Shown: piece by piece, positions 1 to 53,565 of the stretch | How the letters are laid out: each line of letters opens with the position of its first letter | How positions within the stretch are numbered: the stretch's first letter is position 1 | Assembly: GCA_036009105.1 (NCBI GenBank) | Contig: DASYMJ010000109.1 | Span: 1-53,565 of the forward strand | DNA from: Thermoanaerobaculia bacterium | GTDB lineage: Bacteria; Acidobacteriota; Thermoanaerobaculia; Gp7-AA8 | Length of the DNA stretch: 53,565 bases | Reading direction: 5' to 3' | Notes under the pieces: generated by a model | Told to the model about the DNA's origin: nothing | What the model saw: only the letters and a program-made list of their open reading frames with translations | Databases searched by the model: none | Translations under genes and position numbers: made by a program

Positions 1-600
1 TTTCAGGAGTTGCGCGTCGATCGAGTCGCCGGCGATCGTCAGCGTGCGCTGGTCTTCCTCGGTCGGGTAGCGGCCCTTCATGACGCAGAAGTCGGTCGTG
101 CCGGCGCCGATGTCGATGATCATCGTGTGCAGCAGCGCGTCGAGTCCATACGCGACGGCGAACGGCTCGGTCACGATCAGCAGGCTGTCGACGATGCCTT
201 TCATGGCGTTGCGCAGGTACTGCTTGTTCGTGCGCAGCGCGGCGGCCGGCACGCCGACCACGGCGCGCACCCGCGAGCTGCTCACCCGCCCGTTCGTGCT
301 CACCCCGACCAGCCCCAGGAGATGCTTGAGCAGCTCGCGGACGGCTTCCACGTCCTTCTCCGACCCTTCCTTGAGCAGGCCGCGCTCGAGCGGGCGGTGG
401 AGGTCGAGCATGGTGCGGTTGGCCACCGCCTCGTGGCCGATCAGGACGCTGCGCTTGAGGACTTTGCGCGCCACCATGTCCACCGGCCAGCCGACGAAGC
501 TGTCCACCAGGAAGCGCTCGCCGTTCGAGCCGGAGATGGCGCTGCGCGAGGTGCCGAGGTCGATGCCGACGTGGAGGAGCTCATTGGAGTCATTCAGCAT
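1..600 (-). CDS. MamK-like bacterial actin (MreB/MamK family ATPase), C-terminal part beyond the window edge
   Basis: Manual translation from ATG at 600, open to base 1: MLNDSNELLHVGIDLGTSRSAISGSNGERFLVDSFVGWPVDMVARKVLKRSVLIGHEA...VRAVVGVPAAA...IVTEPFAVAYGLDALLHTMIIDIGAGTTDFCVMKGRYPTEEDQRTLTIAGDSIDAQLLK. Actin phosphate-1 (GIDLGT), connect-1 (EPF) and phosphate-2 (DIGAGTTD) motifs are present. Purine-rich RBS (GAAGGGA) upstream. Not in the ORF track because it has no stop in the window. Confidence 0.88.
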   Translation of the reverse strand, partial: MLNDSNELLHVGIDLGTSRSAISGSNGERFLVDSFVGWPVDMVARKVLKRSVLIGHEAVANRTMLDLHRPLERGLLKEGSEKDVEAVRELLKHLLGLVGVSTNGRVSSSRVRAVVGVPAAALRTNKQYLRNAMKGIVDSLLIVTEPFAVAYGLDALLHTMIIDIGAGTTDFCVMKGRYPTEEDQRTLTIAGDSIDAQLLK

Positions 601-614
601 TCCGAAACTTCCCT

Positions 615-1601
615 TCATCCTTGATTCGCATACGACCGGATGCCGTGAAACAGCGCCTCCGCTATCTGCTGGCGATATTCGGCCCTTCCCAGCATGGAAG
701 CTTCCTTCTCATTGGAAAGGCATCCCACCTCGGCCAGGATGGCCGGCATCTCCGTCGCCACCAGGACGATGAACGGCGCGCGCTTCACCCCCCAGTTCTC
801 CAGCCCCGGATCGGACTTGCGCAGCTTCGTGAAGAGCTGCTGCTGGACGGCGGCGGCGAGCCGCTGCGACTCGCTGCGCCGCGCGTCGGCATAGACGCCG
901 TCGAGCAGCTTGCGCAGGTCGGCCAGCGAGTAGCCGGAGAGGCGGTTCTCATCCGCCGCGAGGCGGGTCAGCGAGGGATCGCTGGTGGGCCCGAGGTAGT
1001 AGGTCTCCACGCCGTGGCTGGCGGTGTGGGCCACGATGGAGTTGACGTGGATGGAGACGAAGATGTCGGAGGAGGACTCGTTGGCCAGCCGGGCCCGGTC
1101 GCGCAAGGGGATCAGCTTGTCGCCGCCGCGCGTGATCACCACCTGGAAGCCGTTCTTCTCCAGCATGGCTTTCAGGCGCGTGGCGACGTCGAGGGTGATG
1201 TCTTTCTCGGCCAGGCGGACGATGGAGGTGCCGGGGTCGGCGCCGCCGTGGCCGGCATCGATCACCACGCGCTTCACGGCCAGCGAAAAGGCGTGCGTGT
1301 CGAGCGGGGCCAGCGAGTCGACCGTCGGCCGCGCATTCGGCCGCGGCCGTGGATCAGCGGGAAGGACGGCGGCGCTGGCGATGGTGTCGTGCGGCTGGGC
1401 GGCAGGGCCGCCGTTGAAGTAAGTGGAGGCGGCGAGGGTGATCGGCACGAGGAGCAGCGGCGCGCGGCGGAGCCACATTTTGAGGATCCGGTTGGCGGGG
1501 CGCAGCGCGCGCGGCGGCCCTCCCCGCATCGTGTCGAGGTTCTCCGCGACCGCCTCTGCGAGCAGCCGCCGCTTCACCCGATCGACCGATTCCCGCCCCA
1601 T
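615..1601 (-). CDS. N-acetylmuramoyl-L-alanine amidase (Amidase_3) with an N-terminal membrane anchor
   Basis: Motifs VVIDAGHGG, AEKDITL, FVSIHVNS and ILAEVG supply the H/E/H zinc ligands and catalytic Glu. Start placed at ATG 1601 (MGRESVDRV), 8 nt after a TAGAAT box. Confidence 0.9.
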   Translation of the reverse strand: MGRESVDRVKRRLLAEAVAENLDTMRGGPPRALRPANRILKMWLRRAPLLLVPITLAASTYFNGGPAAQPHDTIASAAVLPADPRPRPNARPTVDSLAPLDTHAFSLAVKRVVIDAGHGGADPGTSIVRLAEKDITLDVATRLKAMLEKNGFQVVITRGGDKLIPLRDRARLANESSSDIFVSIHVNSIVAHTASHGVETYYLGPTSDPSLTRLAADENRLSGYSLADLRKLLDGVYADARRSESQRLAAAVQQQLFTKLRKSDPGLENWGVKRAPFIVLVATEMPAILAEVGCLSNEKEASMLGRAEYRQQIAEALFHGIRSYANQG

Positions 1602-1612
1602 CCCGCCACATT

Positions 1613-2545
1613 CTAACGTTTTAGCGGCTCGATGACGCTGTAGCGCCTCGTGGCCCCCACCCACGGGTCGACCAGCGAGACCTTGATGGTGTGGGGCAGC
1701 TTCGCCCCGGCGGCCTCCCGGTAGTCGGAATAGTCGGTCTGCTGCGGGATGCGCCCGATCGGCGTATCGGTGAGGACGACGCGGCGGATGAGCAGGCCGT
1801 CGGCGTCGAAGGTGAAGCGCTGATTGCCCGCGGCGAGGGTGGTGGCGTCGATCGCTCTGGCATCGGCCGGGATGTCTCGCGGCCTGATGAAGGCGAAGGC
1901 GCCGGCCAGCTGGTGCATGTTCTCCAACTGCCCGGCATTCATCGGCTTGCCGTTCACCGTGCCTTCCGTCGCGCCGAAGTCCTGCTCCACCTGGCCCACC
2001 TTCACCTGAAAGTGCTCCCCCTGCTGGGCGATCTCCAGCGGCTCCTGCTTGCCGTCCCATCCCTCCCGCGTCCCTTTCAGGGTGAGGTTGCCCAGCTTCG
2101 AGGTGTCGCCGATCGCGGCCGCATAGCGGGCGATGACGTCCTTCGGCGCCGGGCGCTGCGGCTTGTCCGGGGCGGGGGTGGGGAAGGGGGGCGCGGTCTG
2201 CGGCAGCGCCACGAGATTGACCGGCTTGAGCGCGCCGCGGTGGCAGGTGTAGCAGGAGACCACCGGCCGTCCCCCGAACGATTTCTCATTGAGCTCCCTG
2301 GTCAGGGCGATCATTTCCCGCCCCCGCTTCTTCTCCGGCTTCGCATCGCTGGCAAAGTCCCAGCCGTCTTTGTCGCTCACCACGTGGCAGTAGTCGCAAT
2401 GCGTGCCGATGGAGGCGCGCATCATGTTCATGGTGCGCTGGAGCTGGATCGGGGTGAGCCCCTCGAGCAACTGCACGTTTTTCGGCTGCTGGGCAAAGAG
2501 CGGCGCGGCGGCGATGAGCGCGGCGAGATACGCAAGCTTTCGCAT
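1613..2545 (-). CDS. Secreted diheme c-type cytochrome (photosynthetic reaction-centre cytochrome c subunit-like N-terminal domain)
   Basis: Signal peptide, PKNVQLL motif, two CxxCH sites (CDYCH, CYTCH), and an MNMM segment before the first heme as a candidate axial Met. Confidence 0.8.
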   Translation of the reverse strand: MRKLAYLAALIAAAPLFAQQPKNVQLLEGLTPIQLQRTMNMMRASIGTHCDYCHVVSDKDGWDFASDAKPEKKRGREMIALTRELNEKSFGGRPVVSCYTCHRGALKPVNLVALPQTAPPFPTPAPDKPQRPAPKDVIARYAAAIGDTSKLGNLTLKGTREGWDGKQEPLEIAQQGEHFQVKVGQVEQDFGATEGTVNGKPMNAGQLENMHQLAGAFAFIRPRDIPADARAIDATTLAAGNQRFTFDADGLLIRRVVLTDTPIGRIPQQTDYSDYREAAGAKLPHTIKVSLVDPWVGATRRYSVIEPLKR

Positions 2546-2615
2546 GCCGAAGAGGGTAGGCGCACCGCGCGGCGTGGTGCTGTGACGGTGGGGTGACGGG
2601 ATGTGTCGGGGAAAC

Positions 2616-2676
2616 AGCTATCAGTTATCGGTTGTCAGTAGGACCGTCGCTACCGACAACTGACAACCGACAACTG
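2616..2676. repeat. Heptamer-periodic inverted repeat, family A (GTTGTCR)n-GTAG...CTAC-(YGACAAC)n
   Basis: Left arm agctatc agttatc ggttgtc agtag; right arm ctac cgacaac tgacaac cgacaac. Intergenic between divergent genes. Confidence 0.8.
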
Positions 2677-2709
2677 CCCCGGGCGGCTATCCTGCAATAC
2701 TCTCCCTCC

Positions 2710-3747
2710 GTGCCCGACATGAACATCCGCGTCCCCTTCGCCACGCTCCTCAAGATCGCCCTCTTCTGCCTCCTCGCCCTGGCCATCTACGAGCTCTATG
2801 CGGTGCTGGTCATGGTCGTGGTGGCCGTGCTGCTGGCGGTGATGCTCGCGCCGGCGGTCCGCTTCATGACCCGCCATCGCATGCGGCGCGGCCTGGCCAT
2901 CGGCGTCATCGCCATGGTGCTGTTCGGGCTCCTCGGCTTTTTCTTCGCCGTGATCGTGCCGGCCATGGGGCGGCAGGTGAAGGAGCTGAGCGGCGAGTTG
3001 CCGAAGGTCTCCCAGCAGGTCATCCAGCGTTTCCCCATGACCGCGCCGCTGCTGCAGGACGCGCAACGCCGGCCGGACGTCGCGCAGATGAAGGCCTGGC
3101 TCCTGCGCGGCCTGGTGGCGAGCCAATACGCGCTCGAGGCTTTGACCGCGATCATCCTCGTGCTCGTCATCACCCTGTATCTGCTGGTCGAAGGGGCGGA
3201 CATTTATGAATGGCTGGTCAGCTTCGCCAGGCCGGAGCAACGGCCGAGGTGGCGGCGCACGGCGGACGAGGTGGGCCAGGTGATCCTCGCCTACATGCGG
3301 GGGCAGGCCATCACCTGTTTCCTCTGCGGCGGCGTGGCGCTCGTCACGCTCACCGTGCTGCGCGTGCCGGCCGCATTGCCCCTCGCCGTGCTGGCGTTCT
3401 TCTGTGACCTCATCCCGGTGGTCGGCACCATCATCATGAGCGTTCCGGCCGTGCTGCTGGCCATGATGGTCGGCCCGGTCCAGGCCGTCACGGTGGTGAT
3501 CGTCTATGCCGCCTATCACCTCATCGAGAGCTACTGGATCATCCCCCGCATTTACGGCGGCCAGATGCGCCTCTCCACGCTCACCGTGCTGTTGTCCATC
3601 ACCGTCGGCGCGGCGCTGGCCGGCGCGGTCGGCGCCGTGCTCATCCTCCCCTTCGTGGCCGCCTATCCGATCGTGGAGCGCATCTGGCTCCGCCCTCATC
3701 TGCCGAAGGACACGGTGGAGCGGCACGAAGCCATAGAAGCCGATTGA
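2710..3747 (+). CDS. AI-2E (PerM) family transporter
   Basis: Multi-TM hydrophobic protein with YMRGQ, LIPVVGT, ESYWIIPRIYGGQMRLS and ILPF motifs. Start is GTG 2710 or ATG 2719. Confidence 0.88.
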   Translation: MPDMNIRVPFATLLKIALFCLLALAIYELYAVLVMVVVAVLLAVMLAPAVRFMTRHRMRRGLAIGVIAMVLFGLLGFFFAVIVPAMGRQVKELSGELPKVSQQVIQRFPMTAPLLQDAQRRPDVAQMKAWLLRGLVASQYALEALTAIILVLVITLYLLVEGADIYEWLVSFARPEQRPRWRRTADEVGQVILAYMRGQAITCFLCGGVALVTLTVLRVPAALPLAVLAFFCDLIPVVGTIIMSVPAVLLAMMVGPVQAVTVVIVYAAYHLIESYWIIPRIYGGQMRLSTLTVLLSITVGAALAGAVGAVLILPFVAAYPIVERIWLRPHLPKDTVERHEAIEAD

Positions 3748-3835
3748 GCGATCGGCGATCAGCGATCGGCGATCAGGAGATAAGGCGCCGCACGCCGGGT
3801 TTCTCCTGATCGCTGATCGCTAATCGCTGATCGCC
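3747..3835. repeat. Heptamer-periodic inverted repeat, family B (RGCGATC)n-AGGAGA...TCTCCT-(GATCGCY)n
   Basis: Four heptamers plus AGGAGA at 3747-3780, and TCTCCT plus four complementary heptamers at 3802-3835. Confidence 0.85.
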
Positions 3836-3913
3836 ACCATAGGTTAGAATCCCGTTTTCCTCCGCGCGCCGGCTTGTCGGCCGCGCCCGAACCAACCGAA
3901 GGAGCCCCACTGC

Positions 3914-5428
3914 ATGACCGCGACACTAGAAGCCCATAGTCAGAAGAACGTCCATCAATTCGACGCCGCGACGTCGACCGGCCGCGAGCCGTTCAAAGTC
4001 AAAGACCTGTCCCTGGCCACCCTCGGCCGCGCCGAGATCCGCCTGGCCGAGCACGAGATGCCCGGTCTCATGGCCGTCCGCGCCAAGTACGCCGCGCAGC
4101 AGCCGCTGGCCGGCGCCAAGGTGATGGGCTCTCTGCACATGACCATCCAGACCGCCGTCCTCATCGAAACGCTCCACCTCCTCGGCGCCGACGTGCGCTG
4201 GGTCTCCTGCAACATCTTCTCGACCCAGGACCACGCCGCCGCGGCGGTGGTGGTCGGCCGCCCCGAGAGCGGCGGCACGGCCGAGAACCCGCGCGGCATC
4301 CCCGTCTACGCCTGGAAAGGGGAGACGCTGGAGGAGTACTGGTGGTGCACCTCCGAGGCTCTGTTGTGGCCGGACGGCAGCGGCCCGACCCTGATCGTCG
4401 ACGACGGCGGCGACGCGACGCTCCTGGTGCACAAGGGCGTCGAGTTCGAAGGGAAGAACCACGTTCCCGATTTCAATCCGTCCGATGAGCCGGAAGAGTG
4501 GGGCGTCATCCTCGACCTGCTGCGCGCGGAACTGAAGCGCGATCCGCAGCGCTGGACGCGGGTGGCGAAAGACATCAAGGGCGTTTCCGAGGAGACGACC
4601 ACCGGCGTGCACCGCCTCTATCAGATGCAGGAGGCGGGCGCGCTGCTCTTCCCCGCCATCAACGTCAACGACTCGGTGACCAAGTCGAAGTTCGACAACA
4701 TCTATGGCTGCCGCCACTCGGTCATTGACGGCCTCAATCGCGCCACGGACGTCATGATCGCCGGCAAGCTGGCCGTGGTGGCCGGCTACGGCGAAGTGGG
4801 CAAGGGCTGCGCGCAGGCGCTCAAGGGACAGGGCGCGCGGGTGGTGGTGACCGAGATCGATCCGATCTGCGCGCTGCAGGCGGCCATGGAAGGCTTCGAG
4901 GTGCGCACGCTGGAGAGCGTGGTGGAGCGGGCCGACATCTTCGTCACCGCCACCGGCAACAAGGACATCATCACCGCCGACCACATGTCCCGCATGAAGC
5001 ACAATGCCATCGTCAGCAACATCGGCCATTTCGACAACGAGATCGACATGGCCGGCCTGCGGAAGTTCCCCGGCGTGAAGCGGGTGAATATCCGCCCCCA
5101 GTTCGACGAGTGGGTTTTCGCCGACGGCCATAGCGTCCTGATCCTGGCCGAGGGCCGCCTCATGAACCTCGGCTGCGCCACGGGCCACCCGTCGTTCGTC
5201 ATGTCCGCCTCTTTTACCAACCAGGTGCTTGCACAGCTCGCGCTGTGGAACAACACCGGGGAGTATCGGAAAGAGGTCTATGTGCTCCCCAAGAAGCTGG
5301 ACGAGGAAGTGGCCCGTCTGCACCTGGCGCACCTCGGGGTGGAGCTGACCGCGCTGACCTCCGACCAGGCCAGGTACCTCGGCATTCCGCCCGAGGGGCC
5401 GTTCAAATCCGACCATTATCGGTATTGA
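3914..5428 (+). CDS. ahcY: Adenosylhomocysteinase (SAH hydrolase)
   Basis: [58 protein letters not shown] and GHPSFVMS signatures; GAAGGAG RBS. Confidence 0.98.
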
Positions 5429-5456
5429 GACGCACGGAATCAGAGATTGACCCGCT

Positions 5457-5483
5457 GGCGAGCCGATTTCGGCTCGCCTTTTT
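5457..5483 (+). terminator. Intrinsic terminator after ahcY
   Basis: GGCGAGCCGA-TT-TCGGCTCGCC inverted repeat followed by TTTTT. Confidence 0.85.
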
Positions 5484-5484
5484 G

Positions 5485-5531
5485 TTGACAATTGAACAAT
5501 CCTGCACAATTCTGTGTGCGTAATACGCACA
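5485..5531 (+). promoter_or_regulatory. Putative sigma70 promoter plus a palindrome ahead of the AT-hook protein gene
   Basis: TTGACA (5485-5490), 17 nt spacer, AATTCT (5508-5513). Perfect palindrome TGTGCGTA-A-TACGCACA (5515-5531) abuts the AAGGAGG RBS. Confidence 0.55.
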
Positions 5532-5541
5532 AGGAGGACAT

Positions 5542-6168
5542 GTGCCGCGACCGAGACGACAGGGAACATCCCAATCATCATCATTGACCCATGGGCAGTC
5601 CAGTTACGTGCTGCAACGGTTGATCAAGGACCGCCGGGTTTCCGCCGGCGACATTCAGCGCTACGTCGGCGAGATGGCCCGCGAGATTGAAAGCCTCGAG
5701 CAGCAACTCGCCTCACTGCGCGCCGCTCATGGCGGCACCGGCACTGGCTCCGGGACCGGCACGGGTACCGGCTCCGGTACGGGCGCGGGCACCGGCACCG
5801 GACGCCGGCGGGGCAGACCGCCCGGACGGCGCAGCGGCGCCGCGGCCGGTACGGGTGCAGGCGGCGGTACGGGCGCCGGCGCGCCGGCGCGCCGCCGCGG
5901 CCGTCCGCCCGCTTCGGCGGGCGCGCAGAGCGGTGGCGAAGGCGAGGGGACGGGCGGTGGCGAACAGGCCGGCGCCGGTCGTCGCGGCCGCCGTGGACGC
6001 CGCGCCGCAATCACCCCCGAGCAGCTCGCCTCGCGCCAGCTGCAGGGCCGCTACCTGGCGCTCATCCGCCAGGTGCCGGAGAACCGCCGCGCACAGTACG
6101 CCAAGATCGCCAAGGAAAAGGGCCGCGAGGCTGCCATCAAGGAGCTTCAGGACGTCGTCAAGAAGTAA
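5542..6168 (+). CDS. Hypothetical basic protein with a coiled coil, Gly/Thr linker and AT-hook motifs (candidate nucleoid-associated protein)
   Basis: AAGGAGG RBS, own terminator, two RRRGRPP motifs plus RRGRRGRR, heptad-like MAREIESLEQQLASLRAA, and TG-repeat linker. Confidence 0.75.
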   Translation: MPRPRRQGTSQSSSLTHGQSSYVLQRLIKDRRVSAGDIQRYVGEMAREIESLEQQLASLRAAHGGTGTGSGTGTGTGSGTGAGTGTGRRRGRPPGRRSGAAAGTGAGGGTGAGAPARRRGRPPASAGAQSGGEGEGTGGGEQAGAGRRGRRGRRAAITPEQLASRQLQGRYLALIRQVPENRRAQYAKIAKEKGREAAIKELQDVVKK

Positions 6169-6188
6169 GAAAAACGCGTTCCCGAGTC

Positions 6189-6218
6189 AAAAGAGGCGCA
6201 CATTCGTGCGCCTCTTTT
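6189..6218. terminator. Bidirectional intrinsic terminator
   Basis: AAAAGAGGCGCAC-ATTC-GTGCGCCTCTTTT. Confidence 0.85.
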
Positions 6219-6474
6219 GTTTTTATGCATCTTGAATGCGGACCGCAAAACGGTCTATGCCGCCGGCACGCCGCGCGCTTGAAAACTTCCATTGCACCGG
6301 ATAGTCATTTCCTCTTCTAGGTGCTGACCACGCGCGAATACATCACGGAGCGCATCGGTCTGGTCTTTCGTAACTGAGGTGAAGGATGCGTTGCCATTGC
6401 AGGCTGCATTGCGCACGTCTTCAGCCGCTATGAGAACGCGCCACGCGCACGAACGATGGCCACGTCACGATCCT

Positions 6475-6665
6475 CTAATGAACCCGCCCGGCCATTGCCC
6501 GATGGCAGGCGCTGGCACGCAAGCTCTCTATGTGCATTTCCATCGCTTCGCGAATGAGCTGCATGGCTTCATCCCGTGTTTCACCGACCGCAACACAGCC
6601 GGAAGATCGGGCACGTATGCGCGAAATGAGGTGTCGCCCCGCTCTACAATGACCAGGTATTCCAT
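6475..6665 (-). pseudogene. hicB: HicB-family antitoxin pseudogene (frameshifted)
   Basis: ATG 6665 gives MEYLVIVERGDTSFRAYVPDLP; after a 1-nt frameshift near 6599 the sequence continues CVAVGETRDEAMQLIREAMEMHIESLRAS, a typical HicB N-terminal pattern. Confidence 0.75.
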
Positions 6666-6669
6666 AGTG

Positions 6670-6850
6670 TTCGCCTAATCTGGCTTACTTGCAGACACTT
6701 CCGAGCGTGCCTGCCGGGACGTCGATGCTCGGCTTACTAGCGACTGTTACGGTTCCCGGCTTAGATGGTGCCTGAACGGACGGTGGCTGCCGCTGGTGCG
6801 CAGAGGAGCCGCGTTCTACTCTCAATAGACATAAGCGCTCCTCCTGACGC
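6670..6850 (-). pseudogene. hicA: HicA-family toxin pseudogene (frameshifts and a premature stop); boundaries approximate
   Basis: Fragments RTSGSHRPFRH and (S)KPGTVTVASKPSIDVPAGTLGSVCK* lie in shifted frames, with TAA at 6685-6687. GSH motif present; sits directly upstream of the hicB remnant. Confidence 0.7.
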
Positions 6851-6934
6851 CAAATCTCCCCTTATTGCACCGTCGTTTCTACAACCGCGAGAGCGGTCCG
6901 GGGGCCGAGGTAATCTCGGAGGCGGAGGTGCATC

Positions 6935-7300
6935 GTGCAGAACGCACAAGTCATTTCGATCCTGGAGTCCCTGGCCGGCGGCCTCGATCCCACCACTGGC
7001 GCCGCACTGCCGGCTGACCTGTTCCAGTCGCCCGACGTCATCCGGGCGCTGTCCGCGGCCGCGCAGGCACTGAAGCGCGACAACGCCCGCCCCCGCCTGG
7101 CCGCGGCGGGCGCGCGGTGGAACGCGGAAGAGGACGCGGCGGTGTGCCGCGAATACGACGAGGGAACTCCCGTGGCGCAGATCGCGCGGCAGCACAATCG
7201 GACGCCGGGCGCCATCAGGAGCCGCCTGGTGCACCTGGGGAGGATGGATCCGGGGACGGTGCGGGTGCGCGACAGAGGCCCGCATACAATGCCGCAATGA
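6935..7300 (+). CDS. Hypothetical protein with a C-terminal Myb/HTH-like motif
   Basis: GGAGG RBS; W-x2-EED...G...AQIARQHNRTPGAIRSRLVHLG pattern. Confidence 0.65.
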   Translation: MQNAQVISILESLAGGLDPTTGAALPADLFQSPDVIRALSAAAQALKRDNARPRLAAAGARWNAEEDAAVCREYDEGTPVAQIARQHNRTPGAIRSRLVHLGRMDPGTVRVRDRGPHTMPQ

Positions 7301-7767
7301 AGCACTGCAGCCTCCTCCTCGCCTGCCTCGCATTATTGCTGCTCGGCGCTTCCGCGCCGCGCGCGGCCGCATTTTCCAAGACGGCCGGCGGTCACCGCGA
7401 CGGCTACATCGTCCTGCTCCGGCTTCGCTATGACCTGTTTGCGCGGTGGAAGGCGAGCGGGAAGTGGCCCGACGACCCGGCGGCGAACGCGGCGCTGGAG
7501 GGGCACGTCCGGTACTGGGATGAACAGGTCCGGACGGGCAGAGCGCTCCTGGCGGGCGGGGTGAAGGGCGACTATTGGGACAACGCCGCCGTGATCATCA
7601 TCGATGCGGCCTCCGACGCCGAGGCCAGCTCCGTGGTGAACGGCGATCCGGCGGTCAAGGCGTACGTTTTCCAGGCGCAGGTGCGGCCCTTCGAAACGCA
7701 TTGGGTGAGCTCGAAATACTGGGGAGGGACAGAGGGAGAGCGGACCGCCGGCCGCCCTCCCCGATAA
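7297..7767 (+). CDS. Secreted YciI-like protein
   Basis: Signal peptide MKHCSLLLACLALLLLGA; AVIIIDAASDAEASSVVNGDPAVKAYVFQAQVRPF resembles the YciI C-terminus. ATGA overlap with the previous gene. Confidence 0.65.
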   Translation: MKHCSLLLACLALLLLGASAPRAAAFSKTAGGHRDGYIVLLRLRYDLFARWKASGKWPDDPAANAALEGHVRYWDEQVRTGRALLAGGVKGDYWDNAAVIIIDAASDAEASSVVNGDPAVKAYVFQAQVRPFETHWVSSKYWGGTEGERTAGRPPR

Positions 7768-7773
7768 AGCATG

Positions 7774-8874
7774 TTATTGCGGCGTCACCAGAGTCACGTG
7801 CTGGGTGTCGTTGTTCGTCACGCTCACCAAGGCCCAGAAGAGGCTGCCGGGGGTCTGCGGCTCGATCTCCACGCGGACGGTGTCCGGGGAGCCGTTCGTC
7901 ACGAAAAGCGAGCTGAGGTCGGCGATCTGGCCGAAAGACGGAAGGTCGCGGAACTCGCCCGTCTCCTCCGTGGCCGCCTCCACGCTCGCCGTGGCCAGCA
8001 GCGCGCCGGTCTTCCCTTCCGCGAGCTCGTAAACGCGCACCGCGAAGCGGGAGGGGGAGGGGGCGGTGTCGTAGATGCGCAGCGTCTGGCGGAAACGGGA
8101 GGAGATGGGCACGTTGAGCAGATGCAGCGTCGCGGTATGGAGGTCGCCCTCCCGCACGAGGGGCAGCTCGGTGCCGGCATTGAGCGCGTCGCGCGAGGCG
8201 TCCAGCGTCCGCAGGTTGATGTCGACGTTCTGGGCCTGATTCCTCAGCACGTACAGCAGCCGGCCGGGATTGGCCGGCGGCAGGCGGAAGAACGGGGTCA
8301 GGTTATGCAGCGCCTCGTTCGGCTGGAGCGTTTTGGTGTTCGGGAACACCGCCGGACAGACGCCGTCCGCCGGGCAGGGCCACGGCGCGAGGGGCACCGG
8401 CTGGGTGCCGTGGTTGCGCAGCCAGAGGTCGGTCTTCCAGAGCGATCCCTGGCCGCCCGCCACCGGCAAGTCGAGATAGATGGGGAGCAGCACGCGCTCG
8501 TACTCGTCCTCCGCGGTCCGGGAGAACAGAAAGATGTTCGGCGCGACGGCGGTGCGGCCGTCGCCGGTCTTCACCGTGACGTCCACAGGCCCTACGGCAT
8601 GCGGCGGCGTCACCACGACGATCTCCGTATTGCTCTCCGCGCGCGGCGTGACGGTGACGTTGCCGAAGGTGACGAGCGTGGGGCAGGGAGCGAAGCAGGC
8701 GAAATTGGGAGGGACGGAGAGGTTGTCGCCGGTGATCCTGACCAGCGTGCCGCCCTTGAACGAGCCGAGGCGCGGCTGGACGTCGCGGATGACGGCGGCG
8801 GGGATGTTCTGAGCGGATACGATGGTGGGAACGACGAGCAGCAGAGGGAGGAGGAGAGAGCGAAGGGACTTCAT
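7774..8874 (-). CDS. Secreted IPT/TIG domain protein
   Basis: Signal peptide; PRLGSFKGGTLVRITGDN...VTFG...IVVVTPPHAVGPVDVTV is an IPT/TIG pattern, followed by a beta-rich domain beginning ERVLLP. Confidence 0.8.
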   Translation of the reverse strand: MKSLRSLLLPLLLVVPTIVSAQNIPAAVIRDVQPRLGSFKGGTLVRITGDNLSVPPNFACFAPCPTLVTFGNVTVTPRAESNTEIVVVTPPHAVGPVDVTVKTGDGRTAVAPNIFLFSRTAEDEYERVLLPIYLDLPVAGGQGSLWKTDLWLRNHGTQPVPLAPWPCPADGVCPAVFPNTKTLQPNEALHNLTPFFRLPPANPGRLLYVLRNQAQNVDINLRTLDASRDALNAGTELPLVREGDLHTATLHLLNVPISSRFRQTLRIYDTAPSPSRFAVRVYELAEGKTGALLATASVEAATEETGEFRDLPSFGQIADLSSLFVTNGSPDTVRVEIEPQTPGSLFWALVSVTNNDTQHVTLVTPQ

Positions 8875-8877
8875 GAA

Positions 8878-9393
8878 ATGTACTTACCTCACAAGCCAAA
8901 AAGACATTCGCGCGGGCCAGGCTGCACGCGCATCTCCTTCTACGCGCGCGGCGCGGCGAGCGTCGCCGTCGTTTGCCTGATGTTGACAGCATGCGGGAAG
9001 GAGCCGCCGGCGCCGGCCGCGGAGCCGGGCCTGCCGATCGACGTGAAGATCGCCCGCGACACGGTCCTCCTCTACTTCCCGACCGACTGCGAAAAAGTCG
9101 ATCCGTTCGAGCGGCCGATGCCGAATGACGCCGAGCTGGTGGCCGAGGCGCTGGTGGAGGGGCCGAATGACGTCGAGCAGCGGCGCGGCGCGACGAACCC
9201 CTTTCCGGAAGGCTCGTCCGTGCAGTCGGTGAAGATCGCGGACGGCGTGCTGACCATCGACTTCAACGAGCGGCTGCAGAACGTCGGCGGCGCCTGCGCC
9301 GCGCAGGCGATCCGCAACTCGGTGGAGGCGACCCTCAAGCGCGTGCCGGGCGTGAGGCGGGTGGTGATCACGGCCGGCGGCAGGGGAACGTAG
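8878..9393 (+). CDS. GerMN domain lipoprotein (start uncertain)
   Basis: Lipobox LTAC; ALVEGP, NPFPEGSSVQSVKIADGVLTIDFN and IRNSVEATL...PGVRRVVI match GerMN. The stop codon lies in the REP GTAG. Confidence 0.75.
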   Translation: MYLPHKPKRHSRGPGCTRISFYARGAASVAVVCLMLTACGKEPPAPAAEPGLPIDVKIARDTVLLYFPTDCEKVDPFERPMPNDAELVAEALVEGPNDVEQRRGATNPFPEGSSVQSVKIADGVLTIDFNERLQNVGGACAAQAIRNSVEATLKRVPGVRRVVITAGGRGT

Positions 9394-9438
9394 GGCCGGC
9401 TCTCCAGCCGGCCGGGCGAGCTGGAGAGCTCGCCCTAC
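9390..9438. repeat. GTAG-type REP doublet
   Basis: GTAG-GGCCGGCT-CTCC-AGCCGGCC joined to an inverted copy GTAG-GGCGAGCT-CTCC-AGCTCGCC-C. Confidence 0.85.
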
Positions 9439-9463
9439 GTGCCCACGGATACACTTGATGCCC

Positions 9464-10690
9464 ATGCGCGTCATGCTCGCCACCGTCATCACCCTGCTGC
9501 ATTTCTCCGACTACCACTCCCACGCCGTGCCCTCGTACTCGGAGGACCGGGCCGATCAGGGCGGCATCGCGCGCGCCATCGGCTACATGAAGGGCCAGCA
9601 AGGGGCGCTCATCTTCAGCGGCGGCGACATGATGAACCGCGGCGCGCCGGCCTGGTCGGACGAGTACAAATGCGCCGAATGGTCCTGGTTCAACGGCGTG
9701 GTCGACGCCATGGCCCTCGGCAACCACGACGCCGACTACGGCCAGGACGAGCTGGTCCGGTGCCGCAAGTCGGTGACCTATCCGATCCTCAGCGCGAACA
9801 CCCCCGGCTTCGAGCCGTACGCGGTCTTCCAGCGCCAGGGCGTCCGCATCGGCGCCTTCGCCACGGCGGGCCCGGACATCGAGACGGCGCGCCAAACGGT
9901 GCGGGCGCTGCGGGAGAAAGAGCATGTCGACGTGGTGGTCTACATCGGCCATGAGCACCGCGAGGATGATGAAAGACTCGCCCGCGCCGTGCAGGGCATC
10001 GACCTCATCTTCGGCACGCACAGCCACATCAAGCAGGCCCTGACCAAGATCGACGGCACGCAGACGTACTTTATCTCGCCGTTCCAGTACCTGACCTACG
10101 TCAGCCGCGTGCAGCTGACGATCGGTGATCACCGCGTCACCAAAGCCAGGGGCGAGCTGGTGAGGATCGACAAAAGGATCAGGGAAGACCAGAGCGTTGC
10201 GAAACGCGTCCGGACGATGCAGAAAGCGCTGGAGCAGCAGCATCCCGACCTCTTCCGCCCCATCGGCAGATTGCAGCACGCCCTGACGCAGGACGAGCTC
10301 GGACAAAGGACGGTCGAAGTGATGGCCGCGGCGACGGATGCCGACGCCGCCCTCTCCACCACCAGCAGCTTCCGCCAGCCGTTGCCCTCGGGCACGCTCA
10401 CCGAAGAGCTGCTGCGGAACGCCATGCCGTACGACAACGAGATCGTCCTCTGCACCATGAGCGGCGCGCAGCTGCAGCGCGTGCTCGCCTTCGCCGAGTC
10501 GAAGCGCGGCACCGACGCCTTCGCCTACGTGGCCAGGCCGGCGAGCATCGAGAGCGACAAGAGCTACAAAGTGGCGGCGGCCGACTTCCTGGCCAACGGC
10601 CCCTACCGCGAAGTCTTCGACTGCGAGAAGACGAAGAGCGGAAAACGTGTTCGAGAAGAGGTGAGACGACGGTTGACCGCCTCGCCCTGA
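9464..10690 (+). CDS. Bifunctional metallophosphatase / 5'-nucleotidase
   Basis: HFSDYHSH, GGDMM, LGNHDADYG and IFGTHSH metallophosphoesterase motifs; C-terminal MPYDNE 5'-nucleotidase pattern. Start 9458 or 9464. Confidence 0.9.
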   Translation: MRVMLATVITLLHFSDYHSHAVPSYSEDRADQGGIARAIGYMKGQQGALIFSGGDMMNRGAPAWSDEYKCAEWSWFNGVVDAMALGNHDADYGQDELVRCRKSVTYPILSANTPGFEPYAVFQRQGVRIGAFATAGPDIETARQTVRALREKEHVDVVVYIGHEHREDDERLARAVQGIDLIFGTHSHIKQALTKIDGTQTYFISPFQYLTYVSRVQLTIGDHRVTKARGELVRIDKRIREDQSVAKRVRTMQKALEQQHPDLFRPIGRLQHALTQDELGQRTVEVMAAATDADAALSTTSSFRQPLPSGTLTEELLRNAMPYDNEIVLCTMSGAQLQRVLAFAESKRGTDAFAYVARPASIESDKSYKVAAADFLANGPYREVFDCEKTKSGKRVREEVRRRLTASP

Positions 10691-10777
10691 ACGATATGAT
10701 GGACACCACGAATGGAGCGCCCCCCCGCTCGCGCAGCGGTACCCGCTGCGCAACCCTACCCGAGAGGTGATTTCCGG

Positions 10778-11461
10778 ATGTCGTGGATTGCGAGTTTCTA
10801 CCGCACCGCCCTCGGCAAGAAGGCGGTCATGGCCGTGACCGGCGCCTTCCTGGCCGGCTGGGTGCTGGCCCACATGGCCGGGAACCTGAAGATCTTCATG
10901 GGCCCCGAGCACCTCAACGAGTACGCCAAGTGGCTGCGCACCATGGGCGCGCCGGCCATGCCCCACAGCGCGCTGCTCTGGATCGTGCGCATCCTGATGG
11001 TGGTGGCCGTCTGGCTGCACATCCAGGCCGCGACGCAGCTCACCCTCCAGTCCCGCGAGGCGCGGCCGCTGGCCTACACCCGCCGCGACAATGTGGTGGC
11101 CAGCTATGCCTCCCGCACCATGCGCTGGGGCGGCGTGATCATCCTCCTCTTCATCCTCTATCACCTGCTCCACCTCACCTTCGGGGTGCATGTGGCACCG
11201 GCGCAGTTCGTGGAGAACGACCCGTACCACAACGTCGTGGCCGGCTTTCAGGTGTGGTGGGTGGCGGCGGTTTACATCATCGCCAACCTGGCCCTGGGGC
11301 TCCATCTCTGGCACGGGCTGCGGGCGCTGTTCGACTCCCTCGGCCTCAACCACCCGAACTTCAACGTGGCCCGGCGCTGGTTCGCCGTCGCCTTCGCGCT
11401 CGTCATCACGATCGGCAACATCTCGATGCCGGTGGCCGTGCTGCTCGGCATCCTGAGGTAA
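10778..11461 (+). CDS. sdhC: Succinate dehydrogenase/fumarate reductase cytochrome b subunit
   Basis: [24 protein letters not shown] and HLWHG heme-ligand helices; first gene of the sdh operon. Confidence 0.92.
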
Positions 11462-11465
11462 CGGA

Positions 11466-13375
<1,910 letters not shown>

Positions 13376-13379
<4 letters not shown>

Positions 13380-14119
13380 ATCTGACACTCCACGTCTGGC
13401 GGCAGACCTCGCGCGACGACGCGGGCCGCTTCGTTACCTACAAGGCGGAGGGGATCAGCCCCGACGCGTCGTTCCTGGAGATGCTCGACGTGGTCAACGA
13501 GGGGCTCAACGACCGCGGCGAGCAGCCCATCCACTTCGAGCACGACTGCCGGGAAGGCATCTGCGGCTCCTGCGGCATGATGATCAACGGTGTCGCGCAC
13601 GGCCCCCTGGGCGGCACGGCGACCTGCCAGCTGCACATGCGCCAGTTCAAGGACGGCGACGAGATCCGCATCGAGCCGTGGCGCGCCCGGGTCTTCCCGG
13701 TGATCAAGGACCTGATCGTCGACCGCTCTCCGCTGGACCGCATCATCCAGGCCGGCGGCTATGTGTCTGTGAATACGGGCAGCGCGGTGGAAGCGAACAC
13801 GCTCCCCATCCCCAAGCAGATTCAGGAGACGGCCATGGATGCCGCCGAGTGCATCCAGTGCGGCGCCTGCGTCGCGCAGTGCCCGAACGGGGCGGCGCAG
13901 CTCTTCACCGCTGCCAAGGTGGCCCACCTCGGCCTGCTCCCCCAGGGCCAGCCCGAGCGCTACGAGCGGGTGGTGAACATGGTGGAGACGATGGACGAGC
14001 TCTTCGGCACCTGCTCACTCTTCCGGGAGTGCGAGGCGGTCTGCCCGAAGAGCATCCCGGTCGACTTCATCGCGCGGATGAACCGGGACTACCTGGTGGC
14101 GAAGTTCAAGCGGGGGTAG
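13376..14119 (+). CDS. sdhB: Succinate dehydrogenase/fumarate reductase iron-sulfur subunit
   Basis: [21 protein letters not shown] and [12 protein letters not shown] clusters; ATGA overlap with sdhA. Confidence 0.96.
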
Positions 14120-14268
14120 AGCGCCGGCGCACGTACGCCTCCACCGATCGCCGGAACACCGCCGGAGTGATGGCCGGATAGCGATACAGCTCCGGCCGCT
14201 CGCGAATGCGCGGCGTCGGCGAGACCGGCGCGCATCAGCTCTCAGGCCGGCAGCGCCTCGAAATTCAT
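14106..14268 (-). pseudogene. Possible degenerate small-gene remnant downstream of psd
   Basis: The ATG overlapping the psd stop gives MNFEALPA*ELMRAGLADAAHSR; another frame gives IRERPELYRYPAITPAVFRRSVEAYVRR...*. Both look protein-like but are broken. Confidence 0.3.
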
Positions 14269-15086
14269 GAATGCAGTATAGCGGCCCCGTAGCGCACCTT
14301 CCGGCCCGCCTCCAGCCGCACCCGGGAGAGATCCACCCGGTCCGGCTCGAAGAGCAGGACCACGCTCGAGCCCATGTGGAACGTGCCGAGGCGGTCGCCG
14401 GCGGCGATGGGAATGGGCGGCGCGTAATTGCGCGCGCGCTTCTCGGAGCGGGGGACGTTGGAGATGAACGAGTCGTACACCACGGAGATCTTCCCCACGT
14501 TCGTGGCCCCGATCATCACCACCGCCACGTGGCCCAGCGTGCAGTCGATCCACGTCACCACGCGCTCGTTGATGGAGAACAGCTCGTCGACGTTCGCCAG
14601 CGACCAGTCGTTCACCGGCCAGAGCTTGCCGGGGATGTGCAGGCTGCGGGTGATCCCGCCGCCGACCGGCGAATGGACGTGGTGGTAGTCCTGGGGGGAG
14701 AGGTAGAGATTGAAGAACGCGCCGTTCTCGTAGCGGCGCGCCTCCTCCTCGTCGCCCAGGAAGCGGGCCAGGGTGTAGTCCTTCCCTTTGATCTGCTCCA
14801 GCCGGCCGTCCCGCACCGGGCCGAACGCGCGCAGCACGCCGTCCACCGGGCTGACCAGCTCGCCCTCGATCGGGCGCAGCCCTTCGCGCAGGTCGCGGGT
14901 GAAGAAGTGGCCGATGGAGGGATAGTCGTGCACCGGCTTGCCCGCCGCGTCGAGGTCGATCTCGTACGTGCTCGCGAACCAGCGCACCAGGCGCCGGGCG
15001 ATCGGCCGCGGCCAGCGGGCATGCACCAGCCGGCCGACCGCGCGGCTCAGATGATTCTTCGGGACGTAGCGGAGATAGCGATACAC
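14265..15086 (-). CDS. psd: Phosphatidylserine decarboxylase proenzyme
   Basis: FFTRDLREGLRPI, SPVDG, YLSPQDYHHVHSP, NERVV, VMIGATNVG and FHMGSSVVLLF self-cleavage motif. Confidence 0.95.
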   Translation of the reverse strand: MYRYLRYVPKNHLSRAVGRLVHARWPRPIARRLVRWFASTYEIDLDAAGKPVHDYPSIGHFFTRDLREGLRPIEGELVSPVDGVLRAFGPVRDGRLEQIKGKDYTLARFLGDEEEARRYENGAFFNLYLSPQDYHHVHSPVGGGITRSLHIPGKLWPVNDWSLANVDELFSINERVVTWIDCTLGHVAVVMIGATNVGKISVVYDSFISNVPRSEKRARNYAPPIPIAAGDRLGTFHMGSSVVLLFEPDRVDLSRVRLEAGRKVRYGAAILHS

Positions 15087-15115
15087 GCCGAATGCTGAGG
15101 CGAGAGTCGTGCCCG

Positions 15116-15823
15116 CTATTTTTTGGCAGCGGGGACGATGCGCGCCGTCTTGATGTAATCGAGCTGGGGGAAGGAGGCCTGCAGATACTGGTTGCCTTCC
15201 TGCTGCGCCCGCCCCTGGTTGGGGGTGTCGCCGTAGCCGCCGTACAGCGCATCGACCACGTCCATCCCTTCGATTACCTTGCCGAACGGCGCGAAGCCCT
15301 GCGGGTCGAGACCGGCGTTGCGGTCCGCAAAGTTGATGAAGACCTGCGTCGTGCGGGTATGCGGGCCGGCCATGGCGTAGCTGACCATGCCCCGGGTGTT
15401 GGAGCCCTTCACCGGATCATCGACCACGTTGGCTTCGCGCCAGATGCGGTTCAGCTCGGGATTGCCGTTGATGCCGAACTGGGCCATGAAGCCGGGGATG
15501 ACGCGGAAGAAGCGGACGTCGTCGTAGTAGCCGTTGGACACCAGGTTGTAGAAGCGGTCCGCGCCGATCGGGGCCCAGTCCCGGTGCACCTCGATGACGA
15601 ACGGTCCCTTGGACGTCTCGAAGCGCGCATTGAAGATGGCCGGCGCCTTCGCCGTCAGTTTCGACGGATCGAGGAGCTTCTTCGGATCGGGCTTCTTCGC
15701 CGTGGTCGTGGTGGTCGCTGTCTTCTTGGTGGTGGTGGTCGTCTTCGATGTCTTCGGCTTCTCGGCAGCGCTCGCCGTCAGCATCATCATCATCGTTGCG
15801 GTGATTGCGGTGATCGTTTTCAT
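15116..15823 (-). CDS. Secreted cyclophilin-type peptidyl-prolyl isomerase
   Basis: APIGADRFYNLV, FFRVIPGFMAQFG, RTTQVFIN and FAPFGKVIEGMDVVD; signal peptide plus Thr/Lys-rich linker. Confidence 0.92.
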   Translation of the reverse strand: MKTITAITATMMMMLTASAAEKPKTSKTTTTTKKTATTTTTAKKPDPKKLLDPSKLTAKAPAIFNARFETSKGPFVIEVHRDWAPIGADRFYNLVSNGYYDDVRFFRVIPGFMAQFGINGNPELNRIWREANVVDDPVKGSNTRGMVSYAMAGPHTRTTQVFINFADRNAGLDPQGFAPFGKVIEGMDVVDALYGGYGDTPNQGRAQQEGNQYLQASFPQLDYIKTARIVPAAKK

Positions 15824-15848
15824 GGCCGCGAACAGTAGCATTCCCGAA

Positions 15849-16892
15849 ATGAAAACGCTGCTCTGCCTCCTGCTTCTCGCCCCCGCCGCCGGCGCCCAGC
15901 TCCGGCCGGTGAATACCTTCTCCATCGTGGCCCGCGACCCGGCCACCGGGCAGCTGGGCGTCGCGGTGCAGTCGCACTGGTTCGCCGTCGGCCAGATCGT
16001 GCCGTGGGCGGAGGCGGGCGTCGGCGCCGTCGCCACCCAGAGCTTCGTCGATCCGACGTACGGCAAGGTCGGCCTCGACCTCCTCCGCGCCGGCCGCGGC
16101 GCCCCCGCCGCCCTCCGCGCCCTCCTCGGCGGCGACGCCTCGTGCGAGGTGCGCCAGGTGGCGATGGTCGACGCCGCGGGCGAGGTCGCCTCGTTCACCG
16201 GCAACCGCGACATCCTCGCCGCCGGCTCCATCGCCGGCAATGCCACGGGCAAGTCAGACGTGCCATGCGGCGCCGCCGGCGGGACGCTGCACGTCGGCCG
16301 CGATTTCGCGGTGCAGGCGAATCTGATGGCGAACGACCGCGTCTGGCCGGCCATGGCCCAGGCTTACGCGGCGGCGAAAGGCGATCTGGCCGACCGTATG
16401 CTCGCCGCGCTCGATGCGGCGCAGAGCGTGGGCGGCGACATCCGCGGCAAGCAGTCGGCGGCGCTGATCGTGGTGAACGCGAAGCCGAGCGGCCGCCCGT
16501 GGCAGGACCGCGTGTTCGATCTGCGGGTCGATGACAACCCGGCCCCGCTGGCCGAGCTGCGCCGCCTCGTGGCGCTGCAGCGCGCCTACAACCACATGAA
16601 CGCCGGCGACCTGGCCGTGGAGCAGAAGGACAACGAGGCGGCCCTGCGCGAGTACTCGGCGGCCGAGGGGATCGCGGCGTCGACGGCCGGGATCCCGGTG
16701 AGCCGCCACGCGGAGATGATCTTCTGGCACGCCGTGGCCCTGGTGAACATGCAGCGGGTCGACGAGGCGCTGCCGCTCTTTGCCCGCGCCTTCGCCATGG
16801 AGCCCGGCTGGCGCGAGCTGACGCCGCGCCTGGCGCGCTCCGGCCTGATGCCCGATGACCCGAAGCTGCTGGAGCGGATCGTCGGCCGATGA
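15849..16892 (+). CDS. DUF1028 (Ntn-hydrolase-like) protein with a C-terminal helical/TPR-like region
   Basis: Signal peptide, then TFSIVARDPATGQLGVAVQSH, VGAVATQS, GGDIRGKQSAAL and DLRVDD. Confidence 0.88.
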   Translation: MKTLLCLLLLAPAAGAQLRPVNTFSIVARDPATGQLGVAVQSHWFAVGQIVPWAEAGVGAVATQSFVDPTYGKVGLDLLRAGRGAPAALRALLGGDASCEVRQVAMVDAAGEVASFTGNRDILAAGSIAGNATGKSDVPCGAAGGTLHVGRDFAVQANLMANDRVWPAMAQAYAAAKGDLADRMLAALDAAQSVGGDIRGKQSAALIVVNAKPSGRPWQDRVFDLRVDDNPAPLAELRRLVALQRAYNHMNAGDLAVEQKDNEAALREYSAAEGIAASTAGIPVSRHAEMIFWHAVALVNMQRVDEALPLFARAFAMEPGWRELTPRLARSGLMPDDPKLLERIVGR

Positions 16893-17416
16893 CGGTCGCG
16901 GAGCGCCTGGTCGAAAGCCATCGCCAGTTCCTCGCCTTCCTGGAGCGCCGCCTGGGCGACCGCGCCCTGGCCGAGGACATCCTGCAGGACGCTTTCGTGA
17001 AGACGATGGAGCGGGGAGGGGAGCTGCGGGACGACGAAGCGGCCGTGGCCTGGTTCTACCGCCTGCTGCGCAACGCGGTGATCGATCATCACCGCCGCCG
17101 GTCGGTTCGCACCCGCGCGCTCGATGCCTTGGCCAGGGAAATGGAAGGCGCCGCCGAGCCGCCGCCCGAGGTGCGCGGCGCGATCTGCGCCTGCGTCGGG
17201 CGCCTCGTCGGGAACCTCAGGCCCGAATACGCCGCGGCCATCCGGCGCGTGGAGCTGGATGAGGTGCCGGTGCAGACCTTCGCCGGCGAGATGGGCATCA
17301 CTGCGAACAACGCGGCCGTGCGCCTCTTCCGTGCCCGCGAGGCGTTGCGCAAGCAGGTGCGCGCCGCGTGCGGCACGTGCGCGACGCACGGCTGCGTGGA
17401 GTGCAGTTGCCGATAG
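16889..17416 (+). CDS. ECF sigma factor with a CxC linker and Cys-rich C-terminus (CorE-like)
   Basis: AEDILQDAFVK, WFYRLLRNAVIDHHRR (region 2), region 4 HTH, ICAC linker, and terminal CGTCATHGCVECSC. Confidence 0.88.
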   Translation: MTVAERLVESHRQFLAFLERRLGDRALAEDILQDAFVKTMERGGELRDDEAAVAWFYRLLRNAVIDHHRRRSVRTRALDALAREMEGAAEPPPEVRGAICACVGRLVGNLRPEYAAAIRRVELDEVPVQTFAGEMGITANNAAVRLFRAREALRKQVRAACGTCATHGCVECSCR

Positions 17417-17495
17417 TTGTTGGTTGTCAATTGTTGGTCCGAGGTGCCGCGCGGATCCGCAACGCACACCGGACCAACAACTGACAACCAACAAC
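17415..17495. repeat. Heptamer-periodic inverted repeat, family A variant
   Basis: gttgttggttgtcaattgttggtccg ... cggaccaacaactgacaaccaacaac; arms about 26 bp with one mismatch, between convergent genes. Confidence 0.85.
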
Positions 17496-17503
17496 CTGTC
17501 CGT

Positions 17504-17809
17504 TCAGATCTTGTTCGCCGACTCGATGAGCAGCTCCTCGCCCTGGCCGCAGCTGACCACCTTCCCCTTCACGTGGAGCGCGGCGCCGTCGGTGCCGAGC
17601 TTGAGCACGGCGTTCTTGGTCTTCTCGCAGACCTTGTAGTCGTGGCCGGAGTCGGACGCGCGGAACAGCGTCTGCCCTCCGTCGGTGCGCAGCGAGCCGT
17701 TGAGCTCGACCGATTTTGCAGCCTTCTTCTGCGCCTCACACTCCTTGCCGCCGGCGAACAGCGTCGCGGCGGTGAACAGCAGGACCAGGATCATGGCCAG
17801 ACGTTTCAT
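17504..17809 (-). CDS. Small secreted hypothetical protein
   Basis: GGAGA RBS, signal peptide MKRLAMILVLLFTAATLFA, beta-rich body with three Cys. Confidence 0.7.
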   Translation of the reverse strand: MKRLAMILVLLFTAATLFAGGKECEAQKKAAKSVELNGSLRTDGGQTLFRASDSGHDYKVCEKTKNAVLKLGTDGAALHVKGKVVSCGQGEELLIESANKI

Positions 17810-17890
17810 CGAACATCTCCTTTCCCCTCCAAGGTAGGCCGTTCGCGCCGCGGAGTCCTGTCGGATCGGACAACGATCCGGTACGCGACG

Positions 17891-18748
17891 TCACCGCGCC
17901 GTTGCAATCATCAGGTCGTCCACCGCCCGGGCCAGGTCCACCAGGTACTCGTCGCCCCGGGGATGATGGGTGAGCCCCACCAGCACGTAGTGCCGCCGCG
18001 GGCCGCTGATGATGGCCGAGTCGTGCAGCCAGTCCTCCCACGAGCCCCACTTGCGCAGCAGGCTGACCTCGGGCCGTTCGGCCAGCGCGTGCACGAACTT
18101 GAGATCGTCATGCGGGATGTCGGGCGAGGCGAAGATCTCCCGCATGGTCTTCGAGGCCGCCGGCGAGACGAGCTTCCCCTCTTCCAGCAGCAGGTAATAG
18201 CGGAGCAGCTGGCGGACGGTCGCCGCGTGGGAGTGATCGGCCACCGGATCGCCGATGCGCTCGCTGTTCGGGCCGTAGTGCTTGCCCACCCACAGGCCGC
18301 CGCCGCGCGCCGCGTCGTAGAAGCCGTACGAGTTCAGCACCTGCTGGATCTCGCGCAGGCCGAGCTCGCGCGAGTACTTTGCCGCCATCTCGTTGTTCGA
18401 GGCCTTGATCATCAGCCCCAGCTCGTGACGCGTGGTCGCATCGAGGCCGCTCGCCGCCTCCGGATGCTTCTGAAAGTACGCCAGCAGGATGCCGATCTTG
18501 GCCACGCTCGCCGCGTACTCGATCTGATCGGGATGGATCATGGCCAGGCGCGGCGTGCGCAGGTCGAGCACGCCGACGTCGGTCTGCTGGGGAGTCATGC
18601 CGTACTTCGTCCGCAGTTCGGCATCGATCGACTCGATGCGCGCCTGCAGGGCGTCGTCGACCGGCGTGTCGTAGTCGAGGGTGCGCGGCGCGGTGCTCGC
18701 GCACGCGGAGAGGACGAGCGAGAGGGCGCCGATGCGAGCCGCGGTCAT
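17891..18748 (-). CDS. Serine hydrolase lipoprotein, class A beta-lactamase-like fold
   Basis: Lipobox LSAC; ASVAK (SxxK), SNN (SxN), KWGS (KTG-like) and HDSAII. Start 18748 or 18751. Confidence 0.82.
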   Translation of the reverse strand: MTAARIGALSLVLSACASTAPRTLDYDTPVDDALQARIESIDAELRTKYGMTPQQTDVGVLDLRTPRLAMIHPDQIEYAASVAKIGILLAYFQKHPEAASGLDATTRHELGLMIKASNNEMAAKYSRELGLREIQQVLNSYGFYDAARGGGLWVGKHYGPNSERIGDPVADHSHAATVRQLLRYYLLLEEGKLVSPAASKTMREIFASPDIPHDDLKFVHALAERPEVSLLRKWGSWEDWLHDSAIISGPRRHYVLVGLTHHPRGDEYLVDLARAVDDLMIATAR

Positions 18749-18778
18749 CATTTGGGAAGGGTAAGCGACAATGCTCGG

Positions 18779-19846
18779 ATGTTCATCGCCGCGCTGCTCC
18801 TGGCGGCCACGGCCGCCCCTCCTCCCTGCCGCACGCCGACGCTCGGCGCCGACCTGACCAACATCTCGGACAGCCTGCGCCGGACGCGGGAGATTCCGGA
18901 CTACGTCGCCGGCGCGCTGGTGCGCACGGCATGGGTGGGCGGGCCGGCCGGGCGGGGCGGGGTGAGGACCGGCGATGTGATCCAGGGCGTCGGCACGAAG
19001 CTGGTGCAGAACGTGTGCGACGTCCGCTCCGCCGTGGAGGGCCTCGGCTGCGGCGCCGCGCGGCTGGCCATCCGCCGCGGCAGCGAGACGCTCACGCTGG
19101 TGGTGCAGCTCGAGGACGCCTCGCGCTTCAAGCGCAAGAAGCCCGACGATCAGAAGGCCTGCCAGAACGGCGACGGCGCCGCTTGTACGGCGCTCGCCCG
19201 CGCCCACAACGACGCGCGCGATCTGCTCAAGCTCGGCTGCGACCTGGGCGACCACGAAGGCTGCTACCTCCTCGGCCTGGAGCTGGGCAACACGCAGTAC
19301 GGCGCCGCGGCGTACAAGGAGGCGTGCGACGGCGGCAACGCGCTGGCCTGCACGAACCTCGGCTGGATGTACGAGAACGGCACCGGCCTGCCGGTCGATC
19401 ACGAGGCCGCGCTGCGCCTCTACAAACGCGGCTGCGAGGGCAGCTCCTGCACCGGCCCGAACAACACCGGCTGCATCAACCTCGGCCGCATGTACCGCGA
19501 CGGCGCCGGCATCCCGGAGGACCGCCCCCGGGCCAACCGCATCTTCCGCGAGCTCTGCGACCGCCGCCCCCGCGAGGGCGACGAACAGGACGCGTCCAAC
19601 CTCTCCCGCGCCTGCTCCCTCGCCGGCACCGCCTATCTCCTCGGCACCGGCACGCCGCGCGACATCCCGCTCGCTCTCACCCTGCTCGAAAAAGGCTGCA
19701 CCGCCGGCGACACCTTCGGCTGCTACAACCTCGGCGTCACCTACGAGAACGGCGACGGCGTCCCTCAGGACAAGGCGCGCGCCATGGCGTACTACAAGCG
19801 CGCCTGCGAGCGGGGAGACCAGGAGGCGTGCGGGAGGGTGAAGTAG
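18779..19846 (+). CDS. Secreted PDZ plus Sel1-like (Cys-rich) repeat protein
   Basis: GPAGRGGVRTGDVIQGVG PDZ pattern; repeats such as ACTNLGWMYENGTG, GCINLGRMYRDGAG and GCYNLGVTYENGDGV. Confidence 0.85.
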   Translation: MFIAALLLAATAAPPPCRTPTLGADLTNISDSLRRTREIPDYVAGALVRTAWVGGPAGRGGVRTGDVIQGVGTKLVQNVCDVRSAVEGLGCGAARLAIRRGSETLTLVVQLEDASRFKRKKPDDQKACQNGDGAACTALARAHNDARDLLKLGCDLGDHEGCYLLGLELGNTQYGAAAYKEACDGGNALACTNLGWMYENGTGLPVDHEAALRLYKRGCEGSSCTGPNNTGCINLGRMYRDGAGIPEDRPRANRIFRELCDRRPREGDEQDASNLSRACSLAGTAYLLGTGTPRDIPLALTLLEKGCTAGDTFGCYNLGVTYENGDGVPQDKARAMAYYKRACERGDQEACGRVK

Positions 19847-19847
19847 G

Positions 19848-19914
19848 AGTTGTCGGTCGTCGGTTGTCCGTAGACCACGCTCTTACTGACAACCGATAAC
19901 TGACAACTGACAAC
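19848..19914. repeat. Heptamer-periodic inverted repeat, family A
   Basis: agttgtc ggtcgtc ggttgtc cgtag ... ttac tgacaac cgataac tgacaac tgacaac. Confidence 0.82.
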
Positions 19915-19963
19915 CCCCACCCAACCGGGAACTCCTCTTGCAGTCCCGACCGCTTCGGTGCCG

Positions 19964-21172
19964 ATGACCATCACCTGCGCCGACTGCGGGGAGACCCAAG
20001 TCATCCCCGATCTCCCGCCGCGCGGGCTGGCGGAGTGCCATCGCTGCGACCGCCTGCTGGTCCGGCGTACCACCACCGGCGTCGACCTCACGCTGGCCTG
20101 CGCCATCGCCATCATGCTCGTCCTCCCCCCCGCCGTCTTCATGCCGCTCATGGACTCCAGCATCAAGCGGCTCGTCTTCGATGAGAGCCGCCTCGTCTCC
20201 AGCGTGCCGGTCATCTACTCGGAGGTCTGGTTCCCGTTCGCGTTCGGGTTCCTCTTCTTCGCCTTCCTCTTTCCGGCCGTCCGCGCGGCGCTGCAGATCG
20301 TCGTCCTCGCCTCGCTGCGCCTGCGCTGGAAGATCCCCCAGCGGGGCCGCATCTTCCGCTGGAGTGAAGAGCTGCGCATCTGGAGCATGACGGACGTCGT
20401 GGTCATCGCCGGCGTCATCGCCTACTTCCGGGCCAACATCTCCGCCGACGTCGAGATCCGCATCGGCGCGTGGTGCTATGTCGCCGTCGCCGCGCTCTCC
20501 GTCATCAGCGAGCGCAGCCTCGACCGGCGCGCGGTGTGGAGCGCGATCCTGCCCGATCCCCCCGCCCTGCCGCATCGCCACGTCGCCTCGTGCGACGTCT
20601 GTGAAATGACCGTCATCTCGCGCCGACCGGGCGATACCTGTCCCCGCTGCGGCAGCCGCCTCGATCGCCGCATCGAGCCGCGGTTCGTCCCCGCGCTCGC
20701 GGCCGTCGCCGCGGCCATTCCGCTCTGCCTGCCCGCCTATACGGCGTCCATCATCGTGAACGACCAGCTCACCGGCGTGCTGGAGCACACCGTCTTCGGT
20801 ACCGTGCAGCTGCTCGCCGATCGCGGCTACTGGCAGATCGGCGTGGTGATGATCGTGGCGGGCGTGGTGATTCCGGTCATCGAGCTGGTCGGGCTGTTCT
20901 GGCTGCTGGCGCGCGTGCGCTTTCCGAGCCGCCGCGGCCTGGTGGTGCGGACGCGCGTGTACCGCGTGCTGCAGCGTCTCATCCGCTGGCCGATGGTCAT
21001 CCCGTTCGTCGCCGCCATCGCCGCCCCGATCGTCGACTTCCGCGGCATCGATGACATCTTCGCCGGGCCGGGCGCGACGCCGCTCTTCCTGGTCATCGCC
21101 CTGATCATGCTCGCCGTGCGCCTCTTCGAGCCGCGGCTGATGTGGAAGACCGCCGGAGAACTGACGACATGA
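19964..21172 (+). CDS. pqiA: Paraquat-inducible protein A (two PqiA domains)
   Basis: CADC/CHRC and CDVC/CPRC knuckles, WSMTDVVVIA motif, many TM helices; upstream of an MCE gene. Confidence 0.88.
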   Translation: MTITCADCGETQVIPDLPPRGLAECHRCDRLLVRRTTTGVDLTLACAIAIMLVLPPAVFMPLMDSSIKRLVFDESRLVSSVPVIYSEVWFPFAFGFLFFAFLFPAVRAALQIVVLASLRLRWKIPQRGRIFRWSEELRIWSMTDVVVIAGVIAYFRANISADVEIRIGAWCYVAVAALSVISERSLDRRAVWSAILPDPPALPHRHVASCDVCEMTVISRRPGDTCPRCGSRLDRRIEPRFVPALAAVAAAIPLCLPAYTASIIVNDQLTGVLEHTVFGTVQLLADRGYWQIGVVMIVAGVVIPVIELVGLFWLLARVRFPSRRGLVVRTRVYRVLQRLIRWPMVIPFVAAIAAPIVDFRGIDDIFAGPGATPLFLVIALIMLAVRLFEPRLMWKTAGELTT

Positions 21173-22932
21173 GCGAGTACGACCATCACCAGGAGGAGCG
21201 CCGCAAGGAAGAAGCGCCGGCCGAGGCGAAGGTGCATCTCGGCAAGTGGTCGCCCTGGGTGTGGATCGTCCCGGTGCTGGCCATCTTCCTGGCCGGCTGG
21301 CTGGTGGTGCGCTACGGCTTCGCCGGCGGCGGCGACATCACCGTCCGCTTCGCCGACGCGCGCGGCCTGGCGCGCTACAGCCCGGTGCGCTTCCGCGGGG
21401 CGAAGGTCGGCACCGTGCAGAAGATCACCATCGACGAGAACCTGCAGCAGGTCGTGGTCCGCATCTCGCTCGACGCCGCGATGAGTCATGCCCTGAACAA
21501 AGGCACCCGCTTCTGGATCGTCGAGCCGGGGCTGGAAGGCGGCGGGCTGGGCGGTCTCCTCTCCGGCACGTACGTCGGCATCGCGCCGGGACAGGGGGAG
21601 CAGACGAGCGAGTTCAAGGGGCAGGAGTACGCGCCGGTCCTCACTCCGCCCGAGGCGGGCAAGAACGTGATCCTCGAAGCGCACGGGCTCGGCTCGGTCT
21701 CGGTCGGCGCGCCCATCCAGTTCCAGGGCGTCCGCGTCGGCCAGATCCTGGGCGCCGAATTCGACGACCGGAGCGGCATCACCGCCATCCACGCCTTCAT
21801 CGTGCAGCGCTTCGCCGGCCACGTGCGGCAGGGCACCCGCTTCTGGCGGGCCGGAGGGCTGAACGTGTCGCTGGGCGGGGGCGGCGTCTCCGTGAACGGC
21901 GCCTCGCTCGGCTCGCTCCTCACCTCGCCGGTCGCGTTCTACACGCCGGAGATTCTGCCGGGCGAGGAAGTGGCGCAAGGAACGCACTTCGACCTCTACG
22001 ACTCGGAGGGAGCCGCCATCGCCGCCGCGGGTGGGCCGCACCTCACCTATGTCACCTATTTCCCCGGCCCGGTTCGCGGCCTCACGCCGGGGACTCCGGT
22101 GCAGATGAAAGGCATCCAGGTCGGCCACGTGCGGGAGGTGCGGCTGCGCTACCTCCCGGCCACCGCCTCGCTGGAGACGCCGGTGATGCTGGAGATCGAT
22201 CCGCGCAAGCTGGAGCTCGACCTGAGCGGGGCGACCACGCAGCAGGAAGTGCGCAACCGGATGAACGACGCCCTCGGCAAGCTGGTGCAGAAAGGGATGC
22301 GGGCCACGCTGGCCACCAGCCTCATCCTCCCCGGCTCGAGCGGCGTCTCGCTGGAGACCGTCGCCTCGCCGGGCAGCGGACGGCTGGTGGTCACCGCCGA
22401 TCCGCCCATCATCCCCGCTTCCTCCAGCGGCAACGGCCTGGAAGGCGCGCTGGGCGCCGTCAACGACATCGCCGGCCGCATCCGCAATCTACCCATCGAA
22501 GAGATCGCCGGCAATCTGCGCAGCACGTCGCAGCGGCTGAACACCCTGGTCAACGATCCGGCGCTCAGCGAAAGCCTGCAGCGGCTGAACCGTTCTCTGG
22601 CCGACGTGGAGAAGATCACGGCCACCACGCGGGAGAACATCGGCCCCATCGCCAGCAACCTGCGCAAGGCCTCGGGCGATGCGGCATCCGTCGCGGCGAC
22701 GGCGAAGCAGAACGTCGGCCCCATCGTGGAAAGCCTGCGCAATACGGCGGCGTCGGCCGAAGCGGCCGCCGCGCGGGCCGAGACGATCATGGGCAGCGCG
22801 CCCCGCCAGAATTACGACCTCGGCTCGCTGATCAAGGAGCTGACCCGCGCCGCGGAGTCGGTGCGCGGCCTGGCCTCGTACATCGAAGAGAACCCCGACG
22901 CGCTGCTGAAGGGGAGAGGAAAAGCGAAATGA
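21169..22932 (+). CDS. pqiB: PqiB/MlaD multi-MCE intermembrane transport protein
   Basis: WVWIVPVLA anchor, three MCE repeats (SPVRFRGAKVG, APIQFQGVRVG, TPVQMKGIQVG), helical C-terminus ending ENPDALLKG. Confidence 0.92.
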   Translation: MSEYDHHQEERRKEEAPAEAKVHLGKWSPWVWIVPVLAIFLAGWLVVRYGFAGGGDITVRFADARGLARYSPVRFRGAKVGTVQKITIDENLQQVVVRISLDAAMSHALNKGTRFWIVEPGLEGGGLGGLLSGTYVGIAPGQGEQTSEFKGQEYAPVLTPPEAGKNVILEAHGLGSVSVGAPIQFQGVRVGQILGAEFDDRSGITAIHAFIVQRFAGHVRQGTRFWRAGGLNVSLGGGGVSVNGASLGSLLTSPVAFYTPEILPGEEVAQGTHFDLYDSEGAAIAAAGGPHLTYVTYFPGPVRGLTPGTPVQMKGIQVGHVREVRLRYLPATASLETPVMLEIDPRKLELDLSGATTQQEVRNRMNDALGKLVQKGMRATLATSLILPGSSGVSLETVASPGSGRLVVTADPPIIPASSSGNGLEGALGAVNDIAGRIRNLPIEEIAGNLRSTSQRLNTLVNDPALSESLQRLNRSLADVEKITATTRENIGPIASNLRKASGDAASVAATAKQNVGPIVESLRNTAASAEAAAARAETIMGSAPRQNYDLGSLIKELTRAAESVRGLASYIEENPDALLKGRGKAK

Positions 22933-23501
22933 CCATGCGACGGCTGCTGCCCATCCTGCTGCTGGCGGGCTGCTCGTTCTTCTCCCGCTCGCAGAGCAAG
23001 TTCTACTCGCTCGACCGCATCCCGCCCGCCACGCCCGTCGCCCCGACGCGCGTGGTCGGCGTGCCGATCGCCATCGACGGCATCGAGCTCCCGCCCGGCG
23101 CCGACCGGCGGGAGGTGGTCGTCCGCCAGGCCGATCATCAGCTGCAGGTGCGGAGCGCGGAGCAGTGGACGGCATCGCTGCAGCCGCTGGTGCTGCACAC
23201 GCTCGCCTTCGATCTGGCCGCGCGTCTGCCGGAGGGAATGGTGATCCTGCCCGGCGCCGTGAGGCCGGCCGGCGCCGCGCGCTCGGTGGACGTGGTGCTG
23301 GAGGAGCTCGGCGCCGGCCCCACGAACGTGGTCGTGCTGGACGGCCGGTGGAGCGTGCACGAATCGGGACGGGCGAGCCAGACGCATCACGAGCGGATCA
23401 CGGTGGACGTCGCCTCGCTGGACAGCGTCAACGTCGCGACCGGCATGAGCCAGGCGCTGGGGATGCTGGCCGACCGGATGGCGGCGCAGTTGGCACGCTG
23501 A
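22929..23501 (+). CDS. pqiC: PqiC / ABC-type transport auxiliary lipoprotein
   Basis: Lipobox LAGC, KFYSL, DRREVVVR and EQWTASL; third gene of the pqi operon. Confidence 0.85.
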   Translation: MTMRRLLPILLLAGCSFFSRSQSKFYSLDRIPPATPVAPTRVVGVPIAIDGIELPPGADRREVVVRQADHQLQVRSAEQWTASLQPLVLHTLAFDLAARLPEGMVILPGAVRPAGAARSVDVVLEELGAGPTNVVVLDGRWSVHESGRASQTHHERITVDVASLDSVNVATGMSQALGMLADRMAAQLAR

Positions 23502-23517
23502 GGTTCCGGAACGGTCT

Positions 23518-24564
23518 CTAGCCGACGTTCGCGACTGGCTGCACTTCGGACGGGGGAGACTGGCGTCGTTCGACCAGTGCCAACTGCACGGTACGGGTTC
23601 GCGTTGCGGGTTGCGCGAGGGCCTCGCGTACTCCCCCGGCGATTCGCTCTATGACCGGAACCACCACCGAGTTGCCGAACTGCTTGTAGGCTTGAGTATC
23701 GGAAACAACGATCCGGTAGGAATCGGGGTAGCCCATCAGGCGTGCGCATTCGCGCGGCGTCAGCCTGCGGGGGTTTTTGCCCTGCTGCGGGATCAAAATC
23801 TCGGATCCGTCTTTGTAGTAGCGAGCACTCAGCGTGCGCGTCGTTCCGTCGAGGTCCGCCAGACCATATCCGAAGCCGTTACCCGCGGATTGATGCTTGC
23901 GGGCGTAATCCTGCAGGTATTGCCAGAGCTTGTCACTGAGCGTGTATTTAGGGTCGACATTCGGTTGGAGCAGGTCTCGCAACTTTGGCCGCTGACCGGC
24001 TCTCGCCAGTTCCGGCCAGCGAAAATCGCGCGGCTCGCGGAAACCTACGATGAAGATCCGCTCCCGGTGTTGCGGGACGACGTCTCTCGCATCGACGATT
24101 CGGGAATGAACGTCGTACCCGAGCTCCTCGGTTAGAACGCGAAGGATGACATCGAAGGTCCGGCCATGGTCGTGCGTGAGGAGATTTCGAACGTTCTCTA
24201 GAATGAAAGCGCGCGGTCGATGGGCAGCGAGAATGCGCGCGATTTCGAAAAAGAGTGTTCCCTGGGTGCGGTCGGCGAACCCGTGTGGACGGCCGAGACT
24301 GTTTTTCTTCGACACGCCGGAAATAGAAAACGGCTGGCAGGGGAAGCCCGCGGTGAGAATGTCATGTTCCGGGATGTCTTTCTCGCCGACAGCCCGGATG
24401 TCTCCGGCGGGTTCGTCACCGAAGTTAGCCGCATAGGTCATGCGCGCGAAGCGGTCCCAGTCGGAAGAGAAAACACAGCTCGCACCCAGATGTTCGAGGG
24501 CGAGACGGAAGCCTCCGATCCCGGCGAATAGATCGATGAATCGGCAGGACTTGGAGGCGGTCAT
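23518..24564 (-). CDS. dcm: C5-cytosine DNA methyltransferase, Dcm/M.EcoRII-like
   Basis: FIDLFAGIGG, GFPCQPFS, ILENV, QHRERIFIVG, TLSARYYKDGSEILI, RRLTPRECARLMG and KQFGNSV. Confidence 0.93.
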   Translation of the reverse strand: MTASKSCRFIDLFAGIGGFRLALEHLGASCVFSSDWDRFARMTYAANFGDEPAGDIRAVGEKDIPEHDILTAGFPCQPFSISGVSKKNSLGRPHGFADRTQGTLFFEIARILAAHRPRAFILENVRNLLTHDHGRTFDVILRVLTEELGYDVHSRIVDARDVVPQHRERIFIVGFREPRDFRWPELARAGQRPKLRDLLQPNVDPKYTLSDKLWQYLQDYARKHQSAGNGFGYGLADLDGTTRTLSARYYKDGSEILIPQQGKNPRRLTPRECARLMGYPDSYRIVVSDTQAYKQFGNSVVVPVIERIAGGVREALAQPATRTRTVQLALVERRQSPPSEVQPVANVG

Positions 24565-24653
24565 CTGAAAAACAGAATACCTCGGCAGAGCGCGAATTCC
24601 GAGGCTTGTTTTCTTTCTCGCAGAAACTCCACGCCACGTAGAATCCTGAGGCC

Positions 24654-25070
24654 GTGGTCGACGTCCTTTCTCCAGCCCAGCGAAGGAAAAACATGCAGCG
24701 GATCCGGTCGAAGGATACGAAGCCGGAAATGCGCGTCCGCCGTCTCATCCATGCGCTCGGTTACCGCTATCGTCTGCACGGACGCGACCTGCCGGGAAAG
24801 CCTGATCTCGTGTTCCGAAGCCGCCGGAAGGTGATCTTCGTCCACGGTTGCTACTGGCATGTTCACGACTGCCGATTGGGCCGGGTTGCGCCAGTAACGA
24901 ATGCCGAATTCTGGCGAGTGAAGCGGCAGGGCAATGTGCTCCGCGACAAGATCAACATGGCGCGTCTTCGCAGCGACGGATGGCAGGCGCTGGTGCTTTG
25001 GCAATGTGAGACTTCCGATTCGGAACGCCTCGTAGCTCGGATTCACCGATTTCTCGGGAGTGACCGATGA
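24654..25070 (+). CDS. vsr: Very short patch repair endonuclease
   Basis: DVLSPAQRRKNMQRIRSKDTKPE, LPGKPD, FVHGCYWH and WQCET. Confidence 0.95.
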   Translation: MVDVLSPAQRRKNMQRIRSKDTKPEMRVRRLIHALGYRYRLHGRDLPGKPDLVFRSRRKVIFVHGCYWHVHDCRLGRVAPVTNAEFWRVKRQGNVLRDKINMARLRSDGWQALVLWQCETSDSERLVARIHRFLGSDR

Positions 25071-26290
25071 CGTTATCTCTGGCCTCGGTCTTTGCTGCGA
25101 TTGCTGCAAAACGACTGGCTCTGGTCGATCTTCCGAAACACGGCTCGAATCAGCATGAGCTGAACGGATCGGCTCGGCTGCGGGAGTTCTTCAGCGAAGA
25201 AATGGTCAGCGGTGATCTGCAATGGCATTACTTCGCAGAAGGCGACGAGCCGGCACATGCCGCCGGCACGTTTACGTTCTACGACTCGCGGTTGAAAAGC
25301 GCTGACCGGACCGGACGCTCCGAGTGGCGGATGTATTACACCGGCGACTTCCTGGCGCGTGCGGCTCCAGGCGATTTGTTGATCCTCGCTCGCACGCGGT
25401 CGGAAGACATTCATGCGCTCGTCTTCGAGGGCGGCTCGAGCTGGATGCGCTCCGCCCAAGTCCTTTTTGAAGTGGATAGTGATCAGCGCCGCTTCGAGGT
25501 GATCGGCGAAAACGAACTGGATCGTCACACCGTCGAATTCGTCTCGGCACAGATCATCGACGAGCTCCAGCTCGATATCGAGCTGCCCCAGGCCGTCGAC
25601 GTCGAGGCACTTGCCGAACGGGAGCTTCGACGCGCTCGAGCTGAGGGGCTTGCCTTCCCCTCGGCGGCGAGAATGGCGGTCGTCGCGAGGGAGACCGTGA
25701 TGACGGATCTGACCGACGCGGACAGTACGCTGCTGCGGTGGCTCGAAACCGAGGAGCAGGTTTTTCGCGCTGTTGAACGTCTCGTCGTGGAGGTCAAGCT
25801 GCAGAGCGGGTTCGCCGGTGTCGACGACTTCATCAAGTATTCGCTGTCAGTACAAAACCGGCGCAAATCGCGAATGGGGCTGGCGCTGCAAAACCATCTC
25901 GCGGAGATCTTTCGGCTAAAAGGGCTTCGGTTCGACGCGCAGGCGTTCACCGAAAACCGCAAACGTCCTGACTTTTTGTTTCCCGGAACGGCGTCCTACC
26001 ACGATCCGACGTTCGATCCCGCGAGGCTCACGATGCTCGCCGCCAAGTCGTCATGCAAAGAGAGATGGACACAAGTCCTGACGGAAGCAACTCGGATCCC
26101 GACCAAACATCTGTGTACGCTCGAGACGTCCATCTCTCACTTCCAGATGGAGGAGATGCGTCGACAAGGTGTTCTTCTGGTGATTCCTGCCCCTCTTCAC
26201 GCCACCTACACGTCGTCGCAACTGAAGAACACGCATACGCTGCACAGTTTCATCGAGTTCGTTCGCGGCATCGAGAGCCTCACTCGATGA
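25067..26290 (+). CDS. Type II restriction endonuclease, EcoRII-like
   Basis: C-terminal NRRKSRMG, KRPDFLFPG and AKSSCKERWTQVLTEA resemble the EcoRII catalytic domain; N-terminal KRL...SNQHE...YDSR resembles an effector domain. Linked to dcm and vsr. Confidence 0.85.
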   Translation: MTLSLASVFAAIAAKRLALVDLPKHGSNQHELNGSARLREFFSEEMVSGDLQWHYFAEGDEPAHAAGTFTFYDSRLKSADRTGRSEWRMYYTGDFLARAAPGDLLILARTRSEDIHALVFEGGSSWMRSAQVLFEVDSDQRRFEVIGENELDRHTVEFVSAQIIDELQLDIELPQAVDVEALAERELRRARAEGLAFPSAARMAVVARETVMTDLTDADSTLLRWLETEEQVFRAVERLVVEVKLQSGFAGVDDFIKYSLSVQNRRKSRMGLALQNHLAEIFRLKGLRFDAQAFTENRKRPDFLFPGTASYHDPTFDPARLTMLAAKSSCKERWTQVLTEATRIPTKHLCTLETSISHFQMEEMRRQGVLLVIPAPLHATYTSSQLKNTHTLHSFIEFVRGIESLTR

Positions 26291-26309
26291 TAGACAATGC
26301 GTCGCACTC

Positions 26310-27164
26310 ATGCCGCCCACCGTCCACCTCATCGACGCCAGCCCGTATCTCTTCCGCGCGTTCTTCTCCGTGCCGCGCTCGGTGGCCGATGGGAAGGGGC
26401 GTCCCATCAATGCGGTCTACGGGTTCAGCGGCTTCCTCACCAAGTACCTGGCGGACCAGCGGCCGACGCACATCGCGGTCACGTTCGACCGGCACTTCAA
26501 CGGGAGCTTCCGCAACGAGTTCTACCCGCCCTACAAGGCGCATCGCGAGGCCTCGCCGCCGGAGCTCGACCGGCAGGTCGATCCGTGCGTGGCGCTGGCC
26601 GAGGCGCTGGGGATGGCCACGTTCATCGACGAGCGGTATGAGGCGGATGACCTCATCGCCACGATCATCCGGCAGACGGAAGCGAGCGGCGCGCACTTCG
26701 TGATCGTGACCACGGACAAGGACCTCGCGCAGCTCGTGTCCGAGACGGTGACGCTCGTCGATCCCGGCCGGGGGCTGCGCTTCGATGCGGCCGGCGTGGA
26801 GGCCAAGTTCGGCGTCCGCCCCGACCAGATCACCGACTACCTCGGCCTGGCCGGCGATGCCGTCGACAACATCCCCGGCGTGCGCGGCATCGGCCCCAAG
26901 ACCGCGGCGCAGCTGCTCAAGCGGCACGGCACGCTGGAGGGGGTGTTCGAGCACCGCGCGGCGAGCATCACCTCCGCCGCGCGCATCGATCCGGCGCTGG
27001 TGGCGAAGCTGAAGGAGGATGCGGCGATCGCCGGCCTCTCCAAGCGGCTGGCCACGGTCGCGGACGACGCGCCGATCGAAGTCACGGTCGACGCGCTGCG
27101 CTACCGCGGCCCCGAGGACGCTCGCGCGGCCAGCCGCGATTACCTGGCCACGTTGAAGAAGTAG
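26310..27164 (+). CDS. Stand-alone 5'-3' exonuclease / flap endonuclease (PolI N-terminal-like)
   Basis: LIDASPYLFRAFF, NAVYGF, FRNEFYPPYKAHR, YEADDLIAT, TTDKDLAQL and LAGDAVDNIPGVRGIGPKTA (H3TH). Confidence 0.92.
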   Translation: MPPTVHLIDASPYLFRAFFSVPRSVADGKGRPINAVYGFSGFLTKYLADQRPTHIAVTFDRHFNGSFRNEFYPPYKAHREASPPELDRQVDPCVALAEALGMATFIDERYEADDLIATIIRQTEASGAHFVIVTTDKDLAQLVSETVTLVDPGRGLRFDAAGVEAKFGVRPDQITDYLGLAGDAVDNIPGVRGIGPKTAAQLLKRHGTLEGVFEHRAASITSAARIDPALVAKLKEDAAIAGLSKRLATVADDAPIEVTVDALRYRGPEDARAASRDYLATLKK

Positions 27165-27233
27165 CGAAGCCGGCGAGCGGCGCGCCAAAATGCGCGCCGC
27201 GGCCTCTCTCGCCGCGGCGCGCGCCCGACAGCC

Positions 27234-27845
27234 CTACTTCAACTTCCCGCGGATGTCTTTGGCCATCTTCAGGTGGCCTTCGATCACCGGGAGGGTCGTA
27301 TCGACCCACTGTTTGAGGTCGGGATCGGTGACTTTGGATTGCGCCTCTTTGAACTCGCTGACGTCCTTCTCGTGGTCCTTGACCATCGCGTCCATGTACG
27401 CCTTGTCGAAGGCGCCGCCGGTCTTTTTGGCCAGGTCGTCCGCCGTCTTCTTGTGCTCCTCGGCCAGCTCGGCGGGGAGGGCGATGCCCTTGTTGGTGGC
27501 CCACGTCTTGAGCTGATCGTTGGCCTTGCCGTGGTCGGTGACCATCTGATTGCCGAAGTTCTTCACGTCCGCGTTGGTCGCCCGCTGCGCGGCGGTGCCG
27601 CCCAGGGTCACCTCGGCCATGCCGCCTTGCGCGGCCTTCATGGCGAACGTCTTTTCGTCGTCGGTGAGAGGGCTGACCGAGCCGCTGGAGGTGGCGGCGG
27701 AGGACGTGGTCGAGGTGGTGGTGGAGGTGTCGGTCATCGACACGCTGGTCATGGTGGTGTCCGTCGTATCGGCGGAGGTGTTCGTCTCCTTGTGGCAGGC
27801 GACGAGCGCGAACACGCAGAGCGCCAGGATGCAAAGTCTCTTCAT
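27234..27845 (-). CDS. DUF4142 domain lipoprotein
   Basis: Lipobox LVAC, Thr/Ser linker, FAMKAAQGGMAEV, FGNQMVTDH, FDKAYMDAMVKDH and TLPVIEGHL. Confidence 0.88.
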   Translation of the reverse strand: MKRLCILALCVFALVACHKETNTSADTTDTTMTSVSMTDTSTTTSTTSSAATSSGSVSPLTDDEKTFAMKAAQGGMAEVTLGGTAAQRATNADVKNFGNQMVTDHGKANDQLKTWATNKGIALPAELAEEHKKTADDLAKKTGGAFDKAYMDAMVKDHEKDVSEFKEAQSKVTDPDLKQWVDTTLPVIEGHLKMAKDIRGKLK

Positions 27846-27956
27846 ATTGCTCAGGCTCCTTTCCAGCGTGTTCGCTGCATGAAGTGGTCCAGAGCATGGT
27901 GATGGACTTACGTCCGCTGCAAACGGCAATGCGCCTTATCATCCGCCGCGGTTCCG

Positions 27957-30353
27957 ATGGCAACACACCCCATTCACCATCCGCCGGTCGCCCGCGACCG
28001 GGCGCCGGAGCTCGACGCGCTGGTGGCGGATGCCGCCGCCATCGCCGGCGTTCCGGTGGCCTACCTCGGTTTTCTGGAAGGCGGCGCGGAGTGGATCCGG
28101 GCCACGCGCGGCTGGAACCGGCCCTCGGTGCCGCTCGCGCAGTCGTTCGCCGCGCGCATCCGCGAGGCGCGCGACGTCGTGGTGATCGCCGACGCGACGC
28201 GGGACGCGCGTTTGGCCGACCACCCGCTCGTCACCGGCGCGCCCAACATCCGCTTCTATGCCGGCGCCCCGATCCTCGATCCGAACGGCAATTTCGCCGG
28301 CGCGCTCTCGGTGATGGACCGCGCGCCGCGCACGCTCAACGAAGGGCAGCTGGCCGGGCTTCGCGCGCTGGCGAAAGTGGTGATGCGCGAGCTGCGCGTG
28401 CGCGACCTGGAGGAAGCGGTGGCCGAGGCGGATGACCGCTTCCGCGACTTCTTCGAGCACACCGACGACCTGATCATGAGCATCGGTCCGGACGGCCGGC
28501 TGCTGCACGCCAACCAGGCCGTGGCCAACGCGTTGGGATATTCGCGCGAGGAGCTGGCCAGCGCGCCGCTGGTGCGGCTGATGGATGCCGAGGCGCGCGA
28601 CGGCTTCCGCGCCGCGTTCGCCGCGGCGTTCTCCACGCGCGAGGCGCAGCGCGTCGAGACCGTCTTCGTCACCTCCGGCGGGCGGCGCATCACGGTGGAA
28701 GGCTCGCTGCGGCCCCGCCTGGTGGACGGCCATCCCGTGCTCGCGCGGGTGACTTTCCGAGACATCACCGACCGCAAGGAGTTCGAGTCGGAGCTCGGCA
28801 ACGCGCGCGATGCGGCGCTGGAGGCGGCGCGGCTCAAGACGCAGTTCCTGACCAACGTCAGCCACGAGATCCGCACCCCGATGAACGGCATCGTGGGGAT
28901 GATCGACCTGCTCATGGCCTCGCCGCTCAGCGCCGAGCAGCAGGACTTCGCATACCAGGCGCGCGCCAACGCGGACCAGCTGCTGGCCATCGTCAACAAC
29001 ATCCTCTACGTCTCCCACGTGCAGGCGGGCAGCCTCGCCGCGGCGAACGTCGACTTCGACCTGTACCGCACGCTGCAACGGGTGGTCGAGGTGATGAAGA
29101 TCGCGGCGCTGGGCAAGGAGCTGGATGTCTCGTTCGTTTTCGATGAGCAGCTGCCGCCGATCTTTCGCGGCCACCAGGCGCGCATCCGCCAGGTGGTGAC
29201 GAACCTGATGGACAACGCGGTGAAGTTCACCGAAGAGGGGACGGTCGTGTTGCGGGTGCGGCTGCAGACGGAGACGGAGACCCATCGGGTGGTCCGCTTC
29301 GAGGTGCGGGACAGCGGGATCGGCATCGCCGAGGAAGACCGGCTGCTGCTCTTCGAGCGTTTCTCGCAGGTGGAGGCCACCAGCACGCGCCGCTTCGGCG
29401 GCATCGGCCTGGGGCTGGCCACGGCGCGGCAGCTGGTGGAGATGATGGGCGGGCTGATGGACGTCGACTCCACGCCGGGCGTCGGCTCCACCTTCTGGTT
29501 CACCATCCCCTTCCCCAAGCTGGTCTCCTCCCGCAAGCCGATCGGCTCGTCGGACCTGGAGTTCAAGGGCAAGCGCGTGCTGCTCTCCGATCCGCTGCCG
29601 ACCAGCCGGCGCATCGTGCATCACTACCTGGCCCTGACCTGGGAGATGCGGGTGGACGTGGCGGAGACGGAGAGCGAGGCGCTGGCCATGCTGCGCCGGG
29701 CGGCGGAGCTCGGCGATCCCTATCGCGTCGTGGTGGCGGATCTCGATGCGGCGGCGTTCCCGCGCGGCACGAGCTTCGTGCAGCTGGTGGCCAGCAACGG
29801 CCGGGTGAACGACGAGGCCATGCGCGAGGCCGGCGTCGCGGCGTACGTGATGAAGCCGGTGGGGCAGGGGGAGCTGTTCGATGCGATGACCGTCGCGCTG
29901 GCGGGCGACGCGCTGCCGCTGGCGCGCGCCGCGGGGCAGCCGTACGACTCGCGCATGCCGCCGCCGCCCGTGCCGCTGGAGAAGCGCAAGTCGATCCGCG
30001 TGCTGCTGGCCGAGGACAACTTCCTGAACCGCAAGCTGACGCTGAGTCAGCTGGAGAAGCTCGGCTATCCGGTGGACTCGGTGGCGAACGGGAAGGAAGC
30101 GCTCGAGGCGCTGCAGAAGCGCGACTACGAGATCATCCTGATGGACTGCCAGATGCCGGTCCTGGACGGCTACCAGGCCACGATGGACATCCGCCGCTCG
30201 GAAGCGGTCCGGCATCGCATCATCGCCATGACGGCGAACGCGCTGGAAGGCGACCGGGAGAAGTGCCTCGCCGCGGGGATGGACGACTACCTGGCCAAGC
30301 CGACGAAGGCGGATGAGCTGGAGACGGCGCTGGCGCGGTATTTCGCCGTTTAG
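27957..30353 (+). CDS. Hybrid sensor histidine kinase/response regulator (GAF-PAS-HisKA-HATPase-REC-REC)
   Basis: GAF (NIRFYAGAP), PAS, H-box SHEIRTPMNG, N-box NAVKFT, DSGIGI, GGIGLGL, and terminal REC (LLAEDN, LMDCQMP, YLAKP). Confidence 0.93.
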   Translation: MATHPIHHPPVARDRAPELDALVADAAAIAGVPVAYLGFLEGGAEWIRATRGWNRPSVPLAQSFAARIREARDVVVIADATRDARLADHPLVTGAPNIRFYAGAPILDPNGNFAGALSVMDRAPRTLNEGQLAGLRALAKVVMRELRVRDLEEAVAEADDRFRDFFEHTDDLIMSIGPDGRLLHANQAVANALGYSREELASAPLVRLMDAEARDGFRAAFAAAFSTREAQRVETVFVTSGGRRITVEGSLRPRLVDGHPVLARVTFRDITDRKEFESELGNARDAALEAARLKTQFLTNVSHEIRTPMNGIVGMIDLLMASPLSAEQQDFAYQARANADQLLAIVNNILYVSHVQAGSLAAANVDFDLYRTLQRVVEVMKIAALGKELDVSFVFDEQLPPIFRGHQARIRQVVTNLMDNAVKFTEEGTVVLRVRLQTETETHRVVRFEVRDSGIGIAEEDRLLLFERFSQVEATSTRRFGGIGLGLATARQLVEMMGGLMDVDSTPGVGSTFWFTIPFPKLVSSRKPIGSSDLEFKGKRVLLSDPLPTSRRIVHHYLALTWEMRVDVAETESEALAMLRRAAELGDPYRVVVADLDAAAFPRGTSFVQLVASNGRVNDEAMREAGVAAYVMKPVGQGELFDAMTVALAGDALPLARAAGQPYDSRMPPPPVPLEKRKSIRVLLAEDNFLNRKLTLSQLEKLGYPVDSVANGKEALEALQKRDYEIILMDCQMPVLDGYQATMDIRRSEAVRHRIIAMTANALEGDREKCLAAGMDDYLAKPTKADELETALARYFAV

Positions 30354-31489
30354 CGCTCGGCGAGCGCGTCGGCCAGCTTCTCGTAGTCCTCCATGGTGTT
30401 GTACAGCTGCGCCGATACGCGGAGCAGGCGTCCCGGCCAGGGCATGACCGGCACTTCGATGTCGTGCTCGAAGAAGAGGCGGTCCTGCAGCGCCTGGCCG
30501 TCGCCCTCGCCGGGCAGGGGGATGGCGGCCATCGAGCCGAGCATCTCGTCCGGCGCCGGCCGGGCGATGCCGAGGCGCTGGCAGAGCAGGTCGCGGGCGC
30601 GCAACGCGAGGTCGCGGTTGCGGCGCATGATCTCCGGCCACCCGCCCTCCACCAGCGACTCCATCACCCGCAAAGCCTCGGGCACGCAGAGCCAGGCGGT
30701 GGGATCCATCGTGCCGGTCCAGTCGAACTCGAGGTGGAAGCGGCTGCGGTCTTTGCGGGTGGCATTGGCGCCGTGGCTGATGACAGAAGGGTGCAGGCCG
30801 AGGCGGCGGTTGTCGCGGACGTAGAGGAAGCCGGCGCCCTTCGGCGCGCAGACCCATTTGTGCAGGTTGCCGGCGTAGTACGCGGCGCCGATGGCGCGCA
30901 GGTCGAGCGGCAGCATGCCCGGCGCATGCGCCCCATCGACGAGCACATCCACCCCCCTCGCCTGCACCGCCGATACGATGCCTGCGGCGGGGAAGACGAG
31001 CGCCGTCTGGCTGGTCACGTGGTCGATGAGGACGAGGCGGGTGCGCGGGGTGAGCGCGGCGAGGATGCGCTCCGTGATCTCGTCCGGCGAGGCGATGGGG
31101 AAGGGGATGGGGACGACGATGACCGCGGCGCCGGCGAGGCCGGCCACGTAGTCGATCGTGTTGCGGCAGGCGTTGTACTCGTGCGAGGTGACCACCAGCT
31201 CGTCGAGCTTGTCGAGGTCGAGCGAGCGGAGGACGGCGTTGACGCCGGCGGTGGCGTTGCCGGAGAAGGCGAGGCCCGCTTCGTCGGCGCCGAGGAAGGC
31301 GGCGAGCGTGCGGCGCGCTTCGTCGAGGAGCGGCTCGAGCTCGCGGTTCATGAAGCGCACCGGCTCGCGCTCCAGTTGCGTGCGCAGCTCGGCCTGGCGG
31401 GCCAGCACCGCGATCGGCGTCGCGCCGTACGAGCCGTGGTTCAGGAACGTGACGGCGGGGTCAAGGAGCCAATGTTTTTTCAATTCCAT
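30350..31489 (-). CDS. Class V PLP aminotransferase (isopenicillin N epimerase / cysteine lyase-like)
   Basis: FLNHGSYGA, DHVTSQT, VDGAHAPG, GNLHKWVCAPKG and LRVSAQLYN. Confidence 0.9.
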   Translation of the reverse strand: MELKKHWLLDPAVTFLNHGSYGATPIAVLARQAELRTQLEREPVRFMNRELEPLLDEARRTLAAFLGADEAGLAFSGNATAGVNAVLRSLDLDKLDELVVTSHEYNACRNTIDYVAGLAGAAVIVVPIPFPIASPDEITERILAALTPRTRLVLIDHVTSQTALVFPAAGIVSAVQARGVDVLVDGAHAPGMLPLDLRAIGAAYYAGNLHKWVCAPKGAGFLYVRDNRRLGLHPSVISHGANATRKDRSRFHLEFDWTGTMDPTAWLCVPEALRVMESLVEGGWPEIMRRNRDLALRARDLLCQRLGIARPAPDEMLGSMAAIPLPGEGDGQALQDRLFFEHDIEVPVMPWPGRLLRVSAQLYNTMEDYEKLADALAER

Positions 31490-32558
31490 CGCTGAAGGTC
31501 GCGGGCGGCGTGAGGAGCGAGACGACCAAGTATCCGTCGGACGGGAAGTCGAAGAAATAGCCGGGATGGACGAGGACGCCGTGCCGCTCCAGCAGCTGGA
31601 GGGCAAAGTCCTCGTCGCTTTGCGTGGCCGGGATGCGGATCACGGCCGACCAGCCGCCTTCCACCGGGAGCAGCTGGTAGTCGTTGCGCCGCTTCACGGC
31701 TTCCTGCAGATACGCGAGGTTGGCGCGGATGCGCTCCCGGATGCGGTCGCGGATGGTGGCGCCGAGGCGCAACAGCTCCGGCAGCGCGACCTGGACGGGA
31801 GTGGCGACGGAGAGGAAGTTGTCGGCGATCAGCTCCAGCGCCTCGATGGCTTCTCTTTTCAAGTACGGCGGCCCGCCGACGCGGATCCAGCCGAGTTTGT
31901 AGTGGGGGAGGCCGGCCGATTTCGACAGGCCGCCCAACGCGAAGGAAAGGACATCATCCCGGACCAGGGATGGCGCCGGCTCGGTGAAAAAGTAGTCGCG
32001 AAAGACCTCGTCGCTGATGAGCGGCAGGCCGTGCGCGGCGAGCGCGTCCTGTTCGGCAGCAGTGACGAACGAGCCGGTGGGATTGTTCGGGTTGACCACC
32101 ACGATGGCGCGCGCGGTGGCGTCGAGCGGCACGTCGGTGAGCTCCCAGCGGCGGTGGAGCTCGAGCGGGAAATGCCTCAGCGTCACGAGCTCCAGCGAGG
32201 CGAGGTGCTCGAGCAGTGGATAGGACGGCGTCGCGGTGAGGATTGCGTCGCCCGGATCGGTGAGCAGCTTGAAGAGGAAGGAGTAGGCCTCGCTGGTGGA
32301 GGCGGTGATCACGACGTCTTCGCCGCTGCAGCCGAGGTGTTGGGCGACCGTTTCGCGGGCGGAGCGGAGGCCGAGCGGCTCGGGATCGTATCTGGCGCGG
32401 GAGGCGCGCGACAGCGCTTCCGCGAGCTCATCATCCGGATAGGCGATGTCCGCGCGGGTGGGGTTCGATTCGGTCAGGTCGAGGAGCGGCAACCGTTGGG
32501 CGCGGGCCAGGGTGAGGCGGTTGGGCGGTGCGCTCCAGTGGGCGCGTTTGGAAAACAA
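31461..32558 (-). CDS. Class I/II PLP-dependent aminotransferase
   Basis: DLTESNPT, PSYPL, VNPNNPTG, ISDEVF, GGLSKSAGLPHYKLGW and VHPGYFF. Confidence 0.9.
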   Translation of the reverse strand: MFSKRAHWSAPPNRLTLARAQRLPLLDLTESNPTRADIAYPDDELAEALSRASRARYDPEPLGLRSARETVAQHLGCSGEDVVITASTSEAYSFLFKLLTDPGDAILTATPSYPLLEHLASLELVTLRHFPLELHRRWELTDVPLDATARAIVVVNPNNPTGSFVTAAEQDALAAHGLPLISDEVFRDYFFTEPAPSLVRDDVLSFALGGLSKSAGLPHYKLGWIRVGGPPYLKREAIEALELIADNFLSVATPVQVALPELLRLGATIRDRIRERIRANLAYLQEAVKRRNDYQLLPVEGGWSAVIRIPATQSDEDFALQLLERHGVLVHPGYFFDFPSDGYLVVSLLTPPATFSDGIEKTLAP

Positions 32559-32562
32559 CGCC

Positions 32563-33594
32563 CTAAGAATGGCAGCTCTGGCGCGTCTCCGCCAGCCCCT
32601 TCTCCAGGTCGCTGCGGGCCTGGGCGCGGGTGGCAGGAACCGACTCGATGGCCTCGCGGAACGTGGCCGCCGCCTCTTCGCAGGAGCCTTTCGCGGCCAG
32701 GATGCGGGCCAGCGTGTCGAGCATGAGGTACGAATCCGGCCCCGGGATGGAAGCCGCGCGCCGGGCGAGCGTCTCCGCCTCGGGCAGGCGCTTCTGCGTG
32801 AAGAGCAGCCAGGCGAGATTGTTCAGCGTGTCGCGCGAGGAGTCATCGAGGGCCAGCGCCTTGCGGAATGCTTCCTCGGCGGCCTGGTAGCTGCCGAGCT
32901 GCGATTCCGCGTTGCCGAGGTTCGTCCAGGCGACGACGTTGTCGGGGTGGCGGAGGAGGACCACGCGGTAGCGCTCCGCGGCGTCGGCGTACTTGCCTTC
33001 GTCTTCCAGCGCGACGGCGGTGCGGAGGAGATTGGCCGGGTCCGGATCGGGCTTGATGAAGAGCGCTGCATGGCCGCCGCCCTTCCACGGCCTGGCCAGG
33101 CGGTCGAAGGTGACCCAGCGCGCCTTGCCGTCGCCGAACTGGGTGCGGATCAGGTTGCGCTGGGGGTCGATGCCGTCCGCGACCACGAAGTGGAAGAAGT
33201 CGTACTCGTGGCCGGGGGAGTCGACCACCTGCAGCATGAGGATGACCGGCCTGCCTTCGCGCAATTCGGCGGCCACGCTTTCCGGCGTGCCGGTGACGAG
33301 CCGCGCCTCGAAGCCGCGCTGGCGGGCGGCGAGGACGAGGTCGATGGACATCACGCCGCCGCGCGTCTTGGGGAGCTTCGCGTCCCACTGGGCCATGGTC
33401 AGCGGATCGCCGTAGTGCTGCAGGACGGTGGAGAGGGAGGCGGGGCCGCACGACTCGATGCCCCACTTCTGCATCGGCATGTTGGGGATGACGGTGGCCG
33501 CGGGGCTGACCCGCTGGGAGCGGGGCGTCCAGGTGACGCAGGAGGCGAGCAGCAGCGAGCAGCTCGCGGCAAAAATGAATCGGGCGAGTGTCAC
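32563..33594 (-). CDS. C39-like cysteine peptidase plus TPR lipoprotein (PA2778-like)
   Basis: Lipobox LASC, CGPASLSTVL (catalytic Cys), HFVVADG (His/Asp) and C-terminal TPRs (AWTNLG, TLNNLAW). GTG start at 33594. Confidence 0.82.
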   Translation of the reverse strand: MTLARFIFAASCSLLLASCVTWTPRSQRVSPAATVIPNMPMQKWGIESCGPASLSTVLQHYGDPLTMAQWDAKLPKTRGGVMSIDLVLAARQRGFEARLVTGTPESVAAELREGRPVILMLQVVDSPGHEYDFFHFVVADGIDPQRNLIRTQFGDGKARWVTFDRLARPWKGGGHAALFIKPDPDPANLLRTAVALEDEGKYADAAERYRVVLLRHPDNVVAWTNLGNAESQLGSYQAAEEAFRKALALDDSSRDTLNNLAWLLFTQKRLPEAETLARRAASIPGPDSYLMLDTLARILAAKGSCEEAAATFREAIESVPATRAQARSDLEKGLAETRQSCHS

Positions 33595-33607
33595 ACTCGC
33601 CCGATTC
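33577..33607. promoter_or_regulatory. Perfect 15-bp inverted repeat centred on the peptidase start codon
   Basis: GAATCGGGCGAGTGT-c-ACACTCGCCCGATTC. Confidence 0.6.
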
Positions 33608-33632
33608 TGCCGTACGGCGCCGGGAAGATGCA

Positions 33633-33992
33633 TCAACTGAGGGCGACGACCAGGATGAGCGCGGCGAGGGCGCCGACGCCGATCCAGATCCACTCCTGCT
33701 TGGTCAGGCCGGCGGCCTGAAGCTGATCGAGATTCTGGGCCAGCTGATGCAGGTCCTGCGACGACATCTGCGCGACGCGCTCGTTCACCTGCTCCTGCGT
33801 GAACCCGTGCGCGGCGAGCACTTTCGCCACTTCCTCGTTCCCGGCGACGTCGCGCACGAGCGCGATATCGGCAGCACGGGAATCGAGGCTCTGATTCGCC
33901 GCGGTCTTCGACGGAACCGGTCCGGCGAAGGCGGGAATCGCGGCAAAAGCAACAAGGAAGAGAACCAGGAACAACGACTTGGAAAGACGCAT
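33633..33992 (-). CDS. PA2779-like small exported/membrane protein
   Basis: Signal peptide; GFTQEQVNERVAQMSSQDLHQLAQNLDQLQAAG followed by a C-terminal TM helix; immediately upstream of the C39 peptidase. Confidence 0.78.
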   Translation of the reverse strand: MRLSKSLFLVLFLVAFAAIPAFAGPVPSKTAANQSLDSRAADIALVRDVAGNEEVAKVLAAHGFTQEQVNERVAQMSSQDLHQLAQNLDQLQAAGLTKQEWIWIGVGALAALILVVALS

Positions 33993-34181
33993 GGACAGCA
34001 AACCTCCTTTTCGTTCATCCCGGCGCGTCATTGGGTTGACGGCCTGTGATGGTGCAGCGGAGCAAAACGCGGACCACCGCCGGCCACCGCCGGCCACGGG
34101 CCGGCCACGGGCCGGTGCGTTGGTTGGCATAGCCCGTCCGGACGTGAGGCTGCTTCGTGGGAGCGGCGGCGTGCGCCGCGT

Positions 34182-34221
34182 TCTCCTGATCGCTGCTCGC
34201 TGACCGCCGATCGCTGACCGC
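34182..34221. repeat. Single arm of heptamer family B
   Basis: tctcc tgatcgc tgctcgc tgaccgc cgatcgc tgaccgc, upstream of rel. Confidence 0.7.
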
Positions 34222-34263
34222 TCGGAAGACTGCTACGATGGCCGGCTGTTTCAGCGAGAGCCC

Positions 34264-36444
34264 ATGATCCGCTTCGAAGACATCCTCGACCGCATCGAGA
34301 GCTACAAGCCGGATTTCGATGAGGAGCTGCTGGAGAAGGCTTACATCTTCTCCGCGCGCGAGCATCGGGGGCAGACTCGCAGCTCGGGCGAGCCGTACCT
34401 GATCCATCCGCTCAACGTCGCTTACATCCTGGCGGACATGCGTCTCGATGAGACCTCCATCGCGGTCGGACTGCTGCACGACGTGCTGGAGGACACGCTC
34501 ACCACCAAGGAGCGCCTCCAGGAGATCTTCGGCAACGACGTGGCGGAACTGGTCGACGGCGTCACCAAGATCTCCCGCTACGCCTACGTCTCGAAGGAGG
34601 AGCAGCAGGCGGAGACCTTCCGCAAGATGCTCCTGGCCATGGTCTCCGACCTGCGCGTGGTGCTGGTCAAGCTCGCCGACCGCCTGCACAACATGCGCAC
34701 CCTGCAGTACCTGCCGGACGAGAAGCGCCTCGCCGTCTCCAAGGAGACGCTGGAGATCTACGCCCCCATCGCCAACCGCCTCGGCATGGGCCGCATCAAG
34801 AGCGAGCTGGAAGACCTCTCCCTGCGCTGGCTCCATCCGCGCGAGTTCGAGGAGCTGAACAAGTCGGTCAGCGAGAAGATGGCCGTCTCCGGCGACGTGG
34901 TGGAGCGCATCCGGGAGACGCTCGCCGCGCACATGAAGACCAACGAGATCGAGGGGGAAGTCTACGGCCGGGTCAAGTCGATGTTCTCCATCTTCACCAA
35001 GATGCGGCGGCAGGAGATCGACATCGGCCAGCTGTACGACTACCTCGCCTTCCGCATCATCACCCCGTCCGTGAAGGACTGCTACGCCTGCCTCGGCATC
35101 ATCCATCAGATGTGGAGGCCGGTCCCCGGCCGCATCAAGGACTACATCGCGATGCCGAAGCCGAACTTCTATCAGTCGCTGCACACCACGGTGGTGGCGG
35201 AGAAAGGCCAGCCCTTCGAGGTGCAGATCCGGACCCGGGAGATGGACCTCATCGCCGAGCAGGGCATCGCGGCGCACTGGAAGTACAAGGAGGGACGCAT
35301 CGGCGCCTCGCCGGACGACGCCTCCTTCCTCTGGCTGCGCCAGCTGGTGGAGTGGCAGCACGACATCAAGGATCCCCGGGTCTTCATGAACTCGCTGAAG
35401 ATCGACCTCTATCCGGACGAGGTCTACACCTTCACCCCGAAAGGGGACGTCTTCGCCTTCCCGCGCGGCGCAACGCCGCTCGACTTCGCCTACCGCATCC
35501 ACACCGACGTCGGCCACCGCTGCCAGGGCGCGCGGGTGAACGGGAAGCTGGTGCCGCTGCGGACGCCGCTCAAGAACGGCGACATCGTGGAGATCGCCAC
35601 CGGCGCCAGCCAGACCCCCAGCCGGGAGTGGGTGAACATGGTGGTCACCGCCCGGGCCCGGCACAAGATCCGGCACTGGCTGAACGCGGAGCAGAAGAAC
35701 CGCTCCATCGAGCTGGGGCGGAAGCTCATCGAGAAGGAAGCCAAGAAGTACCGGGTGCAGTGGCGGAAGCTGGTGGCGGAGAACGCCCTGGACGGCGTGC
35801 TGCACGAGTACGCGCTGCCGCGCCTGGACGATCTCTACGCGGACGTCGGCTACGGCAAGGTCTCGGCGCGCCACATCGTGGAGCGCTTCGTCACCGACGA
35901 GCAGAAGGAGAAGGGGCCGGCCACCACCGATGCGGGCGTGCTGCAGCAGGCCGTGCGCAGGATCTTCCCCTTCACCTCATCGCAGACGGCGATCAAGGTC
36001 AAGGGCTATGACGACCTGATGACGTATCTGGCCAAGTGCTGCACGCCGCTGCCGGGGGAGCCGATCGTCGGCTACATCAGCCGCGGCAAGGGGGTGGCCG
36101 TGCACAGCGCGAACTGCCCGAACGTGAAGAACCTGATGTTCAACCCCGACCGGGAGATCGCGGTGGAGTGGGCCGACCAGCGCCAGTCGCAGTTCCAGGT
36201 GGAGCTGGAGATCATGATGGAGGACCGGCAGGGCATCCTGGCCCGCGTCATCAACACCATCTCCAACCTGAAGACCAACATCCGGCAGATGGACACCCGC
36301 TCCGGCGAGGGCAAGGCCACGGCGGAGATGGTCCTGGAGATCGCGGACCTCAAGCACCTGGAGAAGGTGACGCGCTCCATTCAGGGGCTGGACGGGGTGC
36401 TGCAGGTGGGGCGGAAGTACAACATCCGGCATGCCACGGCTTAG
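34264..36444 (+). CDS. spoT: Bifunctional (p)ppGpp synthetase/hydrolase (long RSH)
   Basis: Intact HD domain (LLHDVLED), VKLADRLHNMRTL, RVKS, YQSLHTT, EVQIRT, TGS (FTPKG), ZFD (CC...HxxxC) and ACT. Confidence 0.96.
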   Translation: MIRFEDILDRIESYKPDFDEELLEKAYIFSAREHRGQTRSSGEPYLIHPLNVAYILADMRLDETSIAVGLLHDVLEDTLTTKERLQEIFGNDVAELVDGVTKISRYAYVSKEEQQAETFRKMLLAMVSDLRVVLVKLADRLHNMRTLQYLPDEKRLAVSKETLEIYAPIANRLGMGRIKSELEDLSLRWLHPREFEELNKSVSEKMAVSGDVVERIRETLAAHMKTNEIEGEVYGRVKSMFSIFTKMRRQEIDIGQLYDYLAFRIITPSVKDCYACLGIIHQMWRPVPGRIKDYIAMPKPNFYQSLHTTVVAEKGQPFEVQIRTREMDLIAEQGIAAHWKYKEGRIGASPDDASFLWLRQLVEWQHDIKDPRVFMNSLKIDLYPDEVYTFTPKGDVFAFPRGATPLDFAYRIHTDVGHRCQGARVNGKLVPLRTPLKNGDIVEIATGASQTPSREWVNMVVTARARHKIRHWLNAEQKNRSIELGRKLIEKEAKKYRVQWRKLVAENALDGVLHEYALPRLDDLYADVGYGKVSARHIVERFVTDEQKEKGPATTDAGVLQQAVRRIFPFTSSQTAIKVKGYDDLMTYLAKCCTPLPGEPIVGYISRGKGVAVHSANCPNVKNLMFNPDREIAVEWADQRQSQFQVELEIMMEDRQGILARVINTISNLKTNIRQMDTRSGEGKATAEMVLEIADLKHLEKVTRSIQGLDGVLQVGRKYNIRHATA

Positions 36445-36452
36445 CGCGTTCG

Positions 36453-36824
36453 ATGGTGATCCTGCGCCAGGAGCAGTTCGACGCGCTCGCGGCGGATGCG
36501 CAGCGGCGCTTCGAGGACGAGCTGCGCCGGTTCCTGCTCTCCGGCTATCCGCGTGCGGTGGCGGGCATTGCCGAGGGCGAGCTGCGGACGCGCATCGCCT
36601 CGGCCGTTGCTCGCGCCGCCGCAAGTCATGGCCTGACCTTCCAGAGCTCCATCGCCGTGTTCGTGGCGGCGACGTTCACCGCCGGCGAGCGCTTCGACGA
36701 GTACCCGCCGATCGCCGCCATCCTGGCCCGGCCGTCATCCGAGGAGCGCCGGATGAAGCGGCTGCAGGATCTGCCGGAAGGCGTCTGGACGGCAGCACGG
36801 GCATTCTGCGACGAGAGGGGATGA
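36453..36824 (+). CDS. Hypothetical helical protein
   Basis: ORF MVILRQEQFDAL...FEDELRRFL...GERFDEYP; coding-like and closely spaced to the next gene. Confidence 0.65.
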   Translation: MVILRQEQFDALAADAQRRFEDELRRFLLSGYPRAVAGIAEGELRTRIASAVARAAASHGLTFQSSIAVFVAATFTAGERFDEYPPIAAILARPSSEERRMKRLQDLPEGVWTAARAFCDERG

Positions 36825-36827
36825 CCG

Positions 36828-37961
36828 GTGCCTCTGGTCGATATCTACAGATGCCCGCAGTGCGGCCGCCCGTACGACGATTCATACGATTGCCAGGACT
36901 GCGGGGTGAGCACGGAGTACTACGACACGCAGTGGATCGAAGACATCGTCGGTATGGACGTTTCGAGCGGCTCGGACGCCAGCCCGTTCAACCCGCAGAC
37001 GGAGTCCCCCTTCCTTGCCTTTCCTTCCACTTCGGTGGTGACGAACAACTGCAAAACGACGACGGAGTCGGAAGGGAAGGAGGTGGAAGAGGACGATGCT
37101 GATGATGTCCAGGCATGCTGCAATCCGGTCAAGCAGCTCCTGGGCGTATTGGGTGAGGACTGCTCCCGGCTTCCGGTAGGCGCGCTCATTCGACTGATCT
37201 ATCAAACCGTGGGACCCTTCGACCCCGGCAAGCGTGACCAGCACGCCGTTCTCGCCTTCGACATCTCCTTTCTCTGGCACAACGAGGAAGCCCTCGGCAC
37301 CTGCGCGGACAGCCAGCCGGAGCTCATCACGCTCAGGGAGGCGTGGAGAAGCCGCCCGGCACTGGCGAAAGTCTCGAACTGCCACTCTTCGGCCGTGTCG
37401 ATGCTCCAAATCCTCGGCGGCGGCCAGATCGAGAAGGTGGGGGTCACGGGAGCGGGGGCGAGCAATGCGCTCGACATGAGCCCGCACATCGCGACCTTCA
37501 AGAGCCTCTGCATCTCCCTCCAGCAGCACGAGCGCGCCATCTGGCAGGTGAGCCACTGCGGGCACTCCTGGACTTTCATCAAGCGGCTAGGCCGGGTGGA
37601 GGTGATCGACGCCTTCGCCAACGATCGCGGTCTGGGCATCTGGGGCCTGACGGCAGAGGAAGTTGAGACGGTCAAGTGGCCGAAAAAGGTGCATCCTCCG
37701 CCAGCGAAACGTATCTGGACGGTGGAGGAGTTGCTCGACATCCTGCCGCTGCTGGTCCACGAGTCGCTGGAGACGCGGCACAAAGGACAGGAACGGCTCG
37801 TCAACTACCCCTTCGAGAACGACTCCGGCTCCGATCACCTGCCTACCGGCGCCTTTGGCTACGACTGCCGGGCGCTGAAGACGGATGGGGAGATCGTGCG
37901 CGCTCTCGCGGCGCGATTCTGCCACGCTCGGAATCGGTGGAAGGAGCTCACGAAGAAGTGA
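36828..37961 (+). CDS. Hypothetical protein with an N-terminal Zn ribbon and a possible papain-like C-terminal domain
   Basis: CPQC..CQDC, acidic linker, then NCHSSAVSML / CGHSWTF / VIDAF; more A/T-ending codons than flanking genes. Confidence 0.65.
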   Translation: MPLVDIYRCPQCGRPYDDSYDCQDCGVSTEYYDTQWIEDIVGMDVSSGSDASPFNPQTESPFLAFPSTSVVTNNCKTTTESEGKEVEEDDADDVQACCNPVKQLLGVLGEDCSRLPVGALIRLIYQTVGPFDPGKRDQHAVLAFDISFLWHNEEALGTCADSQPELITLREAWRSRPALAKVSNCHSSAVSMLQILGGGQIEKVGVTGAGASNALDMSPHIATFKSLCISLQQHERAIWQVSHCGHSWTFIKRLGRVEVIDAFANDRGLGIWGLTAEEVETVKWPKKVHPPPAKRIWTVEELLDILPLLVHESLETRHKGQERLVNYPFENDSGSDHLPTGAFGYDCRALKTDGEIVRALAARFCHARNRWKELTKK

Positions 37962-37974
37962 GCGGGGAGGGGGA

Positions 37975-38028
37975 AGCGGGCGGCGAGCAGGAGAACTGCT
38001 CTCCTGCTCGCTGCTCGCTGCTCGCCGC
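37975..38028. repeat. Heptamer family B variant between convergent genes
   Basis: ggcgagc aggaga-actgc-tctcc tgctcgc tgctcgc tgctcgc; left arm degenerate. Confidence 0.7.
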
Positions 38029-38223
38029 TTAGCGCGCGGCCTTCTGGATCTTGCCGGTGCGGATGCAGCGGGTGCAGACGTTCATCCGCTTCACGGCGCT
38101 TCCGACCAGCACGCGGACGCGCTGGAGATTGGGCAGCCAGCGGCGGCTCGAAACGTTGTGGGCGTGGCTGACTCGGTTTCCGAAGACGGGTGCTTTCCCG
38201 CAGACTTCACACATTTTTGCCAT
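38029..38223 (-). CDS. rpmB: 50S ribosomal protein L28 (Zn-binding form)
   Basis: MAKMCEVCGKAPVFGNRVSHAHNVSSRRWLPNLQ...VCTRCIRTGKI; GAGGGAG RBS. Confidence 0.97.
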   Translation of the reverse strand: MAKMCEVCGKAPVFGNRVSHAHNVSSRRWLPNLQRVRVLVGSAVKRMNVCTRCIRTGKIQKAAR

Positions 38224-38347
38224 TGATGACTCCCTCAAATAACGCGAAAGGCGTGGATTCTAACCAGCGTGCCCCCGAGGCGCAACCCTTTCGGGCCTCG
38301 CGGACGGCAAACACGCGCATTCGTTCAAGTTATCTATTCCCGTACGG

Positions 38348-38376
38348 TTGACACACCTTTGCAGGTGTTGTAATTT
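38348..38376 (+). promoter_or_regulatory. Putative sigma70 promoter of the pil operon
   Basis: TTGACA, 17 nt, TAATTT; the spacer contains the palindrome ACACCT-TTGC-AGGTGT. Confidence 0.6.
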
Positions 38377-38443
38377 CGATCCACCTTTCGACATCCGGAG
38401 CCAGCGAGAAGTCAGTGTGTGTGTGAGATGGATGGGGTGAGCG

Positions 38444-39502
38444 GTGTTCTTCTCAAAGAGCAAAAACGTTGTCGGCCTTGATATCGGCTCCTCGGCAATC
38501 AAACTGGTAGAGCTGAAGGAGAAGAAGGGCGGGGCCTACTCACTCGTCAAGCTCGGCATCGAGCGGCTGTCTCCCGAAGCCATCGTTGACGGCTCGATCA
38601 TGGACTCCTCCATGGTCGTGGAAACGATTCAGCGGCTGAACACGGAAAAAGGCGTCAAGAATTCCAATTACGCGACCTCCCTGTCCGGCCATTCGGTGAT
38701 CATCAAAAAGATCACTTTGCCGGCCATGTCGCCGGAGGAGCTGGCCGAGTCGATCCAGTGGGAGGCGGAGCAGTACATCCCCTTCGACATCAACGACGTC
38801 AACCTCGACTACGTCCCCCTCACCGCCCCCGGCACGGGCGACAACATCGACGTCATCCTGGTGGCCGTGAAGAAGGAAAAGATCAACGACTACACCTCGG
38901 TGATCAGCCAGACCGGCAAGGTGCCGGTGCTGGTGGACGTGGACGCCTTCGCGCTGCAGAACTGCTACGAGGTGAACCACGAGGTGGACGGCGACAAGGT
39001 CATCGCCCTGGTCAACGTCGGCGCCTCGGTGACGAACGTGAACGTCCTGTCCGGGCAGATCTCGCTCTTCTGGCGCGACATCACCTTCGGAGGCAACCAG
39101 TACACCGACGCCATCCAGCGCGAGCTGAGCCTCTCCTTCGAGCAGGCGGAAGAGCTCAAGCGGGGCCACCCGGTGGCCGACTACACCATCCAGCAGGTCA
39201 TCCCCATCCTCAACTCCGTCTCCGAGGACTTCGCCGGCGAGCTGCGCAAGACGCTCGACTTCTTCACCGCGACCTCGGGAGCGGACCGCGTGGACGAGAT
39301 CGTCCTGGCCGGCGGCGGCAGCGGGGTGCTGAACCTCGACGCGATCCTGCGCGACAAGTTCGGCATCTCGGTCACGATCATGGATCCGTTCCGGAAGATC
39401 GCCGTCGATGAAGGCGAGTTCAACCCCGAGGAACTGGCCGAGATTGCGCCCAGTATGGCGATCGCCGTCGGTCTGGCCATGCGGAAGTTGGGGGACGCTT
39501 GA
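38444..39502 (+). CDS. pilM: Type IV pilus assembly protein PilM
   Basis: VGLDIGSSAIKLVEL, AEQYIPF, VDVDAFAL, NVGAS, GGNQYT, LAGGGS and AVGLAMR. Confidence 0.96.
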   Translation: MFFSKSKNVVGLDIGSSAIKLVELKEKKGGAYSLVKLGIERLSPEAIVDGSIMDSSMVVETIQRLNTEKGVKNSNYATSLSGHSVIIKKITLPAMSPEELAESIQWEAEQYIPFDINDVNLDYVPLTAPGTGDNIDVILVAVKKEKINDYTSVISQTGKVPVLVDVDAFALQNCYEVNHEVDGDKVIALVNVGASVTNVNVLSGQISLFWRDITFGGNQYTDAIQRELSLSFEQAEELKRGHPVADYTIQQVIPILNSVSEDFAGELRKTLDFFTATSGADRVDEIVLAGGGSGVLNLDAILRDKFGISVTIMDPFRKIAVDEGEFNPEELAEIAPSMAIAVGLAMRKLGDA

Positions 39503-40185
39503 TCAAGATCAACTTAGTGCGGGAAGGGCGGGCGGTTCGCGGCGCGGGAGCCGTGGCCCAACCGGCCGTCACCCCCATGGCGGGCGGCGGCGGGACGGAC
39601 ATCAACAGCATCCTCATCGTGCTCCTGCTCGTGGTGGGAGGCCTCATCGCCGGCGCCTGGTGGTGGATGGAGAAGCGCAAGCTCAACGAGCGCGAGGAAA
39701 CCATCACCGTGCGCAAGGCGGAGGCCGAGAAGCTGGAGGCCATCATCCGCGACGTGGAGCAGTACCAGAAGCGCAAGGACAACCTCCAGAAGCGCATCGA
39801 CCTGATCAACCAGCTCAAGCAGAACCAGCGCGGCCCGGTCCGGATCATGGACCAGGTCAGCCGCGACCTTCCCGACCTGGTCTGGCTGGACAAGATGACC
39901 ATCAACAACGGGAGCATCGCTCTGCAGGGACGCGGTCTGAACCCGAACGCCATCGCCAACTTCGTGGAGAACATCAAGAACGATCCGTACTTCGAGGAGC
40001 CGCAGGTCGGCTCCATGACGCAGACGTCCGTGGCGCCGCTGGTCTACACGTTCGACATGAGCTTCGGCTTCTCGTACGCGCCGAAGACGGCGGAAGGCTC
40101 TGCCGGCGCAACGTCGACGACCGGCACCACCGGGAGCACCGGAACGGCGGGCACCACCGCCGCGCCGGGCGGGGCGAAGCCGTAA
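39499..40185 (+). CDS. pilN: Type IV pilus assembly protein PilN
   Basis: MIKINL N-terminal motif, TM helix, coiled coil, and LPDLVWL. Confidence 0.92.
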   Translation: MIKINLVREGRAVRGAGAVAQPAVTPMAGGGGTDINSILIVLLLVVGGLIAGAWWWMEKRKLNEREETITVRKAEAEKLEAIIRDVEQYQKRKDNLQKRIDLINQLKQNQRGPVRIMDQVSRDLPDLVWLDKMTINNGSIALQGRGLNPNAIANFVENIKNDPYFEEPQVGSMTQTSVAPLVYTFDMSFGFSYAPKTAEGSAGATSTTGTTGSTGTAGTTAAPGGAKP

Positions 40186-40198
40186 GGGGAGGGGGCCG

Positions 40199-40828
40199 AT
40201 GGCGCTGACACTGGAAGGAAAACCCTGGTACTACGGCTTCCTGATCGGACTCCTGCTCGCGGGCGTGGGGCTGTACGCTCTCTATTATTTCTACATCACC
40301 CCGACGGAAGAGGACATCGCCGGCAAGGACGCCCAGATCGCGGAGCTGGACCGGAAGATCGAACAGGGGCGGGCCGCGGAGCGGAAGCTCCCCCAGTTCC
40401 GGGCCGAGGTGGCGCGCCTGGAGCTGGAGCTCGACAAGCTGCGCCGCATCCTGCCTTCCTCCCGCAACACGGAAGAGATCATCAAGAAACTCAAGGCGCT
40501 GGTCGACACGGGCGACTTCGCCCTCAAGCGCCTCACCTTCCCCGTCCTGACCACGCCGAAGGGGGGCGACCCCTACGCGGAGTGGCCCATCTCGGTCTCG
40601 GTGGAGGGGCGGTACCACAACCTGGCGATCCTCTTCAATCGCCTGAGCAACTTCTCGCGCATCATCAACGTGGAGCAGATCAACATCTCGGCGCTGGCCA
40701 GCCAGACCGACCGCACCATCAGCACCGACTTCGTGGCCAAGACGTTCGTCTACGTCGAGCCGGCGGAGGAGAAGCCGAAGGCGAAGACGAAAGGAAAGCC
40801 GGGCGGGTCGTCCGGGGACGGGGACTAA
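40199..40828 (+). CDS. pilO: Type IV pilus assembly protein PilO
   Basis: TM plus coiled coil, RRILPS, YAEWPISVSVEGRYHNL and SRIINV. Confidence 0.92.
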   Translation: MALTLEGKPWYYGFLIGLLLAGVGLYALYYFYITPTEEDIAGKDAQIAELDRKIEQGRAAERKLPQFRAEVARLELELDKLRRILPSSRNTEEIIKKLKALVDTGDFALKRLTFPVLTTPKGGDPYAEWPISVSVEGRYHNLAILFNRLSNFSRIINVEQINISALASQTDRTISTDFVAKTFVYVEPAEEKPKAKTKGKPGGSSGDGD

Positions 40829-40831
40829 CGG

Positions 40832-41371
40832 ATGAACATGCGCAGGTTCGCCCAGTCGCTGCTGCTGGTGACGCTCGCCGTCGCCGGCGTGCTCGCGCAG
40901 CCGGTCGGCTCCAGACCGGCGGGAGGTCCGCCCCCTTCCACCACGACCGCCAACACGGCGGCCGACAATGCCGGCGTGCAGCAGACGCTTCAGGAGATCC
41001 TGGAGGAGCCGACCACCGGCGAGACGTACCGCTACGACCCGCAGGGGCGGCGCGATCCGTTCCAGTCGCTGGTCGGGCCGGCGCCGCGCCTGCAGCCGGG
41101 GCAGCGTCCGCCGGGCATCCCCGGGTTCCTCATCGATGAGCTCAAGCTGCAGGGAGTGGTCAAGACCAAACAGGGGCTCGTTGCCATGATCAACGGGCCG
41201 GACAACAAGGGTTACCTCGTTCACGTGGGAGACAAAGTCCTCGATGGCGAAGTGATTCGCATTACGGCCTCCTCCATCGTCTTCCGGCAGGAGGTCAATG
41301 ATCCGACTCAGATCGAGCGGTACCGCGAGGTAGTCAAGGACCTGATCCCCGAGGCGCAACGGAAGGGCTAG
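40832..41371 (+). CDS. pilP: Type IV pilus assembly protein PilP-like
   Basis: YDPQGRRDPF, ELKLQGVV, GYLVHVGD and GEVIRIT; lies between pilO and pilQ. Confidence 0.85.
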   Translation: MNMRRFAQSLLLVTLAVAGVLAQPVGSRPAGGPPPSTTTANTAADNAGVQQTLQEILEEPTTGETYRYDPQGRRDPFQSLVGPAPRLQPGQRPPGIPGFLIDELKLQGVVKTKQGLVAMINGPDNKGYLVHVGDKVLDGEVIRITASSIVFRQEVNDPTQIERYREVVKDLIPEAQRKG

Positions 41372-41399
41372 TCAGGTCAGGGGCTGTGTGGAGGGCGAG

Positions 41400-43949
41400 A
41401 TGGTGAAGGTGGGACGTATGACAAGAGCCAGGCGATTCGTGCTCGTAGCGGGCATCGTGGTGGCGAGTGCGAGTCTGGACTCCGCTTCCGCATCGCTGTG
41501 GAAGCGCGCGAAGACCGACAAGACTGCCGAGCCGGCAGCCGTGGCGGCAGCAGGGCAGACCCTTTCCGCCGTGGAGATCGAAGGATCGCGGGTTCTGCTG
41601 CACACGAGCGGCTCTCCGGCGTACACCTCGTACAGCCCTTCGCCCGACGTATTCGTGGTCGATCTGACCGCCACCTCGAAGGCCTCCGGCGTGGTCATCC
41701 CCGCCACCCTCCCCGCCGGCGTCACCTCGATCGCCGCGGAGGAAGCGGTGGAGATGGGCAACCGGCTCACCCGGGTGACCGTGCGCCTGCGCGAGGCGGC
41801 CTCGCCGACGGCCTCCGTCAATGGGACGGACGTGGTGATCGCCATCCCGGAGAAGGCGCCGGTCGACACCGTGCCGCCGCTCGTGGCGGCCGTGGCCGAT
41901 CCGCAGCCGCCGCCCGAGACGCCGCATGCCGAGACGCCGCATGTGGAGGCGCTTCCGGAACCGAACCGCATCCCCGCCGAGCCGGTGGCCACGGCCGAGC
42001 CGCTGCCGCTCCCCGCCGCGAAATCCATCCGCCGCATCGAGAGCTCCGGCGCCGACATCCGCATCAACGGCGACGGCGCGATGAAGTACAAGGCCTTCCG
42101 CCTGGAGAACCCCTCGCGCGTGGTGCTCGACATCGACGGCATCAACAAGCTTCCGAAGAACGCCATCACCATCAACGACTCGCCGGTCAAAAAGGTCCGG
42201 GTGTCGCAGTTCAAGTCCGGCCCCGAGCCGGTGACGCGGGTGGTGCTCGATCTCGGCTCGAAGGCGGACTATCGCCTGGTCGATGAAGGCGACCACGTGA
42301 CGGTCGTCTTCGGCGATGCGCCGGCCACGTTCGCCGCCGCGCCGGTGGTGGAGCGGCAGGCGCCCGTGCAGAAGACGATCGCGCCGCCTCCCCCGCCCGC
42401 GCCGGCCACCGCCGCCGCGAGCACGATGACGGTGACCGAGCGGCCGGCGCACAAGACCGACATCCCGGCCAGCGTGCCGACGGTGGCCGAGAACGCCGCC
42501 ACCTGGCGCATGCCGGAGACGGCGTCCAAAGGCGCCCGCTCCAAGATCAACGCGCCGGCCGACCAGGCGCCGCCTGCCACCAGCCGCCGCCAGCGCACCA
42601 CCACCTCGACGCCGGTGCCGGCGCCCTCCAACGCCAATCCGGAAAACGTCTTCACCGAGCCGCAGGACCTCTCCGGCCCGCAGATCCAGAACGCCACCAC
42701 GCCGCAGGGCACGCGGACGCTGAGCGAAGGCCCCCGTGTCTTCACCGGCGAGCCGATCTCGCTCAACCTCAAGGACGCCGACCTCAAGGACGTCCTGCGC
42801 ACCTTCGCCCAGCTCACCGGCCTGAACATCGCCGTCGATCCGGGCGTGACCGGCCAGGTCACGGTCGATTTCGTCGACGTGCCGTGGGACCAGGCGCTGG
42901 ACATCATCCTCCGCCAGAACAACCTCGCCTTCGTGGTGGAAGGCAACGTGATGCGCGTCGGCACCATCGAGCGCCTGGCCAACGAGACGGCCGCCACGCG
43001 GCGGCTGCAGGAGGAAGAGCAGCTCAACGTGCCGCGGCGCACCATCAGCTTCAAGCTCTCCTACGCGCGGGCCCAGGAAGTCCAGGCCCTGCTGGCCGCC
43101 ATCGCCTCGCCGCGCGCGCGGATCATCGTCGACGCGCGCACGAACCAGCTCATCGTCAGCGAGATCCCGCAGTACCTGGTGACCATGCGCAACCTCATCG
43201 ACACGGTGGACGTGCCGACCAAGCAGGTGGTGATCGAGGCGCGCATCGTCGAGACCACGAAGAACTTCGCGCAGCAGTACGGCTTCCAGTGGGGCTTCAA
43301 CGGCGCCTTCGACCCGGCCCTGGGCACGGGCACGGGCCTCGTGTTCCCCAACCGGGTCGGCTTCACCGGCGGCCCGTTCAGCTTCACCGGCGGCGCCCCT
43401 CCGGTTCTGGGTCTGAGCCTGACGGACGTTCTCGGCTCCTTCAACCTCGACCTCGCCCTGCACGCGTTCGAGCTGGAGGGCCTGGTCAAGGTCGTCTCCG
43501 CGCCGCGCGTGACCACGCAGGACAACCAGGCCGCCGAGATCCAGAGCGGCTTCCAGATCCCGTACCAGACCCGGATCAACTTCACCACCACCATCACCTA
43601 CGTCGACGCCACGCTGCGGCTGTCCGTCACGCCGCAGATCACCGAGGCGGGGACGGTGATCATGGACATCGCGGTGCAGAAGACGGAGCCGGCCACCGGT
43701 CTGGCCATCGAAGGAGGCGCCGGCACGCCGCTCTCCACCCGCCAGGCGCGGACGCGCCTCATGGTGCGCGACGGCGGCACCTCGGTCATCGGCGGCATCT
43801 ACCAGACCAAAGACAACAACAGCCAGTCGCGCTTGCCGTTCGTGCACCAGATCCCGATCATCGGCGCGCTGTTCCGGACGCACAACATCTCGTCCACCCA
43901 TGACGAGCTGTTGATTTTCATCACCCCGCGCATCGTTCGCGGGTCGTAA
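41400..43949 (+). CDS. pilQ: Type IV pilus secretin PilQ with AMIN domains
   Basis: AMIN-like repeats (SPDVFVVDL, NPSRVVLDI), ISLNLKDAD, VPWDQALD, QVVIEARIVE and LPFVHQIPIIGALF...ELLIFITPRI. Start 41388 or 41400. Confidence 0.96.
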   Translation: MVKVGRMTRARRFVLVAGIVVASASLDSASASLWKRAKTDKTAEPAAVAAAGQTLSAVEIEGSRVLLHTSGSPAYTSYSPSPDVFVVDLTATSKASGVVIPATLPAGVTSIAAEEAVEMGNRLTRVTVRLREAASPTASVNGTDVVIAIPEKAPVDTVPPLVAAVADPQPPPETPHAETPHVEALPEPNRIPAEPVATAEPLPLPAAKSIRRIESSGADIRINGDGAMKYKAFRLENPSRVVLDIDGINKLPKNAITINDSPVKKVRVSQFKSGPEPVTRVVLDLGSKADYRLVDEGDHVTVVFGDAPATFAAAPVVERQAPVQKTIAPPPPPAPATAAASTMTVTERPAHKTDIPASVPTVAENAATWRMPETASKGARSKINAPADQAPPATSRRQRTTTSTPVPAPSNANPENVFTEPQDLSGPQIQNATTPQGTRTLSEGPRVFTGEPISLNLKDADLKDVLRTFAQLTGLNIAVDPGVTGQVTVDFVDVPWDQALDIILRQNNLAFVVEGNVMRVGTIERLANETAATRRLQEEEQLNVPRRTISFKLSYARAQEVQALLAAIASPRARIIVDARTNQLIVSEIPQYLVTMRNLIDTVDVPTKQVVIEARIVETTKNFAQQYGFQWGFNGAFDPALGTGTGLVFPNRVGFTGGPFSFTGGAPPVLGLSLTDVLGSFNLDLALHAFELEGLVKVVSAPRVTTQDNQAAEIQSGFQIPYQTRINFTTTITYVDATLRLSVTPQITEAGTVIMDIAVQKTEPATGLAIEGGAGTPLSTRQARTRLMVRDGGTSVIGGIYQTKDNNSQSRLPFVHQIPIIGALFRTHNISSTHDELLIFITPRIVRGS

Positions 43950-43991
43950 TAGGATGGAAGGAAACCCCCGGGTGAAGGGAGGCGGAGACCT

Positions 43992-44564
43992 ATGAAGCAC
44001 TACACGAAGACTCTGATTGCGGCGGCGGTGGCGGTGGCCGGCATCACGGGCTGCAGCAACGATCTGAACCGCAATGCGTCGCCGGTGGAACTGGTCGCGA
44101 CGAACTCGCAGAACCTCAACGTGATCGACCTGAACGGCGGCACGCGCTGTACGGAGACGATCGCCACGGTCAGTCTGCAGGCGTTCCTCAAGAACCCGAC
44201 GCAGATCTCCGACCAGACGTTCAACCAGGTGCGGATCAACCGCTACCAGGTGTCGTACGTCCGGACCGATGGCGGCAAGATCGTGCCGGCCACGTTCGTG
44301 CGCAGCATCGACAACCTGCTCACGCCGGGCGGGTCGCCTGCCGCGCTCTCCGGCTTCCAGGCGTTCGAGGTCGACGCGATCAATCACGCGCCGTTCCAGG
44401 CGCTGTTCCCGAACAACGGCGGCCGCGATCCGGAGACGGGACGGCCGGTGGTGTCGCTGGACGCGATTCTCACCATCTTCGGCGAGACGCTGGCCGGCGA
44501 GCGCGTTTCGGCAACGACGCGGGTTCCCTTGGACTTTTGTTTTCAGTGCGGCGGCTGCGGTTGA
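43992..44564 (+). CDS. Hypothetical lipoprotein downstream of pilQ
   Basis: GGAG RBS, lipobox ITGC, beta-rich body, terminal CFQCGGCG. Confidence 0.8.
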   Translation: MKHYTKTLIAAAVAVAGITGCSNDLNRNASPVELVATNSQNLNVIDLNGGTRCTETIATVSLQAFLKNPTQISDQTFNQVRINRYQVSYVRTDGGKIVPATFVRSIDNLLTPGGSPAALSGFQAFEVDAINHAPFQALFPNNGGRDPETGRPVVSLDAILTIFGETLAGERVSATTRVPLDFCFQCGGCG

Positions 44565-44630
44565 TGCTCGCCGATGACACGGCCCGACGCTGAGGGCGCG
44601 TGGGTGTGAGGAAGGCTGACGGGGGTTGAC

Positions 44631-46700
44631 ATGAAGATGTTCAGACAGCGGAAGTTCCTGTTCGCGCTGCTCGCGATGCTGGTGATCTTCGCCGGATGCA
44701 AGGGCGAGTCGCCGACGGCACCGCCACCGAGCACGGGCGGCGGGTCGACCCCGGGCGGCGGCACGCCGGCCACGGGCACGGTCATCACCGTCACGTTCTC
44801 CAACACTTCGCCGGTGGTCGGCTCGCCGGTCACGGTGAGCGCCGCGGTGACGCAGAACAACACGTCGGTGCCGAACGGCACGGCCGTCGAGCTGACCACC
44901 TCGCTCGGCACGTTCTCCGATACCGGCACGGCGAGCACCATCCGCACCACCACCAACGGCGTGGCCACGGCCATCCTCAACGCCACGACGCCCGGCACGG
45001 CGACGGTCGTGGCCACCATCAACAACGTGGCCAAATCCGGCACGGTGACGTTCCGGGCCGCGGCCACGACGCCCACGCCGACGCCGACCAACCCGACCAT
45101 CACCGGCGTCACGCCGACCTTCGGCAAGCCGTCCGGCGGCGAGACGGTGACCATCAACGGCACGAACTTCACCCAGCCGGTGCGCGTCTTCTTCGACTTC
45201 GGCAACAACACCGCGCCGGTCGAGGCCTTCGTCCTGCCCGACTCCACCTCGACCCAGCTGCGGGTGCTCAGCCCGAAGGTCGACCTCGGCGCGGGGCAGA
45301 CCAAGCCGGCCACCATCATCGTCATCACCCAGGCCGGCTCGGCCACCGAGCAGCGCGCCACCTCCCAGCCGTTCACATTCGTGGCCGAGCAGCTCACCCC
45401 GGTGCCGCAGTCGATCAGCCCCTCCTCCGGTCCCATCACCGGCGGCACGCGCGTCACGATCTTCGGCTCCGGCTTCCAGGCCCCCGTCCAGGTGCAGTTC
45501 GGCGATCTCTCCGTGCCGGCCTGGCAGGACGCGCAGGTGATCTCGGTGACGTTCAACCAGATCGTCGCCATCACCCCCGACGCGCGCTCCACCTCGCCCA
45601 ACGGCGGCATCCCCGTCACCGGTCCGGTCGACCTGCGCGTCAACAACATCGCCTCCGGCATCTCGGCCACGGTGGACAACATCTTCCGCTTCACGCCGAA
45701 GATGCAGATCACCTCGGTCAGCCCGCAGCTGGGCAGCTCCCTCGGCGGCACGGACGTGACCATCGACGGCATCGGCTTCGAAGACCCGGTCACCGTCACG
45801 CTGGCCGGCGTGCAGGCGCAGGTCCTGCGCGTCTCCGGCTCGCAGCTGCTCGTCCGCAGCGGCGCGCTGGGGCAGCCGTGCGGCGGCTCGACCGGCCCGG
45901 TCAGCGTGACGAATGTCGAGAACGGCGACGTCGCCAGCACCGGCATCGCGCCGAACTTCGCCGGCGGCTTCCAGTACGTCGGCGTGTCGCCGACGGTCAC
46001 TTCCGCCACTCCCAACTCCACGCCGCTGGTGCCCGGCAACACGATCAACGTCACGGTGCTGAATCCGGGCGTCGGCCCGCTCGGGTCGGCCAACGTGCGC
46101 TTCACCGTCGGCGGCCAGCAGACCACGGCCACGCCGAATCCGATCACGAACGGAACGGGCAGCCAGACGTTCACCGTCACGGTGCCGACCGGGCTGAGCT
46201 TCCCCTCCATCGCCTGCACCACGGGCGGCGGTCAGCCGGGCACCCAGCTCGGACCGACGTCCTTCCCCATCGTCTTCCTGAACGTGACCACCGGCTGCAC
46301 CGACACGCTCGGCAACGCGGTCACCATCACGCCGCCCGGCCCGAACCCCTGCGTCGGACCGGCTACCGCCTCGGCCAGCCAGGCCAGCCCGGCCTGCCCG
46401 GCCGGACCGAGCGTTCCCGCCGCGAGCGGCACCGCGCCGATCACGATCACGGTCTCCAATACGGCATCGGCCGGCTCCGGCGTGCTGAACGTCTCGGGTG
46501 CGATCACCAGCGGCGGCGCGAACTTCGTGGCCATCAACCCCAGCGGCACGGTCACCGTCGCGCCGGGCCAGTCGAGAGTCTTCACCGTCACCTTCGATCC
46601 CAGCGCCCCGGGCGTGCAGAACGGAACCGTCACCTTCACCACGAACGATCCGGCCAATCCGACCATCGCCGTTCCGATCTGCGGCACCGGTACCCCCTAG
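44631..46700 (+). CDS. Large Ig-like/IPT-TIG repeat lipoprotein
   Basis: Lipobox FAGC, Big-like first domain, three IPT repeats (GGETVTINGTNF, GGTRVTIFGSGF, GGTDVTIDGIGF), and a C-terminal ASH/Ig-like domain (FTVTFDP..G..NGTVTFTTNDP). Confidence 0.85.
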   Translation: MKMFRQRKFLFALLAMLVIFAGCKGESPTAPPPSTGGGSTPGGGTPATGTVITVTFSNTSPVVGSPVTVSAAVTQNNTSVPNGTAVELTTSLGTFSDTGTASTIRTTTNGVATAILNATTPGTATVVATINNVAKSGTVTFRAAATTPTPTPTNPTITGVTPTFGKPSGGETVTINGTNFTQPVRVFFDFGNNTAPVEAFVLPDSTSTQLRVLSPKVDLGAGQTKPATIIVITQAGSATEQRATSQPFTFVAEQLTPVPQSISPSSGPITGGTRVTIFGSGFQAPVQVQFGDLSVPAWQDAQVISVTFNQIVAITPDARSTSPNGGIPVTGPVDLRVNNIASGISATVDNIFRFTPKMQITSVSPQLGSSLGGTDVTIDGIGFEDPVTVTLAGVQAQVLRVSGSQLLVRSGALGQPCGGSTGPVSVTNVENGDVASTGIAPNFAGGFQYVGVSPTVTSATPNSTPLVPGNTINVTVLNPGVGPLGSANVRFTVGGQQTTATPNPITNGTGSQTFTVTVPTGLSFPSIACTTGGGQPGTQLGPTSFPIVFLNVTTGCTDTLGNAVTITPPGPNPCVGPATASASQASPACPAGPSVPAASGTAPITITVSNTASAGSGVLNVSGAITSGGANFVAINPSGTVTVAPGQSRVFTVTFDPSAPGVQNGTVTFTTNDPANPTIAVPICGTGTP

Positions 46701-46726
46701 CGCTTTGCCACACCGCGCGATGTAGC

Positions 46727-46757
46727 GATGACCGCCCCTCGTGGGCGGTCATCTTGT
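46727..46757 (+). terminator. Terminator-like hairpin
   Basis: GATGACCGCCC-CTCGT-GGGCGGTCATC followed by a weak T-tract (TTGT). Confidence 0.5.
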
Positions 46758-46804
46758 CTGCGCGGCAGACTTGAGGAAGAATCGTCGTTCCAGCCAGGAG
46801 AGAG

Positions 46805-47962
46805 ATGGCGCAATCCGCGAGCAGTCCGAAAGTCGAAGAGCTCCGGTTCCGGCTGAAAGCGGATCCGAAGAGCCGGCTCTTCTATCCGCTGGCCGAGGAG
46901 CTGCGGAAGATCGGACAGTTCACCGAGGCCGAGCAGGTGCTGCGCGGCGGCCTCGGCTCGCATCCGACCTATCTCTCCGCCTGGGTCAGCCTCGGCCGGG
47001 TGCTGCGCGAGCTGAAACAGGACGATGGCGCGATCGAGGCGCTGTCGAAGGCGCTCACGCTCGATCCGGGCAACGTCGTCGCCGCGCGTCTCCTCGCCGA
47101 TGCCTACATGGCCCGCGGCGACAAGCTGGAGGCGATCAAAAAGTACAAGCTGGTGCACGCGCTGCTGCCGTCCGATCAGGACCTGGAGGCGCTGATCGCC
47201 CGGCTCGATCAGGAGCTGAACCCCCCTCCGCCGCCGCCCCCTCCACCGCCCGCGCCCGAGCCAGAGCCGCCGGCGTTCGTGGAGCCGGAGCTGTTCGAGC
47301 AGACCGAGCCCTCCATCGAGCCGACGGTGGAGACGCCGATGCCCTCCTTCGCGCCCGCGGCCGAGGAAGAGTCGCCCTGGGGGCCGCCCGCGGTGGAGCA
47401 GGCCCAGCAGGCGCTGGCCCGGGAAGAGGAAGTGGCGGTCGAGACCGGCGACGCGGAGCCGATGAGCGCCGCGCATGAGGAGAGCCCCTTCGAGGAGCCG
47501 GGCGTGGAGGCCGGCTACGGAAGCGACGCGCTGACGGTGGAGGAGCCGGAAGGCTTCCAAATCGCGAGCGCGCCGCTCGCCGCCGAGTTGCCGGAGCCGG
47601 TCGTGCCGCCGGAGACGGAAGAAGCGGAGATCTTCGCCCTGGCCACCGAGGCCATCCTCGGAGCGGAGGACACCACCGAGACGATCACCATGGCCGACCT
47701 CTACGCGAGGCAGGGCTTCACCGACGACGCGCGCAAGATCTACGAGCACATCCTGCAGCGGGACCCGGAGAACGAGGCGGTACGGGCCAAGCTGGGGGAA
47801 CTGGAACGCAGGGCCGGCTCTCCAGCCGGCCCCGGGCACGAGGATGTTGGGCCGGCCGGAGAGCCGGCCCTACATACCGAAGAGCCAGAAACCCCCGAGG
47901 ATCCCCGCTCCGCGAAGATCCACAGGCTGGAGAACTGGCTGGCCAAGGTGACCCGTGTTTAA
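46805..47962 (+). CDS. TPR protein with an acidic Pro/Glu-rich linker
   Basis: N-terminal TPRs (YPLAEELRK, AWVSLGRVL, ARLLADAY) and a C-terminal TMADLYARQG...IYEHIL..DPEN repeat. Confidence 0.85.
   Translation: MAQSASSPKVEELRFRLKADPKSRLFYPLAEELRKIGQFTEAEQVLRGGLGSHPTYLSAWVSLGRVLRELKQDDGAIEALSKALTLDPGNVVAARLLADAYMARGDKLEAIKKYKLVHALLPSDQDLEALIARLDQELNPPPPPPPPPPAPEPEPPAFVEPELFEQTEPSIEPTVETPMPSFAPAAEEESPWGPPAVEQAQQALAREEEVAVETGDAEPMSAAHEESPFEEPGVEAGYGSDALTVEEPEGFQIASAPLAAELPEPVVPPETEEAEIFALATEAILGAEDTTETITMADLYARQGFTDDARKIYEHILQRDPENEAVRAKLGELERRAGSPAGPGHEDVGPAGEPALHTEEPETPEDPRSAKIHRLENWLAKVTRV
47808..47873. repeat. GTAG-type REP doublet lying in frame inside the TPR CDS
   Basis: GCAG-GGCCGGCT-CTCC-AGCCGGCCC, 16 nt spacer, GGGCCGGCCGGAGAGCCGGCCCTAC; 66 bp in total. 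Confidence 0.85.
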
Positions 47963-48308
47963 GAAGGTCCTCACCGCGATCCGCGACCGGGTGGATGGCG
48001 CGCTGGCCGTCAGCCTGATCTCCCTGGACGGCATCCCGGTGGAGACGGTCAGCGGCGACGAGGGGGTGCCGCTCGACGTCCTCGGCGCGGAGTTCGGCAG
48101 CTTCATCAAATCCATCCGTCCCAACACGGAGATCGGGAGCGGAGAAGTGCTGCAGTTCTCCCTGGTCACCGAGCAATACATCACTTTCCTCTCCGCGGTG
48201 ACGCCCGATTACTACATACTCCTCGTCCTTCGCCCGGAGGGGAACTACGGCCGGGCACGATTCGAGCTCGCGCGGGCGAAACATCTCCTGCAGGACGAGC
48301 TGGTCTGA
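47955..48308 (+). CDS. Roadblock/LC7 domain protein, MglC-like
   Basis: [19 protein letters not shown] and [19 protein letters not shown] match the roadblock pattern and the Myxococcus MglC sequence as I recall it. Confidence 0.8.
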
Positions 48309-48318
48309 GGGTAGCGAT

Positions 48319-50135
<1,817 letters not shown>

Positions 50136-50156
50136 TACCGTGATTCCTCCTCAGCA

Positions 50157-50702
50157 ATGAAAATCTACCTCGTCGGGTTCATGGGCGCCGGCAAGACCAC
50201 CATCGGCCGGGAGCTGGCGGCGCGTCTGGACGCGCCGTTTTTCGACCTCGACGAGCTGATCGAAGCGGCGGAGAAGATGTCGATCAAAGACCTCTTCGCC
50301 CAGCACGGCGAGGCGCATTTCCGCAAGCGCGAGCGGGACATCCTCCGCTCCACCAAGTACCTCGACAGCGGCATCGTCGCCACCGGCGGCGGCACCTTCA
50401 CCTTCGACGAGAACATCCAGTTCATCCAGTGCGAGGGGCTTTCCGTCTATCTCTCCGCGCCGTATGCGCTGCTGCGGGCGCGGGTGGGGGAGAAGGCGGC
50501 GGAGCGGCCGCTGTTCCGCGATGACATCGCGGCGCACGAGCTCTACAAGAGCCGGCTGAAGTACTACAAAATGTGCGACATCACCATCGAGATCCGGGAG
50601 GAGGAGACGCCCGGCGAGATCGTGGAGCGCCTCATCCTGGAACTGCCCAAGACGATTCTGGAGACCGCGAAGAAGGCGGCCCAGGTGTGGAGGCGGGCGT
50701 GA
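50157..50702 (+). CDS. aroK: Shikimate kinase
   Basis: GFMGAGKTTIG, DLDELIE, FRKRE, ATGGG and RPL. Confidence 0.93.
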   Translation: MKIYLVGFMGAGKTTIGRELAARLDAPFFDLDELIEAAEKMSIKDLFAQHGEAHFRKRERDILRSTKYLDSGIVATGGGTFTFDENIQFIQCEGLSVYLSAPYALLRARVGEKAAERPLFRDDIAAHELYKSRLKYYKMCDITIEIREEETPGEIVERLILELPKTILETAKKAAQVWRRA

Positions 50703-51439
50703 GGGCGCTGATCGTCAGCGACCTCCATTCCAACGCCGAGGCGCTGCGGTCGGTGATGAACCGCGTCCGCCGCAAGAAGTTCGACGACGTGGTCTGCCTC
50801 GGCGACTTCGTCGGCTACGGCGCCCAGCCGAACCAGGTGCTGGACATGATGCGCACCATGCGCGCCCGCAAGCTCTACATCCGGGGCAACCACGACCGGG
50901 TGGTGGCGGGGGTGGAGGACGGCACCGGCTTCAACCACGCCGCCAAGTACGCCGCGCTCTGGACGCGCGACCGCCTCAGCGCCCCCAACCGCCGCTTCCT
51001 GCAGGACCTGCCGCTCGGCCCGATGCTGCGGGACAACGTGCTGCTCTGCCACGGCTCGCCGCACGATGAGGACGAGTATGTCTTCACCGAGCAGCACGCC
51101 GCGCAGGTGTTCGCCGTGCACGACGCGCCGATCATCCTCTACGGCCACACCCACCTGCCGGTGATCTTCTCCATCGATGCGCGCGGCCGGCTCAAAGGCA
51201 ACTCGGTGCGCCGGGAGGTGATCCTCCGCCTCGATCCCGAGCGCCGCTACCTCATCAACCCCGGCTCGGTGGGCCAGCCCCGCGACCGCAATCCCGACTC
51301 CTCCTTCGCCATGCTCGACTCGAAGCGGATGACGATCCAGTTCTTCCGTGTTCCCTATGATGTCGAGAAGACGCAGGCCACGATCCTGAAGGCCGGCCTG
51401 CCCCGGATCCTGGCGGACCGCCTGGCGAACGGGACCTGA
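50699..51439 (+). CDS. Metallophosphoesterase (calcineurin-like)
   Basis: SDLHSN, LGDFVGYG, RGNHD, CHGSP, GHTH and INPGSVGQPRD; GTG start overlaps the aroK stop. Confidence 0.9.
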   Translation: MRALIVSDLHSNAEALRSVMNRVRRKKFDDVVCLGDFVGYGAQPNQVLDMMRTMRARKLYIRGNHDRVVAGVEDGTGFNHAAKYAALWTRDRLSAPNRRFLQDLPLGPMLRDNVLLCHGSPHDEDEYVFTEQHAAQVFAVHDAPIILYGHTHLPVIFSIDARGRLKGNSVRREVILRLDPERRYLINPGSVGQPRDRNPDSSFAMLDSKRMTIQFFRVPYDVEKTQATILKAGLPRILADRLANGT

Positions 51440-51442
51440 GAT

Positions 51443-51506
51443 GTAGGGCCGGCTCTCAGCCGGCCCAGCATCAACGGATAGCGGGCCGGCTGAGAGCCGG
51501 CCCTAC
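51443..51506. repeat. GTAG-type REP doublet
   Basis: GTAGGGCCGGCTCTCAGCCGGCCC, 16 nt spacer, perfect inverted copy; followed by a short family-B heptamer remnant (ctcgc tgctcgc taatc). Confidence 0.88.
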
Positions 51507-51649
51507 ACTCGCTGCTCGCTAATCAGGACGCCACTGTCACCAACAGGTGAAGCGGTGCGGACGCGTCAAACGTAAGTTACTGAAACCACAGGGATGTGGA
51601 ATGGCACGTCCCCCGCACTTCGGCCCGCCAGCAGCCTGGAGATCTCTCA

Positions 51650-53565
51650 ATGCGACGAATCGGAACACTCCTCCTCCTCACCCTCTCCATCGCCCTGCCT
51701 TCCTACGCCGTCGGGAAGTCGCAGTCCTACTTCACGTATGACGACGGCGGCACCATCGTCCGTCAGGGCGAAAACGGCGAAGAGATCGACGGCCGGGTCA
51801 ACCTGCCGCTCTACTCGGGCGACGAGGTGGCCACCAGCCGCCGCGGCCGCACCGAGATCCGCCTCTCCGACGGCAACGTCCTGGGCCTGGACCGCTCCAC
51901 CGACGTCCGCTTCCGCTCCCTCCTCGACAGCTACGACGGCAACGATCCGCAGACGGTCGTCGAACTGCGCTTCGGGCACGCCATCGTCCAGCGCACCGCG
52001 GTCGGCCGCGAGGCGCTCCGCCTCGACACCGACGCGGCGAGCTACATCGCCTACGAGGAGGCCATCTACACCGTGGAGGCCGACGGCCGCGGCAAGGACC
52101 GGGTCACGGTCTTCGACGGCACCGTGGAAGTGCGGACGCCGTCCCGCACCACGCGGCTGCGCGAAGGCGAGCAGGCCCAGATCGACAACAACGGGGTGTA
52201 CGGCCTGGTCAGCGACTCGCAGGACTCGGCCGATGACTTCGAGCGCTGGTTCCTCAAGCGCGCCGAGCGCTACGGCCACGGCTCCAGCCGCTATCTCGAC
52301 CGTTCGCTGGCATACTCCGACTACGACCTCGGCCAGCACGGCAACTGGATCTACATCAGCAACTACGGCTGGTCCTGGCGTCCCACCGTCGCCGCCGGCT
52401 GGCGTCCCTACTACTACGGCGAGTGGATGTACGGCCGCGGCGGCTGCCTGACCTGGGTCTCCTACGAGCCCTGGGGCTGGGTGCCCTATCACTACGGCCG
52501 CTGGGCCTATGACCCGATGTACGGCTGGGTGTGGCTGCCCGGCACCGGCTACGCGCCGGCGTGGGTCTACTGGATGTACGGCGCGGGCTACGTCGGCTGG
52601 GCGCCCGCCGGCTGGTATGACTGCTATCAGCCCTATTACAACTGGTGCTACCGCGGCAACGCCGCGCGCGCCTCGATCGATCACGGCTTCGGCTTCTTCG
52701 GCCACATCCGCATCAACGAAGTCGACCTCCGCCCCTGGACGTTCGTCTCCCCCGGCCAGTTCGTCTCCACGCGCATCGACCGCGCGGCGCTGACGACGGA
52801 TGCCGTCCGCAACCGCCTCATGCGCGATGGCGGCGGCACGGCCACGGTCACGAACAACCCGGCGCGGTTCACCCGCCCCGAGCTCAAAGATCCGGCCACG
52901 GCGGTTGCGAATGTGATCCGCCGCGGGACTGGTAGTGGTACCGGCACAGGAAGCGCCGGGTCCCCGGCGGGAGTAACGGATATGACGCCGTTCTTCCGTC
53001 GGGACCCGGAGCTTTCGACTGCCGTGCGGGAGCGCATCACGCGCAACGCGGGCGGCGGCTCCGGCAACTCGGGCAACTCCGGCGGCGGCTCCACCGCATC
53101 CGTTCCCCGTGACGGCGGCAGCGCGCCCACCGGTGTGACCCGCGGCGGCCTCGCCCCCATCGGCGGCGGCTCGCTCGCTCCCATCGGCGGCGGCGGGCTG
53201 GCCCCCATCGGCAGCGGCAACGTGGCGCCGATCGACGGCGGCCGCGTGAACCGCGGCACCGGCGGCGCGACCGGCTCCGGTTCCGGTTCCGGCAGCACTG
53301 TCGGCGGCGGCACGACGTCCGCTCCCGACTCCGCCGGCGGCGTGCGCCGCGGCGGCGACAACGGCTCCAATGACGGCGGCATCCGCCGCGGCGACGGCAG
53401 CTCCACCCCTCGCGATCGCGACTCCGGCAGCGGCGCCACGGCGCCCGGCACGACCTGGCGCGACCGCATCCAGCGCCCCTCGACCTCGACCTCGCCCACG
53501 GGCGACAGCGTCGATCGCGCGCCGGGTGGGGCAGCCACGCCCGCTCCGGCCACCGACTGGCGGGG
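51650..53565 (+). CDS. Secreted FecR-like plus DUF6600 (Trp/Tyr/Gly-rich) protein with a long Gly/Ser tail, runs beyond the window edge
   Basis: Manual translation: MRRIGTLLLLTLSIALPSYA, GDEVATSRRGRTEIRLSDG (FecR-like), then WRPYYYGEW, EPWGWVPYHYGRW and WVWLPG, followed by low-complexity Gly-rich sequence. Not in the ORF track. Confidence 0.85.
   Translation, partial: MRRIGTLLLLTLSIALPSYAVGKSQSYFTYDDGGTIVRQGENGEEIDGRVNLPLYSGDEVATSRRGRTEIRLSDGNVLGLDRSTDVRFRSLLDSYDGNDPQTVVELRFGHAIVQRTAVGREALRLDTDAASYIAYEEAIYTVEADGRGKDRVTVFDGTVEVRTPSRTTRLREGEQAQIDNNGVYGLVSDSQDSADDFERWFLKRAERYGHGSSRYLDRSLAYSDYDLGQHGNWIYISNYGWSWRPTVAAGWRPYYYGEWMYGRGGCLTWVSYEPWGWVPYHYGRWAYDPMYGWVWLPGTGYAPAWVYWMYGAGYVGWAPAGWYDCYQPYYNWCYRGNAARASIDHGFGFFGHIRINEVDLRPWTFVSPGQFVSTRIDRAALTTDAVRNRLMRDGGGTATVTNNPARFTRPELKDPATAVANVIRRGTGSGTGTGSAGSPAGVTDMTPFFRRDPELSTAVRERITRNAGGGSGNSGNSGGGSTASVPRDGGSAPTGVTRGGLAPIGGGSLAPIGGGGLAPIGSGNVAPIDGGRVNRGTGGATGSGSGSGSTVGGGTTSAPDSAGGVRRGGDNGSNDGGIRRGDGSSTPRDRDSGSGATAPGTTWRDRIQRPSTSTSPTGDSVDRAPGGAATPAPATDWR

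Follow-up and report, generated by a model that had tools for sequence, protein, structure and literature searches.

An actin-like gene that resembles mamK, lying at the edge of an acidobacterial contig with no magnetosome genes in view, raises the question of whether it marks the border of an unusual magnetosome cluster or encodes a filament with some other task. The window analysed here, a 53,565-nucleotide stretch of contig DASYMJ010000109.1 from a Thermoanaerobaculia bacterium, carries at its left end an ORF that starts at an ATG (positions 600-598), runs for 200 codons without a stop and continues past the edge, leaving the C-terminal ~145 amino acids of this copy outside. The three N-terminal actin ATPase motifs that the original prediction had attributed to it, phosphate-1, connect-1 and phosphate-2, were all located in the translation (Table 1), and D163 and G165 of the phosphate-2 motif occupy invariant columns of our actin alignment (A1). 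The MamK-like strings quoted in support of that prediction (S.VG.P.D; LDL..PL..G.L.E.S..D.E..R.LL.H; AV.GVPA.A...NK; EPF.V.YGLD...DIGAGTTD.C..KG..P..EDQ.TLT.AG) are likewise present and align residue by residue with solved MamK. Against NCBIfam profiles, the 200-residue fragment scored 216 bits with MamK (E = 6e-64, profile positions 1-186 of 335), 116 bits with BeeR and 42 bits with MreB; the MamK match is far beyond chance and bears out the claim that the protein lies nearer to MamK than to MreB. Pfam returned MreB_Mbl as the sole significant match (43 bits), and public annotation of the orthologs at JGI and NCBI reads 'rod shape-determining protein MreB', a label that follows from Pfam holding MreB_Mbl but no MamK model. 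The nearest loci all belong to Thermoanaerobaculia/Acidobacteriota MAGs, in agreement with the acidobacterium-like host proposed from the sequence.

Full-length orthologs provide the part of the protein that the window lacks. Ortholog P0003, from a JGI soil metagenome contig, is intact at 345 amino acids and 98% identical over the shared 200 residues, and the stop-to-stop frames of orthologs from ~80 species-level Thermoanaerobaculia (Acidobacteriota) genomes span 338-357 codons; a frameshift in the downstream part, which had been named beforehand as a possible objection, thus finds no sign in the relatives. P0003 retains the adenosine motif SGGGGLIRGL and an intact C-terminal part, so that all five actin ATPase motifs are covered. 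Judged by sequence conservation, the actin-like gene is under very strong constraint, with 85-98% identity across the class, alongside 86% for AdoHcy hydrolase and 62% for the amidase described below. In sequence searches against solved structures, P0003 scored 267 bits with MamK, 123 with BeeR and ~50 with MreB. An AF2 model of P0003 (pLDDT 91.7) gave the MamK filament protomer 5LJV_A as its top Foldseek match (TM 0.91/0.97, rmsd 1.4 Å), followed by TM values of 0.85 to BeeR and ~0.79 to MreB. The substitution A278D abolishes polymerisation of AMB-1 MamK, and a Glu stands at the corresponding position here; we dropped this as a worry for polymerisation because E, D, S or P is found at the same site in many genuine magnetotactic MamKs.

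By both sequence and fold, then, the best-matching actin family is MamK, followed by BeeR, with MreB well below. That the gene encodes canonical MreB, as the JGI and NCBI label and the only significant Pfam match would have it, or a ParM/Alp-type actin for plasmid or phage partition, we regard as next to impossible. MreB shares the actin fold and the public annotation label with the clade actin, but the latter reaches only 42-72 bits on MreB models with cutoffs of 293-366 (for full-length proteins, 69.5 against 293 and 62.8 against 365.75), its fold lies closer to MamK (TM 0.91) than to MreB (~0.79), and neither mreC nor mreD follows it. A full protein nested within canonical MreB and followed by mreC/mreD, the outcome that had been held to speak against a MamK-like identity, was accordingly not what we found: the scores are far under the cutoffs and the downstream genes are ordinary. 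Partition by a ParM/Alp-type actin was rejected on other grounds, since tblastn against 72,556 plasmids and 50,697 phages gave no match at E <= 1e-10; the gene is not mobile, and its chromosomal synteny is stable.

A MamK relative might also be expected at the edge of a magnetosome or magnetosome-like cluster, and the original prediction had considered this for the window. Besides the match of family and fold to MamK, such an origin could draw on the ~42% identity of the clade to Magnetospirillum MamK, near the ~40% seen for genuine Nitrospirota MamK; because these values are so similar, percent identity alone is no criterion of MamK membership. The gene surroundings argue otherwise. A search with 313 ORFs that flank mamK in 8 magnetotactic loci matched nothing in the window but MamK itself (plus antisense shadow ORFs), confirming that no mam genes are in view there, and the same 313-ORF search found neither mam homologs nor a mam-like neighbourhood at the gene in 160-162 orthologous loci. 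Three of the magnetotactic flank ORFs gave weak matches in 1 to 44 other loci, with best identities of 24-41%, and no flank ORF has a conserved counterpart beside the actin-like gene in the 162 loci. The genes that lie past the window edge in relatives are ordinary and variable, among them a zinc alcohol dehydrogenase (ADH_zinc), an O-methyltransferase and an alpha/beta hydrolase (about 30 loci). A Pfam scan of 35 window proteins returned only housekeeping, pilus, restriction-modification and signalling genes, including succinate dehydrogenase/fumarate reductase, PqiAB, a Dcm/EcoRII restriction-modification pair, RelA/SpoT, pilMNOPQ and biotin carboxylase. Our literature search found no report of a magnetosome cluster in Acidobacteriota; the papers that contain both terms concern other subjects, as judged by their titles and abstracts. 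Together with a tree in which the clade never joins magnetotactic MamKs (below), these observations make a magnetosome cluster at this edge very improbable, and the edge gene is not magnetosome-related.

The position of the protein within the MamK superfamily was assessed with a survey of one genome per species, mostly MAGs, in which the other MamK-like lineages were covered as a sample. Relatives are few at the level of protein representatives, only 188 of which were recovered at E <= 1e-30 from 1.84 billion searched. Among the matches listed in the genome scan, the superfamily comprises magnetotactic MamKs and many lineages without known magnetotaxis, such as Planctomycetota, Gemmatimonadota, Beggiatoaceae and even archaeal MAGs; mamK-like genes in Beggiatoaceae have been reported before (bioRxiv 10.1101/2022.04.11.487978). 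In a neighbour-joining tree with 200 bootstraps and an MreB outgroup, the window protein sits alongside Thermoanaerobaculia, Holophagales, Binatia, Rokubacteria/Methylomirabilia, Entotheonellaceae and 'Deltaproteobacteria' MAGs in a clade supported by 99% of bootstraps. The sister group (75% bootstrap) consists of Gemmatimonadota plus one Schekmanbacteria and one Nitrospirae MAG. Grouping of the clade with proteobacterial-type magnetotactic MamKs occurred in 0 of 200 neighbour-joining replicates. On the NCBIfam MamK model (NF040964), the full-length orthologs P0003, P0011 and P0067 scored 371.9, 372.5 and 381.7 bits, below the curated cutoff of 400 bits, whereas AMB-1 (Magnetospirillum) MamK scores 543.5; other MamK-like clades range from ~371 to 426 bits and form a continuum across that cutoff. 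The same full-length orthologs scored ~70 bits on MreB models.

Compared with MamK itself (5LJV/5JYG; NF040964), the clade actin has all the ATPase motifs, a similar length and a short N-terminus before phosphate-1, but it differs in having no mam/mad neighbours, in forming its own branch and in scoring 372-382 bits where the cutoff is 400. The protein is thus MamK by resemblance and falls slightly short of strict membership. The proposal of a MamK-clade filament repurposed for another job holds in substance, in that the protein belongs to the MamK superfamily by sequence and fold, is not MreB and has no mreC/mreD; the word 'repurposed' asks more than a separate branch, found inside magnetotactic clades in 0 of 200 replicates, can tell, as evolution may have run in either direction. 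The score, too, lies just below the cutoff. BeeR, the three-stranded tubular actin of Verrucomicrobiota (8R2N), is described in the available text of PMC11929497 as polymerising with ATP, as 25-30% identical to MamK and as carrying a disordered N-terminal domain of ~35 amino acids. The clade actin is more distant from BeeR than from MamK, with 28% identity in the fold match, 200-212 bits against a cutoff of 530 on the BeeR model, and only 8-11 residues before phosphate-1, which leaves no place for the ~35-residue N-terminal domain.

What sets the clade apart is its gene neighbour, an informative feature that the original prediction did not remark on. An Amidase_3 gene adjoins the actin-like gene upstream on the same strand in all 150 loci with room to show it, namely the window, 74 of 74 close loci and 75 of 75 more distant orthologous loci. 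The distant set, in which the actin is 59-69% identical, includes Binatia, Rokubacteria/Methylomirabilia, Entotheonellaceae and Holophagales MAGs, and every neighbour other than the amidase has changed in it; clustering of neighbours, done with a GC3 filter against the spurious Arg-rich ORFs typical of high-GC DNA, revealed no further conserved one. Of 77 further sampled MamK-like loci with room, exactly 5 have the amidase, and these are the sister clade of the tree; the other 72 lack it, and no sampled magnetotactic MamK locus has a peptidoglycan amidase beside it. The pair in the sister clade was seen in Gemmatimonadota, Schekmanbacteria and a Nitrospirae MAG, and a later scan extended it to a further two MAGs of Gemmatimonadota and to two of Gammaproteobacteria; one Poseidoniales and one Planctomycetota locus had no amidase neighbour. 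In search of a cultured host, a Gemmatimonadota-type query matched MAGs only. The two-gene linkage spans at least seven phylum-level lineages, and since the tree clade and the synteny coincide, we treat these proteins as one group, the 'amidase-associated MamK-like' subfamily.

Table 1 Features of the actin-amidase locus in the window. Coordinates are window positions; amino-acid (aa) positions refer to the encoded protein.
Feature	Position	Strand	Basis
N-terminal 200 aa of MamK-superfamily actin-like ATPase (amidase-associated clade)	1..600	(-)	Stop-free translation and NCBIfam scores
Connect-1 motif EPFAVAYG, aa 145-152	145..168	(-)	Glu aligns with Glu of the MamK SEPF motif
Phosphate-2 motif IIDIGAGTTD, aa 161-170	91..120	(-)	Aligned with MamK
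Phosphate-1 motif GIDLGTS, aa 12-18	547..567	(-)	Aligns with MamK GIDLGTS
Spacer of 14 nt from amidase stop to mamK-like ATG	601..614	(-)	Junction sequence ATCAAGGATGAAGGGAAGTTTCGGAATG
Membrane-anchored N-acetylmuramoyl-L-alanine amidase (anchor predicted), 328 aa, conserved partner	615..1601	(-)	Pfam Amidase_3, 160 bits
Amidase_3 catalytic domain, aa 109-327	621..1277	(-)	Alignment to AmiB/AmiA
AmiA/B/C-type regulatory insertion, aa 204-260	822..992	(-)	Aligns with LAESENK of AmiB 3NE8 and with AmiA 8C2O
Hydrophobic membrane-anchor segment, aa 47-62, APLLLVPITLAASTYF	1416..1463	(-)	Basic stretch before the anchor
Conserved N-terminal cytoplasmic helix motif, aa 7-27, DRVKRRLLAEAVAENLDTMRG	1521..1583	(-)	Predicted; proposed filament-docking peptide
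c-type cytochrome (CytoC_RC-like, non-photosynthetic type)	1613..2545	(-)	Pfam CytoC_RC, 48.6 bits; NCBIfam c_type_nonphoto, 76.5 bits

The short spacer between the two genes, together with the purine-rich AAGGGAAG that spans and trails the amidase stop codon, looks like an operon arrangement at the sequence level. The two genes lie about -34 to +22 nt apart in 70 of the 74 close relatives and 56-208 nt apart in the other four. We caution that conserved adjacency can stem from co-regulation alone. The MamK family and non-magnetosome relatives of MamK are already known; a search combining MamK with the amidase name found no literature that links a MamK-like protein to an amidase, and this clade appears to be undescribed, as do its breadth and its fixed pairing with an amidase.

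The partner enzyme itself is unusual in its N-terminal part. In our amidase alignment (A2) the positions for metal binding and catalysis, H118, E132, H185 and E291, do not vary, and its nearest solved relatives, the cell-separation amidases AmiB (3NE8) and AmiA (8C2O), each align in one continuous match, whereas amidases that lack the regulatory insertion (CwlV, CwlD-like) match in two pieces. The insertion contains the invariant residues E218-N219 within LAADENR (alignment A2) and an SGY motif. In AmiB and AmiC the matching helix occludes the active site until an activator displaces it, and by analogy the window enzyme would be an auto-inhibited amidase of the AmiA/B/C type; no LytM-type activator turned up next to it. 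Amidases of this type are exported by a Tat/Sec signal peptide, and AmiB and AmiC also bear an AMIN targeting domain. The window protein instead (Pfam gave no AMIN match) has a conserved segment of ~45 residues, predicted to be cytoplasmic, then a hydrophobic anchor and a linker that varies. Residues 1-46 include 12 K/R and 5 D/E, and this charge distribution predicts an N-in topology, with the helix in the cytoplasm and the catalytic domain in the periplasm. The closest relatives have a short hydrophobic segment (~16 residues, after an RR pair), so the N-terminus may be a cleavable signal peptide; distant orthologs have longer hydrophobic segments at the same place. A single-sequence structure model of the amidase reached a pLDDT of only 40 and was discarded as unusable.

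Within the N-terminal segment, 126 of the 141 partner amidases carry the core motif [KR]xx[LIVM][LIVM]xx[AMV][VIFAM]xxN and most of the others a near-variant of it, against a background of 6 chance matches in 473,424 amino acids of neighbouring ORFs. Across phyla the K, A and N of the motif vary little or not at all (alignment A2), it is kept in Binatia, Rokubacteria and Entotheonellaceae even though the periplasmic linker is unconserved, and no Pfam family covers it.

These observations lead us to the reading that the edge gene encodes a non-magnetosome ATPase of the MamK superfamily, invariably downstream of an anchored AmiA/B/C-type amidase, whose filaments position or regulate the amidase through its N-terminal helix; we give this reading roughly even odds (a probability of about 0.5). 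The actin-like protein would, by homology, polymerise with ATP into MamK-like cytoplasmic filaments, and these would bind the cytoplasmic helix of the amidase. Binding would then position, cluster or switch on the periplasmic enzyme where the wall must be cut, and could in this way set the site and time of its action in cell separation or wall remodelling. MamK, whose ATP-dependent, two-stranded non-staggered filaments organise magnetosomes, itself lacks a membrane-binding element and relies on adaptors, and the short N-terminus of the clade actin fits a MamK-like need for such an adaptor. A stronger form, which we offer as tentative and somewhat doubtful, is that the filament docks onto the helix of a single-pass amidase and thereby places or allosterically activates peptidoglycan cleavage, the two genes forming a self-contained module. 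If so, a 'cytoskeleton-guided wall hydrolase' module would extend across Acidobacteriota, Binatota, Methylomirabilota, Entotheonellaceae, Gemmatimonadota and others, and might replace the FtsEX-EnvC/NlpD route of amidase control.

An alternative interpretation is that the filament works on something other than the amidase, for instance by positioning another inclusion or organelle or by organising the cell in general, as proposed for saltatorellin and BeeR, and that the amidase is merely co-transcribed. MamK-like proteins of non-magnetotactic bacteria do without an amidase neighbour in 72 of 77 loci with room, and other roles have been proposed for such proteins in the available text of bioRxiv 10.1101/817700 and PMC11929497, but we consider this interpretation unlikely because the pairing is perfect over 150 loci despite total loss of other synteny across phyla, and because a clade-specific conserved cytoplasmic helix has no obvious use to a periplasmic enzyme. 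More improbable still is that these bacteria use the MamK-like protein as their principal actin for morphogenesis or division, in place of MreB or FtsA, and that the amidase acts as its effector in remodelling the wall. Identity of 85-98% across a class is what a core cytoskeletal gene would show, MreB is already the public annotation label, and neither a second actin-like gene in 1.23 Mb of window and loci nor an MreB-like match in 3.1 Mb of loci was found; however, the DNA sampled amounts to ~0.3% of each genome, which makes the absence of mreB there uninformative. Moreover, mreBCD and rodA have been reported in other Acidobacteria (PMC8787282), and Saltatorellota possess MreB as well as a MamK-like protein, according to the available text of bioRxiv 10.1101/817700.

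Guidance of the amidase by the filament, the reading that we prefer, has partial precedents. MreBH directs LytE in Bacillus subtilis, and FtsA-FtsN and FtsEX-EnvC control AmiA/B/C in Escherichia coli. By analogy, the logic proposed here would be the same, with a cytoplasmic actin-like polymer setting the place or time of wall hydrolase action, but there the connection is indirect and the genes form no fixed pair, whereas the window amidase has its own predicted cytoplasmic helix and anchor and is encoded beside the actin. BeeR and saltatorellin, the latter reported from Saltatorellota to form filaments in E. coli (bioRxiv 10.1101/817700, available text), resemble the clade actin as MamK-related actins of non-magnetotactic bacteria whose function presumably differs from that of MamK; they differ in that no amidase partner is mentioned in the available text of either source (PMC11929497; bioRxiv 10.1101/817700). 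Neither of these recently described relatives has an assigned function, and the amidase-linked clade comes with a functional clue.

Taken together, the results suggest an undescribed partnership of a cytoskeletal filament with a wall hydrolase in soil Acidobacteriota and several other phyla. An invariant amidase with a cytoplasmic handle yields a testable hypothesis on how bacteria aim their wall hydrolases, in a clade that is abundant (at least 160 species-level genomes) and belongs to soil and sediment lineages with almost no cell biology. Because its actin is mislabelled as MreB, rod shape or an MreB elongasome may be wrongly inferred from the genomes of these lineages, and the use of mamK as a marker of magnetotaxis has to reckon with close relatives in non-magnetotactic bacteria. 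The cytochrome gene listed in Table 1 lies outside the conserved module: it was found upstream in 0 of 80 more distant orthologous loci and in only 28 close relatives. In the window it ends 11 nt upstream of the amidase gene, with which it is probably co-transcribed.

The entire clade to which the MamK-like gene belongs (proteins P0002-P0120 from the database searches, orthologous loci L001-L162) is named 'rod shape-determining protein MreB' in both JGI and NCBI annotation, and MreB models score only ~60-70 bits on its members. For lineages that carry this clade, inferences of the kind 'MreB is present, hence the cell is rod-shaped' may be unreliable. Apart from the MamK-like protein, PilM is the sole protein of the window with an actin fold. 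It is encoded in a type IV pilus assembly cluster with PilN, the secretin PilQ and two short open reading frames (ORFs), and was not picked up when the window was searched with the MamK-like query.

MamK-like domains also occur in other architectures and under archaeal taxonomic labels. In the representative-protein search, P0132-P0153 formed a well-separated clade in which the MamK-like domain lies at the C terminus of proteins of 523-1232 aa, whose long N-terminal parts contain no Pfam domains; these proteins may correspond to the Planctomycetota MamK-like loci of the genome scan. In P0192 (768 aa), which shares 48% identity with Magnetospirillum MamK, an FtsZ/tubulin GTPase (aa 4-307) is naturally fused to an actin domain of the MamK type (aa 435-753). 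Among the matches listed, loci L188, L242 and L249 are MamK-like genes, with ~40% identity to MamK, in metagenome-assembled genomes labelled Methanoperedens, Methanobacteriota and Poseidoniales, archaeal labels that may reflect binning error.

Features of the window and of the related locus L081
Feature	Location	Strand	Remark
c-type cytochrome	window 1613-2545		11 nt upstream of the amidase
208-aa ORF	window 5542-6168		contains Arg-rich segments as well as long runs of Gly-Thr/Gly-Ser/Gly-Ala repeats (GTGSGTGTGTGSGTGAGTG)
C5 cytosine DNA methylase	window 23518-24564	minus	
EcoRII-type endonuclease	window 25067-26290	plus	
Type IV pilus assembly cluster	window 38444-43949		
PilM	window 38444-39502		
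PilN	window 39499-40185		
PilQ secretin	window 41388-43949		with AMIN domain
TIR and TPR protein, 878 aa	L081 4656-7292		~2.6 kb downstream of the MamK-like gene

Next to the amidase-MamK-like module, the cytochrome is of a non-photosynthetic type with kinship to the family of photosynthetic reaction-centre cytochromes, and its position upstream of the amidase recurs in 28 close relatives. In the closest relative (L081), the TIR and TPR protein has a domain make-up of a defence-like kind; it was not found at the remaining orthologous loci compared.

Elsewhere in the window, the methylase adjoins the EcoRII-type endonuclease, and the region that they span (23518-26290) has the appearance of a restriction-modification island gained by horizontal transfer, because third-position GC in the two genes is 0.66-0.70, whereas that of the genes around them is ~0.9. 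The repeat-rich 208-aa ORF, which had no match in a Pfam search, has a weaker third-position GC signal than the genes around it.

Follow-up and report, generated by a model that had tools for sequence, protein, structure and literature searches.

The control of wall-cutting enzymes in space and time is only partly understood; FtsEX-EnvC, NlpD and MreB-associated complexes are known routes, to which bactofilin-LmdC was recently added. A locus from a Thermoanaerobaculia bacterium (GCA_036009105.1, DASYMJ010000109.1:1-53565) raises the question of whether an actin-family filament may be coupled directly to such an enzyme. The window, which is the whole stretch of DNA analysed (53,565 nucleotides), encodes at positions 1-1615 an amidase and, directly downstream, a MamK-like actin. 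The pair is inferred to hint at an unstudied route for steering wall cleavage from the cell interior. No publication on an amidase-MamK-like-actin pair was found in the literature searched on MamK with amidase, Acidobacteria, SPOR and non-magnetotactic homologues. The features of the locus are as follows.

1..600, minus strand: MamK-like actin, N-terminal 200 aa; start ATG 600-598, gene truncated by the contig end
601..614, minus strand: 14-nt spacer AGGGAAGTTTCGGA from the amidase TGA to the actin ATG; purine-rich, Shine-Dalgarno-like stretch
615..1601, minus strand: complete gene of a predicted bitopic N-acetylmuramoyl-L-alanine amidase, 328 aa; ATG 1601-1599, TGA 617-615
618..1280, minus strand: AmiA/B/C-type Amidase_3 catalytic domain, carrying the regulatory helix insert LAADENR
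1281..1415, minus strand: Pro/Ala-rich, putatively periplasmic linker, residues 63-107; weakly conserved
1416..1463, minus strand: hydrophobic segment APLLLVPITLAASTYF, residues 47-62, with RR in front; part of a continuous AF2 helix (35-62)
1464..1601, minus strand: predicted cytoplasmic tail MGRESVDRVKRRLLAEAVAENLDTMRGGPPRALRPANRILKMWLRR, residues 1-46, net charge +7, with APLLLVPITLAASTYF next
1610..1615, minus strand: -10-like box TAGAAT, exactly 8 nt before the amidase ATG
1613..2545, minus strand: c-type cytochrome (CytoC_RC-like, two CxxCH), upstream of the amidase on the same strand

An earlier sequence-only reading had described an amidase stop 14 nt from the actin start, a TAGAAT box 8 nt before the amidase ATG, and an amidase without AMIN or LysM domain but with a charged N-terminal tail followed by a hydrophobic segment. 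All of this was confirmed: the box lies exactly there, Pfam bears out the domain description with a tail of 46 aa, and the spacing is 14 nt. Two points needed correcting, namely the strand of both genes, which is minus, and the actin gene, which is incomplete. The window starts at base 1 of contig C109, which leaves 200 aa of the actin. Its N-terminus from ATG 600-598 reads MLNDSNELL and matches the database gene calls; an alternative in-frame ATG (618-616) upstream of this start would give an ATGA overlap with the amidase. The start of contig C292 (C292:3-572) encodes actin residues 156-345. Since the 45 aa shared by C109 and C292 differ synonymously, the split is possibly an assembly break at a strain-variable site. 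Actin relatives of about 90% identity are 341-345 aa long. The amidase starts only 11 nt past the end of the cytochrome gene in the window genome. The cytochrome was considered as a member of the unit and rejected; it lies upstream in only about 25 of 83 loci and is only context outside the conserved unit.

The actin fragment scored 216 bits on NCBIfam MamK (model positions 1-186 of 335) and 42 bits on MreB. Full-length orthologues (98% and about 90% identical) reached 372, 382 and 374 bits on MamK NF040964, below its curated cut-off of 400 bits, and the Nitrospirota/Methylomirabilota branch of the amidase-linked clade scored 431-435. The closest solved relative is MamK, with 267 bits over the full length. 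On the MreB models TIGR00904 and PRK13927 the orthologues gave 63-70 bits against cut-offs of 293-366, and a true MreB is encoded separately in the same genome on contig C41 (505 bits on PF06723). The phosphate-1 (VGIDLGTSRS), catalytic-Glu (TEPFAVAYG) and phosphate-2 (IIDIGAGTTD) motifs are present, and all three are invariant; polymerisation is inferred. The actin lacks an N-terminal extension and, in our untested reading of the sequence, has no evident membrane-binding element of its own.

Amidase_3 (PF01520) is the sole Pfam match in the amidase (5e-47; 160.5 bits against a gathering cut-off of 27; model positions 1-173 of 174), and neither an AMIN nor a LysM domain was found in this Pfam search. 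Residues H118, E132, H185 and E291 are invariant among 70 amidase sequences and align with the GHGG, EK, SIH and (L/I)E(V/I)G Glu positions of AmiB and AmiA; the first three are the zinc ligands and E291 is the catalytic Glu. Residues 208-260 align contiguously with AmiB 3NE8 and AmiA 8C2O, and the alignment breaks into two stretches with the CwlD, CwlV and AmiC2 types. Within this region LAADENR aligns with LAESENK and LSERENR, and E218 and N219 are invariant among the 70 sequences. An AmiA/B/C-type regulatory helix insert is present; the autoinhibition that it suggests and the LytM-type activator that it implies are read from sequence alone, and the unit encodes neither such an activator nor an ABC transporter. 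Foldseek gave target-normalised TM-scores of 0.75-0.89 for 4RN7, 8C2O and 3NE8, and 0.50 for the longer chain of AmiC 4BIN. The NCBIfam equivalog cut-offs were not met (AmiC 98/700, AmiA 92/400, AmiB 86/532). A second, separate secreted AmiC-like amidase is encoded in the same genome.

The order of tail, hydrophobic segment, linker and catalytic domain is shown. In the AF2 model, helices at residues 3-25 and 35-62 are followed by a disordered linker (block-mean pLDDT 44-67 over residues 61-110, with residues 68-81 below 50) and a confidently modelled amidase domain. A bitopic layout, with a conserved N-terminal cytoplasmic region, one transmembrane helix and a periplasmic catalytic domain, is predicted from the sequence and this model.

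Of 190 testable loci, 188 have the amidase immediately before the actin and in the same orientation. The loci comprise 80 genome loci plus 3 contigs, 29 loci from a sample of 401 Acidobacteriota genomes plus 3, contigs of Methylomirabilota and Nitrospirota, and metagenome loci (63 of 65 paired). The pair is kept in named records of Thermoanaerobaculia, Methylomirabilota and Nitrospirota and persists down to about 50% identity of the actin and 38% of the amidase. The spacing in relatives runs from overlaps of 4-31 nt to mostly less than 100 nt, and overlaps are frequent. All other neighbours vary between loci. A third conserved gene was sought in the branch of the window and none was found; the downstream genes vary (ADH, O-methyltransferase, TMEM260-like). 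One other branch carries a receiver-TM-SPOR gene 3' of the actin, and no SPOR match for this gene was found in the window genome. SPOR domains bind amidase-denuded glycan. Many of the paired loci come from related uncultured lineages.

The pairing is far above chance expectation. The adjacency might nevertheless be inherited gene order without shared function, which the relatedness of the uncultured lineages would favour; against this, the pair outlasts the change of all its other neighbours, including in the named Methylomirabilota and Nitrospirota records, holds to the low identities given above, and its genes often overlap. This explanation can practically be ruled out. It might also be that the amidase serves mainly as a wall-bound anchor and that the filament has another main task, for example placing an organelle, a polar structure or the nucleoid, with cleavage being secondary. 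In favour of this, MamK proper positions an organelle, the pair would join the filament to both membrane and wall, and accessory partners vary by branch, as with the receiver-SPOR protein. Against it, the 70 sequences show no change in zinc ligands, catalytic Glu or regulatory helix, which argues for selection on regulated catalysis, and no cargo genes are conserved near the pair in the loci examined. The anchor explanation is considered very improbable.

In 62 of 69 orthologous loci a -10-like box (TAN[AT][AT]T) occurs within 70 nt upstream of the amidase, the background being 1.5%; TAGAAT itself is found in 33 of the loci, and a spacing of 7-8 nt in 15. Conservation of the box is shown, and because of it an own promoter for the pair is likely, as inferred from comparative sequence. 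The argument rests solely on this box, because a sigma-70 two-hexamer scan of positions 1-2800 found no promoter. The TAG of TAGAAT (1615-1613) doubles as the stop codon of the cytochrome gene. A distance of 8 nt between box and ATG is typical of a leaderless transcript. No terminator-like site was seen in the 14-nt spacer, and co-transcription of amidase and actin, inferred without RNA data, fits this gap and the frequent overlaps in relatives. Since the amidase begins so close behind the cytochrome gene, read-through from the latter is also possible.

Residues 3-25 of the predicted tail form an AF2 helix (pLDDT 74-87) that bears the family motif RVKRRLLAEAVAENLDTM, written for the family as (R)VKRRLLxEAVxENLxxIxG, with A17 and N21 invariant. 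The motif was found in 166 of 169 evaluable amidases, with its Asn invariant in 100%. Mean column identity is 0.79 in the tail core, as against 0.77 in the catalytic domain and 0.39 in the linker. The conserved motif positions (0, 1, 4, 5, 8, 9 and 12) map to one helical face, and the tail net charge has a median of +9; the helix is predicted by the model to be amphipathic and basic. A profile of the tail plus membrane segment matched only 123 proteins among 1.84 billion representatives, and Amidase_3 was present in 26 of the 29 matches scanned (at least 200 aa). The specific tail pattern occurs a single time when the genome is read in all six frames. Both the conservation of the tail motif and its uniqueness are shown. 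An internal Met (MWLRR...) as the true start, giving a plain Sec signal peptide, was rejected because this Met is not conserved in relatives and the 40 residues upstream of it are conserved as protein in about 170 loci.

The hydrophobic segment of the window is weak and short: 16 residues with two prolines, a best 19-residue hydropathy of 1.25 against a median of 1.55 in relatives, and an end in small residues (LAAS/TY). RR precedes the segment in 55 of 70 relatives, in the context L-R-R-A-P-L, and is replaced in the other 15, where RT, RW, HR, RV and RG were seen. Of the Tat criterion (S/T-R-R-x-F-L-K before a weakly hydrophobic h-region, then an AxA site), RR was observed, in this different context. 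In other branches, of the Nitrospirota type, the segment has 20-24 residues with neither AxA site nor RR. Hydropathy and charge analysis gave a positive-inside pattern at the segment. An uncleaved N-in anchor, an inference from sequence alone, fits the segments of the other branches better than a cleaved signal peptide does. Because the segment of the window is short and weak, ends in small residues and has RR in most relatives, Sec or Tat cleavage of this particular segment remains possible and is not excluded.

The rival explanation that follows is that residues 1-62 make up an extended export signal of the Tat or Sec type, which is cleaved off and leaves the mature amidase free in the periplasm. 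The conserved n-region would then serve targeting or the timing of export, the actin-fold ATPase possibly acting on the precursor, a situation likened to the extended signal peptide regions of autotransporters. The frequency of RR, the moderate hydrophobicity in relatives and the small residues at the end of the stretch speak for it, and E. coli AmiA and AmiC are Tat substrates. Against it stand the replacement of RR in some relatives and its absence, together with that of AxA, from the longer segments of the Nitrospirota-type branch; a 46-aa n-region conserved like a catalytic domain, which is unusual for a signal peptide; and the long disordered linker, which suits a tethered enzyme. An export signal is regarded as very unlikely.

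The amidase-linked loci were also compared with magnetosome-type mamK. The outgroup to 193 amidase-linked actins is a MamK of the magnetosome type, from locus L207, where MamM-like and MamE-like genes lie beside it. The control loci L207, L213 and L214 carry genes for MamM/B-like CDF, trypsin-PDZ-magnetochrome and FeoB proteins, and magnetosome-type mamK loci are without the amidase. No magnetosome genes (mamA, B, M, E, I, L, O, P, Q and others) were found beside any amidase-linked locus examined. Unrelated proteins encoded just upstream of magnetosome-type mamK, in L213 at 5181-5615 and 5715-6962, end in a peptide of the same register, VLxxVFxQNI. The likeness is limited to one clade, and the loose pattern also matches membrane segments.

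The preferred reading, considered somewhat more likely than not and made without binding, localisation or expression data, is that the tail helix is a docking site bound by the filament, which thereby positions or clusters an autoinhibited amidase. The actin, its ATP-binding motifs intact, would presumably polymerise beneath the membrane, and the filament would bind the tail helix on its hydrophobic side, around the invariant Asn. The filament would recruit, align or cluster the amidase along its length and so determine from the cytoplasm where, and perhaps when, the wall is cut; the amidase would in turn tether the filament to the membrane. Support for tail-actin binding is indirect and consists of the specificity of the tail profile, the conservation and uniqueness of the motif and the same-register peptide of the magnetosome clusters. 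Tail-actin contact and the cellular role remain inferences.

The main rival to this reading is a shared pathway without tail-actin contact, in which the tail binds another target (for example a regulator, a protein of the divisome or elongasome, or the surface of the membrane) and the actin organises some other component. Conserved adjacency proves functional linkage and not contact, a basic amphipathic helix near the membrane could be lipid-binding or regulatory, and the genome has the usual MreB and another amidase. On the other side, the tail motif is confined to amidases adjoining this actin family, a same-register peptide is found on unrelated proteins beside magnetosome-type mamK, and the actin appears to lack a membrane-binding element. 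The no-contact explanation is considered unlikely.

The proposal of the sequence-only reading that the tail tethers the hydrolase to an actin filament is supported, direct binding still being an inference. Its check on conservation of the adjacency was passed, and its suggestion of an own promoter gained comparative support. It would have been refuted by a cleaved signal peptide or by separate transcription. Neither was met; the reservation on cleavage of the segment in the window stays, and the verdict on transcription is inferred from the terminator-free gap and the overlaps in relatives.

If the preferred reading is true, major uncultured lineages of soil and sediment (Thermoanaerobaculia and other Acidobacteriota, Nitrospirota, Methylomirabilota) possess an actin-family filament connected directly to an amidase by a helix of 25 residues. 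The large share of the MamK family that lies outside magnetosomes would gain a function, and an origin of the magnetosome cytoskeleton would be suggested. A bolder reading, no more than possible, makes MamK-family actins general client-positioning filaments. They would recognise one short helix, a docking peptide of the form Phi-Phi-x-x-Phi-Phi-x-[E/Q]-N-Phi, which the product of the adjacent upstream gene would display at a cytoplasmic terminus left free. For the large branch without magnetotaxis, this client would be the membrane-spanning, autoinhibited peptidoglycan amidase. Where the wall is cleaved would then be dictated directly by an ATP-driven cytoplasmic filament, the receiver-TM-SPOR protein would read the resulting pattern in some lineages, and magnetosome MamK would be a specialised offshoot using the same docking code for organelle adaptors.

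Among known systems, no solved structure is closer than MamK (PDB 5LJW, 5LJV, 5JYG; NF040964), whose family model also fits best and whose ATP-binding motifs are shared; the amidase-linked actin differs in the score of the window branch, which is below the cut-off, and in the absence of magnetosome genes nearby. BeeR, a three-stranded tubular actin of Verrucomicrobiota (PDB 8R2N; PMC11929497), is likewise a MamK-related actin of non-magnetotactic bacteria with unknown function. It is far more distant: scores on BeeR NF053558 ran from 116 to 212 bits, with 200-212 for the full-length orthologues, against a cut-off of 530, and the match to 8R2N was 123 bits. BeeR also has a disordered N-terminal extension, which is absent here, and no amidase partner is reported for it (PMC11929497).

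The sequence-only reading had called the module distinct from MreB/RodZ and from FtsEX-EnvC-AmiC, which is fair, as the genome has a true MreB and a separate AmiC-like amidase. MreB-RodZ likewise links an actin homologue beneath the membrane to periplasmic wall enzymes by way of a bitopic protein's cytoplasmic domain, as is proposed here, but RodZ uses a helix-turn-helix domain for binding and is itself no enzyme, and the amidase-linked actin scores only 42-70 bits on MreB models. FtsN is bitopic, its short N-terminal tail binds the actin homologue FtsA, and its periplasmic SPOR domain reads amidase products; in the amidase-actin pair the tail sits on the amidase itself and a SPOR partner is restricted to another branch. 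AmiA and AmiB have a regulatory helix and are activated from the cytoplasm via a membrane complex (FtsEX-EnvC). The amidase carries the same helix, but the unit has no ABC transporter or LytM activator, and the AMIN targeting domain is absent.

The closest precedent, which the sequence-only reading did not include, is BacA-LmdC of Hyphomonas neptunium and Rhodospirillum rubrum, a module of a bactofilin and an M23 endopeptidase in which the LmdC tail binds directly to polymeric BacA, with a KD of about 15 uM, and the enzyme is thereby recruited (PMC10945521). BacA is a nucleotide-independent bactofilin, whereas the partner of the amidase is an actin-fold ATPase; LmdC is an M23 endopeptidase and not an Amidase_3 amidase; and the tail element of LmdC is a beta-hairpin, as opposed to the predicted amphipathic helix of the amidase, for which binding has not been shown. 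The two modules agree in the adjacency of the genes for a cytoskeletal polymer (inferred for the actin) and a wall hydrolase, and in the bitopic layout of the hydrolase: in LmdC, as predicted for the amidase, a single transmembrane helix joins a short, conserved cytoplasmic region at the N-terminus to a catalytic domain in the periplasm.

The amidase and MamK-like actin genes that had been read as an adjacent pair were confirmed, and all features of the locus lie on the minus strand:

2545-1613, minus strand, c-type cytochrome gene, with stop codon TAG at 1615-1613
1615-1610, minus strand, TAGAAT box 8 nt ahead of the amidase ATG; its opening TAG is also the stop codon of the cytochrome gene
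1601-1599 (ATG) to 617-615 (TGA), minus strand, amidase gene, 328 aa, beginning 11 nt past the cytochrome gene
14-nt amidase-actin spacer, minus strand, purine-rich, AGGGAAGTTTCGGA
600-598, minus strand, ATG of the actin gene, 14 nt past the amidase stop; start chosen by database gene calls (P0001)

An alternative in-frame actin ATG at 618-616 would overlap the amidase stop as ATGA. The assembly comprises 4.9 Mb in 373 contigs with a G+C content of 67.6%. Base 1 of the window is the first base of its contig (C109), and the contig end truncates the actin after 200 aa. Actin residues 156-345 were located on another contig of the same assembly (C292, positions 3-572), with 96% identity to the full-length orthologue P0003. 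The gene is thus split over C109 and C292, which share 45 codons of actin with synonymous differences in their DNA, a pattern suggestive of a break in the assembly at a point where two strains diverge. An ORF of unknown kind follows the actin on C292 (about 576-1874).

The sequence-only reading had proposed that the amidase-actin adjacency be checked across Acidobacteriota, and it proved to be conserved almost without exception. In a first set of 80 species-representative genome loci and three metagenome contigs, the amidase lies directly upstream on the same strand at all 80 loci with enough upstream DNA, usually with a gap of 12-100 nt. The actin was found in 30 genomes of an even sample of 401 Acidobacteriota (25/39 of the window's class, 5/362 of other classes), and the amidase is present at 29 of the 29 loci from the other genomes of that sample, even at 49-50% actin identity. 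Relatives of this deep branch are annotated in Methylomirabilota and Nitrospirota, with overlaps of 4-32 nt between the two genes. When the deep branch served as seed for a scan of metagenomes, 80 loci were obtained; 65 of them have 700 nt or more of upstream DNA, and the amidase is present in 63 of these. In total 202 loci were counted, 188 with the amidase, 2 without it and 12 cut by a contig end. The remaining neighbours vary freely between loci; within the first set, only about one locus in three has the cytochrome gene upstream. Synteny without any shared function is all but excluded as an explanation.

In an MreB-rooted tree the 193 pair-type actins form one clade (support 1.0), comprising 184 with the amidase, 8 cut and 1 without. 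The last, locus L166, is nested inside the amidase-linked clade and therefore looks like a secondary loss; loss or rearrangement is the likely explanation. Upstream of its actin (L166:3995-5026) lies a gene for a secreted protein of 508 aa, and the tail motif described below is absent from about 450 nt ahead of that actin. At a locus on a 776-kb contig (L093:5001-7886) the pair is present, the amidase gene product has 423 aa, with no Pfam hit recorded for it, and the gene call for the actin is divided in two; frameshift errors of long-read assembly and a decaying copy are both possible. The actin of one deep Acidobacteriota branch is extended at its N-terminus by 27 aa that are acidic and rich in Gln/Glu (L097:1399-1480, MKGNDESQEYQDSVQDNEQPQEEEQAQ); the extension recalls the disordered N-terminal domain reported for BeeR.

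The sole domain match of the amidase is Amidase_3 (160 bits), and neither an AMIN nor a LysM domain was found in it. Among solved structures it is closest to Bartonella AmiB (3NE8) and E. coli AmiA (8C2O), and its alignment with them runs unbroken across an insert of ~40 residues that makes up the regulatory helix of those enzymes (LAADENR in the window amidase versus LAESENK and LSERENR); with the CwlD, CwlV and AmiC2 types the alignment falls into two pieces. Residues H118, E132, H185, E291, E218 and N219 are invariant in 70 orthologues. The AlphaFold2 model (mean pLDDT 83.5) shows a helix at residues 3-25, a break at RGGPPRALR, a single long helix at 35-62 and a low-confidence linker (block means 44-67 over residues 61-110, below 50 for 68-81), followed by a confident amidase domain that superposes on AmiA, AmiB and AmiC. 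The protein is thus an Amidase_3 enzyme of the AmiA/B/C structural type, although below all three equivalog cut-offs. That the enzyme merely fastens to the wall a filament whose task lies elsewhere is considered very unlikely.

The tail, predicted to be cytoplasmic, is translated and conserved. For nearly all relatives tblastn aligns the amidase from residue 3-7 onward; the Met of MWLRR gives way in the relatives to I, L, A and others, and the start codon mostly lies 7 residues ahead of RVKR. In tail residues 8-33 the mean column identity reaches 0.79 and in the catalytic domain 0.77, with lower values for the hydrophobic segment (0.57) and the linker (0.39). The motif [KR]x[KR]xx-[LIV]-L-x-x-[AV]-[VY]-x-[ED]-N-[LV]-x-x-[IML]-x-G occurs in 166 of 169 evaluable amidases from all branches, with its Asn at 100%, and the conserved positions 0, 1, 4, 5, 8, 9 and 12 share one face of the predicted helix. 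Only 123 proteins among 1.84 billion representatives match a profile built on the first 65 residues; 29 hits of at least 200 aa were scanned, and 26 are Amidase_3 proteins, the others being marginal. When the genome is translated in six frames, the specific tail pattern turns up a single time. A shared pathway without contact between tail and actin is judged unlikely.

The positive charge of the tail (median net charge +9, window +7) favours an N-in orientation. In the window the hydrophobic stretch has only 16 residues, reaches a hydropathy of 1.25 at best over 19 residues, follows an RR pair and closes with small residues, so that a cleaved Tat or Sec signal is a fair rival there. In other branches the segment has 20-24 residues without RR or an AxA-like end (for example IFLLFSIIILTVLGHLTFMNF and LTWWLLSGIVGMTVGALFFFLVL), and family-wide it is inferred to be, probably, an uncleaved signal anchor. 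A cleaved signal peptide, named beforehand as refuting the proposal, is not borne out for the family, but is not excluded for the window's own segment; an extended cleaved signal peptide as the explanation of the N-terminus is judged unlikely.

Both phosphate loops are present in the actin fragment, as is the catalytic-Glu loop. On the NCBIfam MamK model, full-length orthologues reach 372-382 bits, below its cut-off of 400; they reach about 200 bits on BeeR and 63-70 bits on MreB, and the top PDB match is MamK (267 bits). In family terms the actin stands close to MamK, without magnetosome context. Since the genome encodes its own MreB (505 bits) and two more Amidase_3 genes, the pair is an extra system and not a replacement. 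One of these two Amidase_3 proteins is secreted and AmiC-like, with a normal signal peptide. A second amidase of the genome, of classical type and on another contig (C202:2433-3068 region), has a signal peptide, an N-terminal region of roughly 270 aa and an Amidase_3 domain with the same regulatory insert, and is likely the division amidase of the organism.

The TAGAAT box 8 nt before the amidase ATG, from which the sequence-only reading had guessed a promoter proper to the pair, was confirmed, and that guess is supported by comparative evidence for a conserved -10-like box. A TAN[AT][AT]T box lies within 70 nt upstream of the amidase start in 62 of 69 orthologous loci (TAGAAT in 33, TACAAT in 10), against a frequency of 1.5% in random 70-nt windows of the same loci. 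Two spacing classes occur. In 15 loci, the window among them, the box stands 7-8 nt from the ATG, a spacing typical of leaderless transcripts; in the other class it lies 15-48 nt upstream, and a G-rich GGGTGAG-like stretch follows before the ATG. A simple two-hexamer scan found no -35/-10 pair, and read-through from the cytochrome gene remains possible. Co-transcription of amidase and actin is inferred, without RNA evidence, from the short gap of 14 nt, from gene overlaps in relatives and from the lack of any terminator-like site on the minus strand of the spacer.

A third gene comes after the actin in the Nitrospirota-type branch, at L128-L132 and at 12 of the 21 closest metagenome loci:

L128:6053-7507, L129:6034-7179 and L131:6022-6993, third gene
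L134-L137, L140, L143, L145-L147, L152 and L153, third gene also present

Its product combines a receiver domain and a charged linker with a TM helix, a Pro-rich linker and, at the C-terminus, a SPOR domain. Glycan strands from which amidases have removed the peptides are the ligands of SPOR domains. With its cytoplasmic head and its periplasmic domain for reading what amidases produce, this second bitopic protein links the module to wall cleavage, and it could possibly read amidase-denuded glycan. No SPOR match was found in the window's genome, only receiver-domain hits.

The other amidase-less locus, L207, is the outgroup to the clade of 193 actins and has a MamM-like gene downstream. Its close relatives L213 and L214 sit amid MamB/M-like transporters, trypsin-PDZ-magnetochrome proteins and FeoB, and are true magnetosome clusters without the amidase; MamE-like genes also belong to these magnetosome-type clusters. 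The ORFs just upstream of these magnetosome-type mamK genes end in (A/V)(V/I)Lxx(V/I)F(R/K/Q)QN(I/V/L)x(L/I)Q(K/R)P, in short AVLxxVFxQNIxLQKP:

L207:1642-2037 and 2137-3669, peptide-bearing ORFs
L213:5181-5615 and 5715-6962, peptide-bearing ORFs
L214:6274-6921, peptide-bearing ORF

Their products are a PAS protein, a 144-aa protein and an unrelated 215-aa protein, the last from a more distant cluster. The peptide shares the register of LLxEAVAENL in the amidase tail (Phi-Phi-xx-Phi-Phi-xx-N-Phi). The likeness is suggestive only, because it comes from one clade and the loose pattern also matches membrane helices (4 in 7.5 thousand residues). A docking peptide shared among MamK-family actins is possible; if real, one peptide would be carried by different clients of different MamK-family actins, as direct binding predicts.

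In the proposed mechanism the filament would bind the conserved face of the tail helix and so recruit or cluster the amidase, which in turn would tether the filament to the membrane. These two steps together are modestly favoured, in the absence of binding data. A further activation step is likely since the enzyme keeps its regulatory helix, and activation may come from a LytM factor encoded elsewhere or from clustering itself. The earlier interpretation, a hydrolase tethered by its tail to an actin filament, is thus supported by comparative genomics only. No paper describing the pair was found in the literature searched, and study of MamK-related actins of non-magnetotactic bacteria is only beginning, as the BeeR paper shows. 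The pair is widespread, unstudied and easy to test.

Among known systems, MreB-RodZ, FtsA-FtsN and FtsEX-EnvC-AmiA/B have single features in common with the pair. The closest by how it works is bactofilin BacA-LmdC, in which the genes are adjacent and the M23 hydrolase is bitopic, its N-terminal cytoplasmic tail binding the polymer directly (PMC10945521). By inference, and without binding data, the amidase-actin pair would be a new version of a principle already known, in which a bitopic hydrolase of the wall is recruited by a cytoskeletal polymer.
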